Positions 1-32,000 of a DNA stretch of 32,000 bases are shown one piece after another. Source of the stretch: Candidatus Saccharibacteria bacterium oral taxon 488. GTDB taxonomy: Bacteria; Patescibacteriota; Saccharimonadia; Saccharimonadales; Saccharimonadaceae. Within the stretch, counting starts at the first letter, position 1, and the number at the start of each line of letters is the position of its first letter. Position numbers and translations under genes: made by a program. The notes under the pieces are model-generated. The model worked only from the letters and a program-made list of their open reading frames with translations, did no database searches and had not been told where the DNA came from. The stretch covers positions 330,001-362,000 of the forward strand of contig CP047921.1 in the NCBI GenBank assembly GCA_010202845.1, in the 5' to 3' direction.

Positions 1-386
1 GGGCTTGGCGGTGGTGCGGGTTGAGTCGGCTCGTCGTAGATGAGTTCAAGGACGGTCTTGAAGCCGGTTTTGGCGTGTTGCTCGGCGTTCGGGTTTGGTA
101 GCGGCGTGGTGGTGCGCTCGCCGCGTTTATGGATCAGGGCGGTCAAGATATCATCAAGCGGCCGACCGGCAATGATGATCAACATGGTCGAAAAAAGACT
201 GCCGACGATGAAAATCGTACCAGTGATTAGCCAGAACGCTGGGTGACTCCACGAGGTGACGCTGGTGACACTGAGAATCACACCGCCGATGAGCGCTACG
301 GCTGCCTGCCCGGCCAGTGTGCAAGCGAACAACATGCGCCGGTGGTATCGTCGAAAGCTGCAAATTGACGTGCCGCCAGCTATCAT
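1..386 (-). CDS. hypothetical membrane protein, N-terminal part only (gene runs off the left edge)
   Basis: Minus-strand frame is open from ATG 386 (alternative ATG 335) to position 1. It is absent from the ORF track because it has no stop in the window. My translation: MIAGGTSICSFRRYHRRMLFACTLAGQAAVALIGGVILSVTSVTSWSHPAFWLITGTIFIVGSLFSTMLIIIAGRP..., which gives two hydrophobic helices. ATG 386-384 overlaps the TGA 385-383 of the upstream gene (ATGA coupling). Confidence 0.45.
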   Translation of the reverse strand, partial: MIAGGTSICSFRRYHRRMLFACTLAGQAAVALIGGVILSVTSVTSWSHPAFWLITGTIFIVGSLFSTMLIIIAGRPLDDILTALIHKRGERTTTPLPNPNAEQHAKTGFKTVLELIYDEPTQPAPPPS

Positions 387-1522
387 CGCCACGTGACGGA
401 TCCCCGCCCGGGCGTAAAGACGCCGATCCATGTTTGGCCGCGATTCAGGGTAAAGTCTTTACCATTTTCATCAAGCAGTTTGAGCGGTGCGGTGAGACTG
501 TCTTTCTTCCAGGTGGCAGCCGTAGCGGTACCGTTTTGGAAGACGGTCGCCTTGCCCGAGCCAATGGTGACGGTGTCCTCGTAGCCATCTGGCCCGACGC
601 GTCGCTCGAGCGGTGCTTCGAGAGCAATGACGACGCGTGGGGCGATCTGGCCGCCTTCCCGATCGGCGTGCGGCGCGCCAGCTAGCGAGCGTTTATAGGT
701 GTTGGTTGCCTTGTTATAAGCATAGGCGGTGTTGTAGGTGGCGCCGCTAAAATTGAGCTGGATGGTAGTGGCGTTCGGTGTTTCGGCCGGTTTGCCATCA
801 CCGCGCTTGAAGCCGGTAAATGATGACTCTTTGAAGCCTTTAGCGGCGTTGAGGGCATCAAGTTTCTCACCGGATGTGTAGACATTGTGTGGGGCGCGGC
901 GGTCGCTGGCCCGCCAATAACTGCCGCCGTTAAAGAATTGGTCGATGTCGCGGTAGCCGCTGCTGCGGACGGTGTCGAGGGCGTTTGAGCTGCCGCCAAC
1001 ATGGGCGATGGAGGCTTGGTATTGTGCCCCCCAGCTGAGGTAATAGAGGCGAAGGCTACGGACTGGGCCGATGAGGGCTGGCTTGGCGCCCTGATAGACA
1101 GCGAGGAAGCGCGTGATGCCGCCCTCGGCAACCGCCTCGTAGACAATGCCAGCTCTTGATAAGCCGGACTGTGGGCGAGCGTCGGGACTGTTCTCGATCA
1201 TGACACCAGTGACGGGTTGCTTGGTGGCCGCTTCATCAGCGACCTCGAGGCCGGTGAGCGGTGAGTAGAATTTGGTTGGCTTTTTCTTGGCAGTGAAGAA
1301 CGGTAGACCGCCGTCGTGCTGGACAGAATTGATAGCGACGATGAAAATACCAGCGATAACCAGCGAGGCGGTGATGAGGACAATCGCCCACAAGTGCTTT
1401 TTACACCATTGGGCAAACGAGCGTTTTTTGGCCGGGGCGTTTGGTGATGCCGGCTCAAGTTTAGCTGATTTTACCGTCGGTTTTTTGGCCGCGGTGGCTG
1501 GGCGAGGATTCTTGATGTGCAT
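383..1522 (-). CDS. DUF3048-family (YerB-like) membrane-anchored protein
   Basis: 379-aa ORF with a basic N-terminus and one TM helix (WAIVLITASLVIAGIFIVAI). Blocks PVTGVMIENSPDARPQSGL, GIVYEAVAEGGITRFLAVY and PVRSLRLYY match DUF3048 as I remember it. Confidence 0.75.
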   Translation of the reverse strand: MHIKNPRPATAAKKPTVKSAKLEPASPNAPAKKRSFAQWCKKHLWAIVLITASLVIAGIFIVAINSVQHDGGLPFFTAKKKPTKFYSPLTGLEVADEAATKQPVTGVMIENSPDARPQSGLSRAGIVYEAVAEGGITRFLAVYQGAKPALIGPVRSLRLYYLSWGAQYQASIAHVGGSSNALDTVRSSGYRDIDQFFNGGSYWRASDRRAPHNVYTSGEKLDALNAAKGFKESSFTGFKRGDGKPAETPNATTIQLNFSGATYNTAYAYNKATNTYKRSLAGAPHADREGGQIAPRVVIALEAPLERRVGPDGYEDTVTIGSGKATVFQNGTATAATWKKDSLTAPLKLLDENGKDFTLNRGQTWIGVFTPGRGSVTWR

Positions 1523-1528
1523 GGGTTT

Positions 1529-1537
1529 AGTATAGCA
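1529..1537 (-). promoter_or_regulatory. extended -10 promoter TGCTATACT, 6 nt from ATG 1522 (leaderless)
   Basis: The reverse complement of 1529-1537 reads TGCTATACT. Only GGGTTT separates it from the start codon. Confidence 0.55.
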
Positions 1538-1585
1538 TAAGCGACATGCGGTGGTAAACGGAGCAGTGTGCTGGCCAGTTGGTGT

Positions 1586-3046
1586 CTATGGCGTAGCAAT
1601 TACTGATAGACTCACGCCCGCCGAGAACGCGGTAATTCCCCGCTCAAGCCGCGCCAGCGTGCGCTCGCGGCCGATCAGCGCCAGCGTGTCATTCAGCTGC
1701 GGGCTAAACGGCGCCCAGGTGATGGCGATGCGGATGAGACTAAAGAGAATGCCGGGCTTTTGGCCTGTGATTTCCAGCAGTTCGTTTAGCCGAGTTTGAA
1801 TTGTGTCTGGTGTCCAATCGGTGAGCGTGGTGAGTTCGTGGTGGGCAGTCTCTAGCAGCCTGCGCCGTTCGCTCTCAGATAACTTCTTGAGCTGCTTGTT
1901 GCCGTCAATAAGTTCCATGTTAATCTCGGGCTCCGCAAAAAAGTAGCCAAATCCACCGAGGTCACGCAGGGTTTTTACGCGGTCTTGCGCCAGCGCTAGG
2001 ACGCGCCGGCGATACTCCTCGTCTGCCCCAACTGCGCTGTCCGGCCAAAAATCATTAACCCGCTCGGCCAAATCATCCAGCGTCAGCGAGCGGATAAACT
2101 GCCCATTCGTCCACAGCAGCCGCTTTTCGTCAAAGCGAGCGCCCGAGCGCTGCACGCGGCTGAGGCTGAATTTGGCGGTCAATTCGCTCATGGTGAAGGT
2201 CTCTTGCTCGGTGCCGTCGTTCCAGCCCATGGTGGCGATAAAGCTATCCAGCGCCTCTGGCAGATAGCCATCACGGATATAATCCAGCACGTCTTTGGCG
2301 CCGTCGCGCTTGCCTAATTTCTTGTTACCCTGCTCGTTCATGATGTGTGGCAGATGCGCGAACACGGGCCGCGGCAAGCCCAGTGCTTCGTAGAGTGCCA
2401 GATAATTTGGCATGCTGGAGATGAATTCTTGGCCGCGAATGACGTGAGTGATATTCATCTCGGCGTCGTCGATGATGTGGGCAAAATTGTAGGTCGGGTA
2501 GCCGTCAGACTTGATGAGGATGAAGTCGTCAACGACCTCGGGGCTGGTGGTGACGTCACCCATGACCTCGTCGTGATAGGTGTAGCTTTTGGGCTCAGCC
2601 TTGAACCGCAGCGGCGTGGTGCCATCCCAAGCTGGTGGATTGTCGGGGCGATGGTCGCGGTAGCGAAAGGCACGCTTCTCGGCCTGAGCGGCGTCACGAA
2701 ACGCTTGGATTTGCTCGGGCGTGTACGGATCAGCGTAAGCGCGGTCGGCGTCAATTAATTTTTGTGCCCACTGGCGGTAATGCTCGAGCCGCTGGCTTTG
2801 GACGTACGGTCCGTGTGGCCCACCAATGTCTGGCCCTTCGTCGTAGTCGAGGTGCAGCGCCTTGAGGCTGGCGATGAGATGCTCGCGGCTGCCGGCAACT
2901 TCGCGGGCCTTGTCAGTGTCTTCGAGGCGCAGGATAAATTGGCCGCCGGCCTGCCGGGCGACGAGAAAAGCAAATAATGCCGTGCGAATGCCGCCAACGT
3001 GTAAAAACCCTGTTGGCGAGGGTGCGAAACGAGTGCGTGTAGTCAT
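1586..3046 (-). CDS. gltX: glutamate--tRNA ligase
   Basis: HIGH-region PSPTGFLHVGGIRTALF follows directly after the Met at 3046, and a KMSKS-type KLGKRDG is present. The ORF-track start (3193) was trimmed by 49 codons because that extension overlaps the neighbouring gene end and the promoter. Confidence 0.93.
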   Translation of the reverse strand: MTTRTRFAPSPTGFLHVGGIRTALFAFLVARQAGGQFILRLEDTDKAREVAGSREHLIASLKALHLDYDEGPDIGGPHGPYVQSQRLEHYRQWAQKLIDADRAYADPYTPEQIQAFRDAAQAEKRAFRYRDHRPDNPPAWDGTTPLRFKAEPKSYTYHDEVMGDVTTSPEVVDDFILIKSDGYPTYNFAHIIDDAEMNITHVIRGQEFISSMPNYLALYEALGLPRPVFAHLPHIMNEQGNKKLGKRDGAKDVLDYIRDGYLPEALDSFIATMGWNDGTEQETFTMSELTAKFSLSRVQRSGARFDEKRLLWTNGQFIRSLTLDDLAERVNDFWPDSAVGADEEYRRRVLALAQDRVKTLRDLGGFGYFFAEPEINMELIDGNKQLKKLSESERRRLLETAHHELTTLTDWTPDTIQTRLNELLEITGQKPGILFSLIRIAITWAPFSPQLNDTLALIGRERTLARLERGITAFSAGVSLSVIATP

Positions 3047-3052
3047 GGGGTG

Positions 3053-3061
3053 ATTATAGCA
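3053..3061 (-). promoter_or_regulatory. extended -10 promoter TGCTATAAT, 6 nt from gltX ATG (leaderless)
   Basis: The reverse complement of 3053-3061 reads TGCTATAAT, followed by CACCCC and then ATG 3046. Confidence 0.6.
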
Positions 3062-3113
3062 TGAGGCCGCAGCGCTGGTAAACGTGAGGGGTGTGCGGTG
3101 CTTACGGGGCTGA

Positions 3114-4058
3114 TTATAAACTAGTGGCAATTTTGGTGATCTGCTCGCTTGACAATGCCCCGCCGAGGGTGATTTGGTAGAGGACGCCGCCATTGATCCA
3201 GCTGGCCGTCCGGTCGGTGCTGTAAATAGTCAGACCGCCGGCGGTGGTGGTCTGGACGTCGCCGCCGTCGGCGGTCAGGGTCTCTTTGAGGGCGGCGGAA
3301 TTGAGCGAACTTTTTTGCTGGGTGATGGTGTAAGATTGGCCGCCGTCAGCGTAGGCGAATTTCATGCGGACTTCCCCGCTCTTGAAGGTAATCGGGCCGC
3401 TGAGGGCATAGCCGGTCGGTCGATAGCCGGGGTATTTGGCGTTAACACCAGATTGGATGGCGGCGATACGGGTGGAGATGTTAGGCATGCCAAGATACGT
3501 AAAATAACCACCGATCAGCATGATAGCCAAGCCGACGGAGGCGACTTGCAGCCAGCGACCGATGCGGCTCTTTGGTTTTTTAGCGCGGCGCGGTGCTTTT
3601 TGCGGCGTGGTTGCACGCTGCAGGGCTTCGGTGATGGCTTCATTTTTGAGAACGGCGGCTGGCTTGGGTGCGAGGATCGCCGGATGCTGTTTGGCTGGAG
3701 CTTGGTTTGGCTGGATGATACGAGTCGAGTGATGAGGCGGTGTGGTCGGACTGCGGCGAGTTGCAGTTCGGGTGGTCTGATGAGGCTGCTCGGCAGCACG
3801 AGCCTGGGCGCGCACGACAGTCGGGTGCGGTTCGGCTGGACGGTCGCGTTTGGTTGGTTGTGGCGGGATGGTTGGCGCGGACGGTGCAAATTTATTGACA
3901 TGAACGCTCATCGGGACTGTAGTGTTTCGTGTGACGTCAGGACGGCTGGCCAGGCGACGCTTGGCGTGCGACGGCGCAGCAACATGGCGGCGACTGAGCG
4001 TCGTTGACTTTTGACCGGCAGTTTTATGGACGGTTTTATGGATGATTTGTTTGTTCAT
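3114..4058 (-). CDS. hypothetical single-pass membrane protein with Pro-rich spacer and DUF4367-like C-terminal domain
   Basis: 314-aa ORF, with GAGGGG upstream of ATG 4058. It has a basic N-terminus, a P/T/A-rich region, a TM helix (WLQVASVGLAIMLIGGYFTYLGM) and a beta-rich C-terminal domain of about 110 aa (GYRPTGYALSGPITF...WINGGVLYQI). The domain name is recalled from memory only. Confidence 0.6.
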   Translation of the reverse strand: MNKQIIHKTVHKTAGQKSTTLSRRHVAAPSHAKRRLASRPDVTRNTTVPMSVHVNKFAPSAPTIPPQPTKRDRPAEPHPTVVRAQARAAEQPHQTTRTATRRSPTTPPHHSTRIIQPNQAPAKQHPAILAPKPAAVLKNEAITEALQRATTPQKAPRRAKKPKSRIGRWLQVASVGLAIMLIGGYFTYLGMPNISTRIAAIQSGVNAKYPGYRPTGYALSGPITFKSGEVRMKFAYADGGQSYTITQQKSSLNSAALKETLTADGGDVQTTTAGGLTIYSTDRTASWINGGVLYQITLGGALSSEQITKIATSL

Positions 4059-4129
4059 GAACCCCTCGTATTCCTAATGCTTATTGTTTATTGTACAAAG
4101 AGGACATGCTTTTTGCAAGGGGCGAAATG

Positions 4130-4138
4130 TGGTATAAT
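4130..4138 (+). promoter_or_regulatory. extended -10 promoter TGGTATAAT, 8 nt from ATG 4147
   Basis: Reads TGGTATAAT at 4130-4138. No SD-like sequence lies in the 8-nt gap. Confidence 0.55.
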
Positions 4139-4146
4139 CTCTCATT

Positions 4147-5634
4147 ATGTATCGAAAGCAAAAGCGCGGCCTAGAACTTGCTCGCAGGACGCTGATCTAC
4201 ACAATTATGGTACTGGCGGTATGTACGCTGGCATTTATTTTGATTTTTCATACGCTTGGCTATCAGCTAGATCTCAAGACACAGACAGTTGAGCAGCGGG
4301 CGCTGGTGCAGTATGATTCGCGGCCGCAAGGCGCACGGGTGTCCGTCGATGGCATGGAGCTCGGCAAGACGCATATCAAGGGCATGCTTCCCGAGGGGCA
4401 GCATCAATTTTCCATGCGGCTGGATGGCTATGACGAGTGGCGCAAAGTTGTCGAGGTCAAGGCCGGCACGCTGACCTGGCTATCATACGCGCGGCTAGTG
4501 CCGAGCGAGCGAGTGGTGAGCTCGGTCAAGGAATTTTCGTCGCTGGCCTCGGTGCGATTTTCGCCAAATTGGCGGTTCATGCTGGGTGTGATGCAAGCGA
4601 CCGATGCGCCAAAGATCGTTTGGGGCGATTTGCGCGATTCGGATAAGCCAAAGTTTAATGAGGTGACGCTGGATACGTCGGTGGTGGCAGGCTATGGCGG
4701 TCAGTCGACGGCGCATGCGCTCAAGATTGTTGAGTGGGATTCCGGTAATCGCTACGCCATTCTCAAACACACCTACGTGGTCGAAGGCCAAGGCGAAAAG
4801 GTCCAGTGGCTGAAAGTCGACCGCGAGAATAAGACAGTGGTTGATATCGCGAAAGTGATCGGGCTGGAGCTAAAAGACGTGCGCTTCCTCGGTGAGAGCG
4901 GCAACGAACTGTATGTACTACAATCGAGCGGTGAACTGCGGCGAGCGGACTTAAACGCGGCGACGATTTCTGCGCCGCTGATCAGTCATGTGCAATCGTT
5001 CTCGGTGTATGGTACGGATTATATCACCTACGTCGGGACGAATGGCACGAGCAAGCTGCAGCTGGCGGGTATTTGGCGTAAGGACTGGACTGAGCCAGTG
5101 GTCGTGCGGCGACAGACTGAGGCGGAGGCTTCGACGCCGTTGATGATCAAGTTCTCGCGCTATGATAATAAAGATGTGCTGGTGGTTGGCGTTGGCTCGG
5201 CGGTGACGCTGCACATGGGCGCGGCGCTGGACGGGTCGAGCTCGTCGGCATCAAAATTACTCAGCCGCGTCAAGTCGATCACCGCCGGCGAGCAACTGAC
5301 TGAACTAGATCTGAGCGGTACCGGGCGGTTTGTCTTGATGCGAACGGGGGCTGGTTTTATGAGTTATGATATTGAACGGCAGTCGATGTCGCACGATACG
5401 GCGCTGCCGACGGGGACGGTGCTTGACTGGCTGGATGATTATCACGTGTGGAGTGTTGAGGGTGGCAAGCTGGTGATGCGCGAGTTCGACGGCGCTAATC
5501 AGTCAACGATGCTCGAGGCCAGCGAAGGGTTTGATGCGTCACTGTCGCACGACGGCGACTGGTTGTATGCTTTCCGTCGAGCCGATAACGGCACGGTGAC
5601 GATGTCGCGGCTGCGAATGACGATCAAGCGCTAA
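4147..5634 (+). CDS. PEGA domain-containing membrane protein
   Basis: 495-aa ORF with an N-terminal TM helix (LIYTIMVLAVCTLAFILIF). This is followed by a PEGA-type segment, RPQGARVSVDGMELGKTHIKGMLPEGQHQFSMRLDGYDEW. Confidence 0.75.
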   Translation: MYRKQKRGLELARRTLIYTIMVLAVCTLAFILIFHTLGYQLDLKTQTVEQRALVQYDSRPQGARVSVDGMELGKTHIKGMLPEGQHQFSMRLDGYDEWRKVVEVKAGTLTWLSYARLVPSERVVSSVKEFSSLASVRFSPNWRFMLGVMQATDAPKIVWGDLRDSDKPKFNEVTLDTSVVAGYGGQSTAHALKIVEWDSGNRYAILKHTYVVEGQGEKVQWLKVDRENKTVVDIAKVIGLELKDVRFLGESGNELYVLQSSGELRRADLNAATISAPLISHVQSFSVYGTDYITYVGTNGTSKLQLAGIWRKDWTEPVVVRRQTEAEASTPLMIKFSRYDNKDVLVVGVGSAVTLHMGAALDGSSSSASKLLSRVKSITAGEQLTELDLSGTGRFVLMRTGAGFMSYDIERQSMSHDTALPTGTVLDWLDDYHVWSVEGGKLVMREFDGANQSTMLEASEGFDASLSHDGDWLYAFRRADNGTVTMSRLRMTIKR

Positions 5635-5659
5635 GTGCTAATTTGAATCTTATTGTGCT

Positions 5660-7096
5660 TTATTCTTTGGCGCCGAATAATCGCTCAAGCAGTGTTGGCG
5701 ATGGCTTACCCGGGATAGCGGCGGATCGAGTGGTGACTGGCTCGGTCGATTTGGTAGCACCAGATGGGTCGGGGCTGATTTGCTCGGCAAAGACCAGCAG
5801 GCGTTTTTCGGCGGTGCCAAGCGGTACACAGCTGATCAAAGTGAGCATCGGCTTATCGGTTTGAATTTGGACACGGCTGACCTCGTTTGGCAGGACGACT
5901 TCTTTTTTGGTGACGGCGTAGGTGTAGCGCTTGCCCTGGTAGTGCATGTAGATGATGTCGTCTTTGACGAGCTTTTCGTTTTGGGCAAAGACAAACTTAT
6001 AGTCACCGGCAGCGAAGGCATCGTTAGAAGAGTGTGCCGAGAAGACGGCATTACCAACTTGGCCAGGCACGGCGTTAGCGCCAGCGATCGCAAAGTGAGC
6101 AGCGCCCTTCTCCATTGCTTTCATTTGAGCGTTATGGTCGGCCGCGTTTACGCCATAAATGACCGGCACATCAACGTTGAGCTTGGGGATGATCAGCCGT
6201 GGGTCGGGGCCAACAGCCGCGCTGCTTGCTGGATTAACGATGATGTTTTGTGGATCAACATTGCCCGGGGTGGTGTAGGCGGCGGCGATACCGAACAGAA
6301 CGCGGTTGTACTGCAAAAAGACGAATGCTAGCAGCACCAGTACGCCTGCCAGTGCCGGGATGAAATGGCGTGACTTGGTGACTTTTTTGGCCTTGTCGCG
6401 GACGGTCTGCTGGATCTGGGCACGGAGGCGCTTGATGGGGCTTTGGGCGGACAACATATCGGTCATGGCCGGCGCGGCAGCGGTGTTGGCGTCGCGAGCA
6501 GACTTGACCAGCCGGTCAAATTCCTGTTGCTTTTGATCAAGGTGCGAGGCATAATAGCGCTCGTAGTACATCTGGTAATATTTTTGCCACGAGCTGTGGT
6601 ACTGCTTCCACTGATCGGCGGTGATTTGCGGCTGATGAGTGGGAGTTTTGGCCGGGGCGGTCGGTTGCGGCTGTGTGGTTGGTGGCGCGGCGGTGGGCTT
6701 GTCCGTTGACTTGTTCGCTGGTTGGGGCTGGGGTGACTCGGTGATGTGAGCGGGATGAGCGGGAGATGACGCTGCAATCGGCTGGGTCGGTTGTGCTGCC
6801 GGTGGCGCGGTGTTCAGGGCGTGCGGGCTTGGCGTGCGCGGTGGCGGCGTGACAGTGGTGCGCTCGGTCGGTTCTGGATGTGGCTGCTCTATAGGGCGCG
6901 GTTGAACCACCGGTGTGGTGTGTGGCGTTGATTCGGTGCCGCGACCGCCGTAAATAGCATTGATTTGATCACGAATAACATTGGCGGCAGCAGCTTGCGA
7001 GCCGGAATAATCACGTGGCGGCGGCGTAAGCGGACGAGGTTGACTCGAGATTGGCGCTCCCACTCGCCTGCCAAACTGATCGTCATGAGGATTCAT
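5660..7096 (-). CDS. sortase-family transpeptidase with Pro-rich N-terminal region
   Basis: The C-terminal catalytic domain has His (FSAHSSN), a TLxTC-type Cys (LTLISCVP) and Arg (KRLLVFAE). One TM helix (FIPALAGVLVLLAFVFL). Start is ATG 7096, or GTG 7099 as in the ORF track. Confidence 0.8.
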   Translation of the reverse strand: MNPHDDQFGRRVGAPISSQPRPLTPPPRDYSGSQAAAANVIRDQINAIYGGRGTESTPHTTPVVQPRPIEQPHPEPTERTTVTPPPRTPSPHALNTAPPAAQPTQPIAASSPAHPAHITESPQPQPANKSTDKPTAAPPTTQPQPTAPAKTPTHQPQITADQWKQYHSSWQKYYQMYYERYYASHLDQKQQEFDRLVKSARDANTAAAPAMTDMLSAQSPIKRLRAQIQQTVRDKAKKVTKSRHFIPALAGVLVLLAFVFLQYNRVLFGIAAAYTTPGNVDPQNIIVNPASSAAVGPDPRLIIPKLNVDVPVIYGVNAADHNAQMKAMEKGAAHFAIAGANAVPGQVGNAVFSAHSSNDAFAAGDYKFVFAQNEKLVKDDIIYMHYQGKRYTYAVTKKEVVLPNEVSRVQIQTDKPMLTLISCVPLGTAEKRLLVFAEQISPDPSGATKSTEPVTTRSAAIPGKPSPTLLERLFGAKE

Positions 7097-7166
7097 CACC
7101 TCTTATTATACGGGAAAACGCCGGAAAGATAAAGCATTCGGGCTCTTGCTGATGTGGTAGCGGCCG

Positions 7167-7175
7167 TGGTATAAT
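7167..7175 (+). promoter_or_regulatory. extended -10 promoter TGGTATAAT upstream of tRNA-Leu
   Basis: TGGTATAAT lies at 7167-7175, with a possible -35 TTGCTG at 7146-7151 (18-nt spacer). The tRNA starts 31 nt downstream. Confidence 0.5.
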
Positions 7176-7206
7176 TACCCTCGGATGACTTGGGGCGTTC
7201 TCTCGT

Positions 7207-7293
7207 GCCGCGGTGGCGGAATTGGTAGACGCGCTAGACTCAAAATCTGGTGAGCAATCGCTCGTGCCGGTTCAAGTCCGGCCCGCGGTACCA
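7207..7293 (+). tRNA. tRNA-Leu (anticodon CAA), CCA encoded
   Basis: Hand-folded cloverleaf. Acceptor stem is GCCGCGG/CCGCGGT (G1-U72). The D region GGCGGAATTGGTAGACGC is typical of Leu. Anticodon arm is CTAGA-CTCAAAA-TCTGG. There is a long variable arm, T-arm GCCGG-TTCAAGT-CCGGC, and discriminator A followed by CCA. Confidence 0.93.
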
Positions 7294-7322
7294 GAGGTCG
7301 CCTCACAATTCATTTAATTTTT

Positions 7323-7349
7323 ATTCCCGTTTTTGTAGCGGGAGTTTTA
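7323..7349 (+). terminator. weak intrinsic terminator after tRNA-Leu
   Basis: Stem ATTCCCG / CGGGAGT (7 bp including one G-U), 9-nt loop, followed by TTTTA. Confidence 0.35.
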
Positions 7350-7379
7350 TTGATGGCAATACTTCACAACAAGGTAGCG

Positions 7380-8030
7380 CTAGGGACGGGAGTGGTGGCT
7401 ATTCCTTCTGTTTCTTTGGTCTCGTTGTGGCGGAGGTGTATGGTCGGTAGCTCGTGGAATAAAGTGGCCTTCATTACCAAAAATGAACTTGATAAAGGGT
7501 TTTTCGTCAAACTCTTTACCCAAGAGGTTGTTCTGCGTGATGCCGCCAACGATGATGGTTGGGTCTGTTGGTAGCATATTTTCTGTCCAGTGGATTACTT
7601 GTCGTCGACTAACTCCTCTAGGAATCTTGGCAATGGTGACGTGTGGCTTGAATTTTTTATGGTGAGGAGTGGTAGCCCCTGCTTCTATAAATGCTTGCTT
7701 GATACATCGTCTTTCTTCCCGCGGTAAAGTTTGGCTGAGGTCGTTGAATACCAGAGTGAGTGCACACCCTCCTAACATACGAGCACCAACTACGTTGAGC
7801 TCAAGGCTCTTTTGTGATTGCTCTGGTAGATGAATGCGCAGTCTAGATGGATGTAGGACCTTTGGGTATTCTCGTGCGCCTAGGATAGTAAGATGACGCT
7901 CCTCGGGTTGCGTTGGTTTTATGGGGTTGTCATTCAGTCTACTAAATCGTTCCTGTATCTCTTGAGTAAAATCTGGATCTGACAGAGGAAATTCAGCCAC
8001 AGGATGGTAAATCAGGCATTTTCGTGACAT
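7380..8030 (-). CDS. 2H phosphoesterase superfamily protein (LigT/ThpR-like RNA 2',3'-cyclic phosphodiesterase / 2'-5' ligase fold)
   Basis: ATG 8030 has AAGGA 5 nt upstream, so the ORF-track TTG at 8069 is less likely. Two H-x-T-x motifs (RHLTILG and PHVTIAK) lie 84 residues apart, the hallmark spacing of 2H enzymes. GC is low (about 42% on a sampled line). Confidence 0.6.
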   Translation of the reverse strand: MSRKCLIYHPVAEFPLSDPDFTQEIQERFSRLNDNPIKPTQPEERHLTILGAREYPKVLHPSRLRIHLPEQSQKSLELNVVGARMLGGCALTLVFNDLSQTLPREERRCIKQAFIEAGATTPHHKKFKPHVTIAKIPRGVSRRQVIHWTENMLPTDPTIIVGGITQNNLLGKEFDEKPFIKFIFGNEGHFIPRATDHTPPPQRDQRNRRNSHHSRP

Positions 8031-8092
8031 AGCTATCCTTGTTATACCGCGCAGTTTATAAATCGTCAAGAGCTGGTGGGAACCGCCCTGGT

Positions 8093-8884
8093 TTATACGC
8101 TAGCGGCCATGCTGGTGCTGATGGCTGCCAGCGGTGCCTCCGGCGACCACAAGAGGTAGCTGGCGGCGCGCGCAGCGGTTTGTCCGCGCCAAAGCTGCAT
8201 TGGCTCGGCCCAGGCTTGGGTGATGACTTCCCCGCCCCGTGCGATGACCAATTGATCGGCGTGAAAGACTGCTAGCGTGACTGGATAGGTGATGGTGAAT
8301 TTGTGCAGCGCCTCGACTAGTTGCGCCAGCTGCATGCTGAATGTCAGGATTTTTGGATAGTAGACGCTGCGAAACAGTTTCTGTACTTGGGCGAACGAGG
8401 CGACAAAGACGACGTGGGGATTATCGAGGATGGTGGGAAAGCTGTTTTGCACCAGGTCGATGGCGTCGCGGCTCAGTACGATCGGCCGGTGGTACTGGCG
8501 CACAAACTGCTCGTACAGCGCGGCCGTTTCGCTATTTTTGCCGGCGTCGCCGATCAGCAGCATGACGTTAGCCCACTCGCCGAGGGCGGCTAATTCGCCT
8601 GCTGCCGCGCCACTGAGGCCGCCGGACGGATTGGTCGGCGCAAAGAGAACGTCGGTCATCGCTGCTGGCACGGTGCGGCGCAATGTGTCGGGTAGCACGA
8701 CTCGCACTTCGCCTGCCCCGGCGTCACGTGCTGCCTGGTAGCTGGTTGCCACCGCCGCAAAGCCGAGTTTGTTGCCGCCAACGATCCCCAGCCGCCCGGC
8801 CTGGTCGCGGCGCTCTGGCCGATTCCATTCAACGTCGGGAAACAGCGGCTTAGATTTTTCCTGCTTGCGCCAAAAAGTATCCAT
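8093..8884 (-). CDS. YjeF_C / NAD(P)H-hydrate dehydratase-like (ribokinase-fold) protein, divergent
   Basis: Start was trimmed to ATG 8884 (MDTFWRK...) because the ORF-track extension lies inside the upstream HAD gene. The pattern GRLGIVGGNK...AARDAGAGEVRVVLP...LLIGDAG...IVLSRDAIDL...VASFAQ resembles the carbohydrate-kinase YjeF C-terminal domain. The GSGD-type motif is not evident. Confidence 0.5.
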   Translation of the reverse strand: MDTFWRKQEKSKPLFPDVEWNRPERRDQAGRLGIVGGNKLGFAAVATSYQAARDAGAGEVRVVLPDTLRRTVPAAMTDVLFAPTNPSGGLSGAAAGELAALGEWANVMLLIGDAGKNSETAALYEQFVRQYHRPIVLSRDAIDLVQNSFPTILDNPHVVFVASFAQVQKLFRSVYYPKILTFSMQLAQLVEALHKFTITYPVTLAVFHADQLVIARGGEVITQAWAEPMQLWRGQTAARAASYLLWSPEAPLAAISTSMAASV

Positions 8885-9584
8885 GTTTGCCTTTCTTGAG
8901 TTCAAACACCACGCTTTTACGCTCCAGGACAATTGGCCAGCCGTTGGTTTTGGCAATTTCAAGTAGTTTTTCCGTTGGATTAAAGACGACGGGATGCTCA
9001 ACCATCGCCAGGAGGTGCCGATCGCCTTCGCTGTCACCAAAGGCATAACTACCAGTGAGCGTTAGCCCGTGCTTATCAATAATTCCTTGGAGGATCTTGT
9101 CTTTATTGGTATACGTTTTGGTGATGATTGTGCCGGTAAATGTGTCGCCGCGTCGTTCATACACCTGAGACGCCCAGGCGTCAAAGCCGTATTTTTTAGC
9201 AAATGGCTCGACTAACTCTTGCTGCGAACCAGAGATAGCGATCAGAAAATAGCCCGCCTGCTTTAGCTCGCGTAGGCGATGCCGCGTGTAGGTGTAAACG
9301 TGGTCGAGCTCCCTCTCGACAATGCTACTTACCACCTCGTCAAACACCGCGGTCGGGATGTTAGCGAGCGAGCTGGCAATAGCGTTGACCAAACTCAGTT
9401 CGTACTCATCATAGGCGTCTTTTGACTCTCGCCGTTTCCAGCTGAGCAATTTTTGCTGAATGATCGAGGCGTGGACCTCGGGGATGGCGCCAGCATCAAT
9501 CAGTCCAAGCACCAACTGCCGGTACAGCCCGCCACGAATAAGCGTACCATCGATATCAAAAACTGCGAATTTCTGCTGCTTCAT
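8850..9584 (-). CDS. HAD-IB family hydrolase (SerB-like phosphatase)
   Basis: Motif I FDIDGTL is at the N-terminus and motif IV is GDSEGD. There is a cap insertion typical of subfamily IB. The gene overlaps the next gene by 35 nt. Confidence 0.8.
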   Translation of the reverse strand: MKQQKFAVFDIDGTLIRGGLYRQLVLGLIDAGAIPEVHASIIQQKLLSWKRRESKDAYDEYELSLVNAIASSLANIPTAVFDEVVSSIVERELDHVYTYTRHRLRELKQAGYFLIAISGSQQELVEPFAKKYGFDAWASQVYERRGDTFTGTIITKTYTNKDKILQGIIDKHGLTLTGSYAFGDSEGDRHLLAMVEHPVVFNPTEKLLEIAKTNGWPIVLERKSVVFELKKGKHGYFLAQAGKI

Positions 9585-9590
9585 CGCTTG

Positions 9591-9619
9591 ATTATCTCGT
9601 ATTTTTGGCTTCTTGGCAA
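9591..9619 (-). promoter_or_regulatory. promoter TTGCCA-17 nt-GATAAT, 6 nt from ATG 9584 (leaderless)
   Basis: The reverse complement gives TTGCCA (9619-9614), a 17-nt spacer, GATAAT (9596-9591), then CAAGCG and ATG. Confidence 0.55.
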
Positions 9620-9632
9620 CTTAGCTGGCGCG

Positions 9633-10241
9633 CTACATTGATAGGGTTTGATGTATGCTCTCTGGTAGCCGAGGCTGATGAGGCTGCCATGGATCATCAG
9701 CGTGAGGCCGTGCAGTCTGAAGTGTTGCCAGGCTGTCGGTTATGGTGAGGTCATAGCAAGCTTTGCGTCCAAGGATAGCCGCGATGATCCAAAGCCTGTC
9801 ATTTGGCCACATTGTTTCCAGGGGCAAGTGGTTGACGAGTGTTCCGTTTGTGAGCTTATGGCCGACAGTAAACCATGCTGGCCGCATCTCCTCCGTCTCC
9901 TCGGGCGTTCCCTGCCAACTGAGGCAGCGCGACAAGTAAATGACCATCGGCTTGCCGCTTCCCATAACAGTCAAGATGCCCGTCGGCTCAATGGCACTGG
10001 GGTCTGCCTCGAGACCGGATTCTTCTTTGAGCTCACGGACGGTGGCGTCGAGTGGAGTCTCTCCTGGCTGAAGTTTACCGCCAAACCCATTGAGATAGTT
10101 GACGCCATGCCCACGCTTTTTCATACCGAGTAGCACCTCGTCATCCCTAACAGGAAAGGTAATGGTCGCTTCTTGGCATCGTGTGCCAGGCGACGCTTCG
10201 GTGGCTAGTTGAGTAATCACGGGAGGGGCGAGCTCTGACAT
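9633..10241 (-). CDS. NUDIX hydrolase (MutT-like)
   Basis: Nudix box GGKLQPGETPLDATVRELKEESGL. Confidence 0.85.
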   Translation of the reverse strand: MSELAPPVITQLATEASPGTRCQEATITFPVRDDEVLLGMKKRGHGVNYLNGFGGKLQPGETPLDATVRELKEESGLEADPSAIEPTGILTVMGSGKPMVIYLSRCLSWQGTPEETEEMRPAWFTVGHKLTNGTLVNHLPLETMWPNDRLWIIAAILGRKACYDLTITDSLATLQTARPHADDPWQPHQPRLPESIHQTLSM

Positions 10242-10247
10242 GAGCTT

Positions 10248-10256
10248 ACTATATCA
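10248..10256 (-). promoter_or_regulatory. extended -10 promoter TGATATAGT, 6 nt from ATG 10241 (leaderless)
   Basis: The reverse complement of 10248-10256 reads TGATATAGT, followed by AAGCTC and ATG. Confidence 0.5.
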
Positions 10257-10265
10257 TGAATGAGA

Positions 10266-11072
10266 TTACTTGGCAACTGATGTATTGTCGCGTAATTTGA
10301 CCATGTTTTGGTACACTTCGTCAAAGGTCAGCCCTGATTCGTGGATGAGGCTGGCTAGGTCTTTGCCGACATAGCGGAAGTGCCAGGCTTCGCTGGCGAT
10401 GCCGGTGATTTTTTCCTTGCCCTTCGGATAGCGCAGAATAAAACCGTATTCGTGGGCGTGGGTGGCGAGCCAGCCGGCGGTTTTTGGATCAAGTGCGCAG
10501 TCGCTGAAGCGGGCCTTGCATTTCTCGGAAAAGCTGGTTAAGTCAACCGCTAGGCCCAGCTGATGCTCGCTGTGGCCAGGCTTGGCGACATATTCGTCAG
10601 TGTGGGCGGCGCCGTTTTTGGCGGTGGTTTCAGTGCGGACTTTGGCTTGGGCGGTGCCGGAGCGGTAAGCGCTAGAGACGAGGACCGGCAGCTTGGCTTT
10701 GGTTGCAGCCTGACGTAGTTGCTCCAGTGGCTCTTTAACCATCGGTTGCACGCGCTTATCATCTATCCACGCTGGTGTGCCATCAGTAATATCAGTCAGC
10801 GGCGGCTCAAAGGCTGGGTCGATGCCTTGCTTGCCCGAGACATAAGACCAGATTTTCCCGGTTTGTAAATACTTCCACGACGGAAAGGTCAAGTCGCGAT
10901 TGGTGCGGTCAAGGCGGATGGTGACCGGCTGAAAATTATACAGCGGCGAATTAGCGACCGACGCCGACGTTTGGTTGACGAGCTGCGTGCCGCCATTGAT
11001 CATCAGTAGTGTTAGTGTCGTCCAGGCCGCCAAAACCATGGCCACGACTGCGCGCCCCACCCCGTGCTTCAT
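10266..11072 (-). CDS. D-alanyl-D-alanine carboxypeptidase, peptidase M15B (VanY-like), paralogue 2
   Basis: Motifs SAYRSGTAQ, PGHSEHQLGLAVDL and EAWHFRYVG supply the Zn ligands of VanY/M15B. An N-terminal signal/TM segment is present. Confidence 0.85.
   Translation of the reverse strand: MKHGVGRAVVAMVLAAWTTLTLLMINGGTQLVNQTSASVANSPLYNFQPVTIRLDRTNRDLTFPSWKYLQTGKIWSYVSGKQGIDPAFEPPLTDITDGTPAWIDDKRVQPMVKEPLEQLRQAATKAKLPVLVSSAYRSGTAQAKVRTETTAKNGAAHTDEYVAKPGHSEHQLGLAVDLTSFSEKCKARFSDCALDPKTAGWLATHAHEYGFILRYPKGKEKITGIASEAWHFRYVGKDLASLIHESGLTFDEVYQNMVKLRDNTSVAK
10415..10460 (-). repeat. 46-nt tract 43/46 identical to 11228-11273 (29-nt perfect run) inside the VanY paralogues
   Basis: I aligned the two tracts directly. 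ccttgcccttcggatagcgcagaataaaaccgtattcgtgggcgtg compares with ccttacccttcgggtagcgcagaataaaaccgtattcgtgggcatg. Confidence 0.85.
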
Positions 11073-11957
11073 TTATTGTGTTCCTCGCTGTTTGAGTTTG
11101 GTCATTGCTTCTTCAATATACGACCAAGCCTCCTCCATCGTCAAGCCCGACTGATGCAGAGCGCCCGCTAGTTCCCGCCCGACGTAGCGAAAATGCCATG
11201 GCTCGTATTGATAGCCGGTGATCGATTCCTTACCCTTCGGGTAGCGCAGAATAAAACCGTATTCGTGGGCATGAGCGGCTAGCCATTTGCCGGCGGTGGT
11301 TCGTTCGAAACAATCATCCACCCAGCAGGTTTGATCGGCGCCAGCAAAGTCGACGGCTAGGCCTGATTGGTGTTCGCTGTGGCCGGGGCGCGAGCTAAAG
11401 CGGCTGGCTTCGGCCTCGCCATGTCGGCGGGCGTAGCTGGCAAAGAGTGAGGCTTGGGTGGCGTAACTGCGGTAGCCTGAGCCGACGCGGAGGGTGACGC
11501 CGGCGGCGCGGGCAGCGGCGACTAATTTCTCGAGATCAGGCATGAGGACGGCGCGGAGCGAGCGCTCATCCTGACCGCGGCCGGGTAATGTCGGCACGCT
11601 GACGAGGCGGAGGTCGCTGGGCTGATAGCGAGGATTGGCGAAGGCTCGGGATTTGTTAGCAATTTTCCAGAGATCGGCGTCATCGGCACTGTTGACAATG
11701 CGAGCGGGGATCGGTGTAGCGTTTGGCAGAGCGATGGTAATTGGTGCAGCTGGTGCTGGAGTTTTCGGGCTGTCGGGATCTTTTTCTTTGGGTGTCGGCG
11801 CGGGCTGCTCTTGGCTGATAGGCTGCTGGGCAGTGGTACGCGGCGGGTTGAAATGACGGAGGGTGAAATAAGTCGCTACAGCACTACTGGCGATGATCAG
11901 CACGGCACCCAGGCCAAGGAGCAGCTTACGTTCCCTCAAGCGTTTGGTAATTTTCAT
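11073..11957 (-). CDS. D-alanyl-D-alanine carboxypeptidase, peptidase M15B (VanY-like), paralogue 1
   Basis: Motifs SGYRSYATQ, PGHSEHQSGLAVDF and EPWHFRYVG, plus an N-terminal TM and a Pro-rich linker. Its stop abuts the start of the next paralogue with no gap. Confidence 0.85.
   Translation of the reverse strand: MKITKRLRERKLLLGLGAVLIIASSAVATYFTLRHFNPPRTTAQQPISQEQPAPTPKEKDPDSPKTPAPAAPITIALPNATPIPARIVNSADDADLWKIANKSRAFANPRYQPSDLRLVSVPTLPGRGQDERSLRAVLMPDLEKLVAAARAAGVTLRVGSGYRSYATQASLFASYARRHGEAEASRFSSRPGHSEHQSGLAVDFAGADQTCWVDDCFERTTAGKWLAAHAHEYGFILRYPKGKESITGYQYEPWHFRYVGRELAGALHQSGLTMEEAWSYIEEAMTKLKQRGTQ
11228..11273 (-). repeat. partner of the 10415-10460 tract
   Basis: See 10415-10460. Both tracts encode AHEYGFILRYPKGKE. 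Confidence 0.85.
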
Positions 11958-12754
11958 ACCTCAACCTCGATGCTCACCGGGCAGTGGTCACTGCCCATTT
12001 GTTCGGCGTGAATCTCAGGATTTTTGACACGCCCGGCGATTTCGCGCGATGCTAGCCAATAGTCAATCCGCCAGCCGACATTGCGCGCCCGGGCGTTGGC
12101 CCAGTGCGTCCACCAGGTGTAAGCTTCGGTCTTCTCAGGGAAAGCTGCCCGGAAGGTATCGACAAATCCAGCGTCCAGATAATTCTGAAAACCTTCCCGC
12201 TCCTCGTCAGTGAAGCCGTGCTTGCCGACATTAGGCTTTGGATTTGCCAGGTCAATTTCTTGATGCGCCACGTTCATATCGCCGCAGTATAGCACTGGCT
12301 TGACTAGCTCCAATTCCTCCAGATAGGCCAGCACTGCCGGATCCCATTGTTCATGACGTAATTTCAGCCGGCTTAAATCCCCTTTCGAATTTGGTGTATA
12401 ACAGGTCACCACCCAAAAATCGTCGAACTCGGCAGTGATGATACGCCCCTCGTCCGCCGGATTGCCATACTGATCGCCGGTTAAATTAAACCGCTCAATG
12501 ATGTGTGGCGGCAGCCCGTCGCGCCAGTGTAGCGGCCGGATTTTTGAGAAAATCGCTGTGCCGGAATAGCCTTTTTTGGCGGCTGAATAGAAATGCTCGT
12601 GATACTCGGGCAAATCGATTTCTACCTGGTCGCGGGCGGCCTTAGTTTCTTGCAGGCATACAATGTCTGGATCGTACGTCTGCAGAAAACGGGCAAACTC
12701 ACCCTTGTTGATGACGGCGCGGATGCCATTGACGTTCCAAGAGAATAATCGCAT
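11954..12754 (-). CDS. xth: exodeoxyribonuclease III
   Basis: Motifs MRLFSWNVNGIRA, DIVCLQETK and SDHCPV. ATGA overlap with the downstream VanY gene at 11954-11957. Confidence 0.93.
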   Translation of the reverse strand: MRLFSWNVNGIRAVINKGEFARFLQTYDPDIVCLQETKAARDQVEIDLPEYHEHFYSAAKKGYSGTAIFSKIRPLHWRDGLPPHIIERFNLTGDQYGNPADEGRIITAEFDDFWVVTCYTPNSKGDLSRLKLRHEQWDPAVLAYLEELELVKPVLYCGDMNVAHQEIDLANPKPNVGKHGFTDEEREGFQNYLDAGFVDTFRAAFPEKTEAYTWWTHWANARARNVGWRIDYWLASREIAGRVKNPEIHAEQMGSDHCPVSIEVEV

Positions 12755-12761
12755 AAACCTA

Positions 12762-14015
12762 TTATACCGTACGTGCTATCAAGTCGCGGTAAATTGTTAG
12801 ATATTGGCTGGTCATATGTTCCGGGCTGAGCTCAGACGCCAGGCGTGATGAAGCGTGCGCCATCTGACGGCGCCGTGTATCGTCGGCCATTTGACACATC
12901 GCCGCCGCCAATTGCTCGACTGACGGGTCGCGCGCTAAGATACTGTTATCTTTCGTGGTGCCGACGGTTAGTCGCGGGTCGCAGTAGATGATCGGCAGTC
13001 CCGCAGTCACCGCTTCACCGATGGTCATGGCCTGAGTGTCAAAGCCGTGTGAGGCCAGGACAAAGACGTCGGCATTGACGAACGCCTCAGCCATCTGCTT
13101 GACGCACGAGACATGTCCGTGAAAGACAATGCCCTGGTGTTTTTCGGCGAGCAGTCGGAGCTTGAGCTGTTTGCCGTCACCGATGATGTGCAGTTCGGCG
13201 TTTGGCAGGTCGGCTTTGACAAAGGCGCGGATAATGGCGTCGACGCGTTTTTCAGGCGCCAGGCGGCAGACGCTCAAAAAGCGGATGGTACGGTCGGTGC
13301 GGTGGCGTTCTGTATGGGCAATGGCGTGGCTGAGAGTAGGGTTGACACCGGTCGGTACGATGTGCGAGCGCTCGTCCAGCCACGATGCGCAGTCGCTGAT
13401 TCGTTGGGTCATAAAGTCAGCCGGCGCAGTGAAAGCATCGACGCGCGAGGCGACGGTCGCCATGGTGTGCCAGTCAAATCGGGCCAAGATCCCCGGTGCG
13501 TCGGGGCTTTTCGGTGCAAAGAATACTGGCTGGTCAAGCCGTTTATCAGCGATCATCGAAATCATTGGATTGATCAAAAACAGATAAGCCATCGACCCCC
13601 AAAACGCACCGAACGGCTGCGACGTGTGGGTGCCGGCGAGATTGGCGTGAAAGGTGTGAATGTGAGGGATGTCCTGCTCTTTGGCGATGCGCGCTGCCAA
13701 CATCAGGCCGCCCCGCTCCGTTTGGCTGTGGATGATATCAAAGCGGTGCTGGCGGCAGATACGCCAGGCGCTACGCCGGCCGCATTTGAGGACGCACATG
13801 TGCGAGGGCGTACCGGGGATGTAGAATGAGGGCACAGCGATGGTTGTGCAGCCAGTTGGTCGCTCCAAAAAATGTCGCGGCGCGAGCAGGGTCACCTCGT
13901 GCCCCAAGCTAACCAGTTCGCTAATTTGCGTCTGGATCGACCGTCCGATACCGCCAGATGCCGGATAAAAATCGTCAGTCACCAATGCGATCCGCAGTCG
14001 CTGCTGTCTCCTCAT
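12762..14015 (-). CDS. glycosyltransferase family 4 (GT-B; diacylglycerol glycosyltransferase-like)
   Basis: The N-terminus RIALVTDDFYPASGGIGRSIQTQISELVSLGHEV is typical of GT4. The C-terminal half carries an E-x7-E-like region (GFDTQAMTIGEAVTAG). Confidence 0.85.
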   Translation of the reverse strand: MRRQQRLRIALVTDDFYPASGGIGRSIQTQISELVSLGHEVTLLAPRHFLERPTGCTTIAVPSFYIPGTPSHMCVLKCGRRSAWRICRQHRFDIIHSQTERGGLMLAARIAKEQDIPHIHTFHANLAGTHTSQPFGAFWGSMAYLFLINPMISMIADKRLDQPVFFAPKSPDAPGILARFDWHTMATVASRVDAFTAPADFMTQRISDCASWLDERSHIVPTGVNPTLSHAIAHTERHRTDRTIRFLSVCRLAPEKRVDAIIRAFVKADLPNAELHIIGDGKQLKLRLLAEKHQGIVFHGHVSCVKQMAEAFVNADVFVLASHGFDTQAMTIGEAVTAGLPIIYCDPRLTVGTTKDNSILARDPSVEQLAAAMCQMADDTRRRQMAHASSRLASELSPEHMTSQYLTIYRDLIARTV

Positions 14016-14025
14016 AACTTACCCT

Positions 14026-14034
14026 ATTATACCA
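14026..14034 (-). promoter_or_regulatory. extended -10 promoter TGGTATAAT, 10 nt from ATG 14015
   Basis: The reverse complement of 14026-14034 reads TGGTATAAT. Confidence 0.55.
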
Positions 14035-14039
14035 TCTTG

Positions 14040-14048
14040 TGATATAAT
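14040..14048 (+). promoter_or_regulatory. extended -10 promoter TGATATAAT, 11 nt from ATG 14060
   Basis: Reads TGATATAAT. It sits back-to-back with the divergent -10 box, only a few nt away. Confidence 0.55.
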
Positions 14049-14059
14049 GGCAGAATTGT

Positions 14060-15382
14060 ATGCGTGTAGGTTTATTCACTGATACCTATCGACCGTCGAT
14101 TAACGGCATCGTCTTTGTGGTCGAGTCGCTCAAGCGCGAGCTCGAGGCGCTGGGTCATGACGTCTATGTGTTCTGCCCCGCCAAGTCGATAAATCCGGCC
14201 AAGCAGGCTGAGCTGCTCAACGAAGATCCGGATTCGCACATCGTCCGCTTTCCGTCGATCAAGGGTGCGTTTTTTGATGATTACGATACGTCGGTGTTCT
14301 TCCCGCCGGCGGTGCAGCGCCGCATCAAAGAGCTGGAGCTGGACATCGTGCACATCTTTACGCCGTCGCAAATCGGGCTGGTTGGCGTCAGCGCAGCGCA
14401 CAAGCAGCAGATCCCTTTGGTCATCCAGCACTGCACCGACATGTACGAATTTGCCGAGCACTATCCGGCGGTACTGCCGGGGATTTTGACGCTGGCTGGC
14501 GTGGTGCTACCACTGTCGATTAAACTGAGGGGCCGTGATTTATTTGAACTGGTCAAGCTATATCGGCCGCGTGGTATCACCAAATGGAACCGGGCCATCA
14601 TCGAGCGCGTCATCACTATTCTCTACAGTAAAGCCGACGCCGTCATCGCCCTCAGCCGTAAAAGCGTGGCTCAGCTCAGCGGTTGGCAGGATGACGAGCA
14701 TCTGTATGATTTGACATTGCTGCCAAATGGTGTCAATGCTCTGCCGCGGCCGTCAGCGGCTCAGCTCAAGGCCTTTCGGGCGCAGTGGGGTCTCAGGGCA
14801 TCTGATGAAGTATTTGGTTTCATCGGGCGGCTGGGCGAAGAGAAAAACTTGCCGATTTTGATCCAGGCCTTTGACAAGTACGTCGCCAAGGCTCGCCCCA
14901 AATCCAAGCTGCTGTTCGTTGGCGATTTCGAGTACCGCAAAAAGCTTGAGGCGATGGCGGCCGAGAGTAAGTACGCTGATCGGATCATCTTTACCGGCGC
15001 TCTGCCGCGCGAGGAATTAGGCGTAGCCTATCAGGCGCTGGATGTGTTTTGCTTCCCGTCACTCAAGGATACGCAGGGCTGGGTACTACACGAAGCGGCG
15101 CACGCCCGCAAGCCGATTGTCATCATTGACACGCAAGTATCAGAGGTGGTGCGTGACGGCGTGAATGGTATATTCGTGAAAAATCGGCCCAAGAACATGG
15201 CGGATGCTATCATTACACTGCTGCGTTCGCCAGCGCGCCGAGCAAAGTTTGGCGCCGAGAGCAAAAAATTAGCGGCCACATTCACCGAGCGCCGCCAAGT
15301 TCGCAAATTAGAGAAATTATACCGTCGGGTTATCGCCCAGAAAGCTGCCGCCGCGTCTCGCGCTCTTGATCGCGGCGCTTGA
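14060..15382 (+). CDS. glycosyltransferase family 4 (monoglycosyl-diacylglycerol synthase-like)
   Basis: The N-terminus MRVGLFTDTYRPSINGIVFVVESLKRELEALGHDVYVF resembles MGS-type GT4 enzymes. The C-terminal region reads FPSLKDTQGWVLHEAAHARKP. The 3' end overlaps smpB convergently by 53 nt. Confidence 0.85.
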   Translation: MRVGLFTDTYRPSINGIVFVVESLKRELEALGHDVYVFCPAKSINPAKQAELLNEDPDSHIVRFPSIKGAFFDDYDTSVFFPPAVQRRIKELELDIVHIFTPSQIGLVGVSAAHKQQIPLVIQHCTDMYEFAEHYPAVLPGILTLAGVVLPLSIKLRGRDLFELVKLYRPRGITKWNRAIIERVITILYSKADAVIALSRKSVAQLSGWQDDEHLYDLTLLPNGVNALPRPSAAQLKAFRAQWGLRASDEVFGFIGRLGEEKNLPILIQAFDKYVAKARPKSKLLFVGDFEYRKKLEAMAAESKYADRIIFTGALPREELGVAYQALDVFCFPSLKDTQGWVLHEAAHARKPIVIIDTQVSEVVRDGVNGIFVKNRPKNMADAIITLLRSPARRAKFGAESKKLAATFTERRQVRKLEKLYRRVIAQKAAAASRALDRGA

Positions 15383-15809
15383 TGGTTTCGCGCTTGTCGT
15401 AGGTTTTTTTGCCTCTGGCGAGGGCGATGACTACCTTGATAAATTTGCCGCTGGTCAGTAATTTGGTCGGCACGATGGTCATGCCTTGCTGTTTGGCCTC
15501 AGAAAAGCGCGTTAATTGGCGCTTGCTGACTAATAATTTCCGCGCTGAGGTATCAATGCTACGGGCGTTGGCTTGACCGCGAACATTAAGTCGCAGCGAA
15601 AAACTAGCATTGTTCAGCCACAACTCACCGCCGCGCAGGCTAACGAATGCACCTTTGAGCTGGACATGCCCTTCCCTGGCCGCGCGCACCTCCATGCCCG
15701 TCAGTACCAGCCCGGCCACAATCTCCTCGCCCAACTCATAGTCAAATCGCGCTCGGCGATTCACGACGGCTTGAGTGGACGGTTTTTTGGTCTTGGTGGG
15801 CTTGGTCAC
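15330..15809 (-). CDS. smpB: SsrA-binding protein
   Basis: Sequence NRRARFDYELGEEIVAGLVLTGMEV...GMTIVPTKL...KVVIALARGKK with a basic C-terminal tail. GTG start. Confidence 0.93.
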   Translation of the reverse strand: MTKPTKTKKPSTQAVVNRRARFDYELGEEIVAGLVLTGMEVRAAREGHVQLKGAFVSLRGGELWLNNASFSLRLNVRGQANARSIDTSARKLLVSKRQLTRFSEAKQQGMTIVPTKLLTSGKFIKVVIALARGKKTYDKRETIKRRDQERETRRQLSGR

Positions 15810-15816
15810 GTGAATT

Positions 15817-15825
15817 ATTGTAGCA
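15817..15825 (-). promoter_or_regulatory. extended -10 promoter TGCTACAAT, 7 nt from smpB GTG (leaderless)
   Basis: The reverse complement of 15817-15825 reads TGCTACAAT. Confidence 0.5.
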
Positions 15826-15839
15826 TGTAGGATGGAGCC

Positions 15840-16271
15840 TTAGCTAGAAGAGGATTGGTCTGTCTGGGCTGCGTCCCGTTGCATCTGATCTAGAAGCGAG
15901 AGAAGTCTTTCATTGGGATCTTCCGGTGTGGTAATTTCCTCTTTTGCTAGAATCATCATACTAACCTGTAGCTTATTCATGACATCTGCGATTTCTCCCA
16001 GGGCTGCTTGCTTTTGCGACACATCTAATTCATCATCATGATATATGCTATCAACACGATCCAGAGACTCGTAATATAATTGGCGAAGTAACCCTGACTT
16101 GTCTGATGTAAAAATAAGCGGAAGGGGGCCTGGAAGTCCTGCTTCATTTAACAACACTTGACGCGCTAAGCGATTCTTTCCTTCTGTATTGTCTAGTAGT
16201 CCAGCTAGCTCACTTTCGAGGATGTTTTGGATAGCTTCAATAACAATCTCTGCGTAAACGAGGCATAGCAT
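15840..16271 (-). CDS. hypothetical helical protein (island gene D)
   Basis: 143-aa ORF in a low-GC block, predicted all-helical by eye, with an acidic C-terminus. I recognise no motif. Confidence 0.6.
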   Translation of the reverse strand: MLCLVYAEIVIEAIQNILESELAGLLDNTEGKNRLARQVLLNEAGLPGPLPLIFTSDKSGLLRQLYYESLDRVDSIYHDDELDVSQKQAALGEIADVMNKLQVSMMILAKEEITTPEDPNERLLSLLDQMQRDAAQTDQSSSS

Positions 16272-16278
16272 TGCCTGC

Positions 16279-16470
16279 TCAGGGTTTGGAGGGCTTAGAA
16301 TTTTGCTGTCCGATCACATCAAGTTTGTCTGGGGCGTCGACTATGTAAATTTCGTTTGGATTAACTATATCAAGTTCGTGCTCAGACGGTGCACCAACGC
16401 TAGTGCCGCTGGCTGGGTATCTTTTATCTGTTGGCTCTTGTGATGCTCGTGGTGCCGTCTCTATATTCAT
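16279..16470 (-). CDS. hypothetical small acidic protein (island gene C)
   Basis: 63-aa ORF, 7 nt upstream of gene D on the same strand. The composition looks disordered. Confidence 0.4.
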   Translation of the reverse strand: MNIETAPRASQEPTDKRYPASGTSVGAPSEHELDIVNPNEIYIVDAPDKLDVIGQQNSKPSKP

Positions 16471-16507
16471 ACTTTTATACCAATAAATTTCGATTTGATT
16501 ATTAGCG

Positions 16508-17077
16508 CTAGCCTGCTAGTTTAGTTAATTCGTCCTCAACGTCGTTTACTTTTGCTAACAGCTTAGTCCTTTCTGTGAGTAACCTCGTTAGCTTACTACG
16601 GCGTTTTTCCATTTCTGCTTCTACCGCAGAAAATTCTTTAAATTGTTTTATAACGCTGTCATTATATTCGAGTTTCTTGGAGTAGTCATCCAGTGTTGTT
16701 AGTAGATACTCAAGGTTGCTGTCCAGTTTCTCTTTGGGGAGTCGTTCTCTAACTACAGCAATATAGGCAAATACAGATGTGGCCGTATCTTGGATATCAT
16801 TGTACAACTCTTCGCTGTATTTACCGGTAGCTACATTGAACTCTATAAGAGCGTTTTGTGCCGCCTCACGGTCGCCAGTTGCTGCCACTTTGGCAACGTA
16901 GCCAATAACATTGAGACTATCGGCAAAACTCAAGACGTAATTAGGGTCGTCTCTCTTGTCGACCTCTTTACACTTATCTCGTATGGCGTTAATTGTTGGG
17001 TGTGTTTGCCCCATGTCGTCAGTGAGACGAGGGATCTCCTGCATGCGTGCTGGGCGGTTTTTACTCATGGTTTCCAT
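16508..17077 (-). CDS. hypothetical protein with C-terminal coiled coil (island gene B)
   Basis: 189-aa ORF. The C-terminal 50 aa are heptad-like (EAEMEKRRSKLTRLLTERTKLLAKVNDVEDELTKL). It shares an R-x-R-[IL]-P-x-[DE]-x-[IL]-x-x-N motif with gene A. Confidence 0.7.
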   Translation of the reverse strand: METMSKNRPARMQEIPRLTDDMGQTHPTINAIRDKCKEVDKRDDPNYVLSFADSLNVIGYVAKVAATGDREAAQNALIEFNVATGKYSEELYNDIQDTATSVFAYIAVVRERLPKEKLDSNLEYLLTTLDDYSKKLEYNDSVIKQFKEFSAVEAEMEKRRSKLTRLLTERTKLLAKVNDVEDELTKLAG

Positions 17078-17085
17078 AGTTTTTA

Positions 17086-17094
17086 ACTATAACA
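17086..17094 (-). promoter_or_regulatory. extended -10 promoter TGTTATAGT, 8 nt from ATG 17077
   Basis: The reverse complement of 17086-17094 reads TGTTATAGT. Confidence 0.45.
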
Positions 17095-17208
17095 TAAAAT
17101 AATTTAAAAAGCAATAACAACGTATGTATCGAAGCATGCCGTATGCTGCACTTTGTAGCTGAAAGCATCGGGTATTATGTAATTGGCGTACACGTGTCTA
17201 CCGAATAT

Positions 17209-17688
17209 TTAGTGATCATCAACCGTCAAAGGTGGTTCATCCGTCAGAGCGCTGACTCGCACGGCGGCTACTATTCCTAGTTGTTTGATACCACTTGACC
17301 ACTGATCTTTCCAAGCACGATTCTTTCTATTGGTCCTGTCTTTGGCCTTATGTATATCAACAATCAGCTGCAGCATCGTGTTGTTGAGCGTACCTTCAAT
17401 TAGCTCGCCGTCAGCATCACGATCACAAACGAAGCCCTCAATCGCCTCGTTCATATTCTTGGTAATTTCATCCGTTGGGATACGGTGTCTGGCGTACAGG
17501 ATGAGGGCTGTCATGCGCTTTAGGTTGTTTATCGTAATTTTTCGGGATTCATGTATTTCTGGATCACCTAACGCGTCTTTGGCTTGAGCAAAGATATCAT
17601 CGAGGCGCGACTCATATCCTTTCATGATGGTCTCTATCGCTTCCGGCGTTTTTGCCGTGTTTGTTGGCGGTTTGTCGTGTATACCCAT
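17209..17688 (-). CDS. hypothetical helical protein (island gene A)
   Basis: 159-aa ORF in the low-GC block. It contains ARHRIPTDEITKNMNEAI, to compare with VRERLPKEKLDSNLEYLL in gene B. Confidence 0.65.
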   Translation of the reverse strand: MGIHDKPPTNTAKTPEAIETIMKGYESRLDDIFAQAKDALGDPEIHESRKITINNLKRMTALILYARHRIPTDEITKNMNEAIEGFVCDRDADGELIEGTLNNTMLQLIVDIHKAKDRTNRKNRAWKDQWSSGIKQLGIVAAVRVSALTDEPPLTVDDH

Positions 17689-17694
17689 AACAGT

Positions 17695-17703
17695 ATCATA
17701 TCA
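17695..17703 (-). promoter_or_regulatory. extended -10 promoter TGATATGAT, 6 nt from ATG 17688 (leaderless)
   Basis: The reverse complement of 17695-17703 reads TGATATGAT. Confidence 0.45.
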
Positions 17704-17774
17704 TATTTGCGTTTGTACCAGATGCGACTCTATCAATTCAAGAACGGTCCATCACCTCGGTCATAGGGGTAATA

Positions 17775-17783
17775 TGCTACAAT
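17775..17783 (+). promoter_or_regulatory. extended -10 promoter TGCTACAAT, 9 nt from ATG 17793
   Basis: Reads TGCTACAAT at 17775-17783. Confidence 0.55.
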
Positions 17784-17792
17784 ATCCCAAGC

Positions 17793-19787
17793 ATGATAGC
17801 CGACATTCACATCACCGAGAAGAGTTTTGGCGACAAGACGTTGATGCGTGACGTCAAGTTTAGCGTGGACGACGGCGAGAAAATTGGCGTGGTCGGTCGC
17901 AATGGCGTTGGTAAGTCGACGCTGTTTGGGGTTTTGGCGGGCACGGATACCGACTACACCGGTGAGGTGATTTTCCGGCGCGGCATCACCGTGGCCAGTA
18001 CGGCGCAGGAGCATCATGGTCTGGGCGATCAGACGGTGCTGAGCTACATTTTGGCGGGGCTACCGGAATATGCGAGCTTAAAGAAAATTATTGATGAATA
18101 TCCCGAGACCATGGGCGATAATATGCGCAAAATCGAGGAGTATACTCAGGCGCTGGAGCGATTTGACCAGAAAGGGTTTTATCAGATTGAGGAGAAGATT
18201 GGGCGGGAGCTTGATAATTTTCAGCTGAGCGGGTGTGGCGAGCGGCCGCTTGGTTCCCTGTCGGGTGGTCAGAAGCGGCTGGTGGAGATCGTGAAGATTA
18301 TGCATGCGGAGGCGCATTTGGCGCTGATTGACGAGCCGACCAATCACATGGATTATGTGGCCAAGCAGCAGTTCATCGACTGGATGAGTTCGCAGCCGCG
18401 CCAGGCCATGCTGATCATCACCCACGACCGCGATGTGCTGGGTCGGGTGGATCGAATTGTCGAACTCAAAGACGGCCGAGCGGTCAGCTACCGCGGTAAT
18501 TATGACGCTTACCTCAAGCAAAACGCTCAGGCGACGGCGGCGGGCATGAATAATTTTGAGCAGGTCGAGAAGCGGATAACCAACCTCAAACAAAAGGTGC
18601 TGGATTATCAGCGGCTGAAGGAAAAGTCGCGCAACCCCGGTACCATCCAGAAGTTTAAGCGGCTGGAAAATGAAGCACGGGCGGAGCTGGCGGAATTATC
18701 AGAGATGGACAAGCCGACATTTTGGATCGATAAGGAGTCGGCTGGCCAGCTTGATTATAAATCGGCTGAGCGCTACGGCAAGTTCAAGGCGCGTAATATT
18801 CGCCTATCGATGAAAGACGCGGCCAGTCGCAGCCAGCATGTGTTGGTGCGGGTTGAGGATGCGGCAGTTGGCGTTGGCGAGCGGATATTGTTTGAAGGGG
18901 TAAATATTGATCTGCGTGAGGGCGAAGCGGTGGAGCTGCGCGGCCGCAATGGCGCTGGCAAGACGACGCTGATTCGGATGTTGCTGGGGCAGCGGCGAGG
19001 TTCGTACTCCAGCCTCTCTGATTCGCGGCAGAATTCGGCTCGCCCGTCTCGCAAACATCTTTCTCTTCAGGCCGGCGCGCCGCCAACTGATTCAGCTGGC
19101 GCTCTTGGCACGCCTTTGCCGGAAAGGCAAAGCCTTCAGAAAAAGAGTTTGACGAGCCAGCTCGAATGCACTCAGAAGAAATCTGAGATGCCACTCGCAT
19201 CCAACGCGTCGACTGCGGCACCTCCTGCGCTGGAGGCTGTGGAGCATTCGCGAATAGCGAGTGCTCCAGCCGAACGCTCGCGTAGTATCTCCAGTGGAGA
19301 TGCAAGCGAAAAGAGTACTCCAGCGCAGGAGCGTGGCGCTGGCGTCACCCCTATCCTCTACTCCGGCAACCTCTTCCTCGACCCGCAGGTGCGGGTGGGC
19401 GTGTACGAGCAAGAAATTGATGAGCGGTATTTGGCGGATCCATTGGAGGCAGCGATCGAGAAATTGTACCTCAGCCGCGACCTGCCGATTTCTGATACCA
19501 AAATTCGCCAATTACTAGCTGATTATCTGTTCACCGAAGCGGATCGGATGACGCCACTGGCGCGCCTGTCGGGTGGTCAGAAGGCACGCTTTCAGATCAT
19601 TGCCATGCTGGCGAATGACCCGCAGCTATTGATTTTGGACGAGCCGACCAACCACCTTGACTTACCGAGCATCGAGGAGTTAGAGACGGCACTGGCGAAA
19701 TATTCTGGCGCCATTTTGTATGTCAGCCACGATAACTATTTCCGCCAAGCAATCGGTGGCGAAGTCGTACAAATCGGTGCAGTATAA
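17793..19787 (+). CDS. ABC-F family ATPase (two ABC cassettes, no TMD) carrying an in-frame insertion of about 118 aa in NBD2
   Basis: Walker A motifs are GRNGVGKST and GRNGAGKTT. Signature motifs are LSGGQKRL and LSGGQKAR. Walker B motifs are LALIDEPTNHMD and LLILDEPTNHLD. An inter-domain linker is present. Low-complexity insert at about 18990-19346. Confidence 0.9.
   Translation: MIADIHITEKSFGDKTLMRDVKFSVDDGEKIGVVGRNGVGKSTLFGVLAGTDTDYTGEVIFRRGITVASTAQEHHGLGDQTVLSYILAGLPEYASLKKIIDEYPETMGDNMRKIEEYTQALERFDQKGFYQIEEKIGRELDNFQLSGCGERPLGSLSGGQKRLVEIVKIMHAEAHLALIDEPTNHMDYVAKQQFIDWMSSQPRQAMLIITHDRDVLGRVDRIVELKDGRAVSYRGNYDAYLKQNAQATAAGMNNFEQVEKRITNLKQKVLDYQRLKEKSRNPGTIQKFKRLENEARAELAELSEMDKPTFWIDKESAGQLDYKSAERYGKFKARNIRLSMKDAASRSQHVLVRVEDAAVGVGERILFEGVNIDLREGEAVELRGRNGAGKTTLIRMLLGQRRGSYSSLSDSRQNSARPSRKHLSLQAGAPPTDSAGALGTPLPERQSLQKKSLTSQLECTQKKSEMPLASNASTAAPPALEAVEHSRIASAPAERSRSISSGDASEKSTPAQERGAGVTPILYSGNLFLDPQVRVGVYEQEIDERYLADPLEAAIEKLYLSRDLPISDTKIRQLLADYLFTEADRMTPLARLSGGQKARFQIIAMLANDPQLLILDEPTNHLDLPSIEELETALAKYSGAILYVSHDNYFRQAIGGEVVQIGAV
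19171..19342 (+). repeat. intragenic hairpin-rich repeat element, copy 1 (in ABC-F, sense orientation)
   Basis: By direct comparison, 19267-19342 is the exact reverse complement of 28908-28983 (76/76). Recognisable homology continues to about 19171, matching about 29082. Internal inverted arms lie at 19222-19235 and 19318-19331. Confidence 0.9.
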
Positions 19788-19806
19788 GGAGTGTGCTAAT
19801 GAAAAA

Positions 19807-19836
19807 CCTGCTGCCAGTAAGGTTACAAGCAGCAGG
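19807..19836 (-). terminator. intrinsic terminator of the glutaredoxin-like gene (also shields the ABC-F 3' end)
   Basis: 8-bp stem CCTGCTGC/GCAGCAGG with an inner GTAA/TTAC. It is followed on the minus strand by TTTTT (19806-19802). Confidence 0.65.
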
Positions 19837-19859
19837 CATTGATACGTAAATAGCGATAT

Positions 19860-20147
19860 CTACTCGCTTATCAAACCATTCTTCTTCAGCGCATCCTGAA
19901 GCTTCGGCCGGTCGAATCCCAGGATAATCTCGCCGCAGATATCGGTTACCGGCACGCCTTGAAAATTGCCGCCGTTCTTGCTGAGCAATTCTTCTTTGGC
20001 GCTTGGATCAGCCTCAATGTCCTTGGCGACAAAATCAATGCCGAGTTTTTTCAACCACTCCATCTCGGTGTGGCAGAATGCGCACCAGCTGGTGCTGTAG
20101 ACAGTGACTTTAGCGTCTTGATGATTGGCCGTGTTATCTTCGCTCAT
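19860..20147 (-). CDS. glutaredoxin/NrdH-like thioredoxin-fold protein
   Basis: 95 aa. CxxC active site WCAFC follows a beta strand (VTVYST), and a GVPVT cis-Pro-type motif is present. SD AAGGAGGG lies upstream. Confidence 0.8.
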   Translation of the reverse strand: MSEDNTANHQDAKVTVYSTSWCAFCHTEMEWLKKLGIDFVAKDIEADPSAKEELLSKNGGNFQGVPVTDICGEIILGFDRPKLQDALKKNGLISE

Positions 20148-20173
20148 AACTTCCCTCCTTATGGCTTTTCTCT

Positions 20174-20182
20174 ATTGTAGCA
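20174..20182 (-). promoter_or_regulatory. extended -10 promoter TGCTACAAT with 26-nt SD-containing leader
   Basis: The reverse complement of 20174-20182 reads TGCTACAAT. The leader contains AAGGAGGG, in contrast to the leaderless genes. Confidence 0.55.
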
Positions 20183-20210
20183 TAAGTACCGACATTCCGG
20201 CAATGCTAAC

Positions 20211-20447
20211 CTAGTCTCGGGACGCGCGACTCGTTAAGTGCCAGCCGTCACACCCCCGGCAATAATACACGTCTAATTCTAGCTTTGGTGACACTAGCTC
20301 CTGCGTATCAGCCGCTCGCCTGGCGATCTGCTCGGTGGCAAAGCGGCGCTTGCGCCGGCAGGTGTCGTGATCGGTAGTTGTCAGCGTCGGCTTGACGAGC
20401 GTTCGGGCCGATTTTGGTTGGTTTTTCGGGTAATTTCGGCGTGGCAT
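20211..20447 (-). CDS. hypothetical small basic protein with C-terminal CxxC...WH zinc-ribbon-like motif
   Basis: 78 aa, with the motif YYCRGCDGWHLTS. It has its own -10 box. Confidence 0.5.
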   Translation of the reverse strand: MPRRNYPKNQPKSARTLVKPTLTTTDHDTCRRKRRFATEQIARRAADTQELVSPKLELDVYYCRGCDGWHLTSRASRD

Positions 20448-20456
20448 CTTGTCAAG

Positions 20457-20465
20457 AGTATAGCA
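20457..20465 (-). promoter_or_regulatory. extended -10 promoter TGCTATACT, 9 nt from ATG 20447
   Basis: The reverse complement of 20457-20465 reads TGCTATACT. Confidence 0.5.
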
Positions 20466-20468
20466 TGT

Positions 20469-20477
20469 TGCTATAGT
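20469..20477 (+). promoter_or_regulatory. extended -10 promoter TGCTATAGT of the ATP synthase operon, 9 nt from ATG 20487
   Basis: Reads TGCTATAGT. It is back-to-back with the divergent box 4 nt away. Confidence 0.55.
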
Positions 20478-20486
20478 GACAGAGTA

Positions 20487-20759
20487 ATGGCTGAGAGACC
20501 AAGTGTTGAGAATGGTGTAACGACAGCGACGGAAGTGGCGGCGGCTCGGGTTATTCTCGGGACGATTGGCGACACAACGTGGCGGATGTTTGTACCGAGC
20601 ATCGGCTGTACGCTACTAGGTGTATGGCTGGATAGCGTATTTGGCTTGAAGCCGTGGCTGATGTTTGCTGGCGTGGTACTTGGCTTTTTGGGCGCGTACC
20701 TGCTGGTGAATAAGCAGTTGGGACGCGTGAAACGAAAAAAGGAGCGTAAAAATATATGA
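20487..20759 (+). CDS. AtpZ/AtpI-like small membrane protein of the F-ATPase operon
   Basis: Start trimmed to ATG 20487. 90 aa with two TM helices and the pattern GVWLDSVFGLKPWLMFAGVVLGFLG. ATGA overlap with atpB. Confidence 0.65.
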   Translation: MAERPSVENGVTTATEVAAARVILGTIGDTTWRMFVPSIGCTLLGVWLDSVFGLKPWLMFAGVVLGFLGAYLLVNKQLGRVKRKKERKNI

Positions 20760-21589
20760 TGCAATTATTTGCCAGTGCCGGTCCGCACATTTCAGTCAAG
20801 GCTGATGAAGTAGCGAATGTTATGGGCGTGTCGATTACTAATTCGCACATGCTTGGCGCGCTGGGGCTGATCGTTTTAGTGTGGCTGATGTTTCGGACAC
20901 GGGCGGCAGTGCTGGGCAAGAAAAAGCATAATTTTGCGACGCGGCTGGTACACTGGACATTTGATGGGCTGTACAATACGGTTTGCCAAGTCATCCCGGA
21001 CCAGACATGGGCGCGTCGAGTGGCGCCGCTGTGCATCACTATATTCTTTTTCGTGGTGGCGCAGTATTGGCTGGGGCTGCTACCGATTGTCGGGCCGATT
21101 ACTGTGGGTAGTCATGGTACGCCGCTGTTTCGCGGTGGTGTGGCCGACCTGAATATGACGTTTGGCCTGGCTATCGTGACCATTGTCGCTGCACAAGTGT
21201 ACGCCTTCAAATACCTTGGCTTTAAGGGTAATATGGGCCGTTACTTTGTCAATCCGCTGCGCGATCCGATCATGGCGTTTGTCGGCATTTTGGAGTTGGT
21301 GGCGGAGTTTTCGCGCCTGCTGGGGCTGAGCTTCCGTTTGTTTGGTAATGTGTTGGCCGGCGAAGTGCTGCTGATCATGATCGCCTTTTTGACGCAGTTT
21401 ATTTCCCCGGCGGCGCTCCAGCCGTTCTATCTATTTGAGTTGTTTATCGGCGGTATTCAAGCGTATATTTTCTTTATGCTGTCAACGGTATTTATTTCGC
21501 TGGGGCTGGCTCACCACGACACGCACGAGCCGACTGATCATGCTCATTCACCTGCTGATACGACGAAACTCGCGGCGGCGAATGATTAG
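20756..21589 (+). CDS. atpB: F0F1 ATP synthase subunit a
   Basis: Polytopic membrane protein with the conserved LSFRLFGNVLAGE motif (essential Arg). Confidence 0.92.
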   Translation: MMQLFASAGPHISVKADEVANVMGVSITNSHMLGALGLIVLVWLMFRTRAAVLGKKKHNFATRLVHWTFDGLYNTVCQVIPDQTWARRVAPLCITIFFFVVAQYWLGLLPIVGPITVGSHGTPLFRGGVADLNMTFGLAIVTIVAAQVYAFKYLGFKGNMGRYFVNPLRDPIMAFVGILELVAEFSRLLGLSFRLFGNVLAGEVLLIMIAFLTQFISPAALQPFYLFELFIGGIQAYIFFMLSTVFISLGLAHHDTHEPTDHAHSPADTTKLAAAND

Positions 21590-21621
21590 AAAAGTAAAGT
21601 ATTAAATAAAGGAGAAATTAT

Positions 21622-21834
21622 ATGAAAGAATTAGCATTTGCACTCACCTACGCCATTCCGGCTGCGCTGGCAGCGATCGGCGCTGGTATCGTCGGCGCGG
21701 CAGCGATGAACGCGGCTGGCCGCAATCCAGAGAAAATTAACGATTTACGCACCATGATGATCCTCGGTATTTCGTTCATCGACGCCCTGGCGATTATCGG
21801 TTTCGTGGCGGCTATCGTCGGCAAAGTTATGTAA
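21622..21834 (+). CDS. atpE: F0F1 ATP synthase subunit c
   Basis: 70-aa hairpin protein with an RNPE loop. The carboxylate is in helix 2 (FIDAL). SD AAAGGAG upstream. Confidence 0.92.
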   Translation: MKELAFALTYAIPAALAAIGAGIVGAAAMNAAGRNPEKINDLRTMMILGISFIDALAIIGFVAAIVGKVM

Positions 21835-21849
21835 TTTGAGGGGTAAATT

Positions 21850-22398
21850 GTGGAGAGAATTTTGACACAATTTGCGAGTGCCGAAGCGCACGCGGCCGAA
21901 AAGGCTGACCTGTTCAGTTCACTGGGCATTGACTGGAAGCTGCTGATTTTACAAACGGTAGCGTTTCTGATCTTGCTGGTGATTCTACGCAAGTGGGTGT
22001 ATCCGCCACTGGCAGCGATGCTCGACAAGCGCGAAAAAGACATGCGCACAGCCGAAAAGGCGGCGCAGTCGGCGCGTGATAACGCTGATAAGGCTGAAAA
22101 AATGACCAATGAGCTGATGCGAAAAGCCCGGGCGGAGGCCAGCGATATTGTGGCGGCAGCGCGCGAGGAGGCAGTCTCGGTCGTTGAGCAAGCCGCAGCC
22201 AAGGCGACTGCCAAGTCCGAGACCATCGTCAGTGCGGCACAGGCGGAAATTGCTAAGGAAGTTGAGCAGGCCAAGAAAGCGCTGCACAATGAAACGCTGG
22301 AATTGGTGGCTGAGGCAACGGGCAAGGTTTTGCACGAGAAAGTTGATGCTAAGACAGACGCCAAGCTGATCGCGACTGCGGTCAAGGAGGTCGCCTAG
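21850..22398 (+). CDS. atpF: F0F1 ATP synthase subunit b
   Basis: GTG start with GAGGGG upstream. It has an N-terminal TM followed by a long Ala/Glu/Lys-rich helix. Position in the operon supports the call. Confidence 0.85.
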   Translation: MERILTQFASAEAHAAEKADLFSSLGIDWKLLILQTVAFLILLVILRKWVYPPLAAMLDKREKDMRTAEKAAQSARDNADKAEKMTNELMRKARAEASDIVAAAREEAVSVVEQAAAKATAKSETIVSAAQAEIAKEVEQAKKALHNETLELVAEATGKVLHEKVDAKTDAKLIATAVKEVA

Positions 22399-22400
22399 TC

Positions 22401-22937
22401 ATGGCGCGGACGCTTCGGCGAAAGTTGGCACGACACGCGGCCGAGCGGCTGCTGGCGGGTGACGCAGCAGTGATTGATGAATTAGCGGCGCTGATCGTCC
22501 ACGAGCGGCGCGAGCGAGAGGTTGATCTGTTGGTGCAGGATATTGAGGCGAAATTGGCCGAGCACGGGACGGTTGTGGCGACGGTGGAAAGCGCAACACC
22601 GCTGGACGAGGCGACGAAGGATGCAATTAAACGGCTACTATCATCTAACTCGGGTATGGAGTCGCTGACATCTGTGGAGGGTCGCTCTGCAGCCCGAGCA
22701 TCCAGAAAGGACGCCCGGAGCGAAGCCCGCGTACCCGAAACAGATGGTAGCGACCGTGCCACTCAGCATGTCGAACTTCCTGATACGGAAGTCCCGAGCG
22801 ATCGCATCGCTCAGGTGCGCCTGCGCGAAATCATCCGCTCCGAGTTGATTGGTGGGGTGAAAATTACCACGCCGACTCAAGTGATAGACGCGACGATTGC
22901 CAAGAAATTAAACGACTTGCGGGCGAAGAAAATCTAG
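22401..22937 (+). CDS. atpH: F0F1 ATP synthase subunit delta (OSCP), with an in-frame insert of about 55 aa
   Basis: The C-terminal OSCP pattern is [27 protein letters not shown]. Operon position supports the call. The insert lies between KRLLSS and VRLREII. Confidence 0.8.
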
Positions 22938-22945
22938 GAGGAAAA

Positions 22946-24472
<1,527 letters not shown>

Positions 24473-24475
24473 TCC

Positions 24476-25353
24476 ATGCCGAGTACTCGTGCGCTGAAAA
24501 ATCGCATTCGCTCGGTGGATTCGACCAAGCAAATCACCAAGGCGATGCAGCTCGTAGCCGCTAGCAAGATGCGTCGTTCGCAAGAAGCGGACAAGGCCTC
24601 GGCTCCCTACACTATGGCAGCCGAGGAGCTGCTGAGCTACTTGGCCAGCCAGGGTGCAACTGATAATCACCCACTGTTTAAGCGCCGCAAAATTACCAAG
24701 CGTCTAATTATCGTCATTGCCAGCGACAAAGGCCTAGCCGGCGCATATAACACCAATGTCCTGAAGAAATATCTGGAGTTACTGAAGCGTGATGATGAGC
24801 GCGGCATCGAGAACTTGACCTTGACCATCGGCCGTCGGGCTTCGCAATTTGCCTCGCGTCTGAAGGATACGAAGATTATCGGTACGTACGAAGATTTGCC
24901 AGATCAGCCGTCGGGACTGACCTTTCATACGATTTTGAACACCGCCATCAGTATGTTTGAAAATGGCGAGGTTGATGCGGTGACGCTGGTGTACACGCGG
25001 TTTGTCAATAGCATGGTGCAGACAGCGGAGCTGTCGCGCTTGCTGCCGGCGGGCACCAAGGCACTGATTGATCCGAGCGAGGTCTCGAACACGGTTTCTG
25101 ATGCCAAGTACGAGCCGAGCATCCCGGAAGTGCTGGACGCCGTGGCGAATCGTTTGACGGGCGCGCGATTGCTGCAGGCGTTGCTGGACGCTCGCGCCAG
25201 TGAGCACTCTATGCGGATGATGGCTATGAAGAATGCGACGGACAATGCGTCTGATCTGGTGGATGACTTGACGCTAGCGATGAACAAAGCCCGCCAAGGT
25301 GCGATCACCCAGGAATTGGCAGAAATTTCTGGCGGCGTGGAGGCGATGGAACA

Positions 25354-25357
<4 letters not shown>
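24476..25357 (+). CDS. atpG: F0F1 ATP synthase subunit gamma
   Basis: N-terminal IRSVDSTKQITKAMQLVAASK and C-terminal ARQGAITQELAEI. Confidence 0.94.
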
Positions 25358-27274
<1,917 letters not shown>

Positions 27275-27278
27275 CCTG

Positions 27279-27704
27279 ATGAATTTGAAGCTGGTAACGC
27301 TCGGTGGTGTCAAACTGGAAGAAGCGATCTATTCGGTGACCATTCCGACGATTGATGGCGAAATTTCGGTGCTGCCGAGTCACGAGCCGCTGGTGACGGT
27401 GGCCAAGGACGGCGTGATTACCGTGCGCCGGCGCCAAGAAGACCCCGACAATCAGTTGGAGTATTTCGCGATCTCCGGCGGCGTGGTGAAAATTGATTAT
27501 TCATCGGTGCAGATCCTGGTGGACGAGGCTGACCATGGCGACGACATCATCGAGGCGGAAACTCAGGCGGCCCTAGAGCGCGCCATCAAAGCCCGCGACG
27601 AAGCCGGTGACCAAGTCGAGCGCGAGAAAGCCAAACAGCTCATCGACCGGCACATGGTGCGGCTCAAGGTTGCAGATTTGCATCGGCGTAAGCGACGACG
27701 CTAG
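27279..27704 (+). CDS. atpC: F0F1 ATP synthase subunit epsilon
   Basis: 141 aa with a beta-sandwich N-terminus (GEISVLPSHEPLVT) and a helical C-terminus. It is the last gene of the operon. Confidence 0.9.
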   Translation: MNLKLVTLGGVKLEEAIYSVTIPTIDGEISVLPSHEPLVTVAKDGVITVRRRQEDPDNQLEYFAISGGVVKIDYSSVQILVDEADHGDDIIEAETQAALERAIKARDEAGDQVEREKAKQLIDRHMVRLKVADLHRRKRRR

Positions 27705-27720
27705 GTTTGAAATGTAAGAA

Positions 27721-27752
27721 AATAAGATCTCCCGATGATAGGAGATCTTATT
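27721..27752. terminator. bidirectional intrinsic terminator between atpC and the convergent kinase-like gene
   Basis: Perfect 12-bp stem AATAAGATCTCC / GGAGATCTTATT with an 8-nt loop, and A/T-rich flanks on both sides. Confidence 0.7.
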
Positions 27753-27797
27753 CTTATATCGAGCCAGGTGAGGATCGGAAGGTATTATTCTAATCGT

Positions 27798-28595
27798 TTA
27801 CAGACCTGCCAACAAATCATTGGTGATATGGTATATATTATTTTGTTGCTTTTTTGATAATGCGCCAGCAACTAGCGATAAGTATGGGTCAAAAAAATAT
27901 GTCTTAATACACTCACTACTTGGCATTGAAGTAATATAATCAGGTAATGTTCCCATATACCAATCCATATCATCAATAATGCCGCGACAGCTTTTGTCGA
28001 AATAAGAGGAAGTAAGGTCTATTGCTCGCACGTCCCCTGTCTTTGTATGAAATGCGGTATTTTTAATTTGTGCGTCACCGTGGGCAACTCCTGATTTATG
28101 TAGTTTCGCGAGTGTTGTTGCTCCTATGAGTAGGACGCGTTGTATTTTTTCAGGATCATCTGTACGATCCGTAATTGTGTCACAACTTACGACATCACCC
28201 TCAAACATTGATATTGTATGTATAGAATTCCTGTCTGGTAGAAATCCCAGCGGCTGATATGGCCTAATGTACCCTTCACTAGTAAGCCGCTGTGTAATAC
28301 AGAATTCCGAGAGCGCAGAGGCGGCATTGCAGTGAGGCTTAAGAGCTACAGGTATGTCCGTATTACCTGTTGATATCTTTCCGAATCTGACACCACTCGT
28401 GGTGTCATGTCGTCCTATAGAATACTCTTCAATGGGAGTAAATGTCAATTTTTGACCACAGCTGACATTACTTAGCGGTGTATCATATGCTACAAGGAGT
28501 TGTCCGTTAGGCGTATTCTCTATCGCTGTACGCAGTTTTCGCTTTGGTTGACTTTGAGGGAGTGTGTCGTATACGCGTATCTCTGAAGGTAACAT
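27798..28595 (-). CDS. atypical protein-kinase-like fold protein (RIO/Kdo/APH-like)
   Basis: Motifs are VALKP (VAIK-type Lys), HGDAQIKN (HxDxxxxN catalytic loop) and AIDLT (DFG-equivalent Asp). Start is ATG 28595, 2 nt after the dus TGA, or GTG 28601 overlapping it (GTGA). GC is very low (about 33% on a sampled line). Confidence 0.7.
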   Translation of the reverse strand: MLPSEIRVYDTLPQSQPKRKLRTAIENTPNGQLLVAYDTPLSNVSCGQKLTFTPIEEYSIGRHDTTSGVRFGKISTGNTDIPVALKPHCNAASALSEFCITQRLTSEGYIRPYQPLGFLPDRNSIHTISMFEGDVVSCDTITDRTDDPEKIQRVLLIGATTLAKLHKSGVAHGDAQIKNTAFHTKTGDVRAIDLTSSYFDKSCRGIIDDMDWYMGTLPDYITSMPSSECIKTYFFDPYLSLVAGALSKKQQNNIYHITNDLLAGL

Positions 28596-28597
28596 TA

Positions 28598-29851
28598 TCA
28601 CATTATATCATAATATTTGTATTTTTCAAGTATCTGGCGGACGTCGTCGGTGCTGGTGGTGTGCATCAACTGTTCGCGCAGTTCCTTGGCGCCATCAAAG
28701 TCGCGGATGTAGATTTTGAAGAAGCGTTTGAGGGTTTCGAAGGGGCGGCCGAGAGTTGGTTGATAGCGGTCAAAGAGATCGAGGTGGTAGTGTAATAAGG
28801 CGATTAGTTCAGTTTTACGGGTGGTAATGGATAGTTCTGCTCCCTCGGAGTGTTCTTTACGGATGGCTTCGCTCGCCTCTCGGACATCGTCAGAAAAGCC
28901 GGGGTCACCAGCGCCACGCTCCTGCGCTGGAGTACTCTTTTCGCTTGCATCTCCACTGGAGATACTACGCGAGCGTTCGGCTGAAACGTCCGCTCCTCGC
29001 GAACGTTTCACAGCCTCCAGCGCAGAAGGTGTCGCTGGCGCTGGTGTATCTGACGTGAGTGGCGTCTCAGAAAAAATCTGGGATTGTCTCGGGTCCCGGA
29101 TTGTTTTATGAGATACCGCTCGAGATGCTCGAAAACAAAACGGATCGCTGAAAATGCCCCGCCCGATCATGACGCCGTTGATGCCGGGATGTTGACGGAC
29201 TAGCTCTAGACCATGGGTTCGGTTGCGGATATCGCCGTTGATAGTTAGTAAAGTTTGTGGGGCGATTTCATCGCGTAGTTTGATGATGTCGTTGATGAGC
29301 TCGTAATGCGCTGGGACTTTACTCATTTCTTTTTTGGTGCGTAGGTGGATGGTTAGGTTGGCGAGGTTTTGCGTGAGTAAGGTGCTAAGCCATTCGCGCC
29401 ATTCGTCGATATAAGTATAGCCCAGCCTGGTTTTAACGCTGACTGGCAATCCAGCAGTTTTAGCAGCGGCAATGGCGGCGACCGCTACGTCGGGCTGGCG
29501 GATCAGTGCCGCTCCCCCGCTTTTGATGGCGGATTTGGCGGGACAACCCATGTTGATGTCAATGCCGTCAAAGCCGAGCTCCATGCAGTGAGCGGCAAAT
29601 TGTTCCATGTCGCCCGGCTCACCGCCCCAGATTTGGGCGACCAGCGGATGCTCATCGTCGGTCTTGACGAGCCGCCCAGCGATGGCCTTGTCGCCAGCGT
29701 GCACCCAGCCAGTTGCATTGGCAAACTCGGTGAAAAACACGTCGGGCGCGCCCGCCTGTTTCACGACATGGCGAAACACCACGTCCGTGACGGCTTCCAT
29801 GGGTGCCAAGATGAAAAATGGCTGCGGTAGATTGTCCCAAAATGATGTCAT
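28598..29851 (-). CDS. dus: tRNA-dihydrouridine synthase (Dus family) carrying an in-frame insertion
   Basis: Motifs are ILAPMEAVTDVVFR, GFDGIDINMGCP, TIHLRTKKE, INGDI and GVMIGRG. A low-complexity insert lies between the TIM barrel (…DPFCF) and the C-terminal helical domain (…ELIALLHYHLDLF). Confidence 0.9.
   Translation of the reverse strand: MTSFWDNLPQPFFILAPMEAVTDVVFRHVVKQAGAPDVFFTEFANATGWVHAGDKAIAGRLVKTDDEHPLVAQIWGGEPGDMEQFAAHCMELGFDGIDINMGCPAKSAIKSGGAALIRQPDVAVAAIAAAKTAGLPVSVKTRLGYTYIDEWREWLSTLLTQNLANLTIHLRTKKEMSKVPAHYELINDIIKLRDEIAPQTLLTINGDIRNRTHGLELVRQHPGINGVMIGRGIFSDPFCFRASRAVSHKTIRDPRQSQIFSETPLTSDTPAPATPSALEAVKRSRGADVSAERSRSISSGDASEKSTPAQERGAGDPGFSDDVREASEAIRKEHSEGAELSITTRKTELIALLHYHLDLFDRYQPTLGRPFETLKRFFKIYIRDFDGAKELREQLMHTTSTDDVRQILEKYKYYDIM
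28908..29082 (-). repeat. intragenic hairpin-rich repeat element, copy 2 (in dus, sense orientation)
   Basis: 28908-28983 is the exact reverse complement of 19267-19342. Homology extends to about 29082. Arms lie at 28919-28932 and 29015-29028 (13/14). Confidence 0.9.
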
Positions 29852-29858
29852 CTCTGTT

Positions 29859-29867
29859 ATTTTACCA
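29859..29867 (-). promoter_or_regulatory. extended -10 promoter TGGTAAAAT, 7 nt from dus ATG (leaderless)
   Basis: The reverse complement of 29859-29867 reads TGGTAAAAT. It directly abuts the T-tract of the upstream terminator. Confidence 0.5.
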
Positions 29868-29880
29868 CAAAAAGGAAAAT

Positions 29881-29910
29881 CCCCTCACTCTCGCCATTGA
29901 GAATGAGGGG
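29881..29910 (-). terminator. intrinsic terminator of the upstream non-coding locus
   Basis: 12-bp stem CCCCTCATTCTC / GAGAGTGAGGGG on the minus strand (1 mismatch) with a 6-nt loop. It is followed by ATTTTCCTTTTTG. Confidence 0.75.
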
Positions 29911-30025
29911 TGTTGGCGGGTTCAAGCGGTTCTGCTCGGAGTTAATCTCAACGTTGAGAAAAGCTACCACGAGTGAATCTCGCGAGCCCGGGAGGGAGAG
30001 ATGACACGCCATTGTGCCATCTCAG

Positions 30026-30096
30026 TGGATGTGACGGGACTTGAACCCGCAAGGCGCATCGGTTTTTAAGACCTTGCCTTCTTACCTAGCACACCC
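30026..30096 (-). ncRNA. tRNA-like module (7-bp acceptor stem with G3-U70, T-arm, discriminator A; anticodon/D arms replaced by one hairpin)
   Basis: Minus-strand sequence is GGGTGTG-CTAGGTAAG-[AAGGC..GGT-CTTAAAA-ACC..GCCTT]-GCGGG-TTCAAGT-CCCGT-CACATCC-A. It cannot be folded into a canonical cloverleaf. No CCA is encoded. Confidence 0.5.
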
Positions 30097-30515
30097 TGTG
30101 ATTCTTTTCCGGATTACCGGTCGGCGAATCAAGCCGGGGGCGGACGGACGCCCTTTTGCTGACGCGGGGTCAGCGGGTTTCGGGGTCGCACAAACCCCGA
30201 CCGTCACAATATAATAGCTAGTTCATCTTACCACACGCGTGGCAAGCCCACGAGTTTCCCCGTGGGACCGAGCTAATGTTATTTTTCTGGGAGCAGTGCT
30301 TACACCGCACCCAGATTGGGTTCGTCCAGCCTGACGCACTAGACGAGCCTTCGTAGTTGCCGAACAAGGGTTTTCACCCCCTCCCCGCCGCGGTTGCGGC
30401 GATAGAAAAGAGCTAATCCTCTTATCAGACCATGCCTTTGTGCGAAGCATAGTCAGGGCTTGGTATTATTCGCAATACCTCGCCAGTATTAGCTCCGTGA
30501 ACAAAAGCAAGTATA

Positions 30516-30544
30516 TATATATCAATAATAGCAAGCCATGTCAA
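30516..30544 (-). promoter_or_regulatory. near-consensus sigma70-type promoter TTGACA-17 nt-TATATA driving the non-coding locus
   Basis: On the minus strand, TTGACA lies at 30544-30539, followed by a 17-nt spacer and TATATA at 30521-30516. Confidence 0.65.
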
Positions 30545-30563
30545 TAGTTTTTGTCAAGATTAC

Positions 30564-32000
30564 CTACGCTACCTCTGTTAATAAATCCTCCTCAAACTGC
30601 AGCATCCCCTTATAATCCGCTGAATACCCAGAGATATCCGGTAGTTCCAGCATGGTGATTTTCCGCCAGACGACATTGATTAGCCGGGCAAATTCAGCCA
30701 ATTCCTCCTTAGAGAACGTGTCCTCCAGGCTGAGGATGCCGCCAGTTTTCATGTCCGGCTCGACGAATTGCAGGCGGGCGCCGGTGAAGGTGAAATTGCC
30801 ATAATCGCGTGATGACGTGACTAAGAGTTGATAAAACATCAGCTGCTGGCGGTATTTGTGGAGCTTGATTCTTTCGTAATCAGACGCGCCCTTCCAGGAG
30901 TGCGATGGCTTGCCGGTCTTGTAATCGGTCACGAATATGGTTTTATTATTCTTATCAATATCAGCGACGTCCAGCTTGCCGGTCAGGCGCGCGCCGCTAA
31001 CGACGACGCCTTGATGAGCGAAATCGAGTTCCGCGAGCTCCGTGTCACGAAAATCAGACGATTTGGCGTCCAGAAACGCCGTCAGCGCCGCCGTGCCTTT
31101 GTCTAGATATAGCTCGAAATCGTCGGGCAGCAGGTGCTGGGTCTCGAGCGATGTGCGGAAATGTTGGAGGATGCGCTCGGCAGGCGGCAGGCGGTGGTCA
31201 GCGCCTAGCAGATTGTGCAGCTGCTGGAGACTGGCGTGAATGGCGGTGCCGTAGCTGGCGGCGGGATTTTTGGCGGACGGAAAGCGCAGCAGATTATTCA
31301 ACAAAAAGTTCTGCGGGCCGCCGCGCGAGACGTCGAGGAAGTTATTCAGATGCGTAATGGAAAGTTTGTAGGTTTCTAAGGTCGGCGCTAGTACATCCTT
31401 GAGCTCCGCGGTAATCGGCGCGCTCAGCCGCGTGCTCCAGTCGGTTTGCGCCATAGTGATTTGCGCCGCGGGCGTGTCGGCGGCGGGGATAATCGTCGGT
31501 GTGTGGGCGGTCAGGAAGCTGGCGATCATGGTGTCGCTACCGGCGTCGTTGGTCTGGGAATAGGTCATGGTCAGGGTGGTCTTGGCGCGGGTCATCGCTA
31601 CGAAAAATAGCCGCAGCCGCTCGTCGTAGCTGGCGCCGGCGGGCTGGAGCTGGAGGTTGGCGGGATAGCGAATCAGCCGCGAGCGCGAGCGGACTTTCTC
31701 GCCCCACGCGCTGTCGATTGCCCCAATGACGAAAACGTGCGGGAACTCCAGGCCTTTGGATTTGTGGGCGGTCATCAGGTTGATGGCGCCACCGAGGGTG
31801 CTGGCCTGGGGACGGATGTATGTCAGGCGGGTTTTGGTCGAGCGGTGCAGGTCGATGAACTCTAAAAAGTCCGCCAGCGTCGGTATTGCGTCGGTGACGC
31901 GGTCGCGTAATTTTTGGCGCAGTGTGCGCAGGCTCTCGAGCGTGGTTAGATAGGCGTCGGGGTTTTGGGCGAGGTTATCGGGCGAGAAGTAGTGGGCGGC
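30564..32000 (-). CDS. UvrD/PcrA/AddA-type SF1 helicase with C-terminal RecB-like (PD-(D/E)XK) nuclease domain, C-terminal part only
   Basis: I checked the frame by hand and it is open from 32000 down to the stop at 30564. Helicase motif INLMTAHKSKGLEF is present. The C-terminal nuclease motif is GKLDVADID...IFVTDYKTGK. The N-terminus lies beyond the right edge. Confidence 0.85.
   Translation of the reverse strand, partial: AAHYFSPDNLAQNPDAYLTTLESLRTLRQKLRDRVTDAIPTLADFLEFIDLHRSTKTRLTYIRPQASTLGGAINLMTAHKSKGLEFPHVFVIGAIDSAWGEKVRSRSRLIRYPANLQLQPAGASYDERLRLFFVAMTRAKTTLTMTYSQTNDAGSDTMIASFLTAHTPTIIPAADTPAAQITMAQTDWSTRLSAPITAELKDVLAPTLETYKLSITHLNNFLDVSRGGPQNFLLNNLLRFPSAKNPAASYGTAIHASLQQLHNLLGADHRLPPAERILQHFRTSLETQHLLPDDFELYLDKGTAALTAFLDAKSSDFRDTELAELDFAHQGVVVSGARLTGKLDVADIDKNNKTIFVTDYKTGKPSHSWKGASDYERIKLHKYRQQLMFYQLLVTSSRDYGNFTFTGARLQFVEPDMKTGGILSLEDTFSKEELAEFARLINVVWRKITMLELPDISGYSADYKGMLQFEEDLLTEVA

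What the first reader, a model, noticed from the sequence alone, without database searches (positions are those of the whole stretch)
18990..19346. In-frame, hairpin-rich insertion of about 118 codons splits NBD2 of the ABC-F ATPase
Right after the NBD2 Walker A (GRNGAGKTTLIRMLLGQ), the ORF runs through about 118 codons of S/A/P/R/Q-rich low-complexity sequence. Conserved ABC-F sequence then resumes (…PILYSGNLFLDPQVRVGVYEQE). In the ABC-F proteins I know (EttA, Uup, YbiT, YheS), Walker A and the Q-loop are only a few dozen residues apart, so this is an insertion. The inserted DNA is a chain of hairpins: ctttgcc/ggcaaag at 19114-19132, ctcaga/tctgag at 19171-19187, an 11-bp stem at 19241-19267, and gtatctcc/ggagatgc at 19285-19303. 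It also has 14-nt perfect inverted arms (ctcctgcgctggag 19222-19235 and ctccagcgcaggag 19318-19331) and a 10-nt direct repeat gtactccagc at 19004-19013 and 19315-19324. The frame stays open throughout. In-frame insertion of palindromic repeats into conserved genes is the behaviour described for Rickettsia palindromic elements (RPEs). I am not aware of it being described for this type of genome. Only the 3' 172 nt recur in dus, so the ABC-F insert may be composite.
Basis: partly seen in the sequence, partly recalled or inferred. Interest (0 to 1): 0.8.

Follow-up and report, generated by a model that had tools for sequence, protein, structure and literature searches.

The report
In-frame palindromic repeat in Saccharibacteria genes

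Summary
The ABC-F ORF (17793-19787) carries about 123 extra codons after the NBD2 Walker A helix, where E. coli YheS has 4 residues. The insert is composite. Its 3' ~180 nt (19176-19359) is one copy of a repeat also present in frame in dus (28874-29113, minus strand). Two collection scans gave 125 copies, all in oral Candidatus Saccharibacteria (this genome is oral taxon 488), at six loci: ABC-F, Dus, TopA, Der, LeuRS and the relA-ppa spacer. All 116 genic copies keep the host frame open. The 122-nt core folds into a three-helix junction (-75.8 kcal/mol, z -10.5) supported by compensatory changes. Conservation is at nucleotide level, not peptide level. ABC-F and LeuRS alleles show the element forward, reverse, partly deleted or absent among ~90%-identical orthologues. 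The 5' ~190 nt of the ABC-F insert are further palindromic modules seen only at that site. Best reading: a non-autonomous, RPE-like mosaic palindromic element tolerated in protein loops. It is not a sequence relative of RPEs. No transposase or target duplication was found, and copy number is low. A functional RNA or ssDNA motif is not excluded.

The parts
17793..19787 (+). Host gene: ABC-F family ATPase (664 aa)
   Evidence: ORF. Pfam ABC_tran x2 plus ABC_tran_Xtn. NCBIfam ABC-F models. 100% identical to NCBI QHU93756.1.
18993..19361 (+). Whole insertion relative to canonical ABC-F (aa 401-523), between the Walker A helix of NBD2 and the next beta-strand
   Evidence: In the phmmer alignment to YheS 9nlh_H, query 348-400 aligns to chain 309-361 and query 524-652 aligns to chain 366-491.
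18987..19036 (+). Module X: an allele-specific segment (GQRRGSYSSLSDSRQNS in place of ASGDV), a net +12 codons
   Evidence: Present or absent among orthologues. The blastn match of other alleles starts at 19037.
19037..19175 (+). Module Y: a 139-nt imperfect palindrome found only at this ABC-F site. It is replaced by the 48-nt left module or by module Z in other alleles.
   Evidence: blastn finds it only in ABC-F loci. It folds as its own long hairpin. Allelic replacement is seen.
19171..19187 (+). Small hairpin CTCAGA-AGAAA-TCTGAG at the junction of module Y and the shared element. The dus copy has the loop in the opposite sense.
19176..19359 (+). ABC-F copy of the multi-copy element (type A, form 1), in the sense orientation
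   Evidence: nhmmer extent. 140-nt repeat with dus. Same reading frame as the dus copy.
19216..19337 (+). 122-nt core: a three-helix junction
   Evidence: Alignment A5. Pair counts: 94.9% paired against about 40% when slid, 10 pairs changed on both sides, 0/500 shuffles reach the observed score. RNAalifold finds the same helices de novo. MFE -75.8 kcal/mol, z -10.5. Covariance model score 149 bits.
19222..19235 (+). P1 5' arm, CTCCTGCGCTGGAG (reads PPALE)
   Evidence: One boundary of the 96-nt deletion seen in the 620-aa alleles.
19318..19331 (+). P1 3' arm, CTCCAGCGCAGGAG (reads TPAQE). It is both an inverted (14/14) and a direct (12/14) repeat of the 5' arm and is in the same codon phase.
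19241..19267 (+). P2 hairpin (11 bp, loop GAATA). At least five fully compensated arm variants exist across copies.
19285..19303 (+). P3 hairpin (8 bp, loop AGT), extended by P3a at 19278-19281 and 19306-19309
19267..19316 (+). Most conserved block (J2/3, P3, J3/1). It encodes AERSRSISSGDASEKST and is conserved at all codon positions.
   Evidence: Unbiased protein sets give aa diversity 0.055 (ABC-F) and 0.004 (LeuRS).
28598..29851 (-). Second host gene: tRNA-dihydrouridine synthase (417 aa)
   Evidence: ORF. Pfam Dus covers residues 14-252. Homology to PDB Dus structures ends near residue 246.
28874..29113 (-). Full-length element in dus (left module + core + right extension, 80 aa, SHKTIRDP...DDVREA), in the linker after the TIM barrel
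   Evidence: The fold shows P1 extended to about 26 bp and the left module as its own hairpin.
28913..29034 (-). 122-nt core of the dus copy (type A, form 2)
   Evidence: -68 kcal/mol, z -7.2; 151 bits.
29066..29113 (-). Left module (TCTCATAAAA...TTTTTTCTGAG, reads SHKTIRDPRQSQIFSE). It occurs reverse-complemented, still in frame, in dus of other genomes (reads SQKKSGLALAGPGLF).

Best explanation
The 3' ~180 nt of the ABC-F insert is one copy of a small family of non-autonomous, mosaic palindromic DNA elements. The family has about six loci per ~0.85-Mb genome and is confined to a shallow clade of human oral Candidatus Saccharibacteria (oral taxon 488 and relatives). Shown: the element lies in frame in loops or linkers of five essential proteins (ABC-F, Dus, TopA, Der, LeuRS) and in the relA-ppa spacer. 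All genic copies keep the host frame open, so the element is almost certainly translated as 40-120 residues of low-complexity peptide. One strand folds into a very stable three-helix junction that compensatory substitutions maintain. Conservation is at nucleotide level, not peptide level. Individual sites exist as forward, reverse, interior-deleted or empty alleles among close relatives. Modules are shared between loci in either orientation. Inferred: the element spread by insertion or copy-to-copy recombination of a folded single strand. It survives only where it lands in phase in a tolerant surface loop. It is then reshaped by hairpin-arm-mediated deletion (96 or 99 nt, whole codons), by inversion or re-insertion, and by gene conversion between copies. 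The 5' ~190 nt of the ABC-F insert (modules X and Y) are further palindromic segments accreted at the same hotspot. The mobilising enzyme is unknown.
For: Multi-locus and in frame: 30 genome hits and 88 metagenome hits, plus window and orthologue copies, give 125 copies. The tally is ABC-F 38, Der 20, Dus 17, TopA 17, LeuRS 17, relA-ppa spacer 10, and 6 cross-gene chimeras. Host identities were confirmed above curated cutoffs. 116 of 116 genic copies are open; the 98 forward copies use one frame and the 18 reverse copies use one frame. Structure. Strand bias of G.U pairs: forward 270 G.U and 219 unpaired, against reverse 77 and 412. Not protein-level selection: host flanks diverge 0.21-0.25 at third positions and 0.02-0.03 at first and second positions, while the core diverges 0.056 and 0.087. 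Reverse and intergenic copies exist. Polymorphism: ABC-F 620-710 aa with modules present or absent; an exact 96-nt deletion between the P1 arms; LeuRS empty, forward and reverse alleles within 11% protein divergence. Module exchange: types A and B, the left module inverted in dus, and a 77-nt relA-ppa flank module reversed inside der. Insert positions are loops or linkers: YheS, EngA and Dus alignments. The behaviour matches published RPEs (PMC10969869).
Against: Copy number is low (about six), and the same six loci recur across the clade, which looks more like vertical inheritance than ongoing transposition. No transposase or recombinase is in the window. No convincing target-site duplication was found at the LeuRS or ABC-F junctions. 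The central block is conserved as tightly as the essential host proteins, even in sets retrieved independently of it. That is more than a decaying selfish insert should show, and it points either to function or to continual homogenisation. Translation of the insert is inferred from frame conservation and has not been observed. Collection scans required exact matches inside the core, so strongly diverged copies or other families would have been missed.
Confidence: 0.7

Rival explanations
1. It is primarily a functional structured RNA (or single-stranded DNA) motif, not junk. On this reading a conserved three-way junction, embedded in the mRNAs of growth-linked genes (topA, der, leuS, dus, abcF) and in the relA 3' region, serves as a shared recognition or regulatory site for a protein or RNase, and the host maintains it by purifying selection.
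For: Compensatory changes occur in all three helices. The G.U bias favours the strand that is the sense strand at five of the six loci. The junction and P3 sequence is conserved at all codon positions and across subtypes that differ by about 20% elsewhere. It is also conserved in homology-retrieved sets. The copy downstream of relA is in the sense orientation, 17 nt after the stop codon.
Against: ABC-F and LeuRS carry the element in the antisense orientation in many strains (28 of 120 ABC-F clusters), and some strains delete its interior or lack it altogether with no sign of gene loss. No Rfam family matches. There are no promoter or terminator signals. A -76 kcal/mol structure inside a coding region is an odd design for a regulator. 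Selection for foldability can equally come from the requirements of mobilisation or recombination.
Confidence: 0.18
2. It is a lineage-specific protein module, such as a disordered linker, tag or interaction motif, selected at the protein level and shared between proteins by domain shuffling.
For: The same peptide (…AERSRSISSGD.SEKSTP…) is produced in four or five proteins because the forward copies always use one frame. The central peptide is well conserved.
Against: The core shows no codon-position signature of protein selection: third-position divergence is 0.056 against 0.087 at first and second positions, whereas host flanks show 0.21-0.25 against 0.02-0.03. The P2-encoded residues switch wholesale (EHSRIAS, KRSRGAD, KCSRIAD) in step with base-pair compensation. 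Reverse copies encode an unrelated peptide (SPLEIPRERSAETS) at the same sites. A non-coding copy lies in the relA-ppa spacer. No Pfam domain matches.
Confidence: 0.04
3. It is an intervening sequence removed after transcription or translation (an intron or intein), so the mature proteins are canonical.
For: It interrupts conserved domains and is highly structured at the RNA level.
Against: Every genic copy and every length variant preserves the reading frame and lacks stop codons, which a spliced element would not need. No intron family is found in Rfam at gathering or permissive thresholds. There is no Hint/intein domain, the insert ends lack conserved nucleophiles and vary between hosts, and 40-120 aa is smaller than known inteins (my own knowledge).
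Confidence: 0.02
4. It is an assembly or sequencing artefact, or a chimera.
For: Public metagenome assemblies do contain cross-gene chimeras joined at this repeat (P0128-P0130, L017 and 6 of 125 loci).
Against: The window allele is identical to the protein on an 853,179-bp NCBI contig. The same gene-element-gene arrangements recur in more than 100 independent assemblies with intact host genes on both sides.
Confidence: 0.01

Closest known systems
Rickettsia palindromic elements (RPEs; Ogata et al. 2000, Science 290:347, as summarised in PMC10969869)
   Same: Short (~100-240 nt) palindromic repeats with no coding capacity of their own. They are inserted in frame into unrelated housekeeping genes of a reduced-genome obligate symbiont, translated as an extra peptide, found in intergenic DNA as well, and placed where the fold tolerates them. 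The mobilisation mechanism is unknown.
   Different: The phylum is different (Patescibacteria/CPR rather than Alphaproteobacteria), and no sequence relationship was shown. There are about 6 loci per genome, against 44 RPE insertions reported in R. conorii. The architecture here is a three-way junction with documented covariation, and the same site can hold forward, reverse, deleted or empty alleles, with mosaic module exchange. I did not find these features documented for RPEs in the texts I read.
Prokaryotic MITEs with intragenic in-frame copies (intragenic ERIC, Coxiella QMITE1, Anabaena MITEs; PMC10969869, PMC5896051)
   Same: Small, non-autonomous, with terminal inverted arms and occasional in-frame fusion with host ORFs.
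   Different: No target-site duplication and no cognate IS or transposase were found. Nearly all copies here are intragenic and in essential genes. The inverted arms are the base of a conserved fold rather than simple TIRs.
REP/BIME mosaic elements of enterobacteria and pseudomonads (PMC3733652 abstract; mobilised by RAYT transposases, from my own knowledge)
   Same: Imperfect palindromes combined with other short motifs into mosaics, in alternating orientations, with a strand-specific single-strand fold.
   Different: REPs are 20-40 bp, extragenic and high-copy, and carry a conserved GTAG or CGTC tag. Here GTAG precedes P3 only in type A and is not conserved in type B. The copies here are intragenic and few.
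Coding palindromes: PARCELs in Mollicutes (PMC2996958) and inverted repeats within Nematomorpha mitochondrial genes (PMC6649704). Both are known to me only from the abstracts listed.
   Same: Palindromic DNA that is translated within protein-coding genes.
   Different: PARCELs are tandem amphipathic repeats in surface proteins. The Nematomorpha repeats are long perfect hairpins whose two arms both encode protein, in organellar genes. Neither is a dispersed three-helix element in bacterial housekeeping genes.
Invertible DNA segments (invertons, shufflons)
   Same: A segment bounded by inverted repeats is found in both orientations at one site, in a coding region, giving alternative peptides.
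   Different: No invertase was identified. The forward and reverse alleles differ by about 15-20% in sequence, so they are not products of rapid switching. No within-sample heterogeneity was examined.

Membership tests
Rickettsia palindromic elements (RPE) | Dispersed short repeat able to form a stable hairpin | tested here: met
   The 122-nt core folds at -75.8 kcal/mol, z -10.5. 125 dispersed copies were found.
Rickettsia palindromic elements (RPE) | In-frame insertion into unrelated protein-coding genes with the ORF preserved | tested here: met
   Five host genes. 116 of 116 genic copies are open.
Rickettsia palindromic elements (RPE) | Sequence homology to RPE family consensus sequences, and occurrence in Rickettsia | not testable with these tools
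   No RPE consensus or Rickettsia chromosomes were available in the collections. All hits here are Candidatus Saccharibacteria. Membership is therefore not claimed.
Rickettsia palindromic elements (RPE) | Tens of copies per genome | tested here: not met
   Only six locus types appear among 118 collection hits. No extra copies were found in 1.04 Mb of held DNA.
Rickettsia palindromic elements (RPE) | Inserted peptide lies at positions compatible with the host fold (surface loops) | tested here: inconclusive
   Sequence alignments place the inserts at a 4-residue loop in YheS, at the beta2-beta3 turn of EngA GD1, and in the Dus interdomain linker. The AlphaFold model was unusable (pLDDT 32).
MITE | Terminal inverted repeats | tested here: met
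   The inverted arms are 14 bp perfect and up to about 26 bp imperfect.
MITE | Target-site duplication flanking the element | tested here: inconclusive
   No clear duplication was found when filled and empty LeuRS and ABC-F alleles were compared. The arms are themselves quasi-direct repeats, which obscures the junctions.
MITE | A cognate autonomous IS with matching ends in the same genomes | not testable with these tools
   There is no transposase in the 32-kb window. Whole genomes could not be scanned.
REP/BIME | 20-40 bp extragenic palindromes with a conserved GTAG/CGTC tag, in high copy | tested here: not met
   The unit is 110-240 nt and 116 of 125 copies are intragenic. GTAG is present only in type A.
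Intein | Hint domain with conserved splice-junction residues | tested here: not met
   No Hint/intein Pfam hit was found in ABC-F or Dus. The insert termini differ between hosts.
Self-splicing intron (group I/II) | Match to intron RNA families, with no need for frame preservation | tested here: not met
   No Rfam hit was found at gathering or permissive thresholds. The frame is always preserved.
Diversity-generating retroelement variable region | Adenine-specific substitutions relative to a template repeat, and a nearby reverse transcriptase | tested here: not met
   Differences between copies are paired compensatory changes of all base types. There is no RT in the window.
Site-specific invertible segment | Inverted repeats flanking a segment found in both orientations | tested here: met
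   ABC-F and LeuRS cores and the dus left module occur in both orientations at the same site.
Site-specific invertible segment | A dedicated invertase, and mixed orientations within a clonal population | not testable with these tools
   No recombinase is in the window. Read-level data are not available.

The most novel reading that the evidence does not exclude
The element is not passive selfish DNA. On this reading it is a conserved three-way-junction RNA (or single-stranded DNA) motif under purifying selection, deliberately carried in frame inside mRNAs of growth-rate-linked genes (topA, der, leuS, dus, abcF) and in the relA 3' region. It would act as a common recognition site that co-regulates them, and its interior can flip in place while keeping the gene open, making it an invertible, structure-constrained coding palindrome.
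Probability: 0.15. Interest if true: 0.85.

Novelty: new variant of a known kind. Interest (0 to 1): 0.66.

Why it matters
Selfish DNA inside protein-coding genes has been essentially a Rickettsia story for 25 years, and the mobilisation mechanism is still unknown. A second, independent and structurally better-defined case has now turned up in another reduced-genome obligate symbiont from a very distant phylum. That suggests the phenomenon is a recurrent outcome of genome reduction, where little intergenic space remains and essential genes dominate. This system is also more tractable. Oral-taxon-488-type Saccharibacteria are abundant in human oral metagenomes, and, to my knowledge, related strains grow in co-culture. 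The natural forward, reverse, deleted and empty alleles at the same codon allow direct tests of how such DNA moves, of whether the fold acts as RNA or DNA, and of how 40-120 extra residues are tolerated in an ATPase, a GTPase, a topoisomerase and a tRNA synthetase. There is also a practical consequence: the repeat causes cross-gene chimeric contigs and proteins in public MAG and protein databases.

Tried and rejected
- **AlphaFold2 of the ABC-F protein** with the 18-sequence alignment gave mean pLDDT 32 and was discarded. Insert positions were taken from sequence alignments to solved structures instead.
- **Word-indexed protein search** with the element peptide profile returned only 7 short ORFs and missed the known hosts.
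- **Exhaustive representative search** returned only three true hits, all cross-gene chimeras. This was useful mainly to show how narrow the family is.
- **Rfam** at gathering and at E <= 10 found nothing credible.
- **Promoter and terminator scans** of the element and of the relA-ppa copy found nothing above background.
- **Target-site duplication search** at ABC-F and LeuRS junctions was inconclusive.
- **Covariance-model and nhmmer scans for extra or degenerate copies** found none. The marginal hit at window 3227-3282 is a generic GC-rich palindrome.
- **Modules X/Y and Z** were tested for other copies in the held DNA and none were found.
- **Intein, intron, DGR and protein-linker readings** were considered and rejected (see rival explanations and membership tests).
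- **An ascertainment problem in my own analysis:** the invariance of the central block in pattern-retrieved loci is partly circular. I re-tested it on protein sets retrieved by whole-protein homology.
Full report
**The observation.** The window comes from Candidatus Saccharibacteria bacterium oral taxon 488. The ABC-F protein is 100% identical to NCBI QHU93756.1 on an 853,179-bp contig, and the LeuRS on a contig of that same length is named oral taxon 488. The ORF at 17793-19787 is an ABC-F ATPase. Aligned to E. coli YheS (PDB 9nlh_H), query residues 401-523 correspond to four residues, so about 120 codons are inserted after the Walker A helix of NBD2. The inserted DNA folds far better than shuffled controls: z -5.3 for the whole insert and z -10.5 for its 122-nt core.

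**The insert is composite.** A 140-nt stretch (19210-19349) recurs at 88% identity, with 76 nt identical, on the other strand inside dus (28901-29040). Profile search extends the shared part to 19176-19359. Both copies are read in the same frame and give ...ALEAV...AERSRSISSGDASEKSTPAQERGAG. The 5' part of the ABC-F insert consists of module X (18987-19036) and the 139-nt palindromic module Y (19037-19175). It was found only at this ABC-F site in the DNA I hold.

**ABC-F orthologues are polymorphic.** Orthologues that are at least 85% identical range from 620 to 710 aa, and all of the length variation lies in this insert. Alleles differ as follows:
- Some have module X and some lack it.
- Module Y is replaced in some alleles by a 48-nt "left module", or by an unrelated module Z.
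- Some lack exactly 96 nt (32 codons) between the two quasi-palindromic 14-mers, leaving one hybrid 14-mer.
- Some carry a roughly 80%-identical copy of the element in reverse orientation with the frame still open, reading SPLEIPRERSAETS.

**Census of copies.** A scan of one genome per GTDB species gave 30 hits, and a metagenome scan with a pattern valid for both subtypes gave 88. All hits are Candidatus Saccharibacteria or oral-type contigs. Together with the window and orthologue loci this makes 125 copies:

| Locus | Orientation | Subtype | Copies |
|---|---|---|---|
| ABC-F | sense | A | 23 |
| ABC-F | antisense | B | 15 |
| Der | sense | A | 20 |
| Dus | sense | A | 14 |
| Dus | sense | B | 3 |
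| TopA | sense | A | 17 |
| LeuRS | sense | B | 17 |
| relA-ppa convergent spacer | sense to relA | B | 10 |
| Cross-gene chimeras | - | A | 6 |

- The copy in the relA-ppa spacer starts 17 nt after the relA stop codon.
- Host identities exceed curated cutoffs: TopA TIGR01051 at 618 bits, Der TIGR03594 at 443 bits, LeuRS TIGR00396 at 952 bits.
- All 116 genic copies keep the host frame open. The 98 forward copies use one element frame and the 18 reverse copies use one reverse frame.
- Neither nhmmer over 1.04 Mb of held Saccharibacteria DNA nor a covariance model over the window found further copies.
- An exhaustive HMMER search of 1.84 billion representative proteins found the peptide only in three chimeric proteins, so the family is phylogenetically very narrow.

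**Anatomy of the core.** The 122-nt core (window 19216-19337) is co-linear in all copies.
- It forms a 14-bp outer helix P1 (extendable to about 26 bp), an 11-bp hairpin P2 and an 8-bp hairpin P3 with a 4-bp extension.
- On 31 distinct copies, 94.9% of cells pair, against 38-56% when partners are slid. Ten pairs change on both sides, and no shuffle out of 500 reaches the observed covariation. RNAalifold recovers the same helices de novo.
- On 108 distinct copies, P2 shows at least five fully compensated arm variants, and P1 and P3 also covary.
- G.U pairs are concentrated on the forward strand: 270 G.U and 219 unpaired, against 77 and 412 on the complement. This indicates that one particular strand folds as a single strand. 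RNA and ssDNA cannot be told apart here.
- No Rfam family matches.

**What is conserved.**
- In ABC-F orthologues the host flanks show the usual coding signature: divergence is 0.21-0.25 at third positions and 0.02-0.03 at first and second positions.
- The core shows 0.056 and 0.087, so there is no protein-level pattern.
- Those loci were retrieved with patterns lying inside the core, so I repeated the test on protein sets retrieved by whole-protein homology. The central block (AERSR.ISSGD.SE...) has amino-acid diversity 0.055 in 80 ABC-F alleles and 0.004 in 105 LeuRS alleles, similar to the host proteins. The P1/P2-encoded residues are 2- to 20-fold more variable.
- From the flank third-position divergence I estimate roughly 0.4 under neutrality (my inference).
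- The nucleotide sequence of the junction and P3 is therefore either selected or continually homogenised, and the helices are maintained by compensation.

**Dynamics at one site.** LeuRS orthologues within 11% protein divergence include:
- empty alleles of 839 and 841 aa;
- forward alleles of 864-903 aa, including the allele of this genome;
- reverse alleles of 871 and 889 aa.

Forward and reverse alleles share the outer flanks TACAT(TG/CA)...TGATGTA, which are themselves inverted repeats. One "empty" allele looks like a remnant that keeps the base of the stem, with 99 nt missing. On a tree built without the insert, the 889-aa reverse alleles nest among forward ones, and the empty alleles cluster with the short reverse allele. 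Modules also move between loci. The left module is reverse-complemented in dus of some genomes. A 77-nt segment that flanks the relA-ppa copy occurs reversed and in frame inside der.

**Where the inserts sit in the proteins.**
- ABC-F: a 4-residue loop after the Walker A helix.
- Der: the beta2-beta3 turn between G2 and G3 of GTPase domain 1.
- Dus: the linker after the TIM barrel.
- LeuRS: a variable stretch of the anticodon-binding domain.
- TopA: between two conserved beta-strand segments.

These are plausible surface positions. My structure prediction failed, so this rests on alignments only.

**Interpretation.** The best-supported reading is a non-autonomous, mosaic palindromic element that has colonised tolerant loops of essential genes in frame. 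It is reshaped by arm-mediated deletion, by inversion or re-insertion, and by copy-to-copy exchange. This is the behaviour described for Rickettsia palindromic elements and for some intragenic MITEs (PMC10969869). It is not shown to be a member of those families.
- No homology test against RPEs was possible.
- Copy number is about six rather than tens.
- No target duplication or transposase was found.

The tight nucleotide conservation and the sense-strand fold keep a functional RNA or ssDNA motif alive as a rival, at about 0.18. The frequent antisense, deleted and empty alleles argue against an essential role. Protein-module, intein/intron and artefact explanations are rejected on the evidence above.

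**Novelty.** Full-text searches found nothing that combines Saccharibacteria, Patescibacteria or CPR with in-frame palindromic or MITE elements. I rate the finding a new variant of a known kind. The behaviour is RPE-like and occurs in a distant phylum. The distinctive features are a covariation-supported three-helix architecture and orientation and presence polymorphism at fixed codons.

Noticed in passing
P0128, P0129, P0130; L017 (around 984-1196); 6 of 125 loci: Public metagenome assemblies and protein databases contain chimeric genes joined at this repeat: ABC-F-left/TopA-right, Der-left/Dus-right, Der-left/ABC-F-right and Der-left/TopA-right. These are most likely short-read assembly joins across the ~180-nt repeat, and they are a quality issue for Saccharibacteria MAGs.
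   Followed up: partly
window 15840-17688: Three small minus-strand ORFs (143, 189 and 159 aa) between smpB and the ABC-F gene have no Pfam match and low G+C (0.43-0.47, against about 0.55 for the window). Related strains have different ORFs at this position (one of 383 aa in L001; 196 and 248 aa in L004), so this is a strain-variable islet.
   Followed up: no
L004 12330-14802 (compare window 20150-20750): Some related strains carry a 741-aa RCC1/WD40/ricin-B-lectin protein and a 79-aa ORF between the glutaredoxin gene and the ATP synthase operon. These are absent from the window.
   Followed up: no
window 10266-11957: Two tandem VanY (D-Ala-D-Ala carboxypeptidase) paralogues share 72-nt and 41-nt stretches at 78-88% identity, spaced about 810 nt apart.
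   Followed up: no
L025 246-322; L030 5023-5099; L036 6166-6242: A separate 77-nt module, found just 3' of the type-B copy in the relA-ppa spacer, occurs reverse-complemented and in frame inside der of some genomes (reads SLSDKSIALRTALPDAFDMEETVGGRASADTT). Flank modules therefore travel independently of the core.
   Followed up: partly
window 27798-28601: A 267-aa minus-strand ORF with no Pfam family lies immediately downstream of dus, and its start overlaps the dus stop codon by 4 nt.
   Followed up: no
window 3227-3282: A GC-rich (0.73) palindromic stretch inside a coding region gave a marginal covariance-model hit (15.7 bits, E 0.026). It appears unrelated to the element.
   Followed up: yes
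window 1-32000: Cumulative GC skew rises across the whole window, so the plus strand is probably the leading strand. The ABC-F and dus copies are in opposite orientation relative to replication but both are sense relative to their host gene.
   Followed up: partly
L036 6001-6279; P0122-P0126, P0133: Gene callers annotate the non-coding relA-ppa copy as 80-105-aa hypothetical proteins. Their C-termini are frameshifted relative to one another, so these are probably spurious ORFs.
   Followed up: partly

What the first reader, a model, noticed from the sequence alone, without database searches (positions are those of the whole stretch)
19241..19267. Compensatory substitutions preserve an 11-bp hairpin between the two element copies, and only in the mRNA-sense strand
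Outside the identical core, the two copies differ at 8 positions within one 11-bp stem, and every change maintains pairing. In the ABC-F sense strand the arms are ggagcattcgc / gcgagtgctcc (19241-19251 and 19257-19267). In the dus sense strand, the reverse complement of 28983-29009, they are gaaacgttcgc / gcggacgtttc. Three pairs are double compensatory changes: G-C to A-U twice and A-U to G-C once. The remaining two changes interconvert U-A and U-G. The wobble pairs are G-U in the strand that is the mRNA of each host gene, and would be C-A mismatches on the opposite strand. The loops differ freely (gaata against gagga). This is the classic signature of selection on an RNA structure transcribed in the sense orientation. 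It argues that the element functions, or at least propagates, as structured RNA within the mRNA rather than as a DNA palindrome only.
Basis: seen in the sequence. Interest (0 to 1): 0.8.

Follow-up and report, generated by a model that had tools for sequence, protein, structure and literature searches.

The report
Translated palindromic insertion element in Saccharibacteria
The hairpin is real. It is one stem of a roughly 160-base palindromic insertion that is translated in frame inside essential genes of oral Saccharibacteria, and its base pairing is kept by compensatory mutation, but the pairing follows the element's own strand rather than the host mRNA.

Summary
Copy A (19182-19343, +, in an ABC-F gene) and copy B (29071-28907, -, in a dus gene) share an identical 76-nt core. 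In the 11-bp stem they differ at 8 positions, and all 11 pairs are kept.

I collected 98 copies (88 unique aligned) from Saccharibacteria genomes and metagenomes. The scan pattern did not constrain this stem. The hairpin has 30 haplotypes, 98.1% of cells are paired, and 5 of its 12 pairs show double changes. The outer stem and a second hairpin covary as well.

The object resembles the Rickettsia palindromic elements. It is about 160 nt long and closed by a 14-bp perfect inverted repeat. It is translated in frame in ABC-F, Dus, Der and LeuRS, and it also sits in one intergenic spacer. It is low-copy (five sites in total), and its sequence is exchanged between sites. The peptide shows no amino-acid constraint.

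The "mRNA-sense only" reading is only partly supported. The excess of G·U over A·C belongs to the element's top strand. It persists in 12 ABC-F copies inserted in reverse, where the mRNA carries a C·A mismatch. RNA and single-stranded DNA cannot be told apart here.

This is a new member of a known kind. I found no paper describing it.

The parts
19182..19343 (+). Copy A of the palindromic element. It lies in frame inside the ABC-F gene (aa 464-517: SEMPLASNASTAAPPALEAVEHSRIASAPAERSRSISSGDASEKSTPAQERGAG).
   Evidence: Alignment with copy B. Inverted repeat I1. RNA fold z = -8.5. Coordinates.
19222..19235 (+). 5' arm of the outer stem (terminal inverted repeat), CTCCTGCGCTGGAG.
   Evidence: 100% complementary to 19318-19331 (I8). 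Across copies, 11 of the 23 pairs of this helix show double changes.
19318..19331 (+). 3' arm of the outer stem, CTCCAGCGCAGGAG.
19240..19268 (+). Stem-loop I, the hairpin of the finding, allele 'A'. Arms are 19241-19251 and 19257-19267, the loop gaata is 19252-19256, and a closing U-A pair sits at 19240/19268.
19285..19303 (+). Stem-loop II (AGTATCTCC AGT GGAGATGCA region), 8 bp. Its two basal pairs covary across copies.
   Evidence: pairs 72-90 and 73-89. The upper part was fixed by my scan pattern, so its invariance is not evidence.
28907..29071 (-). Copy B of the element. It lies in frame inside the dus gene (..SETPLTSDTPAPATPSALEAVKRSRGADVSAERSRSISSGDASEKSTPAQERGAG).
28982..29010 (-). Stem-loop I of copy B, allele 'B'. 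Arms are 29009-28999 and 28993-28983, and the loop is gagga.
   Evidence: I23.
28919..28932 (-). 3' arm of the outer stem of copy B. It pairs with 29015-29028 at 93%, with one U·G from the CCTTC variant.
   Evidence: (I13).
29015..29028 (-). 5' arm of the outer stem of copy B.
   Evidence: I13.
17793..19787 (+). Host gene 1, an ABC-F ATPase of 664 aa. The whole lineage-specific insert is aa 400-520 (nt 18990-19352), directly after the Walker A helix of the second ATP-binding domain.
   Evidence: Pfam. PDB alignment to EttA leaves aa ~400-570 unmatched. 100% identical to QHU93756.1 of a 'Candidatus Saccharibacteria bacterium oral taxon' genome.
28598..29851 (-). Host gene 2, a tRNA-dihydrouridine synthase of 417 aa. 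The insert is aa 241-346 (nt 29131-28814), at the end of the TIM-barrel domain and before the helical domain.
   Evidence: Pfam Dus matches aa 14-252. The alignment to DusB ends at ..FCFRA.

Best explanation
What it is (shown). The hairpin is stem-loop I of a palindromic insertion element of about 160 nt. The element has three nested helices closed by a long terminal inverted repeat. It is fixed, in frame and translated, in permissive loops of essential genes of oral Saccharibacteria: ABC-F and Dus in this window, Der and LeuRS elsewhere. It also sits once in an intergenic spacer after a RelA/SpoT-like gene.

The two hairpins (shown). 'A' and 'B' are two old alleles of that stem. Both alleles occur in ABC-F, Dus and Der in different strains.

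Why the rest is identical (inferred from the mixing of alleles among loci). Copies at different loci exchange sequence by gene conversion or recombination. That would explain why the rest of the two window copies is identical while the hairpin differs as a block.

How pairing is kept (inferred from the pair states seen). Substitution is stepwise and compensatory and passes through U·G intermediates. The constraint acts on a folded single strand of the element's own top strand. It does not act on the peptide, and it does not act specifically on the host mRNA.

Overall behaviour (inferred). The element behaves like selfish or neutral DNA of the Rickettsia-palindromic-element type, tolerated because it encodes a hydrophilic, unconstrained loop. 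How it first reached its five sites is not known. Whether the folded strand that matters is the transcript or single-stranded DNA is also not known.
For: - Organism and spread: exact scans found the element only in Saccharibacteria, in 8 species-representative genomes and 87 metagenome stretches.
- Sites: all 98 copies map to five places.
- Translation: 79 copies are read in one sense frame. About 12 ABC-F copies are read on the other strand, and intact proteins exist for both.
- Deletions: the deletion variants remove 96, 30 and 54 nt, all multiples of 3, between short direct repeats at stem bases.
- Structure: RNA fold z = -8.5 and -8.4. 94% of 4312 cells are paired, 0 of 500 shuffles reach that, and slid controls give 33-54%. 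Double changes occur at 11 outer-stem pairs, 5 hairpin-I pairs and 2 hairpin-II pairs.
- No peptide constraint: third codon positions are the least variable, not the most. Paired columns vary about as much as unpaired ones, 0.189 against 0.219.
- Independence from translation: intergenic copies carry an in-frame TGA created by a compensated C-G to U-A pair and are still 88-94% paired.
- Intermediates: C-G 66 / U·G 13 / U-A 9 at pair 32-50, and C-G 78 / U·G 4 / U-A 4 at pair 38-44.
- Exchange between loci: the nearest neighbour of a copy is often at another locus. ABC-F-reverse and the intergenic site differ by 5.3 on average, against 6.1 and 4.5 within each group. Alleles A and B both occur in ABC-F, Dus and Der.
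- Permissive positions.
Against: - No target-site duplication could be defined. The 'empty' Der alleles look like deletion remnants.
- No transposase lies in the window, and there is no match in plasmids, phages or viral contigs.
- Copy number is low and the five sites are the same in all strains, so there is no sign of current mobility.
- In 5 of 6 site and orientation combinations the top strand is the transcribed sense strand. The two window copies are opposite with respect to replication (GC skew is positive in most windows) but both are sense. A transcript-level role therefore remains a live possibility.
- The sample contains only copies that still match a 22-base pattern, so decayed copies may have been missed. 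nhmmer found none in 830 kb of flanks.
- Some metagenome contigs are chimeric at the repeat (L035, L049). This could inflate the apparent exchange between loci.
Confidence: 0.55

Rival explanations
1. The fold is a functional RNA structure selected within the host mRNAs, for example for stability, processing or translational pausing, or the element propagates as RNA.
For: - G·U outnumbers A·C on the top strand at many pairs and at appreciable frequency.
- The top strand is sense in Dus, Der, LeuRS, ABC-F (forward) and the RelA 3' spacer.
- Only 1 of 3 sense frames is open, against 3 of 3 antisense frames, yet sense insertions predominate.
- The two window copies are both sense although they are opposite with respect to GC skew.
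- Loop positions G39, A40 and A43 are conserved. A40 and A43 are third-codon positions, and A43 is kept across six different codons, including GGA, ATA and GTA.
Against: - Twelve unique ABC-F copies lie in reverse. They keep the top-strand wobble, so the mRNA has a C·A mismatch and folds 7 kcal/mol worse.
- Within that reverse and intergenic lineage, a compensation (C-G to U·G to U-A at pair 38-44) ran through a top-strand U·G.
- Recent singleton variants show no G·U bias (my own hand tally of the haplotype list).
- There are only five or six independent sites, so the orientation bias is weak.
- There is no Rfam match.
- No reverse transcriptase or other route for RNA-based spread was seen.
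Confidence: 0.25
2. There is no selection on structure. Replication template switching, or repair templated by the hairpin, copies one arm onto the other, so the palindrome maintains itself mechanically.
For: - Template switching is documented to create and repair stems, including multi-base compensatory changes (PMC8794818).
- Deletions in these elements end at stem bases and short direct repeats, which shows hairpin- or repeat-promoted replication errors at this locus.
- The inserts look like nested palindromes.
Against: - Arm-to-arm copying gives perfect Watson-Crick stems. Here one U·G wobble is retained at pair 35-47 in 75 of 88 copies across all lineages, and it moves by one pair in allele A.
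- U·G intermediates sit at appreciable frequency at several pairs.
- The strand asymmetry is not predicted by symmetric arm copying.
Confidence: 0.12
3. The element is a protein module, a flexible linker copied between genes, and the nucleic-acid structure is incidental.
For: It is always in frame, it encodes a hydrophilic Ser/Ala/Glu/Arg-rich peptide, and it sits in loops or domain junctions.
Against: - Alleles A and B change 6 of 9 residues (EHSRIASAP against KRSRGADVS) while keeping every base pair.
- Third codon positions are not more variable than the others.
- The same DNA is read on either strand, giving unrelated peptides.
- Intergenic copies with stop codons keep the fold.
Confidence: 0.03

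Closest known systems
Rickettsia palindromic elements (RPE)
   Same: RPEs are palindromic repeats of about 105-150 bp that fold into a long stem-loop with terminal inverted repeats. They are found fused in frame inside unrelated, conserved protein genes, are translated, and are thought to be tolerated rather than useful. No transposase is known for them (PMC10969869; PMC2229807).
   Different: - The host is an unrelated phylum (Saccharibacteria, Candidate Phyla Radiation), and sequence homology was not tested.
- Copy number is far lower: five sites, against 44 copies in R. conorii.
- Sites are shared by all strains, with sequence exchange between sites.
- The same site (ABC-F) is occupied in either orientation.
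- Covariation support for a three-helix fold is documented here.
Bacterial MITEs with open reading frames (Correia/NEMIS 107-bp form, ERIC, YPAL)
   Same: They are small, have terminal inverted repeats, give strongly folded transcripts, and are sometimes fused in frame to genes (PMC2229807).
   Different: Those elements are mostly intergenic and high-copy, with TA target duplications and in some cases a known partner transposase. Here no duplication and no partner were found, copy number is low, and nearly all copies are intragenic.
Structure-defined single-strand recombination sites (integron attC, IS200/IS605 ends, REP/RAYT)
   Same: This comparison is about how the element may work, not about family membership. 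In these systems the sequence is free to vary while an imperfect hairpin on one particular strand, with conserved irregularities, is maintained. This statement rests on my own knowledge. REP heads are described in PMC3733652, whose abstract I saw.
   Different: No integrase, TnpA or RAYT gene was seen. The GTAG head next to stem-loop II is present only in one sublineage. The orientation does not follow replication in the window.
[quoted passage not shown]
   Same: Their coding DNA has dyad symmetry and is shuffled within and between genomes (PMC2996958).
   Different: PARCELs are tandem 25-residue amphipathic repeats in surface or membrane proteins with a conserved protein motif. This element is a single dispersed unit in cytosolic housekeeping enzymes, and its peptide is not conserved.

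Membership tests
Rickettsia palindromic elements (as a kind: translated in-frame palindromic repeats) | A repeat of 100-150 bp able to fold into one long stem-loop closed by terminal inverted repeats. | tested here: met
   A 14-bp perfect terminal repeat. Fold z = -8.5. The outer helix is supported by 11 covarying pairs.
Rickettsia palindromic elements (as a kind: translated in-frame palindromic repeats) | Inserted in frame in several unrelated conserved protein genes, with the reading frame kept open. | tested here: met
   The hosts are ABC-F, Dus, Der and LeuRS. The deletion variants are all multiples of 3.
Rickettsia palindromic elements (as a kind: translated in-frame palindromic repeats) | Sequence homology to the RPE-1..10 consensus, and occurrence in Rickettsia. 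| not tested
   No RPE consensus was available in the tools. The host here is Saccharibacteria, so I claim only 'same kind', not family membership.
MITE (miniature inverted-repeat transposable element) | Terminal inverted repeats and a small size with no transposase inside. | tested here: met
   about 160 nt, and the only open frame is the host's.
MITE (miniature inverted-repeat transposable element) | A target-site duplication flanking the insertion, shown by comparing filled and empty sites. | tested here: inconclusive
   Der alleles without the element keep a GAGGAAGCTGTGA remnant and look like deletions. The ABC-F 'empty' allele L104 is diverged. No duplication is visible.
MITE (miniature inverted-repeat transposable element) | Many dispersed copies per genome, and filled/empty polymorphism caused by recent transposition. 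| tested here: not met
   98 copies fall in only five sites. A 480-kb contig holds one match. No extra diverged copies were found in 830 kb.
MITE (miniature inverted-repeat transposable element) | A cognate autonomous insertion sequence with the same terminal repeats. | not testable with these tools
   There is none in the 32-kb window.
REP / RAYT | Short (20-40 nt) extragenic imperfect palindromes with a conserved GTAG or CGTC head. | tested here: not met
   The copies are intragenic. GTAG precedes stem-loop II only in one sublineage, and alignment columns 70-73 are variable.
Described structured RNA family (Rfam 15) | A match to a curated covariance model. | tested here: not met
   Only chance-level hits appeared (E = 1.7 or worse, far below the gathering scores) in 18900-19450.
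Diversity-generating retroelement variable/template repeat | Differences between the repeats confined to adenines of the template. | tested here: not met
   The A/B differences are paired transitions at A, G, C and T.
Intron or intein (removed insert) | The insert is removed from the RNA or protein, so its frame and stops are free (intron), or it carries splicing motifs (intein). | tested here: not met
   The frame is always kept open in genic copies, and indels are multiples of 3. The insert is only 54 aa and low in complexity. The only Pfam families matched in either protein are those of the host's own domains.

The most novel reading that the evidence does not exclude
The three-helix fold, with its conserved C(GANNA)G loop and its persistent U·G wobble, is a functional single-stranded module. 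Two versions are possible. It may be an RNA motif read by a host or element factor inside the transcripts of several essential genes. Or it may be the recognition hairpin of a strand-specific mobilisation system in Candidate Phyla Radiation bacteria that has no known enzyme yet. Either way, this would be a selfish element selected as a folded strand while also being translated.
Probability: 0.2. Interest if true: 0.8.

Novelty: new member of a known kind. Interest (0 to 1): 0.6.

Why it matters
Palindromic repeats translated inside essential genes have so far been documented most extensively in Rickettsia, and how they spread and why they keep their fold is still unresolved. Finding the same kind of object in oral Saccharibacteria suggests that it recurs in reduced, host-dependent genomes.

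This family has unusually clean covariation, copies in both orientations, an untranslated intergenic copy and natural deletion variants. These features make it a tractable case. Peptide, mRNA and DNA-strand constraints can be separated by comparing copies, and some of these strains can be cultured on their hosts.

There are two practical consequences. The inserts inflate and diversify the ABC-F, Dus, Der and LeuRS proteins. The repeat also causes chimeric joins in metagenome assemblies.

Tried and rejected
- Peptide search with the 57-aa insert found nothing. This is a limit of the word index, because the full ABC-F query then found over 100 proteins carrying the insert.
- AlphaFold2 on ABC-F with 35 close homologues failed (mean pLDDT 32). 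It gives no evidence about disorder, and I did not use it.
- Rfam, viral contigs, plasmids and phages gave no match.
- Target-site duplication: I queried with Der after cutting out the insert and fetched the shortest close alleles. They look like internal deletions, not virgin sites.
- The adenine-mutagenesis (DGR) idea was rejected because the changes are paired transitions at all four bases.
- The intron or intein idea was rejected because the frame is always preserved.
- The REP-like GTAG head was rejected because it is not conserved across sublineages.
- Orientation relative to replication: the two window copies lie on opposite strands in a region where GC skew is positive in most windows. 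There is therefore no consistent lagging-strand orientation, but n = 2.
- The upstream ABC-F module (18975-19215) is only weakly structured (z = -2.1), so I did not count it as part of this element.
- Of the 16 hits of the first genome scan, 8 were chance matches in other phyla (including a tRNA in Solobacterium) and were discarded.
Full report
**1. The observation**

The two stretches are as described.
- Copy A is 19182-19343 on the + strand, inside a 664-aa ABC-F gene (17793-19787).
- Copy B is 29071-28907 on the - strand, inside a 417-aa dus gene (29851-28598).
- From 19268 to 19343 the copies are identical over 76 nt.
- In the 27-nt hairpin they differ at 8 stem and 2 loop positions, and all 11 pairs are kept: three double changes and a one-pair shift of a single U·G wobble.
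- Both copies are read in the same frame. They encode ..ALEAV(EHSRIASAP / KRSRGADVS)AERSRSISSGDASEKSTPAQERGAG.

For two copies alone the evidence is suggestive only. Eight random substitutions keep all pairs with P = 2.5e-4. All eight observed changes are transitions, and under a transition-only null P = 0.05.

**2. What the hairpin belongs to**

The hairpin is the inner stem of a larger palindrome.
- A perfect 14-bp inverted repeat (CTCCTGCGCTGGAG / CTCCAGCGCAGGAG; 19222-19235 and 19318-19331) closes the unit.
- Inside it lie stem-loop I (the finding), a short helix, and stem-loop II (ATCTCC AGT GGAGAT).
- As RNA the 146-nt unit folds at -88 and -84 kcal/mol (z = -8.5 and -8.4). The opposite strands reach z = -6.6 and -6.5.
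- There is no Rfam match.

**3. More copies**

- A scan of one genome per species, using the two terminal repeats, hit 8 Candidatus Saccharibacteria genomes plus 8 chance matches elsewhere.
- A metagenome scan used CCGAACGCTCGCG-N8-CCAGTGGAG, which lies outside both the hairpin and the outer stem. It gave 87 stretches.
- Together with the window this makes 98 copies. 88 unique 132-nt versions align without gaps (A2).
- The ABC-F protein is 100% identical to QHU93756.1, from an 853-kb 'Candidatus Saccharibacteria bacterium oral taxon' genome.

**4. Where the copies sit**

All 98 copies fall in five places:
- ABC-F, after the Walker A helix of the second ATP-binding domain.
- Dus, at the end of the TIM barrel.
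- The ribosome-biogenesis GTPase Der, in the loop between GTTRD and DTAG. Relatives have 16-31 residues there, against 72-106 residues with the insert.
- Leucyl-tRNA synthetase, after RFLNRVW.
- An intergenic spacer directly 3' of a RelA/SpoT-like gene, between convergent genes (L100).

79 copies are read in one sense frame, which is the only open one. The reverse strand has all three frames open.

In ABC-F, 12 unique copies lie in the opposite orientation and are translated from the other strand (..SPLEISRERSAETS..). Many intact proteins of this type exist.

No further diverged copies were found by nhmmer in 830 kb of flanking DNA. The family is therefore low-copy.

**5. Covariation**

Whole fold, on A2:
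- 94.0% of 4312 cells are standard pairs, against a shuffled mean of 88.4% (0 of 500 shuffles reach 94.0%) and 33-54% with slid partners.
- 18 pairs have changes on both sides: 11 in the outer stem, 5 in stem-loop I and 2 at the base of stem-loop II.

Stem-loop I alone:
- 98.1% of cells are paired, and 0 of 500 shuffles reach either that percentage or the covariation score. Slid controls give 32-41%.
- Pair states include A-U 66 / G-C 17 / G·U 4; A-U 51 / G-C 25 / U-A 4 / G·U 4; C-G 66 / U·G 13 / U-A 9; G-C 68 / A-U 11; and C-G 78 / U·G 4 / U-A 4.
- There are 30 hairpin haplotypes. This implies at least six independent double changes.

Caveats:
- The measures that count pairs or pair types, rather than cells, do not exceed shuffles (39/500 and 128/500 for the whole fold; 232/500 and 73/500 for the hairpin). 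Much of the cell-level signal comes from a few lineages being counted many times.
- Columns 57-69 and 78-86 were fixed by my scan pattern, so their invariance is not evidence.

The finding passes it. Paired columns vary almost as much as unpaired ones (0.189 against 0.219), yet they stay paired.

**6. The constraint is not on the peptide**

- Diversity by codon position is 0.244, 0.178 and 0.160, so the third position is the least variable.
- Alleles A and B change 6 of 9 residues.
- The same DNA yields unrelated peptides in the two orientations.
- Intergenic copies carry an in-frame TGA. It is created by the compensated C-G to U-A pair at the top of the stem, and those copies remain 88-94% paired.
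- Loop positions G39, A40 and A43 are invariant or nearly so, although A40 and A43 are third-codon positions, and A43 is kept across six different codons.

**7. The insert is translated, not removed**

Every genic copy keeps the frame open. Natural deletion variants of ABC-F remove 96, 30 and 54 nt, all multiples of 3. Their end points lie in short direct repeats (GCG, TCGCG, CTCCAG) at the bases of stems.

**8. Which strand?**

The asymmetry is real.
- On the element's top strand, G·U outnumbers A·C by 118 to 16 cells in stem-loop I, and by 263 to 52 overall in sense copies.
- The top strand folds better in 87 of 88 copies (-69.3 against -58.8 kcal/mol).

It follows the element, not the host mRNA.
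- In the 12 reverse ABC-F copies the U·G at pair 35-47 is retained, so their mRNA has a C·A mismatch there.
- Their top strand still pairs better (0.940 against 0.917) and folds better (-54.6 against -47.8 kcal/mol).
- The C-G to U·G to U-A change at pair 38-44 arose within that reverse and intergenic lineage, through a top-strand U·G.
- In my own hand tally of the haplotype list, G·U and A·C are about equal among rare singleton variants. Only older, frequent variants are G·U.

This fits selection on one folded strand, but that strand could be RNA or DNA.
- In favour of RNA: the top strand is sense at five of six site and orientation combinations. The two window copies are both sense while lying on opposite strands in a region where GC skew is positive in most windows.
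- Against drawing much from this: there are only five or six independent sites, the sense peptide is simply the most hydrophilic of the open frames, and C-to-T bias on the non-template strand would also give sense-strand G·U.

**9. Exchange between loci**

- Alleles A and B each occur in ABC-F, Dus and Der in different strains.
- The nearest neighbour of a copy is often at another locus.
- There are three lineages: (ABC-F forward, Dus, Der), (intergenic site, ABC-F reverse) and (LeuRS). Distances between loci within a lineage are no larger than distances within a locus.
- ABC-F of some strains carries the Dus-type leader (..ASHKTIRDPRQSQIFSE..).

Exchange between loci explains why the two window copies are identical except for a block that is an old, internally co-adapted allele. 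Recombinants that join arm A to arm B are rare and mismatched (L017, L046, L076).

Some contigs are chimeric at the repeat (L035, L049). Part of the apparent exchange could therefore be an assembly artefact.

**10. Rival: template switching**

Replication template switching can create and repair stems (PMC8794818), and hairpin-associated deletions do occur here. However, arm-to-arm copying predicts perfect stems. Here a U·G persists across all lineages, and stepwise U·G intermediates are frequent. I therefore rank it below selection.

**11. Comparison with known systems**

- The closest known kind is the Rickettsia palindromic element: 105-150 bp, a long stem-loop, fused in frame in many conserved genes, translated, and with no known transposase (PMC10969869; PMC2229807).
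- The features that define that kind are met. Homology was not tested, and the host phylum is different.
- As a MITE it has terminal repeats and a small size. It fails on copy number and recent mobility. The target duplication is inconclusive. No partner transposase was seen.
- Three full-text searches found no paper on such elements in Saccharibacteria.

**12. Verdict**

- It is wrong that this strand is defined by the host mRNA.
- It is unproven that the molecule is RNA.
- The object is a previously undescribed Saccharibacteria counterpart of in-frame palindromic elements.
- Interest is 0.6: a new member of a known kind, with unusually good material for asking why such elements keep their fold.

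Noticed in passing
window 18990-19181 (ABC-F aa 400-463), and proteins P0001-P0120: The ABC-F loop is a mosaic hot spot. The distance from the Walker A motif to YEQ ranges from 108 to 186 aa among strains that are 84% or more identical. The variants include an optional 36-nt block (RRGSDSSLSDSR), a PSRKHL..QSLQKKSLTSQ module, a Dus-type leader in its place, and an unrelated block of about 75 aa in P0065, P0106 and P0112.
   Followed up: partly
L082, about 2729-2830 (Der gene); also next to the reverse copies in ABC-F and at the intergenic site: A second in-frame module of 99 nt (..ATASLSDKSIALRTALPDAFDMEETAGG..) follows the element in many Der alleles. It is itself a palindromic hairpin (-53.9 kcal/mol, z = -4.7 on the sense strand, -1.9 on the other), so it is probably another family of the same kind.
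   Followed up: partly
window 29131-29072 and 28906-28814 (dus): The Dus insert extends about 60 nt (5' side) and about 90 nt (3' side) beyond the shared element. The extra flanks pair with each other (GTCAGA/TCTGAC and beyond; whole region z = -7.0). A distant Dus allele (L038) lacks these flanks. The arrangement looks like a nested or outward-growing palindrome.
   Followed up: partly
L017, L046, L047, L065, L098 (dus alleles): In these alleles the 5' leader is replaced by the reverse complement of the usual dus leader (GGGTCCCGGATTATTTT against AAAATAATCCGGGACCC). This gives ..SQKKSGLALAGPGLFYDDTREMGN.., and the hairpin is mismatched or decayed (GGATTGTTCGC/GTAAATACTCC). It suggests a local inversion.
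   Followed up: no
L035 and L049: These contigs join the 5' flank of one host gene to the 3' flank of another across the element (Der to ABC-F, and Dus leader to Der tail). They are either assembly chimeras at a 160-nt repeat or real rearrangements.
   Followed up: no
L100 624-755: The intergenic copy lies immediately after the stop codon of a RelA/SpoT-like gene, in the same direction, and faces a convergent inorganic pyrophosphatase gene. It could act as a terminator-like hairpin between convergent genes.
   Followed up: no
window 10401-10472 / 11214-11285 and 10540-10580 / 11347-11387: Direct repeats of 78-88% identity, spaced 807-813 nt apart, fall in two adjacent ORFs on the minus strand (10266-11072 and 11073-11957). 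The two ORFs look like tandem paralogues.
   Followed up: no
A2 columns 39-43 (window 19252-19256): The hairpin loop is G-A-N-N-A, closed by C-G. G, A and the last A are invariant or nearly so in 88 copies, even where they are third-codon positions. This may be a recognition motif.
   Followed up: partly

Follow-up and report, generated by a model that had tools for sequence, protein, structure and literature searches.

An RPE-like family of palindromes, probably protein-coding, within conserved genes of Saccharibacteria

The protein-coding palindromic repeats of Rickettsia (RPE-1 to RPE-10) and Wolbachia are 100-150 bp long, possess terminal inverted repeats and form a stable long-stem fold (PMC2229807, PMC10969869, PMC1779305). 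They carry an open frame, lie in frame in conserved housekeeping genes and also outside protein genes, and encode no transposase (PMC2229807, PMC10969869, PMC1779305). Further, the product of an RPE-containing gmk is translated and active (PMC2229807). ERIC/IRU, the 107-bp form of Correia, QMITE1 and Nezha are small non-autonomous elements with inverted termini, structured transcripts and occasional in-frame fusions (PMC2229807, PMC10969869); these MITEs are mostly intergenic and high-copy, are flanked by target duplications (TA or other) and have a partner IS. In genes with embedded long inverted repeats, secondary structure and coding are preserved together (PMC6649704). The arms of those repeats encode conserved parts of the protein, and there is no dispersed repeat family.

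We analyzed a 32,000-nt stretch of the chromosome of Candidatus Saccharibacteria bacterium oral taxon 488 (the window), in which the genes of a tRNA-dihydrouridine synthase (Dus) and an ABC-F ATPase each contain a copy of one palindromic element. We assign a probability of about 0.6 to the reading that this element represents a family of protein-coding palindromes like the RPEs of Rickettsia and new for this phylum. The element resembles RPEs in its size, inverted termini, stable fold, open frame, in-frame insertion into housekeeping genes, occurrence of non-genic copies and lack of an encoded transposase, and in that its host is a reduced-genome obligate symbiont. It differs in belonging to another phylum (Saccharibacteria, CPR) and shows no evident sequence relation to RPEs, which were compared by description and not by sequence. 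Further, it occupies seven sites, with 1-5 detected copies per genome, whereas RPE-1 alone has 44 copies in R. conorii; the same site can be filled in either orientation, with one open frame per strand; and the fold is branched, in contrast to the single hairpin of an RPE. The nucleotides of the Saccharibacteria element are also more conserved than host silent sites, a comparison made here for this element alone. Unlike the genes with embedded inverted repeats, the present element has been inserted into its hosts, to which it contributes a non-conserved loop, and is found repeatedly in genes unrelated to one another.

A repeat search of the whole window detected one inverted repeat of 140 nt (19210-19349 and 28901-29040; 88% complementary). 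Every other repeat in the window was 72 nt or shorter, and chance is therefore no concern for the 140-nt repeat. Pairwise alignment of the two copies yielded 76 consecutive identical columns, which reproduced the identical core described in the original prediction, and beyond this core similarity was recognizable as far as a tctgagaYgccactc motif. The translations were also as earlier described: the copies share a reading frame, the 25-aa peptide AERSRSISSGDASEKSTPAQERGAG and similar flanks, and both are in frame and sense to Dus and ABC-F. Covariance model R1 scored the dus copy at 162 bits on the minus strand versus 13.6 bits on the plus strand, and the ABC-F copy at 161.6 bits on the plus strand versus 22.6 bits on the minus strand. 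The coordinates of the features are listed in Table 1.

Table 1. Features of the two host genes and of the element copies within the window.
Feature	Position	Strand	Basis or remark
Dus (tRNA-dihydrouridine synthase), 417 aa	28598..29851	-	Pfam PF01207, E 1.8e-46, residues 14-252
ABC-F ATPase, 664 aa	17793..19787	+	Pfam: two ABC_tran domains and ABC_tran_Xtn
Element copy in dus, full palindrome including outermost arms	28906..29046	-	Inverted repeat, fold, covariance model, alignment A6 coordinates
Covariation-supported core, dus copy	28919-29028	-	Alignment A6 mapping
Element copy in ABC-F gene	19204..19344	+	Inverted repeat, fold, covariance model
Core, ABC-F copy	19222-19331	+	Same basis as ABC-F copy
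76-nt stretch, identical to 19267-19342	28908..28983	-	Junction, hairpin 3 and 3' arm of outer stem
Hairpin 1, dus copy	28982..29010	-	Allele GAAACGTTCGC...GCGGACGTTTC, peptide KRSRGADVS
Hairpin 1, ABC-F copy	19240..19268	+	Allele GGAGCATTCGC...GCGAGTGCTCC, peptide EHSRIASAP
Hairpin 3, dus copy	28941..28972	-	CGCT...ATCTCC AGT GGAGAT...AGCG
Hairpin 3, ABC-F counterpart	19278-19309	+	Fold
5' flank module SETPLTSDT...	29047..29071	-	Common to ABC-F 19182-19203 (+) and to TopA and Dus of relatives
Stop-free antisense frame over dus copy, 96 codons, no gene	28821..29111	+	ORF list

The identical 76-nt half of the element is nearly invariant across all type-A copies and was found again as the 3' half of Dus, TopA, Der and sense ABC-F copies in other genomes. 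The 5' flank module is outside the palindrome proper and belongs to a larger composite. The stop-free frame antisense to the dus copy is the reading frame of antisense copies in ABC-F and LeuRS of other genomes, and its peptide ...SLASPLEILRERSAETS... has counterparts in the inserts of P0153 and P0204 and in 73 further copies.

As had been proposed, the repeat is a structured palindrome. The predicted RNA folds reached -94.1 kcal/mol for the dus copy (z = -7.2 against shuffles) and -97.7 kcal/mol for the ABC-F copy (z = -8.0), and the fold is strong on either strand (z -7 to -8). The element forms a branched palindrome of 110-141 nt, composed of a 16-bp outer stem and two hairpins, and this structure is supported by covariation across 92 distinct copies. 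In this set 91.9% of cells were paired, compared with 36-53% when the partners were slid; 17 pairs were changed on both sides (4-9 with partners slid), and the covariation score was 0.22 (at most 0.07 with partners slid). RNAalifold counted 15 compensatory pairs. In hairpin 3 (helix 4), 90.9% of cells were paired and double changes occurred at three pairs. Hairpin 1 differs between the dus and ABC-F copies by three double compensatory changes (A-U to G-C, A-U to G-C and G-C to A-U, at 46:70, 48:68 and 50:66 in alignment numbering), and its ABC-F allele is also present in TopA elsewhere (e.g., L043 and L074). A resemblance of hairpin 1 to a parS half-site was missing from other hairpin-1 alleles, and this candidate was rejected.

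When Rfam was searched over the window, the sole gathering-level match was a tRNA elsewhere. The element itself gave no match at gathering level or at permissive thresholds, the best score being 14.7 bits (E 1.1) versus a threshold of 61. Further, we found no paper describing the element in Saccharibacteria. The family thus appears to be undescribed, as originally suggested.

The six host gene families were confirmed by Pfam, and in the host proteins the insert sites fall between Pfam domains or motifs. The earlier placement of the insert in Dus between the barrel and the C-terminal helical domain was correct; it comprises aa 257-322, after the last barrel strand and before the C-terminal helices. 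The ABC-F site, when read from the sequence, is likewise preceded by ...GRNGAGKTTLIRMLL (Walker A of the second ATPase domain) and followed by ...VGVYEQE (Q-loop). Alignment with orthologues showed that ABC-F carries an insertion of approximately 120 aa between these two motifs, the last approximately 55 of which are supplied by the element. Orthologues of Dus occur both with and without the insert. In an AlphaFold2 model of Dus, built on a 19-sequence alignment and poor as a whole (mean pLDDT 51), residues 229-340 had pLDDT below 50 and almost no secondary structure, which hints that most of the insert is unstructured.

A census detected 224 copies of the element, 106 in species-representative genomes and 118 in metagenomes, the latter located via a different anchor. 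All were found in Saccharibacteria or in Saccharibacteria-type contexts, and they were confined to the genes of ABC-F, LeuRS, TopA, Dus, Der and an RNase HII-YraN fusion and to the relA/ppa spacer. About 90% of the copies are genic. The 23 intergenic copies all lie in the relA/spoT-ppa spacer, and no copy was seen in RNA genes. Among 201 genic copies, 200 were in frame with the host gene; 127 of these used one sense frame and 73 used one antisense frame. Antisense copies occur in ABC-F, LeuRS, RNase HII-YraN and one TopA, and LeuRS and ABC-F hold both orientations at the identical site. The proposal that insertion is sense-only was therefore abandoned; the sense orientation of the window copies only describes how these two sites are occupied in this genome. 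An ordinary repeat had been expected to show both orientations, intergenic copies and frequent frame disruption. The first two exist, but frame disruption is almost absent, with one frameshifted copy among the 201.

Both used frames are open in nearly every copy, regardless of which is read: the sense frame was stop-free in 90 of 102 copies and the antisense frame in 99 of 102, and the remaining frames mostly contain stops. The pair of frames used is the pair interchanged by a flip about the outermost arms. The first search pattern was kept by 105 of the 118 copies found with the second anchor, and a covariance-model search of the window and 759 kb of loci revealed no diverged or fragmentary extras; apart from one partial Dus copy, everything it found had already been matched by the pattern. 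Short-read MAGs supplied most of the copies, and repeats might be homogenised in such assemblies, but three complete genomes agree with them. An exhaustive HMM search with a 56-aa profile detected six representatives and chiefly exposed chimeric ORFs. A word-indexed protein search with a 65-aa insert profile returned one match despite dozens of carriers; such a search is insensitive to a short, low-complexity query, and its result was not counted as a census.

According to the RPE-like reading, a non-autonomous DNA palindrome would occupy linkers or loops of essential genes, with one further site in intergenic DNA. Its one stop-free frame per strand would allow read-through in either orientation, and read-through would add a hydrophilic, probably disordered loop of 40-55 aa. 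Copies would swap sequence by recombination, and segments would be lost through in-frame slippage between short direct repeats. The RPE-like behavior originally proposed, namely in-frame residence at probably permissive sites of essential genes, was borne out. The three deletion variants examined were all multiples of three, and the in-frame deletions run between direct repeats of 4-5 nt (CCAGC, GCGC and TCGCG). Because the deletion variants preserve the frame, the insert is most likely translated as a disordered loop and not removed, as far as the sequences indicate. The host proteins would be functional with the translated insert, because the frame is maintained and the hosts are essential. 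The alleles of hairpin 1 have been shuffled across the Dus, TopA, Der and ABC-F copies, and one recombinant hairpin was found. Concerted evolution within genomes was rejected as a general rule; identity was 0.807 for copies in different hosts of the same genome versus 0.879 for copies in the same host of different genomes.

We infer past mobility of the element and the manner of that mobility. Neither a transposase nor a target-site duplication was identified for the element. A search for a true empty site, at which a target duplication could be read, found none; three candidate insert-less or shortened alleles were internal deletions. No partner IS sharing the termini was seen in the loci scanned. 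Phage and viral collections contained no copy, and a phage vector is therefore unsupported. The element is a small non-autonomous repeat with inverted termini, as MITEs are, but differs from them in being nearly 90% genic and low-copy, and neither a target duplication nor a partner IS was detected for it. Nor is it an ordinary REP or MITE of high copy number: MITEs have a related IS and many dispersed copies, and REP/RAYT palindromes are 20-40 bp, extragenic and high-copy, whereas the present element is 110-141 nt, largely genic and restricted to a few copies per genome at its seven sites. The low copy number and the lack of any sign of mobility count against the RPE-like reading.

The nucleotide conservation of the element also has to be weighed. 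Compared with silent third-codon positions in the flanking host gene, its bases diverge 2-15 times less, and the change is sharp at the edges of the element. The per-site difference, counted only at positions left free by the search pattern, was 0.017-0.125 in the element, versus 0.19-0.32 at flanking host third codon positions when the same pairs of genomes were compared. The first search pattern makes columns 76-86 and 109-120 of alignment A6 invariant by construction, and these columns were left out of the divergence tests. In LeuRS, a silent-site diversity of 0.21-0.33 drops to 0.00-0.03 precisely where the element lies. Third positions show no excess within the element, and paired and unpaired positions are conserved equally. 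The low divergence points to nucleotide-level selection or repeated replacement. Neutral selfish DNA at old orthologous sites would be less conserved than this element, which counts against the RPE-like reading.

This sharply bounded and even conservation would be explained by a functional nucleic-acid element under host-level selection, either an mRNA structure or a protein-bound DNA site that acts in either orientation, with the peptide as a by-product. We regard this explanation as possible but rather unlikely. The fold is kept by covariation and forms equally well on both strands, and the set of sites is small, fixed and repeated in two independent surveys. The hosts belong to translation and stress physiology (leuS, der, abcF, dus, topA, rnhB-yraN and the 3' side of relA). 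Further, the two orientations give unrelated peptides (ERSRSISSGD... versus HSSLKSPPEIFRER...), and the peptide therefore cannot be the conserved object. However, the element matches no known RNA family and has no known binding protein or phenotype, and inversion would destroy an RNA whose loops are sequence-specific; the top strand of the element itself has 258 G-U pairs versus 67 A-C pairs, irrespective of the transcribed strand. The element is also absent or largely deleted in relatives (P0112, P0096, P0103 and P0078 for Dus; P0161 and P0191 for ABC-F), and the ABC-F site is highly polymorphic amid near-identical flanks. As a tentative alternative, the family might be no passenger but a conserved, orientation-tolerant structured module under nucleotide-level purifying selection in the coding sequences of this regulon-like gene set, recognized as a DNA site or an mRNA structure by a factor of these episymbionts with reduced genomes, or else a site-specific homing palindrome that re-invades the same seven targets across species.

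The occupation of the LeuRS and ABC-F sites in both orientations, by frames that a flip about the outermost arms interconverts and that are both open in almost every copy whichever is in use, recalls an intragenic invertible switch, in which a recombinase would flip the segment via its inverted arms within a population and produce two protein isoforms. Intragenic invertons, reportedly described by Chanin et al. in Nature in 2024, are likewise inverted-repeat segments inside coding genes with the frame open both ways. In contrast, the orientations of the present element are sequence-distinct lineages with no sign of within-population flipping, and we consider a switch very improbable. At ABC-F, orientation shows no correlation with the phylogeny of the flanks (34 of 64 nearest neighbors share orientation) and differs between flanks just 1.3% apart, as a switch would have it. 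At LeuRS, however, orientation follows flank phylogeny in 46 of 47 cases, a pattern that indicates an old split. Further, sense copies in ABC-F are type A and antisense copies type B, and the sense and antisense stems of LeuRS differ. The two forms differ in sequence and subfamily and are therefore not two states of one segment. Taken together, this indirect evidence opposes a switch for LeuRS and is ambiguous for ABC-F. The frame geometry fits by chance 1 in 3.

Removal of the element before the protein is made or matured, as an intron-like RNA, by translational bypass or as a protein-level intervening sequence, had also been raised and has hardly any likelihood left. The strong RNA structure would agree with removal, but open host frames in all but one genic copy and the use of only two of six frames would be needless if the element were excised, and every orthologue indel seen was a multiple of three. 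Rfam gave no intron or ribozyme match, and an insert of approximately 55 aa is far too short for an intein. In one Der copy (L001) an in-frame TGA lies within the element; this stop stems from the loss of one base from a hairpin loop on a metagenome contig of 1.5 kb, and we rejected it as evidence of splicing. An assembly artefact or chimera at a collapsed repeat is next to impossible here, for although chimeras occur elsewhere (P0243, the N-terminus of Der with the element and the C-terminus of ABC-F; P0244, Der with the element and Dus; P0090, TopA with Dus; L058, Der with TopA), each window copy is flanked on both sides by one and the same gene, the gene-plus-insert arrangement recurs in many independent assemblies and complete genomes, dozens of independent assemblies carry the same inserts at the same sites, and the ABC-F protein is identical to an NCBI protein from a complete genome (853 kb).

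Protein-coding palindromic repeats have so far been presented as peculiar to Rickettsia, apart from a related report on Wolbachia. The RPE-like family of oral Saccharibacteria appears to be unrelated to them, and suggests that in-frame insertion of palindromes recurs among reduced-genome symbionts. Some of the lineage-specific insertions to which CPR proteins owe their unusual length would come from this family. Further, the repeat is long enough to generate chimeric genes in short-read metagenome assemblies, and public protein sets already contain Der-Dus, Der-ABC-F and TopA-Dus fusions, which matters to annotators of Saccharibacteria MAGs. Natural transformation has reportedly served for genetic work in a Saccharibacterium. 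The silent-site valley over the element is testable in culturable TM7 strains, and such a test would separate junk, switches and functional parts.

The window contained a single long inverted repeat (19210-19349 against 28901-29040; 140 nt, 88% complementary), in which alignment revealed an identical run of 76 bases, 28908-28983 being the reverse complement of 19267-19342. Beyond this core, fainter similarity extended as far as the motif tctgagaYgccactc. One copy lies in the long ORF for Dus and the other in the long ORF for an ABC-F ATPase (see the table). The host genes occupy opposite strands, which places both copies in the sense orientation; the copies also have a common reading frame and a shared 25-aa peptide, AERSRSISSGDASEKSTPAQERGAG. 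The original observation of an inverted repeat with a 76-base identity, one frame, one peptide and two sense copies was thus correct in every detail, as judged from the alignment, ORFs and translation. The same insert was present at the same place in dozens of Dus and ABC-F orthologues (84-97% identity) that had been assembled independently, and misassembly in the window was therefore excluded. The ABC-F protein of the window had an identical counterpart at NCBI, from Candidatus Saccharibacteria bacterium oral taxon, and the Dus relatives bear the names Nanosynbacter or oral TM7.

Features of the window discussed in the text (window coordinates)
Feature	Position	Strand	Description
VanY-type paralogues	10266-11957	-	two tandem D-Ala-D-Ala carboxypeptidase genes
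tRNA gene	7207-7290	+	sole Rfam gathering-level match in the window
ABC-F ATPase	17793..19787	+	long ORF, 664 aa; host of one copy
ABC-F upstream modules	18990-19175		~65 aa
Element, ABC-F copy	19204..19344	+	
atpH	22401-22937		ATP synthase delta subunit
atpH insertion	22640-22830		~55 aa, hydrophilic
Dus, tRNA-dihydrouridine synthase	28598..29851	-	long ORF, 417 aa; host of the other copy
Element, Dus copy	28906..29046	-	
AddA-like helicase-nuclease	30564-31775	-	403-aa C-terminal ORF, UvrD_C + PD-(D/E)XK nuclease

The sense RNAs of the two copies folded into one branched shape, in which a long outer stem carries hairpin 1, a very small hairpin and hairpin 3, with energies of -94 (z = -7.2) and -98 kcal/mol (z = -8.0). 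Hairpin 1 was the most divergent part, with both-side changes at three base pairs. The antisense strand folded equally well (z = -7.1). When 92 distinct copies were aligned without gaps (alignment A6), 91.9% of cells in the four-helix structure were paired, compared with 36-53% in slid-partner controls; both-side changes affected 17 of 43 pairs (279 cells; 4-9 pairs and 8-44 cells in slid controls), and the covariation score was 0.22 (slid controls, <=0.07). On the element's own top strand, G-U outnumbered A-C in this alignment (258 versus 67 cells) in both host orientations; the asymmetry is therefore a property of the element and not of the transcript. A simple replication-strand rule for the G-U excess was rejected, the window copies being opposite relative to a constant GC skew.

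To census the element, one genome per species (596 Gb) was scanned with a degenerate 23-base core pattern, which yielded 105 stretches, approximately 100 of them in oral Saccharibacteria; six in other phyla were chance matches with another spacer length and were rejected by the covariance model of the element (R1). A second scan, of metagenome contigs with a different anchor, added at least 120 further loci. Among the 224 copies in the matches listed, only seven sites were occupied: the genes for ABC-F, leucyl-tRNA synthetase (LeuRS), topoisomerase I (TopA), Dus, the GTPase Der and an RNase HII-YraN fusion, and a spacer ~45 nt downstream of relA/spoT, facing ppa. One to five copies were detected per genome. 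R1 found the two copies and no others in the window; across 759 kb of related loci, its only hit besides the pattern matches was a copy in Dus with part deleted. The element was absent from the viral contigs and phage genomes searched. All intergenic copies (at L009 3000-3118 and at nine to twenty further loci) lie ~45 nt past the stop codon of a RelA/SpoT homologue that is short (520 aa), with a convergently transcribed pyrophosphatase gene on the other side. In several of them the two "coding" frames contain indels or stops, as would be expected of untranslated sequence. The intergenic copies might act as a terminator.

Among the matches listed, 127 of 201 genic copies were read in one and the same sense frame (ERSRSISSGD...), 73 in one and the same antisense frame (HSSLKSPPEIFRERSAETS...), and one (L001) was frameshifted by a single-base deletion. 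Further, the ABC-F and LeuRS sites were each occupied in one orientation in some genomes and in the other orientation in others; "sense-only" insertion, as first proposed from the window, therefore does not describe the family. The two used frames were stop-free in 90/102 and 99/102 copies regardless of the frame in use, and the four remaining frames usually contained stops. The used pair comprises the frames that are swapped by turning the whole palindrome about its outermost arms, for which the chance of coincidence is one in three.

It had also been suggested that the element might be removed at the RNA level. The host frame was, however, open through the element in 200 of the 201 genic copies listed, the two open frames were the only ones used, and the three shortened alleles inspected as DNA (P0078 and P0013, Dus; P0161, ABC-F) were all in-frame deletions. 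These facts speak against removal, and all lines from sequence point to read-through. Each of the three deletions was bounded by 4-5-nt direct repeats, at a different pair of positions in each case, and they represent the usual slippage instability of palindromes; all were internal, and none was a true empty site. In a Dus model that was poor overall, residues 229-340, between the barrel and the helical domain, were without confident structure. The frameshifted L001 copy (1488-1531), in Der, comes from a 1.5-kb contig of a metagenome and lacks one base in the hairpin 3 loop, so that this essential gene contains an in-frame TGA; the explanation is a sequencing error, pseudogenisation or a minority variant.

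Copies in the same host gene of different genomes were more similar (0.879) than those in different hosts of the same genome (0.807). Copies clustered mainly by host gene, and most sites are therefore old and vertically inherited. At LeuRS, orientation agreed with flank phylogeny (46/47 nearest neighbours), whereas at ABC-F, a mosaic site of several modules, it was independent of it (34/64), with flanks 1.3% apart bearing opposite orientations and subfamilies. The type A subfamily was nearly unchanged across Dus, TopA, Der and sense ABC-F copies, among which two hairpin-1 alleles were shuffled, and most of the 155-nt alignment, 5' flank included, was identical between a TopA copy (L043) and the ABC-F copy of the window. 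In three Dus copies (L064, L104, L108), hairpin 1 was recombinant, with a 5' arm (GGAGCATTC) and a 3' arm (GGACGTTTC) of different alleles, and was no longer fully paired (A6 columns 44-72); unrelated sequence replaced the 5' outer arm (peptide ...GPGLFSDDTREMGNKYAKLETV...). Such an arrangement resembles a recombination junction within the element; together, these patterns indicate exchange among copies. Chimeric ORFs joining Der+Dus, Der+ABC-F, TopA+Dus and Der+TopA exactly at the element (N-terminus/C-terminus joins P0243, P0244, P0090 and P0242; L058 1020-1174) were present in short-read assemblies, public protein sets and MAGs. Misassembly across the repeat probably produced them; genuine recombinants are conceivable.

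Other insertions were also observed. The ABC-F insert totals ~120 aa, and its upstream ~65 aa (GQRRGSYSSLSDSRQNSARPSRKHLSLQAGAPP...QLECTQKK) consist of further modules, present or absent among close relatives, whose RNA had no notable structure (z = -1.3). A module, SLSDKSIALRTALPDAFDLEE, is common to Der and ABC-F of relatives; together, these modules suggest extra families of in-frame cassettes. The atpH insertion splits the OSCP match in two, and its RNA folded better than shuffles (z = -3.7); it was not recognised by R1 (6.4 bits) and may be another coding palindrome. Among close relatives, including L002, L003, L004 and L005, lengths ranged over 472-521 aa for ATP synthase beta, 617-758 for ABC-F and 351-498 for Dus, and housekeeping proteins in this clade seem often to carry insertions. 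The AddA-like protein is 1164-1189 aa in relatives; in the window the gene seems to have an in-frame stop upstream and may be split or a pseudogene. The VanY-type paralogues explain direct repeats D1 (72 nt, 88%) and D5 (41 nt, 78%), which are ordinary gene duplication.

The element is neither a REP nor a typical MITE. By analogy, it comes closest among known kinds to the Rickettsia palindromic element (RPE). RPEs, with lengths of 105-150 bp, have inverted termini, a long stem-loop and an open frame; they are fused in frame into many conserved genes, occur outside protein genes too and, in gmk at least, are translated (PMC2229807, PMC10969869, PMC1779305). The proposed resemblance was apt. The Saccharibacteria element is likewise a palindrome with an open frame, in frame in conserved genes and with copies outside them, and has every RPE feature that could be tested. 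It differs in belonging to another phylum, in its low copy number and fixed sites, in its use in both orientations, in its branched fold and in its strong nucleotide conservation. An Rfam search returned no family matching it, and a literature search found no paper describing it, in agreement with the earlier failure to recognise a described family. We concluded that the finding is real and that the family is best placed among the protein-coding palindromic repeats.

Within the element, change at third codon positions was not in excess. At positions not fixed by the search pattern, divergence was 0.017-0.125 per site, compared with 0.19-0.32 at third positions in the flanking 300 nt of the host gene for the same genome pairs. 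In 21 distinct LeuRS sequences, third-position diversity was 0.00-0.03 over the element and 0.21-0.33 outside, recovering within ~90 nt. Conservation was equal at paired and unpaired positions. Ascertainment cannot cause the low divergence, because forced columns were excluded and the flanks came from the same genomes. Short-read assemblers may homogenise repeats, which is a residual caveat; against this, site-specific variants were resolved and complete genomes agreed. A neutral passenger fails to explain element bases far less diverged than host silent sites. Three readings remain: selection acting directly on the nucleic acid, site-specific replacement that recurs in a homing-like manner, and very short-tract exchange. 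If confirmed, this silent-site valley could make the family more interesting than a protein-coding palindromic repeat alone.

Follow-up and report, generated by a model that had tools for sequence, protein, structure and literature searches.

Several described RNAs share elements with the locus reported here. In vertebrates, RNase P makes the 3′ end of the long structured transcripts MALAT1 and MEN-beta at a tRNA-like element, mascRNA, and processing of this type as well as non-tRNA substrates of RNase P in general have been reviewed (PMC4919922). Dual-function RNAs such as RNAIII/hld, SgrS/SgrT and SR1/SR1P are structured transcripts of several hundred nucleotides that encode a micro-protein. 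In tmRNA (ssrA, RF00023), a tRNA-like domain, a short ORF and pseudoknots are united in one RNA, and the tmRNA of jakobid mitochondria lacks a message. ROOL, GOLLD and OLE RNAs span several hundred nucleotides with many helices and pseudoknots and have a narrow taxonomic range; ROOL and GOLLD are often found near tRNAs. Lastly, tRNA-shaped elements divide functional RNA segments in the tRNA-punctuated transcripts of animal mitochondria and of bacterial operons of the tRNA-tufB type, from which they are excised by RNase P and RNase Z. These two enzymes and the CCA-adding enzyme recognise the acceptor/T minihelix.

Saccharibacteria live as ultrasmall epibionts in the human mouth and gut, and their genomes are tiny and densely packed. 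According to a preprint on the transcriptome of strain TM7x, there are "no currently validated small RNAs" in this group. We analysed a locus between a helicase gene and dus within a 32,000-nt stretch of DNA (the window, to which all coordinates refer), which an earlier note made from the sequence alone had described as a promoter-to-terminator RNA locus of ~640 nt on the minus strand, ornately structured and noncoding. Our analysis supports the first part of this description and not the last: the stretch is a real, heavily folded RNA locus that carries a small protein gene. The combination of a small protein gene with a tRNA-like element and a conserved RNA domain at the 3′ end is absent from the RNA databases and papers searched. 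Full-text searches of the literature yielded no description of the locus, which appears to be undescribed so far.

Architecture and distribution of the locus

The promoter (30544-30516) and the terminator (29910-29881 plus a T-tract) were both verified on the minus strand, and all hairpins named in the earlier note lie at the coordinates it gave. The promoter combines TTGACA (30544-30539), a 17-nt spacer ending in TGA and the -10 box TATATA (30521-30516), with a TG two bases upstream of the -10; a second TTGACA box is found at 30557-30552. A consensus scanner missed this promoter because it requires a T at position 6 of the -10 box. Transcription would start near 30509. The predicted fold has a minimum free energy of -283 kcal/mol compared to -219 ± 8.7 kcal/mol for shuffled sequences (z = -7.4). 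A tRNA-like unit is indeed present as the earlier note had said, although it lies inside the transcript and not next to it.

The locus is restricted to Saccharibacteria. The ~190 related loci that we obtained all stem from genomes of Saccharibacteria or from matching contigs of metagenomes: each of the 75 genome matches belongs to this group, and metagenomes contributed at least 120 further matches, including five chance ones in unrelated high-GC genes. No copy was present in the viral contigs searched. The cultivable Nanosynbacter lyticus TM7x carries a homologous locus on the minus strand of CP007496.1 (~280032-280714). The loci share a common order, which starts with the helicase gene, the promoter, a covarying 5′UTR, a Shine-Dalgarno site, the small ORF and a pseudoknotted three-way junction, and continues with a putative second pseudoknot, one or two tRNA-like units, the conserved 3′ domain, the terminator and usually dus (Table 1). 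In distant syntenic relatives, the interval from the helicase gene to dus still contains the Shine-Dalgarno site with a small ORF, followed or preceded by a tRNA-like unit, as well as a terminator. The swappable ORF cassette, the two predicted pseudoknots, the variable tRNA-like modules and the restriction to Saccharibacteria are the most unusual features of the locus and are beyond the reach of a reading by eye.

Table 1 Features of the locus in the window, in order of transcription.
Feature	Coordinates	Strand	Evidence
Promoter	30516..30557	-	Sequence; near base-for-base conservation in close relatives
5′-terminal hairpin GCUUU/GGAGC	30492..30508	-	RNAalifold helix, columns 5-22 of alignment A2
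Two 5′UTR hairpins (30484-30457 and 30454-30428)	30428..30484	-	Strong covariation
Translation-initiation region	30368..30412	-	Invariant or near-invariant columns
Micro-protein ORF (UUG start, 49 codons, TAG stop)	30218..30367	-	Coding signature
Pseudoknotted three-way junction	30138..30205	-	Covariation
Hairpins E1 and E2 with A-rich leader	30097..30136	-	E1 and E2 stems covary
tRNA-like unit without D-arm	30026..30096	-	Folds so on its own; partial match to tmRNA model
10-bp hairpin, 2 nt after the tRNA-like unit	29998..30023	-	Conserved with few changes in relatives with the window's unit class
3′ domain H	29918..29989	-	Most sequence-conserved segment
Intrinsic terminator (12-bp stem, 6-nt loop, T-tract)	29868..29910	-	Stem sequence varies with pairing kept in relatives

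To compare the locus with known RNA families, the window and 14 related loci were searched against Rfam 15 at gathering and lax thresholds, and more than 60 loci were scanned with ARAGORN. As the earlier note had anticipated, no Rfam family reached its gathering score and ARAGORN was blank at the locus; the window and its relatives gave just partial tmRNA and tRNA matches to the tRNA-like units. RNase P RNA, 6S, SRP, ROOL, GOLLD, OLE, raiA and HEARO had no match at gathering score in the window, none at E-values up to 10 in 29700-30700 and none in the relatives. The locus is therefore not a member of the tmRNA, RNase P RNA, ROOL, GOLLD or OLE families; hallmarks of RNase P RNA and tmRNA had already been sought without success in the earlier note.

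The micro-protein ORF and its RNA scaffold

The earlier note saw no plausible ORF in this segment and had weighed a single candidate of 75 aa (30450-30223), which it correctly dismissed as noise. A different frame, at 30367-30218, contradicts this view: it follows a Shine-Dalgarno site, its 49-aa product has a CxxC...CxxC pattern and its orthologues differ mostly synonymously; with a translated-looking micro-ORF present, a purely noncoding RNA is not supported. Thus, the observation reported in the earlier note is partly confirmed, and its interpretation is partly supported. The hairpin CCCACG/CGTGGG (30266-30247) falls within this ORF. Variable sites were distributed over the three codon positions as 12/2/20 in the window's ORF family and as 55/41/151 over all families, and 105 codon columns across the ORF families varied only synonymously versus 72 with an amino-acid change. 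In most loci having sufficient upstream sequence, a conserved Shine-Dalgarno site precedes an NUG start. The predicted product, MFGNYEGSSSASGWTNPIWVRCKHCSQKNNISSVPRGNSWACHACGKMN, displays a Cys4 zinc-ribbon pattern. Zinc-ribbon matches to it in Pfam and NCBIfam were sub-threshold only, and its family had no entry among 5.8 billion clusters; closer orthologues were found in metagenomes. AlphaFold2 in single-sequence mode returned two short strands (18-21 and 28-31) with a pLDDT of 64.6, too low to warrant a fold search. The coding signature is clear, and the ORF is predicted to encode a zinc-ribbon micro-protein.

A purely noncoding giant RNA of the ROOL, GOLLD or OLE kind, in which the ORF would be incidental, agrees with the size of the locus, its dense structure and the association with a tRNA-like element. 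However, none of these families matched even at E-values up to 10, which leaves nothing beyond size of the likeness drawn in the earlier note. Moreover, the ORF is under protein-level purifying selection in several families, and the invariant geometry of Shine-Dalgarno site and start codon points to translation. We regard this explanation as the least probable of all.

The ORF slot is an exchangeable cassette. We found ~18 plausible ORF clusters, and at least 15 unrelated micro-protein families occupy the slot. The micro-proteins measure 44-63 aa across loci and end in ...GKMN, ...GKKA, ...KLHW, ...ELKK and similar sequences. In one pair of species, the loci (L010 and L017) are ~100% identical over ~650 nt downstream of the ORF and have unrelated ORFs, with similarity breaking at the start codon and at the junction. 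The noncoding flanks are better conserved than the ORF and persist through its replacement. A conserved RNA scaffold in which the coding insert is swapped among at least 15 unrelated families is a pattern typical of conflict systems, and to our knowledge no swapped coding insert inside a structured RNA has been described. The micro-proteins are largely missing from protein databases, which exposes a blind spot of annotation.

Mobile elements classically attach at the 3′ ends of tRNA and tmRNA genes, and the slot could be seen as a site-specific recombination hotspot at which a tRNA-like attachment site receives mobile cassettes, accounting for the variable content. Two loci (L005 and L026) with extra inserted sequence downstream of a tRNA-like unit agree with this idea. 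On the other hand, Pfam scans and gene tables covering the neighbourhood revealed no integrase gene, the conserved junction separates the variable ORF from the tRNA-like unit, and boundaries at the start codon and the junction suit homologous recombination in the conserved flanks better. A hotspot of this type is thus very improbable.

The check for covariation proposed in the earlier note revealed that several helices of the scaffold covary among the relatives. Of the 37 pairs predicted over the complete 5′UTR alignment, 15 carry compensatory double changes, in up to 16 sequences per pair and nearly all within the two 5′UTR hairpins, the first of which includes the GGTATT/AATACC stem. The 5′-terminal hairpin displays one-sided changes only (U-G to U-A) that retain the pair, and no compensatory ones. 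The initiation region contains the pyrimidine tract CUCUUUUCU (30412-30404), hairpin 3 (CGCCGC-AACC-GCGGCG, 30401-30386) with compensatory pairs, a purine tract whose GGAGG (30384-30380) is the Shine-Dalgarno site, and a small hairpin, GGGU-GAAA-ACCC (30379-30368), that abuts the start codon and in which relatives have GAG/CUC or AGG/CCU in place of GGG/CCC. The pyrimidine tract could pair with the Shine-Dalgarno site and thereby mask it, yet this complementarity is uninformative because every register pairs.

Two other candidate pairings were discarded. An initial helix P1 of the 5′UTR (GGAGCUAAU/AUUAGCUCU) was dropped, as its G-to-A changes suit the 5′-terminal hairpin better; CUAAY/RUUAG is the sole part of it that may pair. 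Long-range pairing of UCUUUUC in the 5′UTR with GAAAAGA before the tRNA-like unit was rejected since changes on both sides are unmatched: C-A mismatches occur in three loci (L012, L043 and L076), and in two others (L021 and L049) a U is missing from one side and an A is added on the other.

Downstream of the ORF, helix P1 of the junction is formed by GACGG (30205-30201) and CCGUC (30147-30143) and is accompanied by P2 (30200-30180) and P3 (30174-30158). Helix X pairs GGGCG (30153-30149) with CGCCC (30142-30138), and its loop is the 3′ strand of P1. As P1 and X cross, the junction forms either a pseudoknot or two alternative folds. Hairpin E1 (30136-30122) exposes the loop UUGAUUC, E2 reads CCGG-UAAU-CCGG (30120-30109), and the A-rich leader AAAAGAAUCACA spans 30108-30097. 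Over P1, P2, X, E1 and E2, 97.1% of the cells are paired, compared to at most 59% with the partners slid, and compensatory changes are seen in 12 of the 23 pairs. Covariation holds for P1, P2 and X individually, whereas covariation of P3 comes from reading the alignment only. GAAUCA of the leader is complementary to UGAUUC of the E1 loop, and their pairing can form a second pseudoknot, predicted to end 2 nt before the tRNA-like unit. Loop and leader match in four variants, UGAUUC/GAAUCA, GUGAUUC/GAAUCAC, UGAUC/GAUCA (L055 and L075) and GUGAUU/AAUCAC (L056), which represent few independent changes.

The tRNA-like unit and the 3′ region

The unit of the window has the acceptor stem GGGUGUG/CACAUCC with a G3:U70 pair, the T-arm GCGGG-UUCAAGU-CCCGU, a central interrupted hairpin with the 7-nt loop CUUAAAA and the discriminator A (30026); CCA is not encoded. 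Its 12-bp acceptor-plus-T helix begins at 30096, and the conserved leader stops at 30097. The unit lacks a D-arm, its central stem is interrupted, and neither ARAGORN nor Rfam calls it a canonical tRNA (RF00005). Some orthologous units pass the tRNA model (L011 with 45.9 bits, L201 with 32.7 and L207 with 49.7), and in these the hairpin is not an anticodon one or the anticodon is unassignable. Most units are rejected by ARAGORN and Rfam or receive odd anticodon positions and inconsistent isotypes. The tRNA-like modules form a family that present-day tRNA and tmRNA finders miss or mis-call, and some members have tmRNA-like alanine identity.

We compared 74 units from 61 loci. Each has an acceptor of 7 bp, of which a few units form only 6, and a T stem of 5 bp that is closed by a UUCRANY loop. 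The D and anticodon regions vary widely; they can be absent or extend into a long hairpin. Acceptor stems covary between unit classes, as in GGGUGUG/CACAUCC, GGACAUG/CAUGUCC, GGACGCG/CGCGUCC and GGGCGUG/CACGCUC, and the central stem covaries within the window's class. Judging from these alignments, the acceptor/T-arm helix is the only part that is always kept. This helix is perfect or nearly so in every lineage and the rest varies freely, which argues for selection and against decay, and the pattern is as expected if the units are selected to be read by enzymes that recognise the acceptor/T minihelix. Within the window's class the acceptor is invariant, including G3:U70 and A73, which hints at a sequence-specific reader such as AlaRS that simple processing would not need.

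The alanine identity raises the question of a reduced or rearranged tmRNA, in which the G3:U70 unit would be an alanine-accepting rescue RNA made of the tRNA-like domain only, comparable to the message-less tmRNA of jakobid mitochondria, and the ORF a tag-like message. The genomes of the group are reduced, the window unit combines G3:U70 and A73 with the lack of a D-arm and a variable loop, and the tmRNA model was the sole Rfam match with a small E-value in the lax search (E-values up to 10). This match, to the near-consensus ends of the tRNA-like unit, scored 22.2 bits against a cut-off of 47 bits and comprised acceptor and T-arm alone, with the entire message domain deleted; related units reached up to 36.8 bits (E ~1e-11 to 1e-13; L055 and L014), likewise below the cut-off. 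ARAGORN reported no tmRNA in the window or its relatives. The acceptor strands of the window unit are 57 nt apart and closed by the unit's own hairpin, which therefore encloses no message, and the ORF lies outside, 121 nt upstream. A tag-type frame, lacking Shine-Dalgarno site and start codon and ending in a hydrophobic degron, was not found: GGAGG and the NUG start are conserved, and the 44-63-aa proteins look folded, with no hydrophobic degron at their ends. Furthermore, the alanine identity is not conserved, since all units of the TM7x-type orthologous loci combine A3:U70 or G3:C70 with a G as discriminator. A reduced tmRNA therefore has only a slim chance of being correct.

The H domain is built from P1 (GGGCUC/GA(A)CCC), the invariant hairpin GCGAG-AUUCA-CUCGU (29983-29969), the variable hairpin B UCUCAACGUUGAGA (29959-29946) and the invariant segment CUCCGAGCAGAACCGCUUGA (29941-29922). 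One pair of P1 (G-C to A-U in 8 sequences) and two of hairpin B covary; the central hairpin is unvarying. A covariance model of the domain scored 133 bits in the window and found nothing in the distant syntenic loci L201-L208. In a search of the 32-kb window for complements of the invariant segment, the sole match was the segment itself. RNase P-like motifs within H (CCGGGCUC and CAGAACC-GCUU) were judged coincidental because no RNase P model scores.

Behind the terminator, a conserved extended -10 element, TGGTAAAAT (29867-29859), is located 7 nt upstream of the ATG of dus, so that this gene should have an mRNA of its own that is nearly leaderless. This dus promoter overlaps the T-tract of the terminator. 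Among the genome loci, 64 of 74 have dus directly downstream in the same orientation, as have 88 of 113 of the metagenome loci. The position of dus directly downstream in most loci, the terminator just before it and the thematic link between a tRNA-like RNA and a tRNA-modifying enzyme would suit a leader or attenuator that regulates this gene in cis; the Dus enzyme might then sense the tRNA-like unit. Against this stand the promoter of dus itself, the 22 genuine loci without dus immediately downstream (the five chance matches set aside), and one locus (L005) that is intact despite ~120 nt and a Fic gene between terminator and dus. The D-arm is the usual target of Dus, and the window unit has none. 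We therefore consider a dus leader highly unlikely.

An ordinary small-protein gene with long UTRs is a further alternative. Here, a tRNA pseudogene in decay would account for the tRNA-like unit, and the 3′ part would be conserved just as a terminator region that overlaps the promoter of dus. The ORF is real, dus has its own promoter overlapping the T-tract, and distant relatives are much simpler; in one of them (L201) the ORF is flanked by 57 nt on its upstream and 160 nt on its downstream side. Yet the flanks are more conserved than the ORF and outlast its replacement, many helices covary, crossing ones included, and the acceptor/T helix is selectively kept in every lineage. We hold this alternative to be rather unlikely.

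Proposed processing and relation to known systems

We favour, with roughly even confidence, a composite transcription unit specific to Saccharibacteria that consists of an RNA scaffold, a micro-ORF cassette, a tRNA-like unit and the H domain and that would be processed as follows. The strong promoter would drive an RNA of ~640 nt, in which the small hairpin might hold the Shine-Dalgarno site beside the UUG start codon. The acceptor/T-arm helix would recruit RNase P on its 5′ side, with a cut between 30097 and 30096, and RNase Z or the CCA-adding enzyme on its 3′ side, after 30026. Three products are predicted: a ~410-nt micro-protein mRNA with its new 3′ end tucked into the second pseudoknot, a ~71-nt tRNA-like RNA, and a ~155-nt conserved 3′ RNA bracketed by hairpins, of which the 10-bp hairpin (Table 1) would be the 5′-terminal one. 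The 3′ RNA is the most sequence-constrained piece and therefore probably binds a protein or another RNA in a sequence-specific manner. In two relatives, the tRNA-like unit lies upstream of the ORF (L207) or terminates a separate upstream RNA (L204), so that forming the 3′ end of the ORF mRNA is not its universal role; only a general role of marking where to cut would suit every locus.

A locus of ~640 nt with two predicted pseudoknots, a tRNA mimic and a strong promoter that is kept in tiny, dense genomes is unlikely to be idle. Going further, it may be a modular "RNA operon", in which RNase P and RNase Z would yield a pseudoknot-capped mRNA, a minimal tRNA-like RNA and the ~155-nt RNA, and in which the cassette would serve micro-proteins of conflict or dialogue. 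We offer this extension tentatively and think it rather improbable in full. If true, the cassette would diversify zinc ribbons and basic helical hairpins with which the epibiont fights or communicates with its host bacterium, phages or rival strains, the tRNA-like RNA of the window's class with its tmRNA-like alanine identity could be charged, the 3′ RNA would be trans-acting or protein-binding, and the ornate scaffold would ensure that any cassette in the slot is expressed very highly, stably and in processed form. As TM7x is cultivable and carries the locus, every step of the proposal is directly testable.

Compared to ROOL, GOLLD and OLE RNAs, the locus is similar in length, complexity and narrow taxonomic range; it differs by its coding cassette, its chromosomal location in fixed synteny, the lack of phage association and the absence of covariance-model similarity. 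With tmRNA it shares the set of tRNA-like domain, short ORF and predicted pseudoknots, and in the window unit both acceptor and T-arm come close to the consensus of that family, including G3:U70 and A73, an alanine identity that many orthologous loci lack. However, the tRNA-like domain here is self-closed and located 3′ of the ORF, whose predicted product is a zinc-ribbon protein and not a degradation tag. As in dual-function RNAs, a small ORF resides within a conserved structured RNA, as judged by sequence evolution, and conservation of the RNA parts equals or exceeds that of the ORF. In contrast to these, unrelated families can replace each other in the ORF slot, the transcript includes a tRNA-like module, and there is no homology. 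The proposed excision by RNase P and RNase Z resembles that of tRNA-punctuated transcripts, although the elements here are not decoding tRNAs and are found only in this locus. In its proposed processing, the locus resembles MALAT1/mascRNA: the acceptor/T-arm helix is positioned directly downstream of the proposed mature 3′ end, and RNase P and RNase Z would free a small tRNA-like RNA and leave an upstream 3′ end in a compact tertiary structure. This structure is a U-A-U triple helix in MALAT1 and would be a hairpin-loop pseudoknot here. Moreover, the locus is bacterial and without sequence relationship to MALAT1, its upstream RNA is a predicted mRNA, and a third conserved RNA follows downstream. 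Saccharibacteria may thus possess a bacterial counterpart to the way in which MALAT1/mascRNA makes and protects an RNA 3′ end.

Position and conservation of the locus

The locus lies in the gap between a helicase-nuclease ORF and dus, and the signals that an earlier note had described there could all be located in the sequence: a near-consensus promoter (TTGACA, 17 nt, TATATA), a strong intrinsic terminator followed by a T-tract, and every one of the listed hairpins. The promoter also carries a TG two bases before the -10 box and a further TTGACA 13 nt upstream. The dense secondary structure claimed for the segment was borne out as well, since the 641-nt RNA folds at -283 kcal/mol compared to -219 ± 8.7 kcal/mol for dinucleotide shuffles (z = -7.4).

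Features of the locus and its surroundings (window positions)
Feature	Position	Strand	Remarks
Locus limits	30564 to 29851	minus	end of UvrD/PD-(D/E)XK helicase-nuclease ORF to dus ATG
Promoter	30544-30516	minus	
5'UTR hairpins	30484-30457; 30454-30428	minus	
Micro-ORF	30367-30218	minus	product MFGNYEGSSSASGWTNPIWVRCKHCSQKNNISSVPRGNSWACHACGKMN
Hairpin within micro-ORF	30266-30247	minus	CCCACG-GGGAAACU-CGUGGG
Three-way junction	30205-30138	minus	
Helix X	30153-30149 / 30142-30138	minus	GGGCG/CGCCC
Hairpins E1 and E2	30136-30109	minus	
tRNA-like unit	30096-30026	minus	no D-arm; short interrupted hairpin
Domain H	29989-29918	minus	
Terminator	29910-29881	minus	
Apparent dus promoter	within 29851-29867	minus	extended -10, TGGTAAAAT
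dus	28598-29851	minus	417 aa; Pfam Dus domain at residues 14-252 only
Low-GC stretch	27798-28601		267-aa ORF without Pfam match, 4-nt overlap with dus end
ORF between ATP synthase gamma and beta	25354-25863	plus	169 aa, overlaps both genes; no Pfam match
Low-GC stretch	15840-17688		ORFs of 143, 189 and 159 aa without Pfam match
VanY-type paralogues	10266-11957	minus	neighbouring D-Ala-D-Ala carboxypeptidases, 268 and 294 aa
tRNA-Leu(CAA)	7207-7293	plus	ordinary; 56 bits in Rfam

In agreement with the statement that the locus matches no RNA family, an Rfam 15 search returned nothing at gathering score anywhere within it. Relaxing the threshold to E-values up to 10 added a single hit with a small E-value: the tmRNA model, whose first and last positions alone align, to 30096-30023, scoring 22 bits where the cut-off is 47. 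ARAGORN called nothing in the locus; its sole call in the window was the unrelated tRNA-Leu, the only canonical RNA gene found there. Full-text literature searches found no paper describing the locus, and a TM7x transcriptome preprint states that small RNAs have yet to be validated in Nanosynbacter lyticus TM7x, a cultivable relative.

To collect related loci, we searched one genome for each prokaryotic species with the pattern TTCACTCG N15-45 CCGAGCAGAACCGC, i.e., the two most conserved 3' blocks. This yielded 75 loci, all 75 labelled Saccharibacteria or Nanosynbacter. The same pattern gave at least 120 matches in metagenomes; five of the matches listed are chance occurrences in unrelated high-GC coding regions, close to the number estimated beforehand. 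The viral contigs scanned contained no copy. The surrounding genes are ordinary chromosomal ones (ATP synthase operon, a GluRS/GlnRS-type synthetase, sortase, VanY paralogues, glycosyltransferases), and the order helicase-gap-dus-ATP synthase is kept in TM7x, where the gap measures 683 nt, in an oral-taxon genome, where it measures 1013 nt and also holds a Fic gene, and in a MAG. Dus directly follows in 64 of 74 genome loci and, among the matches listed, in 88 of 113 metagenome loci. That the RNA serves as a cis leader of dus is unlikely, as a conserved extended -10 lies seven bases before the dus ATG and genomes with a displaced dus still retain the RNA locus.

The T-tract region of the terminator upstream contains this apparent dus promoter, whose spacing to the ATG is kept across relatives (in locus L026: TGGTATACT, 6 nt, ATG); dus mRNA would thus be leaderless or nearly so. 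Dus is 70-94% identical to metagenome proteins and ~73% to its TM7x homologue, which places the window on a Saccharibacteria (TM7, Patescibacteria) chromosome. Homologue lengths of 315 to ~500 aa indicate a variable C-terminal extension. The ATP synthase operon likewise has a variable insert, judging from its gamma/beta site, which holds the same 169-aa gene in L005, a NUDIX gene in L001 and nothing in TM7x. The ORFs of the two low-GC stretches (GC 0.40-0.46 versus ~0.55 elsewhere) may be lineage-specific or acquired genes.

A covarying RNA scaffold

The loci share one order of parts: a promoter, a 5'UTR of ~140 nt, GGAGG with a small hairpin and an NUG start, an ORF of 44-63 codons, a three-way junction, the hairpins E1 and E2 with an A-rich leader ending in GAAUCA(CA), one or two tRNA-like units, a hairpin or variable spacer, the conserved 3' domain H, and the terminator. 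Three of the RNA modules are clear in TM7x, the middle and H modules from weak nhmmer matches and the 5'UTR from its relatedness by eye.

Compensatory double changes occur in 15 of 37 predicted 5'UTR pairs (37 distinct sequences), concentrated in the two hairpins of the table, with up to 16 sequences per pair. For the middle domain, the helices tested were P1 (GACGG/CCGUC, the junction stem proposed earlier), P2, the E1 and E2 stems and helix X, which was absent from the earlier list and whose loop is the 3' strand of P1. Here, 97.1% of cells are paired, and sliding the partners by 1-3 columns lowers this to 59% or less; compensatory change is seen at 12 of 23 pairs, and no shuffle reached the observed covariation score. 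P1, P2 and helix X each covary separately, one P1 pair changing from G-C to A-U in 13 sequences. As P1 and helix X cross, they make up either a pseudoknot or an element with two states. The leader GAAUCA, which ends 2 nt before the tRNA-like unit, can pair with the E1 loop UGAUUC, and variants of this pairing are GUGAUUC/GAAUCAC, UGAUC/GAUCA in L055 and L075 (one base lost per side) and GUGAUU/AAUCAC in L056. The loop-leader pairing is a likely, but not proven, second crossing interaction. Domain H is so conserved that it covaries little (one pair of its own P1, in 8 sequences, and two hairpin B pairs); its hairpin GCGAG-AUUCA-CUCGU and the segment CUCCGAGCAGAACCGC are invariant, both blocks having also served as search pattern.

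Coding signature and exchange of the micro-ORF

The segment had been thought to hold no plausible ORF. The 75-aa track was rightly dismissed as noise; however, an ORF in another frame, the micro-ORF, carries a coding signature. It starts with UUG right after the small hairpin GGGU-GAAA-ACCC, itself 3' of GGAGG. We took the ORF behind the conserved Shine-Dalgarno site from all loci and counted variable sites per codon position within families. Summed over families, positions 1, 2 and 3 vary at 55, 41 and 151 sites, and 105 codon columns are synonymous-only versus 72 with an amino-acid change; the family of the window's micro-protein alone gives 12/2/20, and the orthologues in L005 and L052 differ mainly synonymously. 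At the sequence level, this codon-position pattern is a protein-coding signature. Together with the lack of a covariance-model match, it contradicts a purely noncoding RNA of the ROOL, GOLLD or OLE kind, a resemblance that the earlier note had raised.

The TM7x counterpart is a related 48-aa zinc ribbon. The micro-protein itself has no homologue among 5.8 billion protein-database clusters, because gene callers never called the ORF; Pfam and NCBIfam gave zinc-ribbon matches, all sub-threshold, and AlphaFold2, run on the sequence by itself, gave a weak model (pLDDT 64.6; two short β-strands). The hairpin within the ORF, also listed earlier, reads CCAGGG-GGGAAU-CCCUGG in L005, changed on both sides with pairing kept (two variants in all), which also alters the protein from PRGNSW to PGGNPW; selection on RNA structure inside the cassette is at most a possibility here.

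Small proteins unrelated to one another occur in different species behind a common Shine-Dalgarno site and start context, with ~18 plausible ORF clusters in ~170 loci. Cysteine-rich families comprise several Cys4 zinc ribbons, DnaJ-like CxxCxGxG repeats and CCHC-type knuckles; cysteine-free, Ala/Arg/Lys/Glu-rich helical families include MAGNQT..., MGFFEDRSAAAY..., MTYTDDDH... and MATWNTSDR.... The MGFFEDRS... family has 109 unnamed clusters in the protein database. Between L010 and L017, identity is ~100% over the ~650 nt that separate the start of the junction from dus, and ~90% in the 5'UTR, while their ORFs cannot be aligned; the identity breaks at the start codon on one side and the first junction base on the other. 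L001 and L040 show the same pattern. Single ORF families also recur on differing scaffold subtypes, which indicates repeated exchange of the cassette, most simply through homologous recombination in the conserved flanks. An integrase-type attachment hotspot does not fit, as Pfam scans and gene tables of the neighbourhood show no integrase gene and such a site is ill-matched to exchange boundaries at the start codon and junction.

Unrelated families also have an aromatic-rich N-terminus in common (MVFFSYP, MGFFEDRS, MFGNYEG, MFKYYG, MFDTWT, MATWNT, MGWFFDP), encoded in many loci by a U-rich stretch directly after the start codon; the cause could be a constraint acting on the RNA or a short peptide signal that the families share.

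tRNA-like units and a proposed processing route

We found 74 tRNA-like units in 61 loci, with a 7-bp acceptor (6/7 pairs in a few), a 5-bp T stem and a UUCRANY loop. All other parts vary: L047 and L055 have minimal units of 51-55 nt, 88-nt units combine a proper D-arm with a 4+7-bp hairpin in place of the anticodon arm, and others are near-normal cloverleaves. ARAGORN either rejected the units of related loci or gave them isotypes that disagree, with oddly placed anticodons. Between classes of unit, the acceptor stems covary; that of the window's class does not vary (GGGUGUG/CACAUCC, G3:U70, discriminator A). The acceptor/T-arm helix is read by RNase P, RNase Z, the CCA-adding enzyme and T-loop modifiers, and retention of this helix only is as expected if recognition by such enzymes is the selected property. 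If the locus were just a small gene with long UTRs and the relic of a tRNA, this selective preservation would go unexplained, and so would the crossing helices and the flanks more conserved than the ORF.

The 3' half of window-class units is nearly identical to the tmRNA consensus, hence tmRNA-model scores of up to 36.8 bits. A tmRNA variant fails four of five defining features; its single positive one, alanine identity, is present in the window's class and missing from TM7x-type loci.

A subclade (L008, L010, L011, L013, L019, L027, L028, L041, L050, L051, L061, L062) has two units at ~-420 to -49 from domain H: an 88-nt unit with D-arm, a ~200-nt spacer with a TATATA-type box, and a second unit, of the window's class. 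This spacer may hold a separate promoter for the second unit and domain H.

The most distant MGFFEDRS... family members occupy the same slot, helicase-small ORF-dus, in more distant genomes linked to the locus by this gene order. These syntenic loci are simpler or rearranged, and the domain H covariance model matched none of them. L201 holds an ORF, a tRNA-like unit passing the Rfam tRNA model (32.7 bits) and a terminator within 370 nt. In L204, a ~400-nt RNA-like stretch without convincing ORF (1590-2080) has a tRNA-like unit (CCCGAUG/CAUCGGG) and terminator at its end; tandem ORFs for a 74-aa zinc ribbon and a 52-aa helical-family protein (2230-2659), each behind GAGGAGGTGA, follow under a second promoter, so the two micro-protein types can coexist in one locus. 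In L207, the unit lies upstream of the ORF. The pairing of micro-ORF and tRNA-like unit at the helicase/dus site thus seems old, and the ornate 5'UTR, junction and domain H, seen only in loci recovered by the H-domain pattern, would be elaborations.

We propose, with the balance about even, that the locus specifies a composite transcript which is processed by cleavage at the tRNA-like element. The sequences themselves show the anatomy, conservation, covariation, coding signal and cassette exchange; transcription, cleavage, protection and function belong to the proposal. The piece upstream of the cut would serve as the micro-protein mRNA; behind the junction, the E1-loop pseudoknot would hold the mRNA's freshly made 3' end (…GAAUCACA) and could plausibly protect it from 3' exonucleases. 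In the downstream piece, domain H would lie between the 10-bp hairpin at the start and the terminator hairpin, and the near-invariance of domain H suggests sequence-specific recognition. The excised ~71-nt unit is perhaps a by-product, or in the window's class perhaps a chargeable RNA. Judging from the rearranged distant loci, the unit would in general mark where the transcript is cut, and forming mRNA 3' ends would not be its specific task.

A conserved pseudoknotted scaffold with an exchangeable micro-ORF slot, tRNA mimics embedded in it and a conserved 3' RNA are not known to us together from any described system. Bacterial RNase P cuts non-tRNA substrates of tRNA-like shape, and the 3' ends of vertebrate MALAT1 and MEN-beta are formed at such an element (PMC4919922). 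The Saccharibacteria locus resembles these transcripts in carrying an embedded tRNA-like element, at which we propose cleavage.
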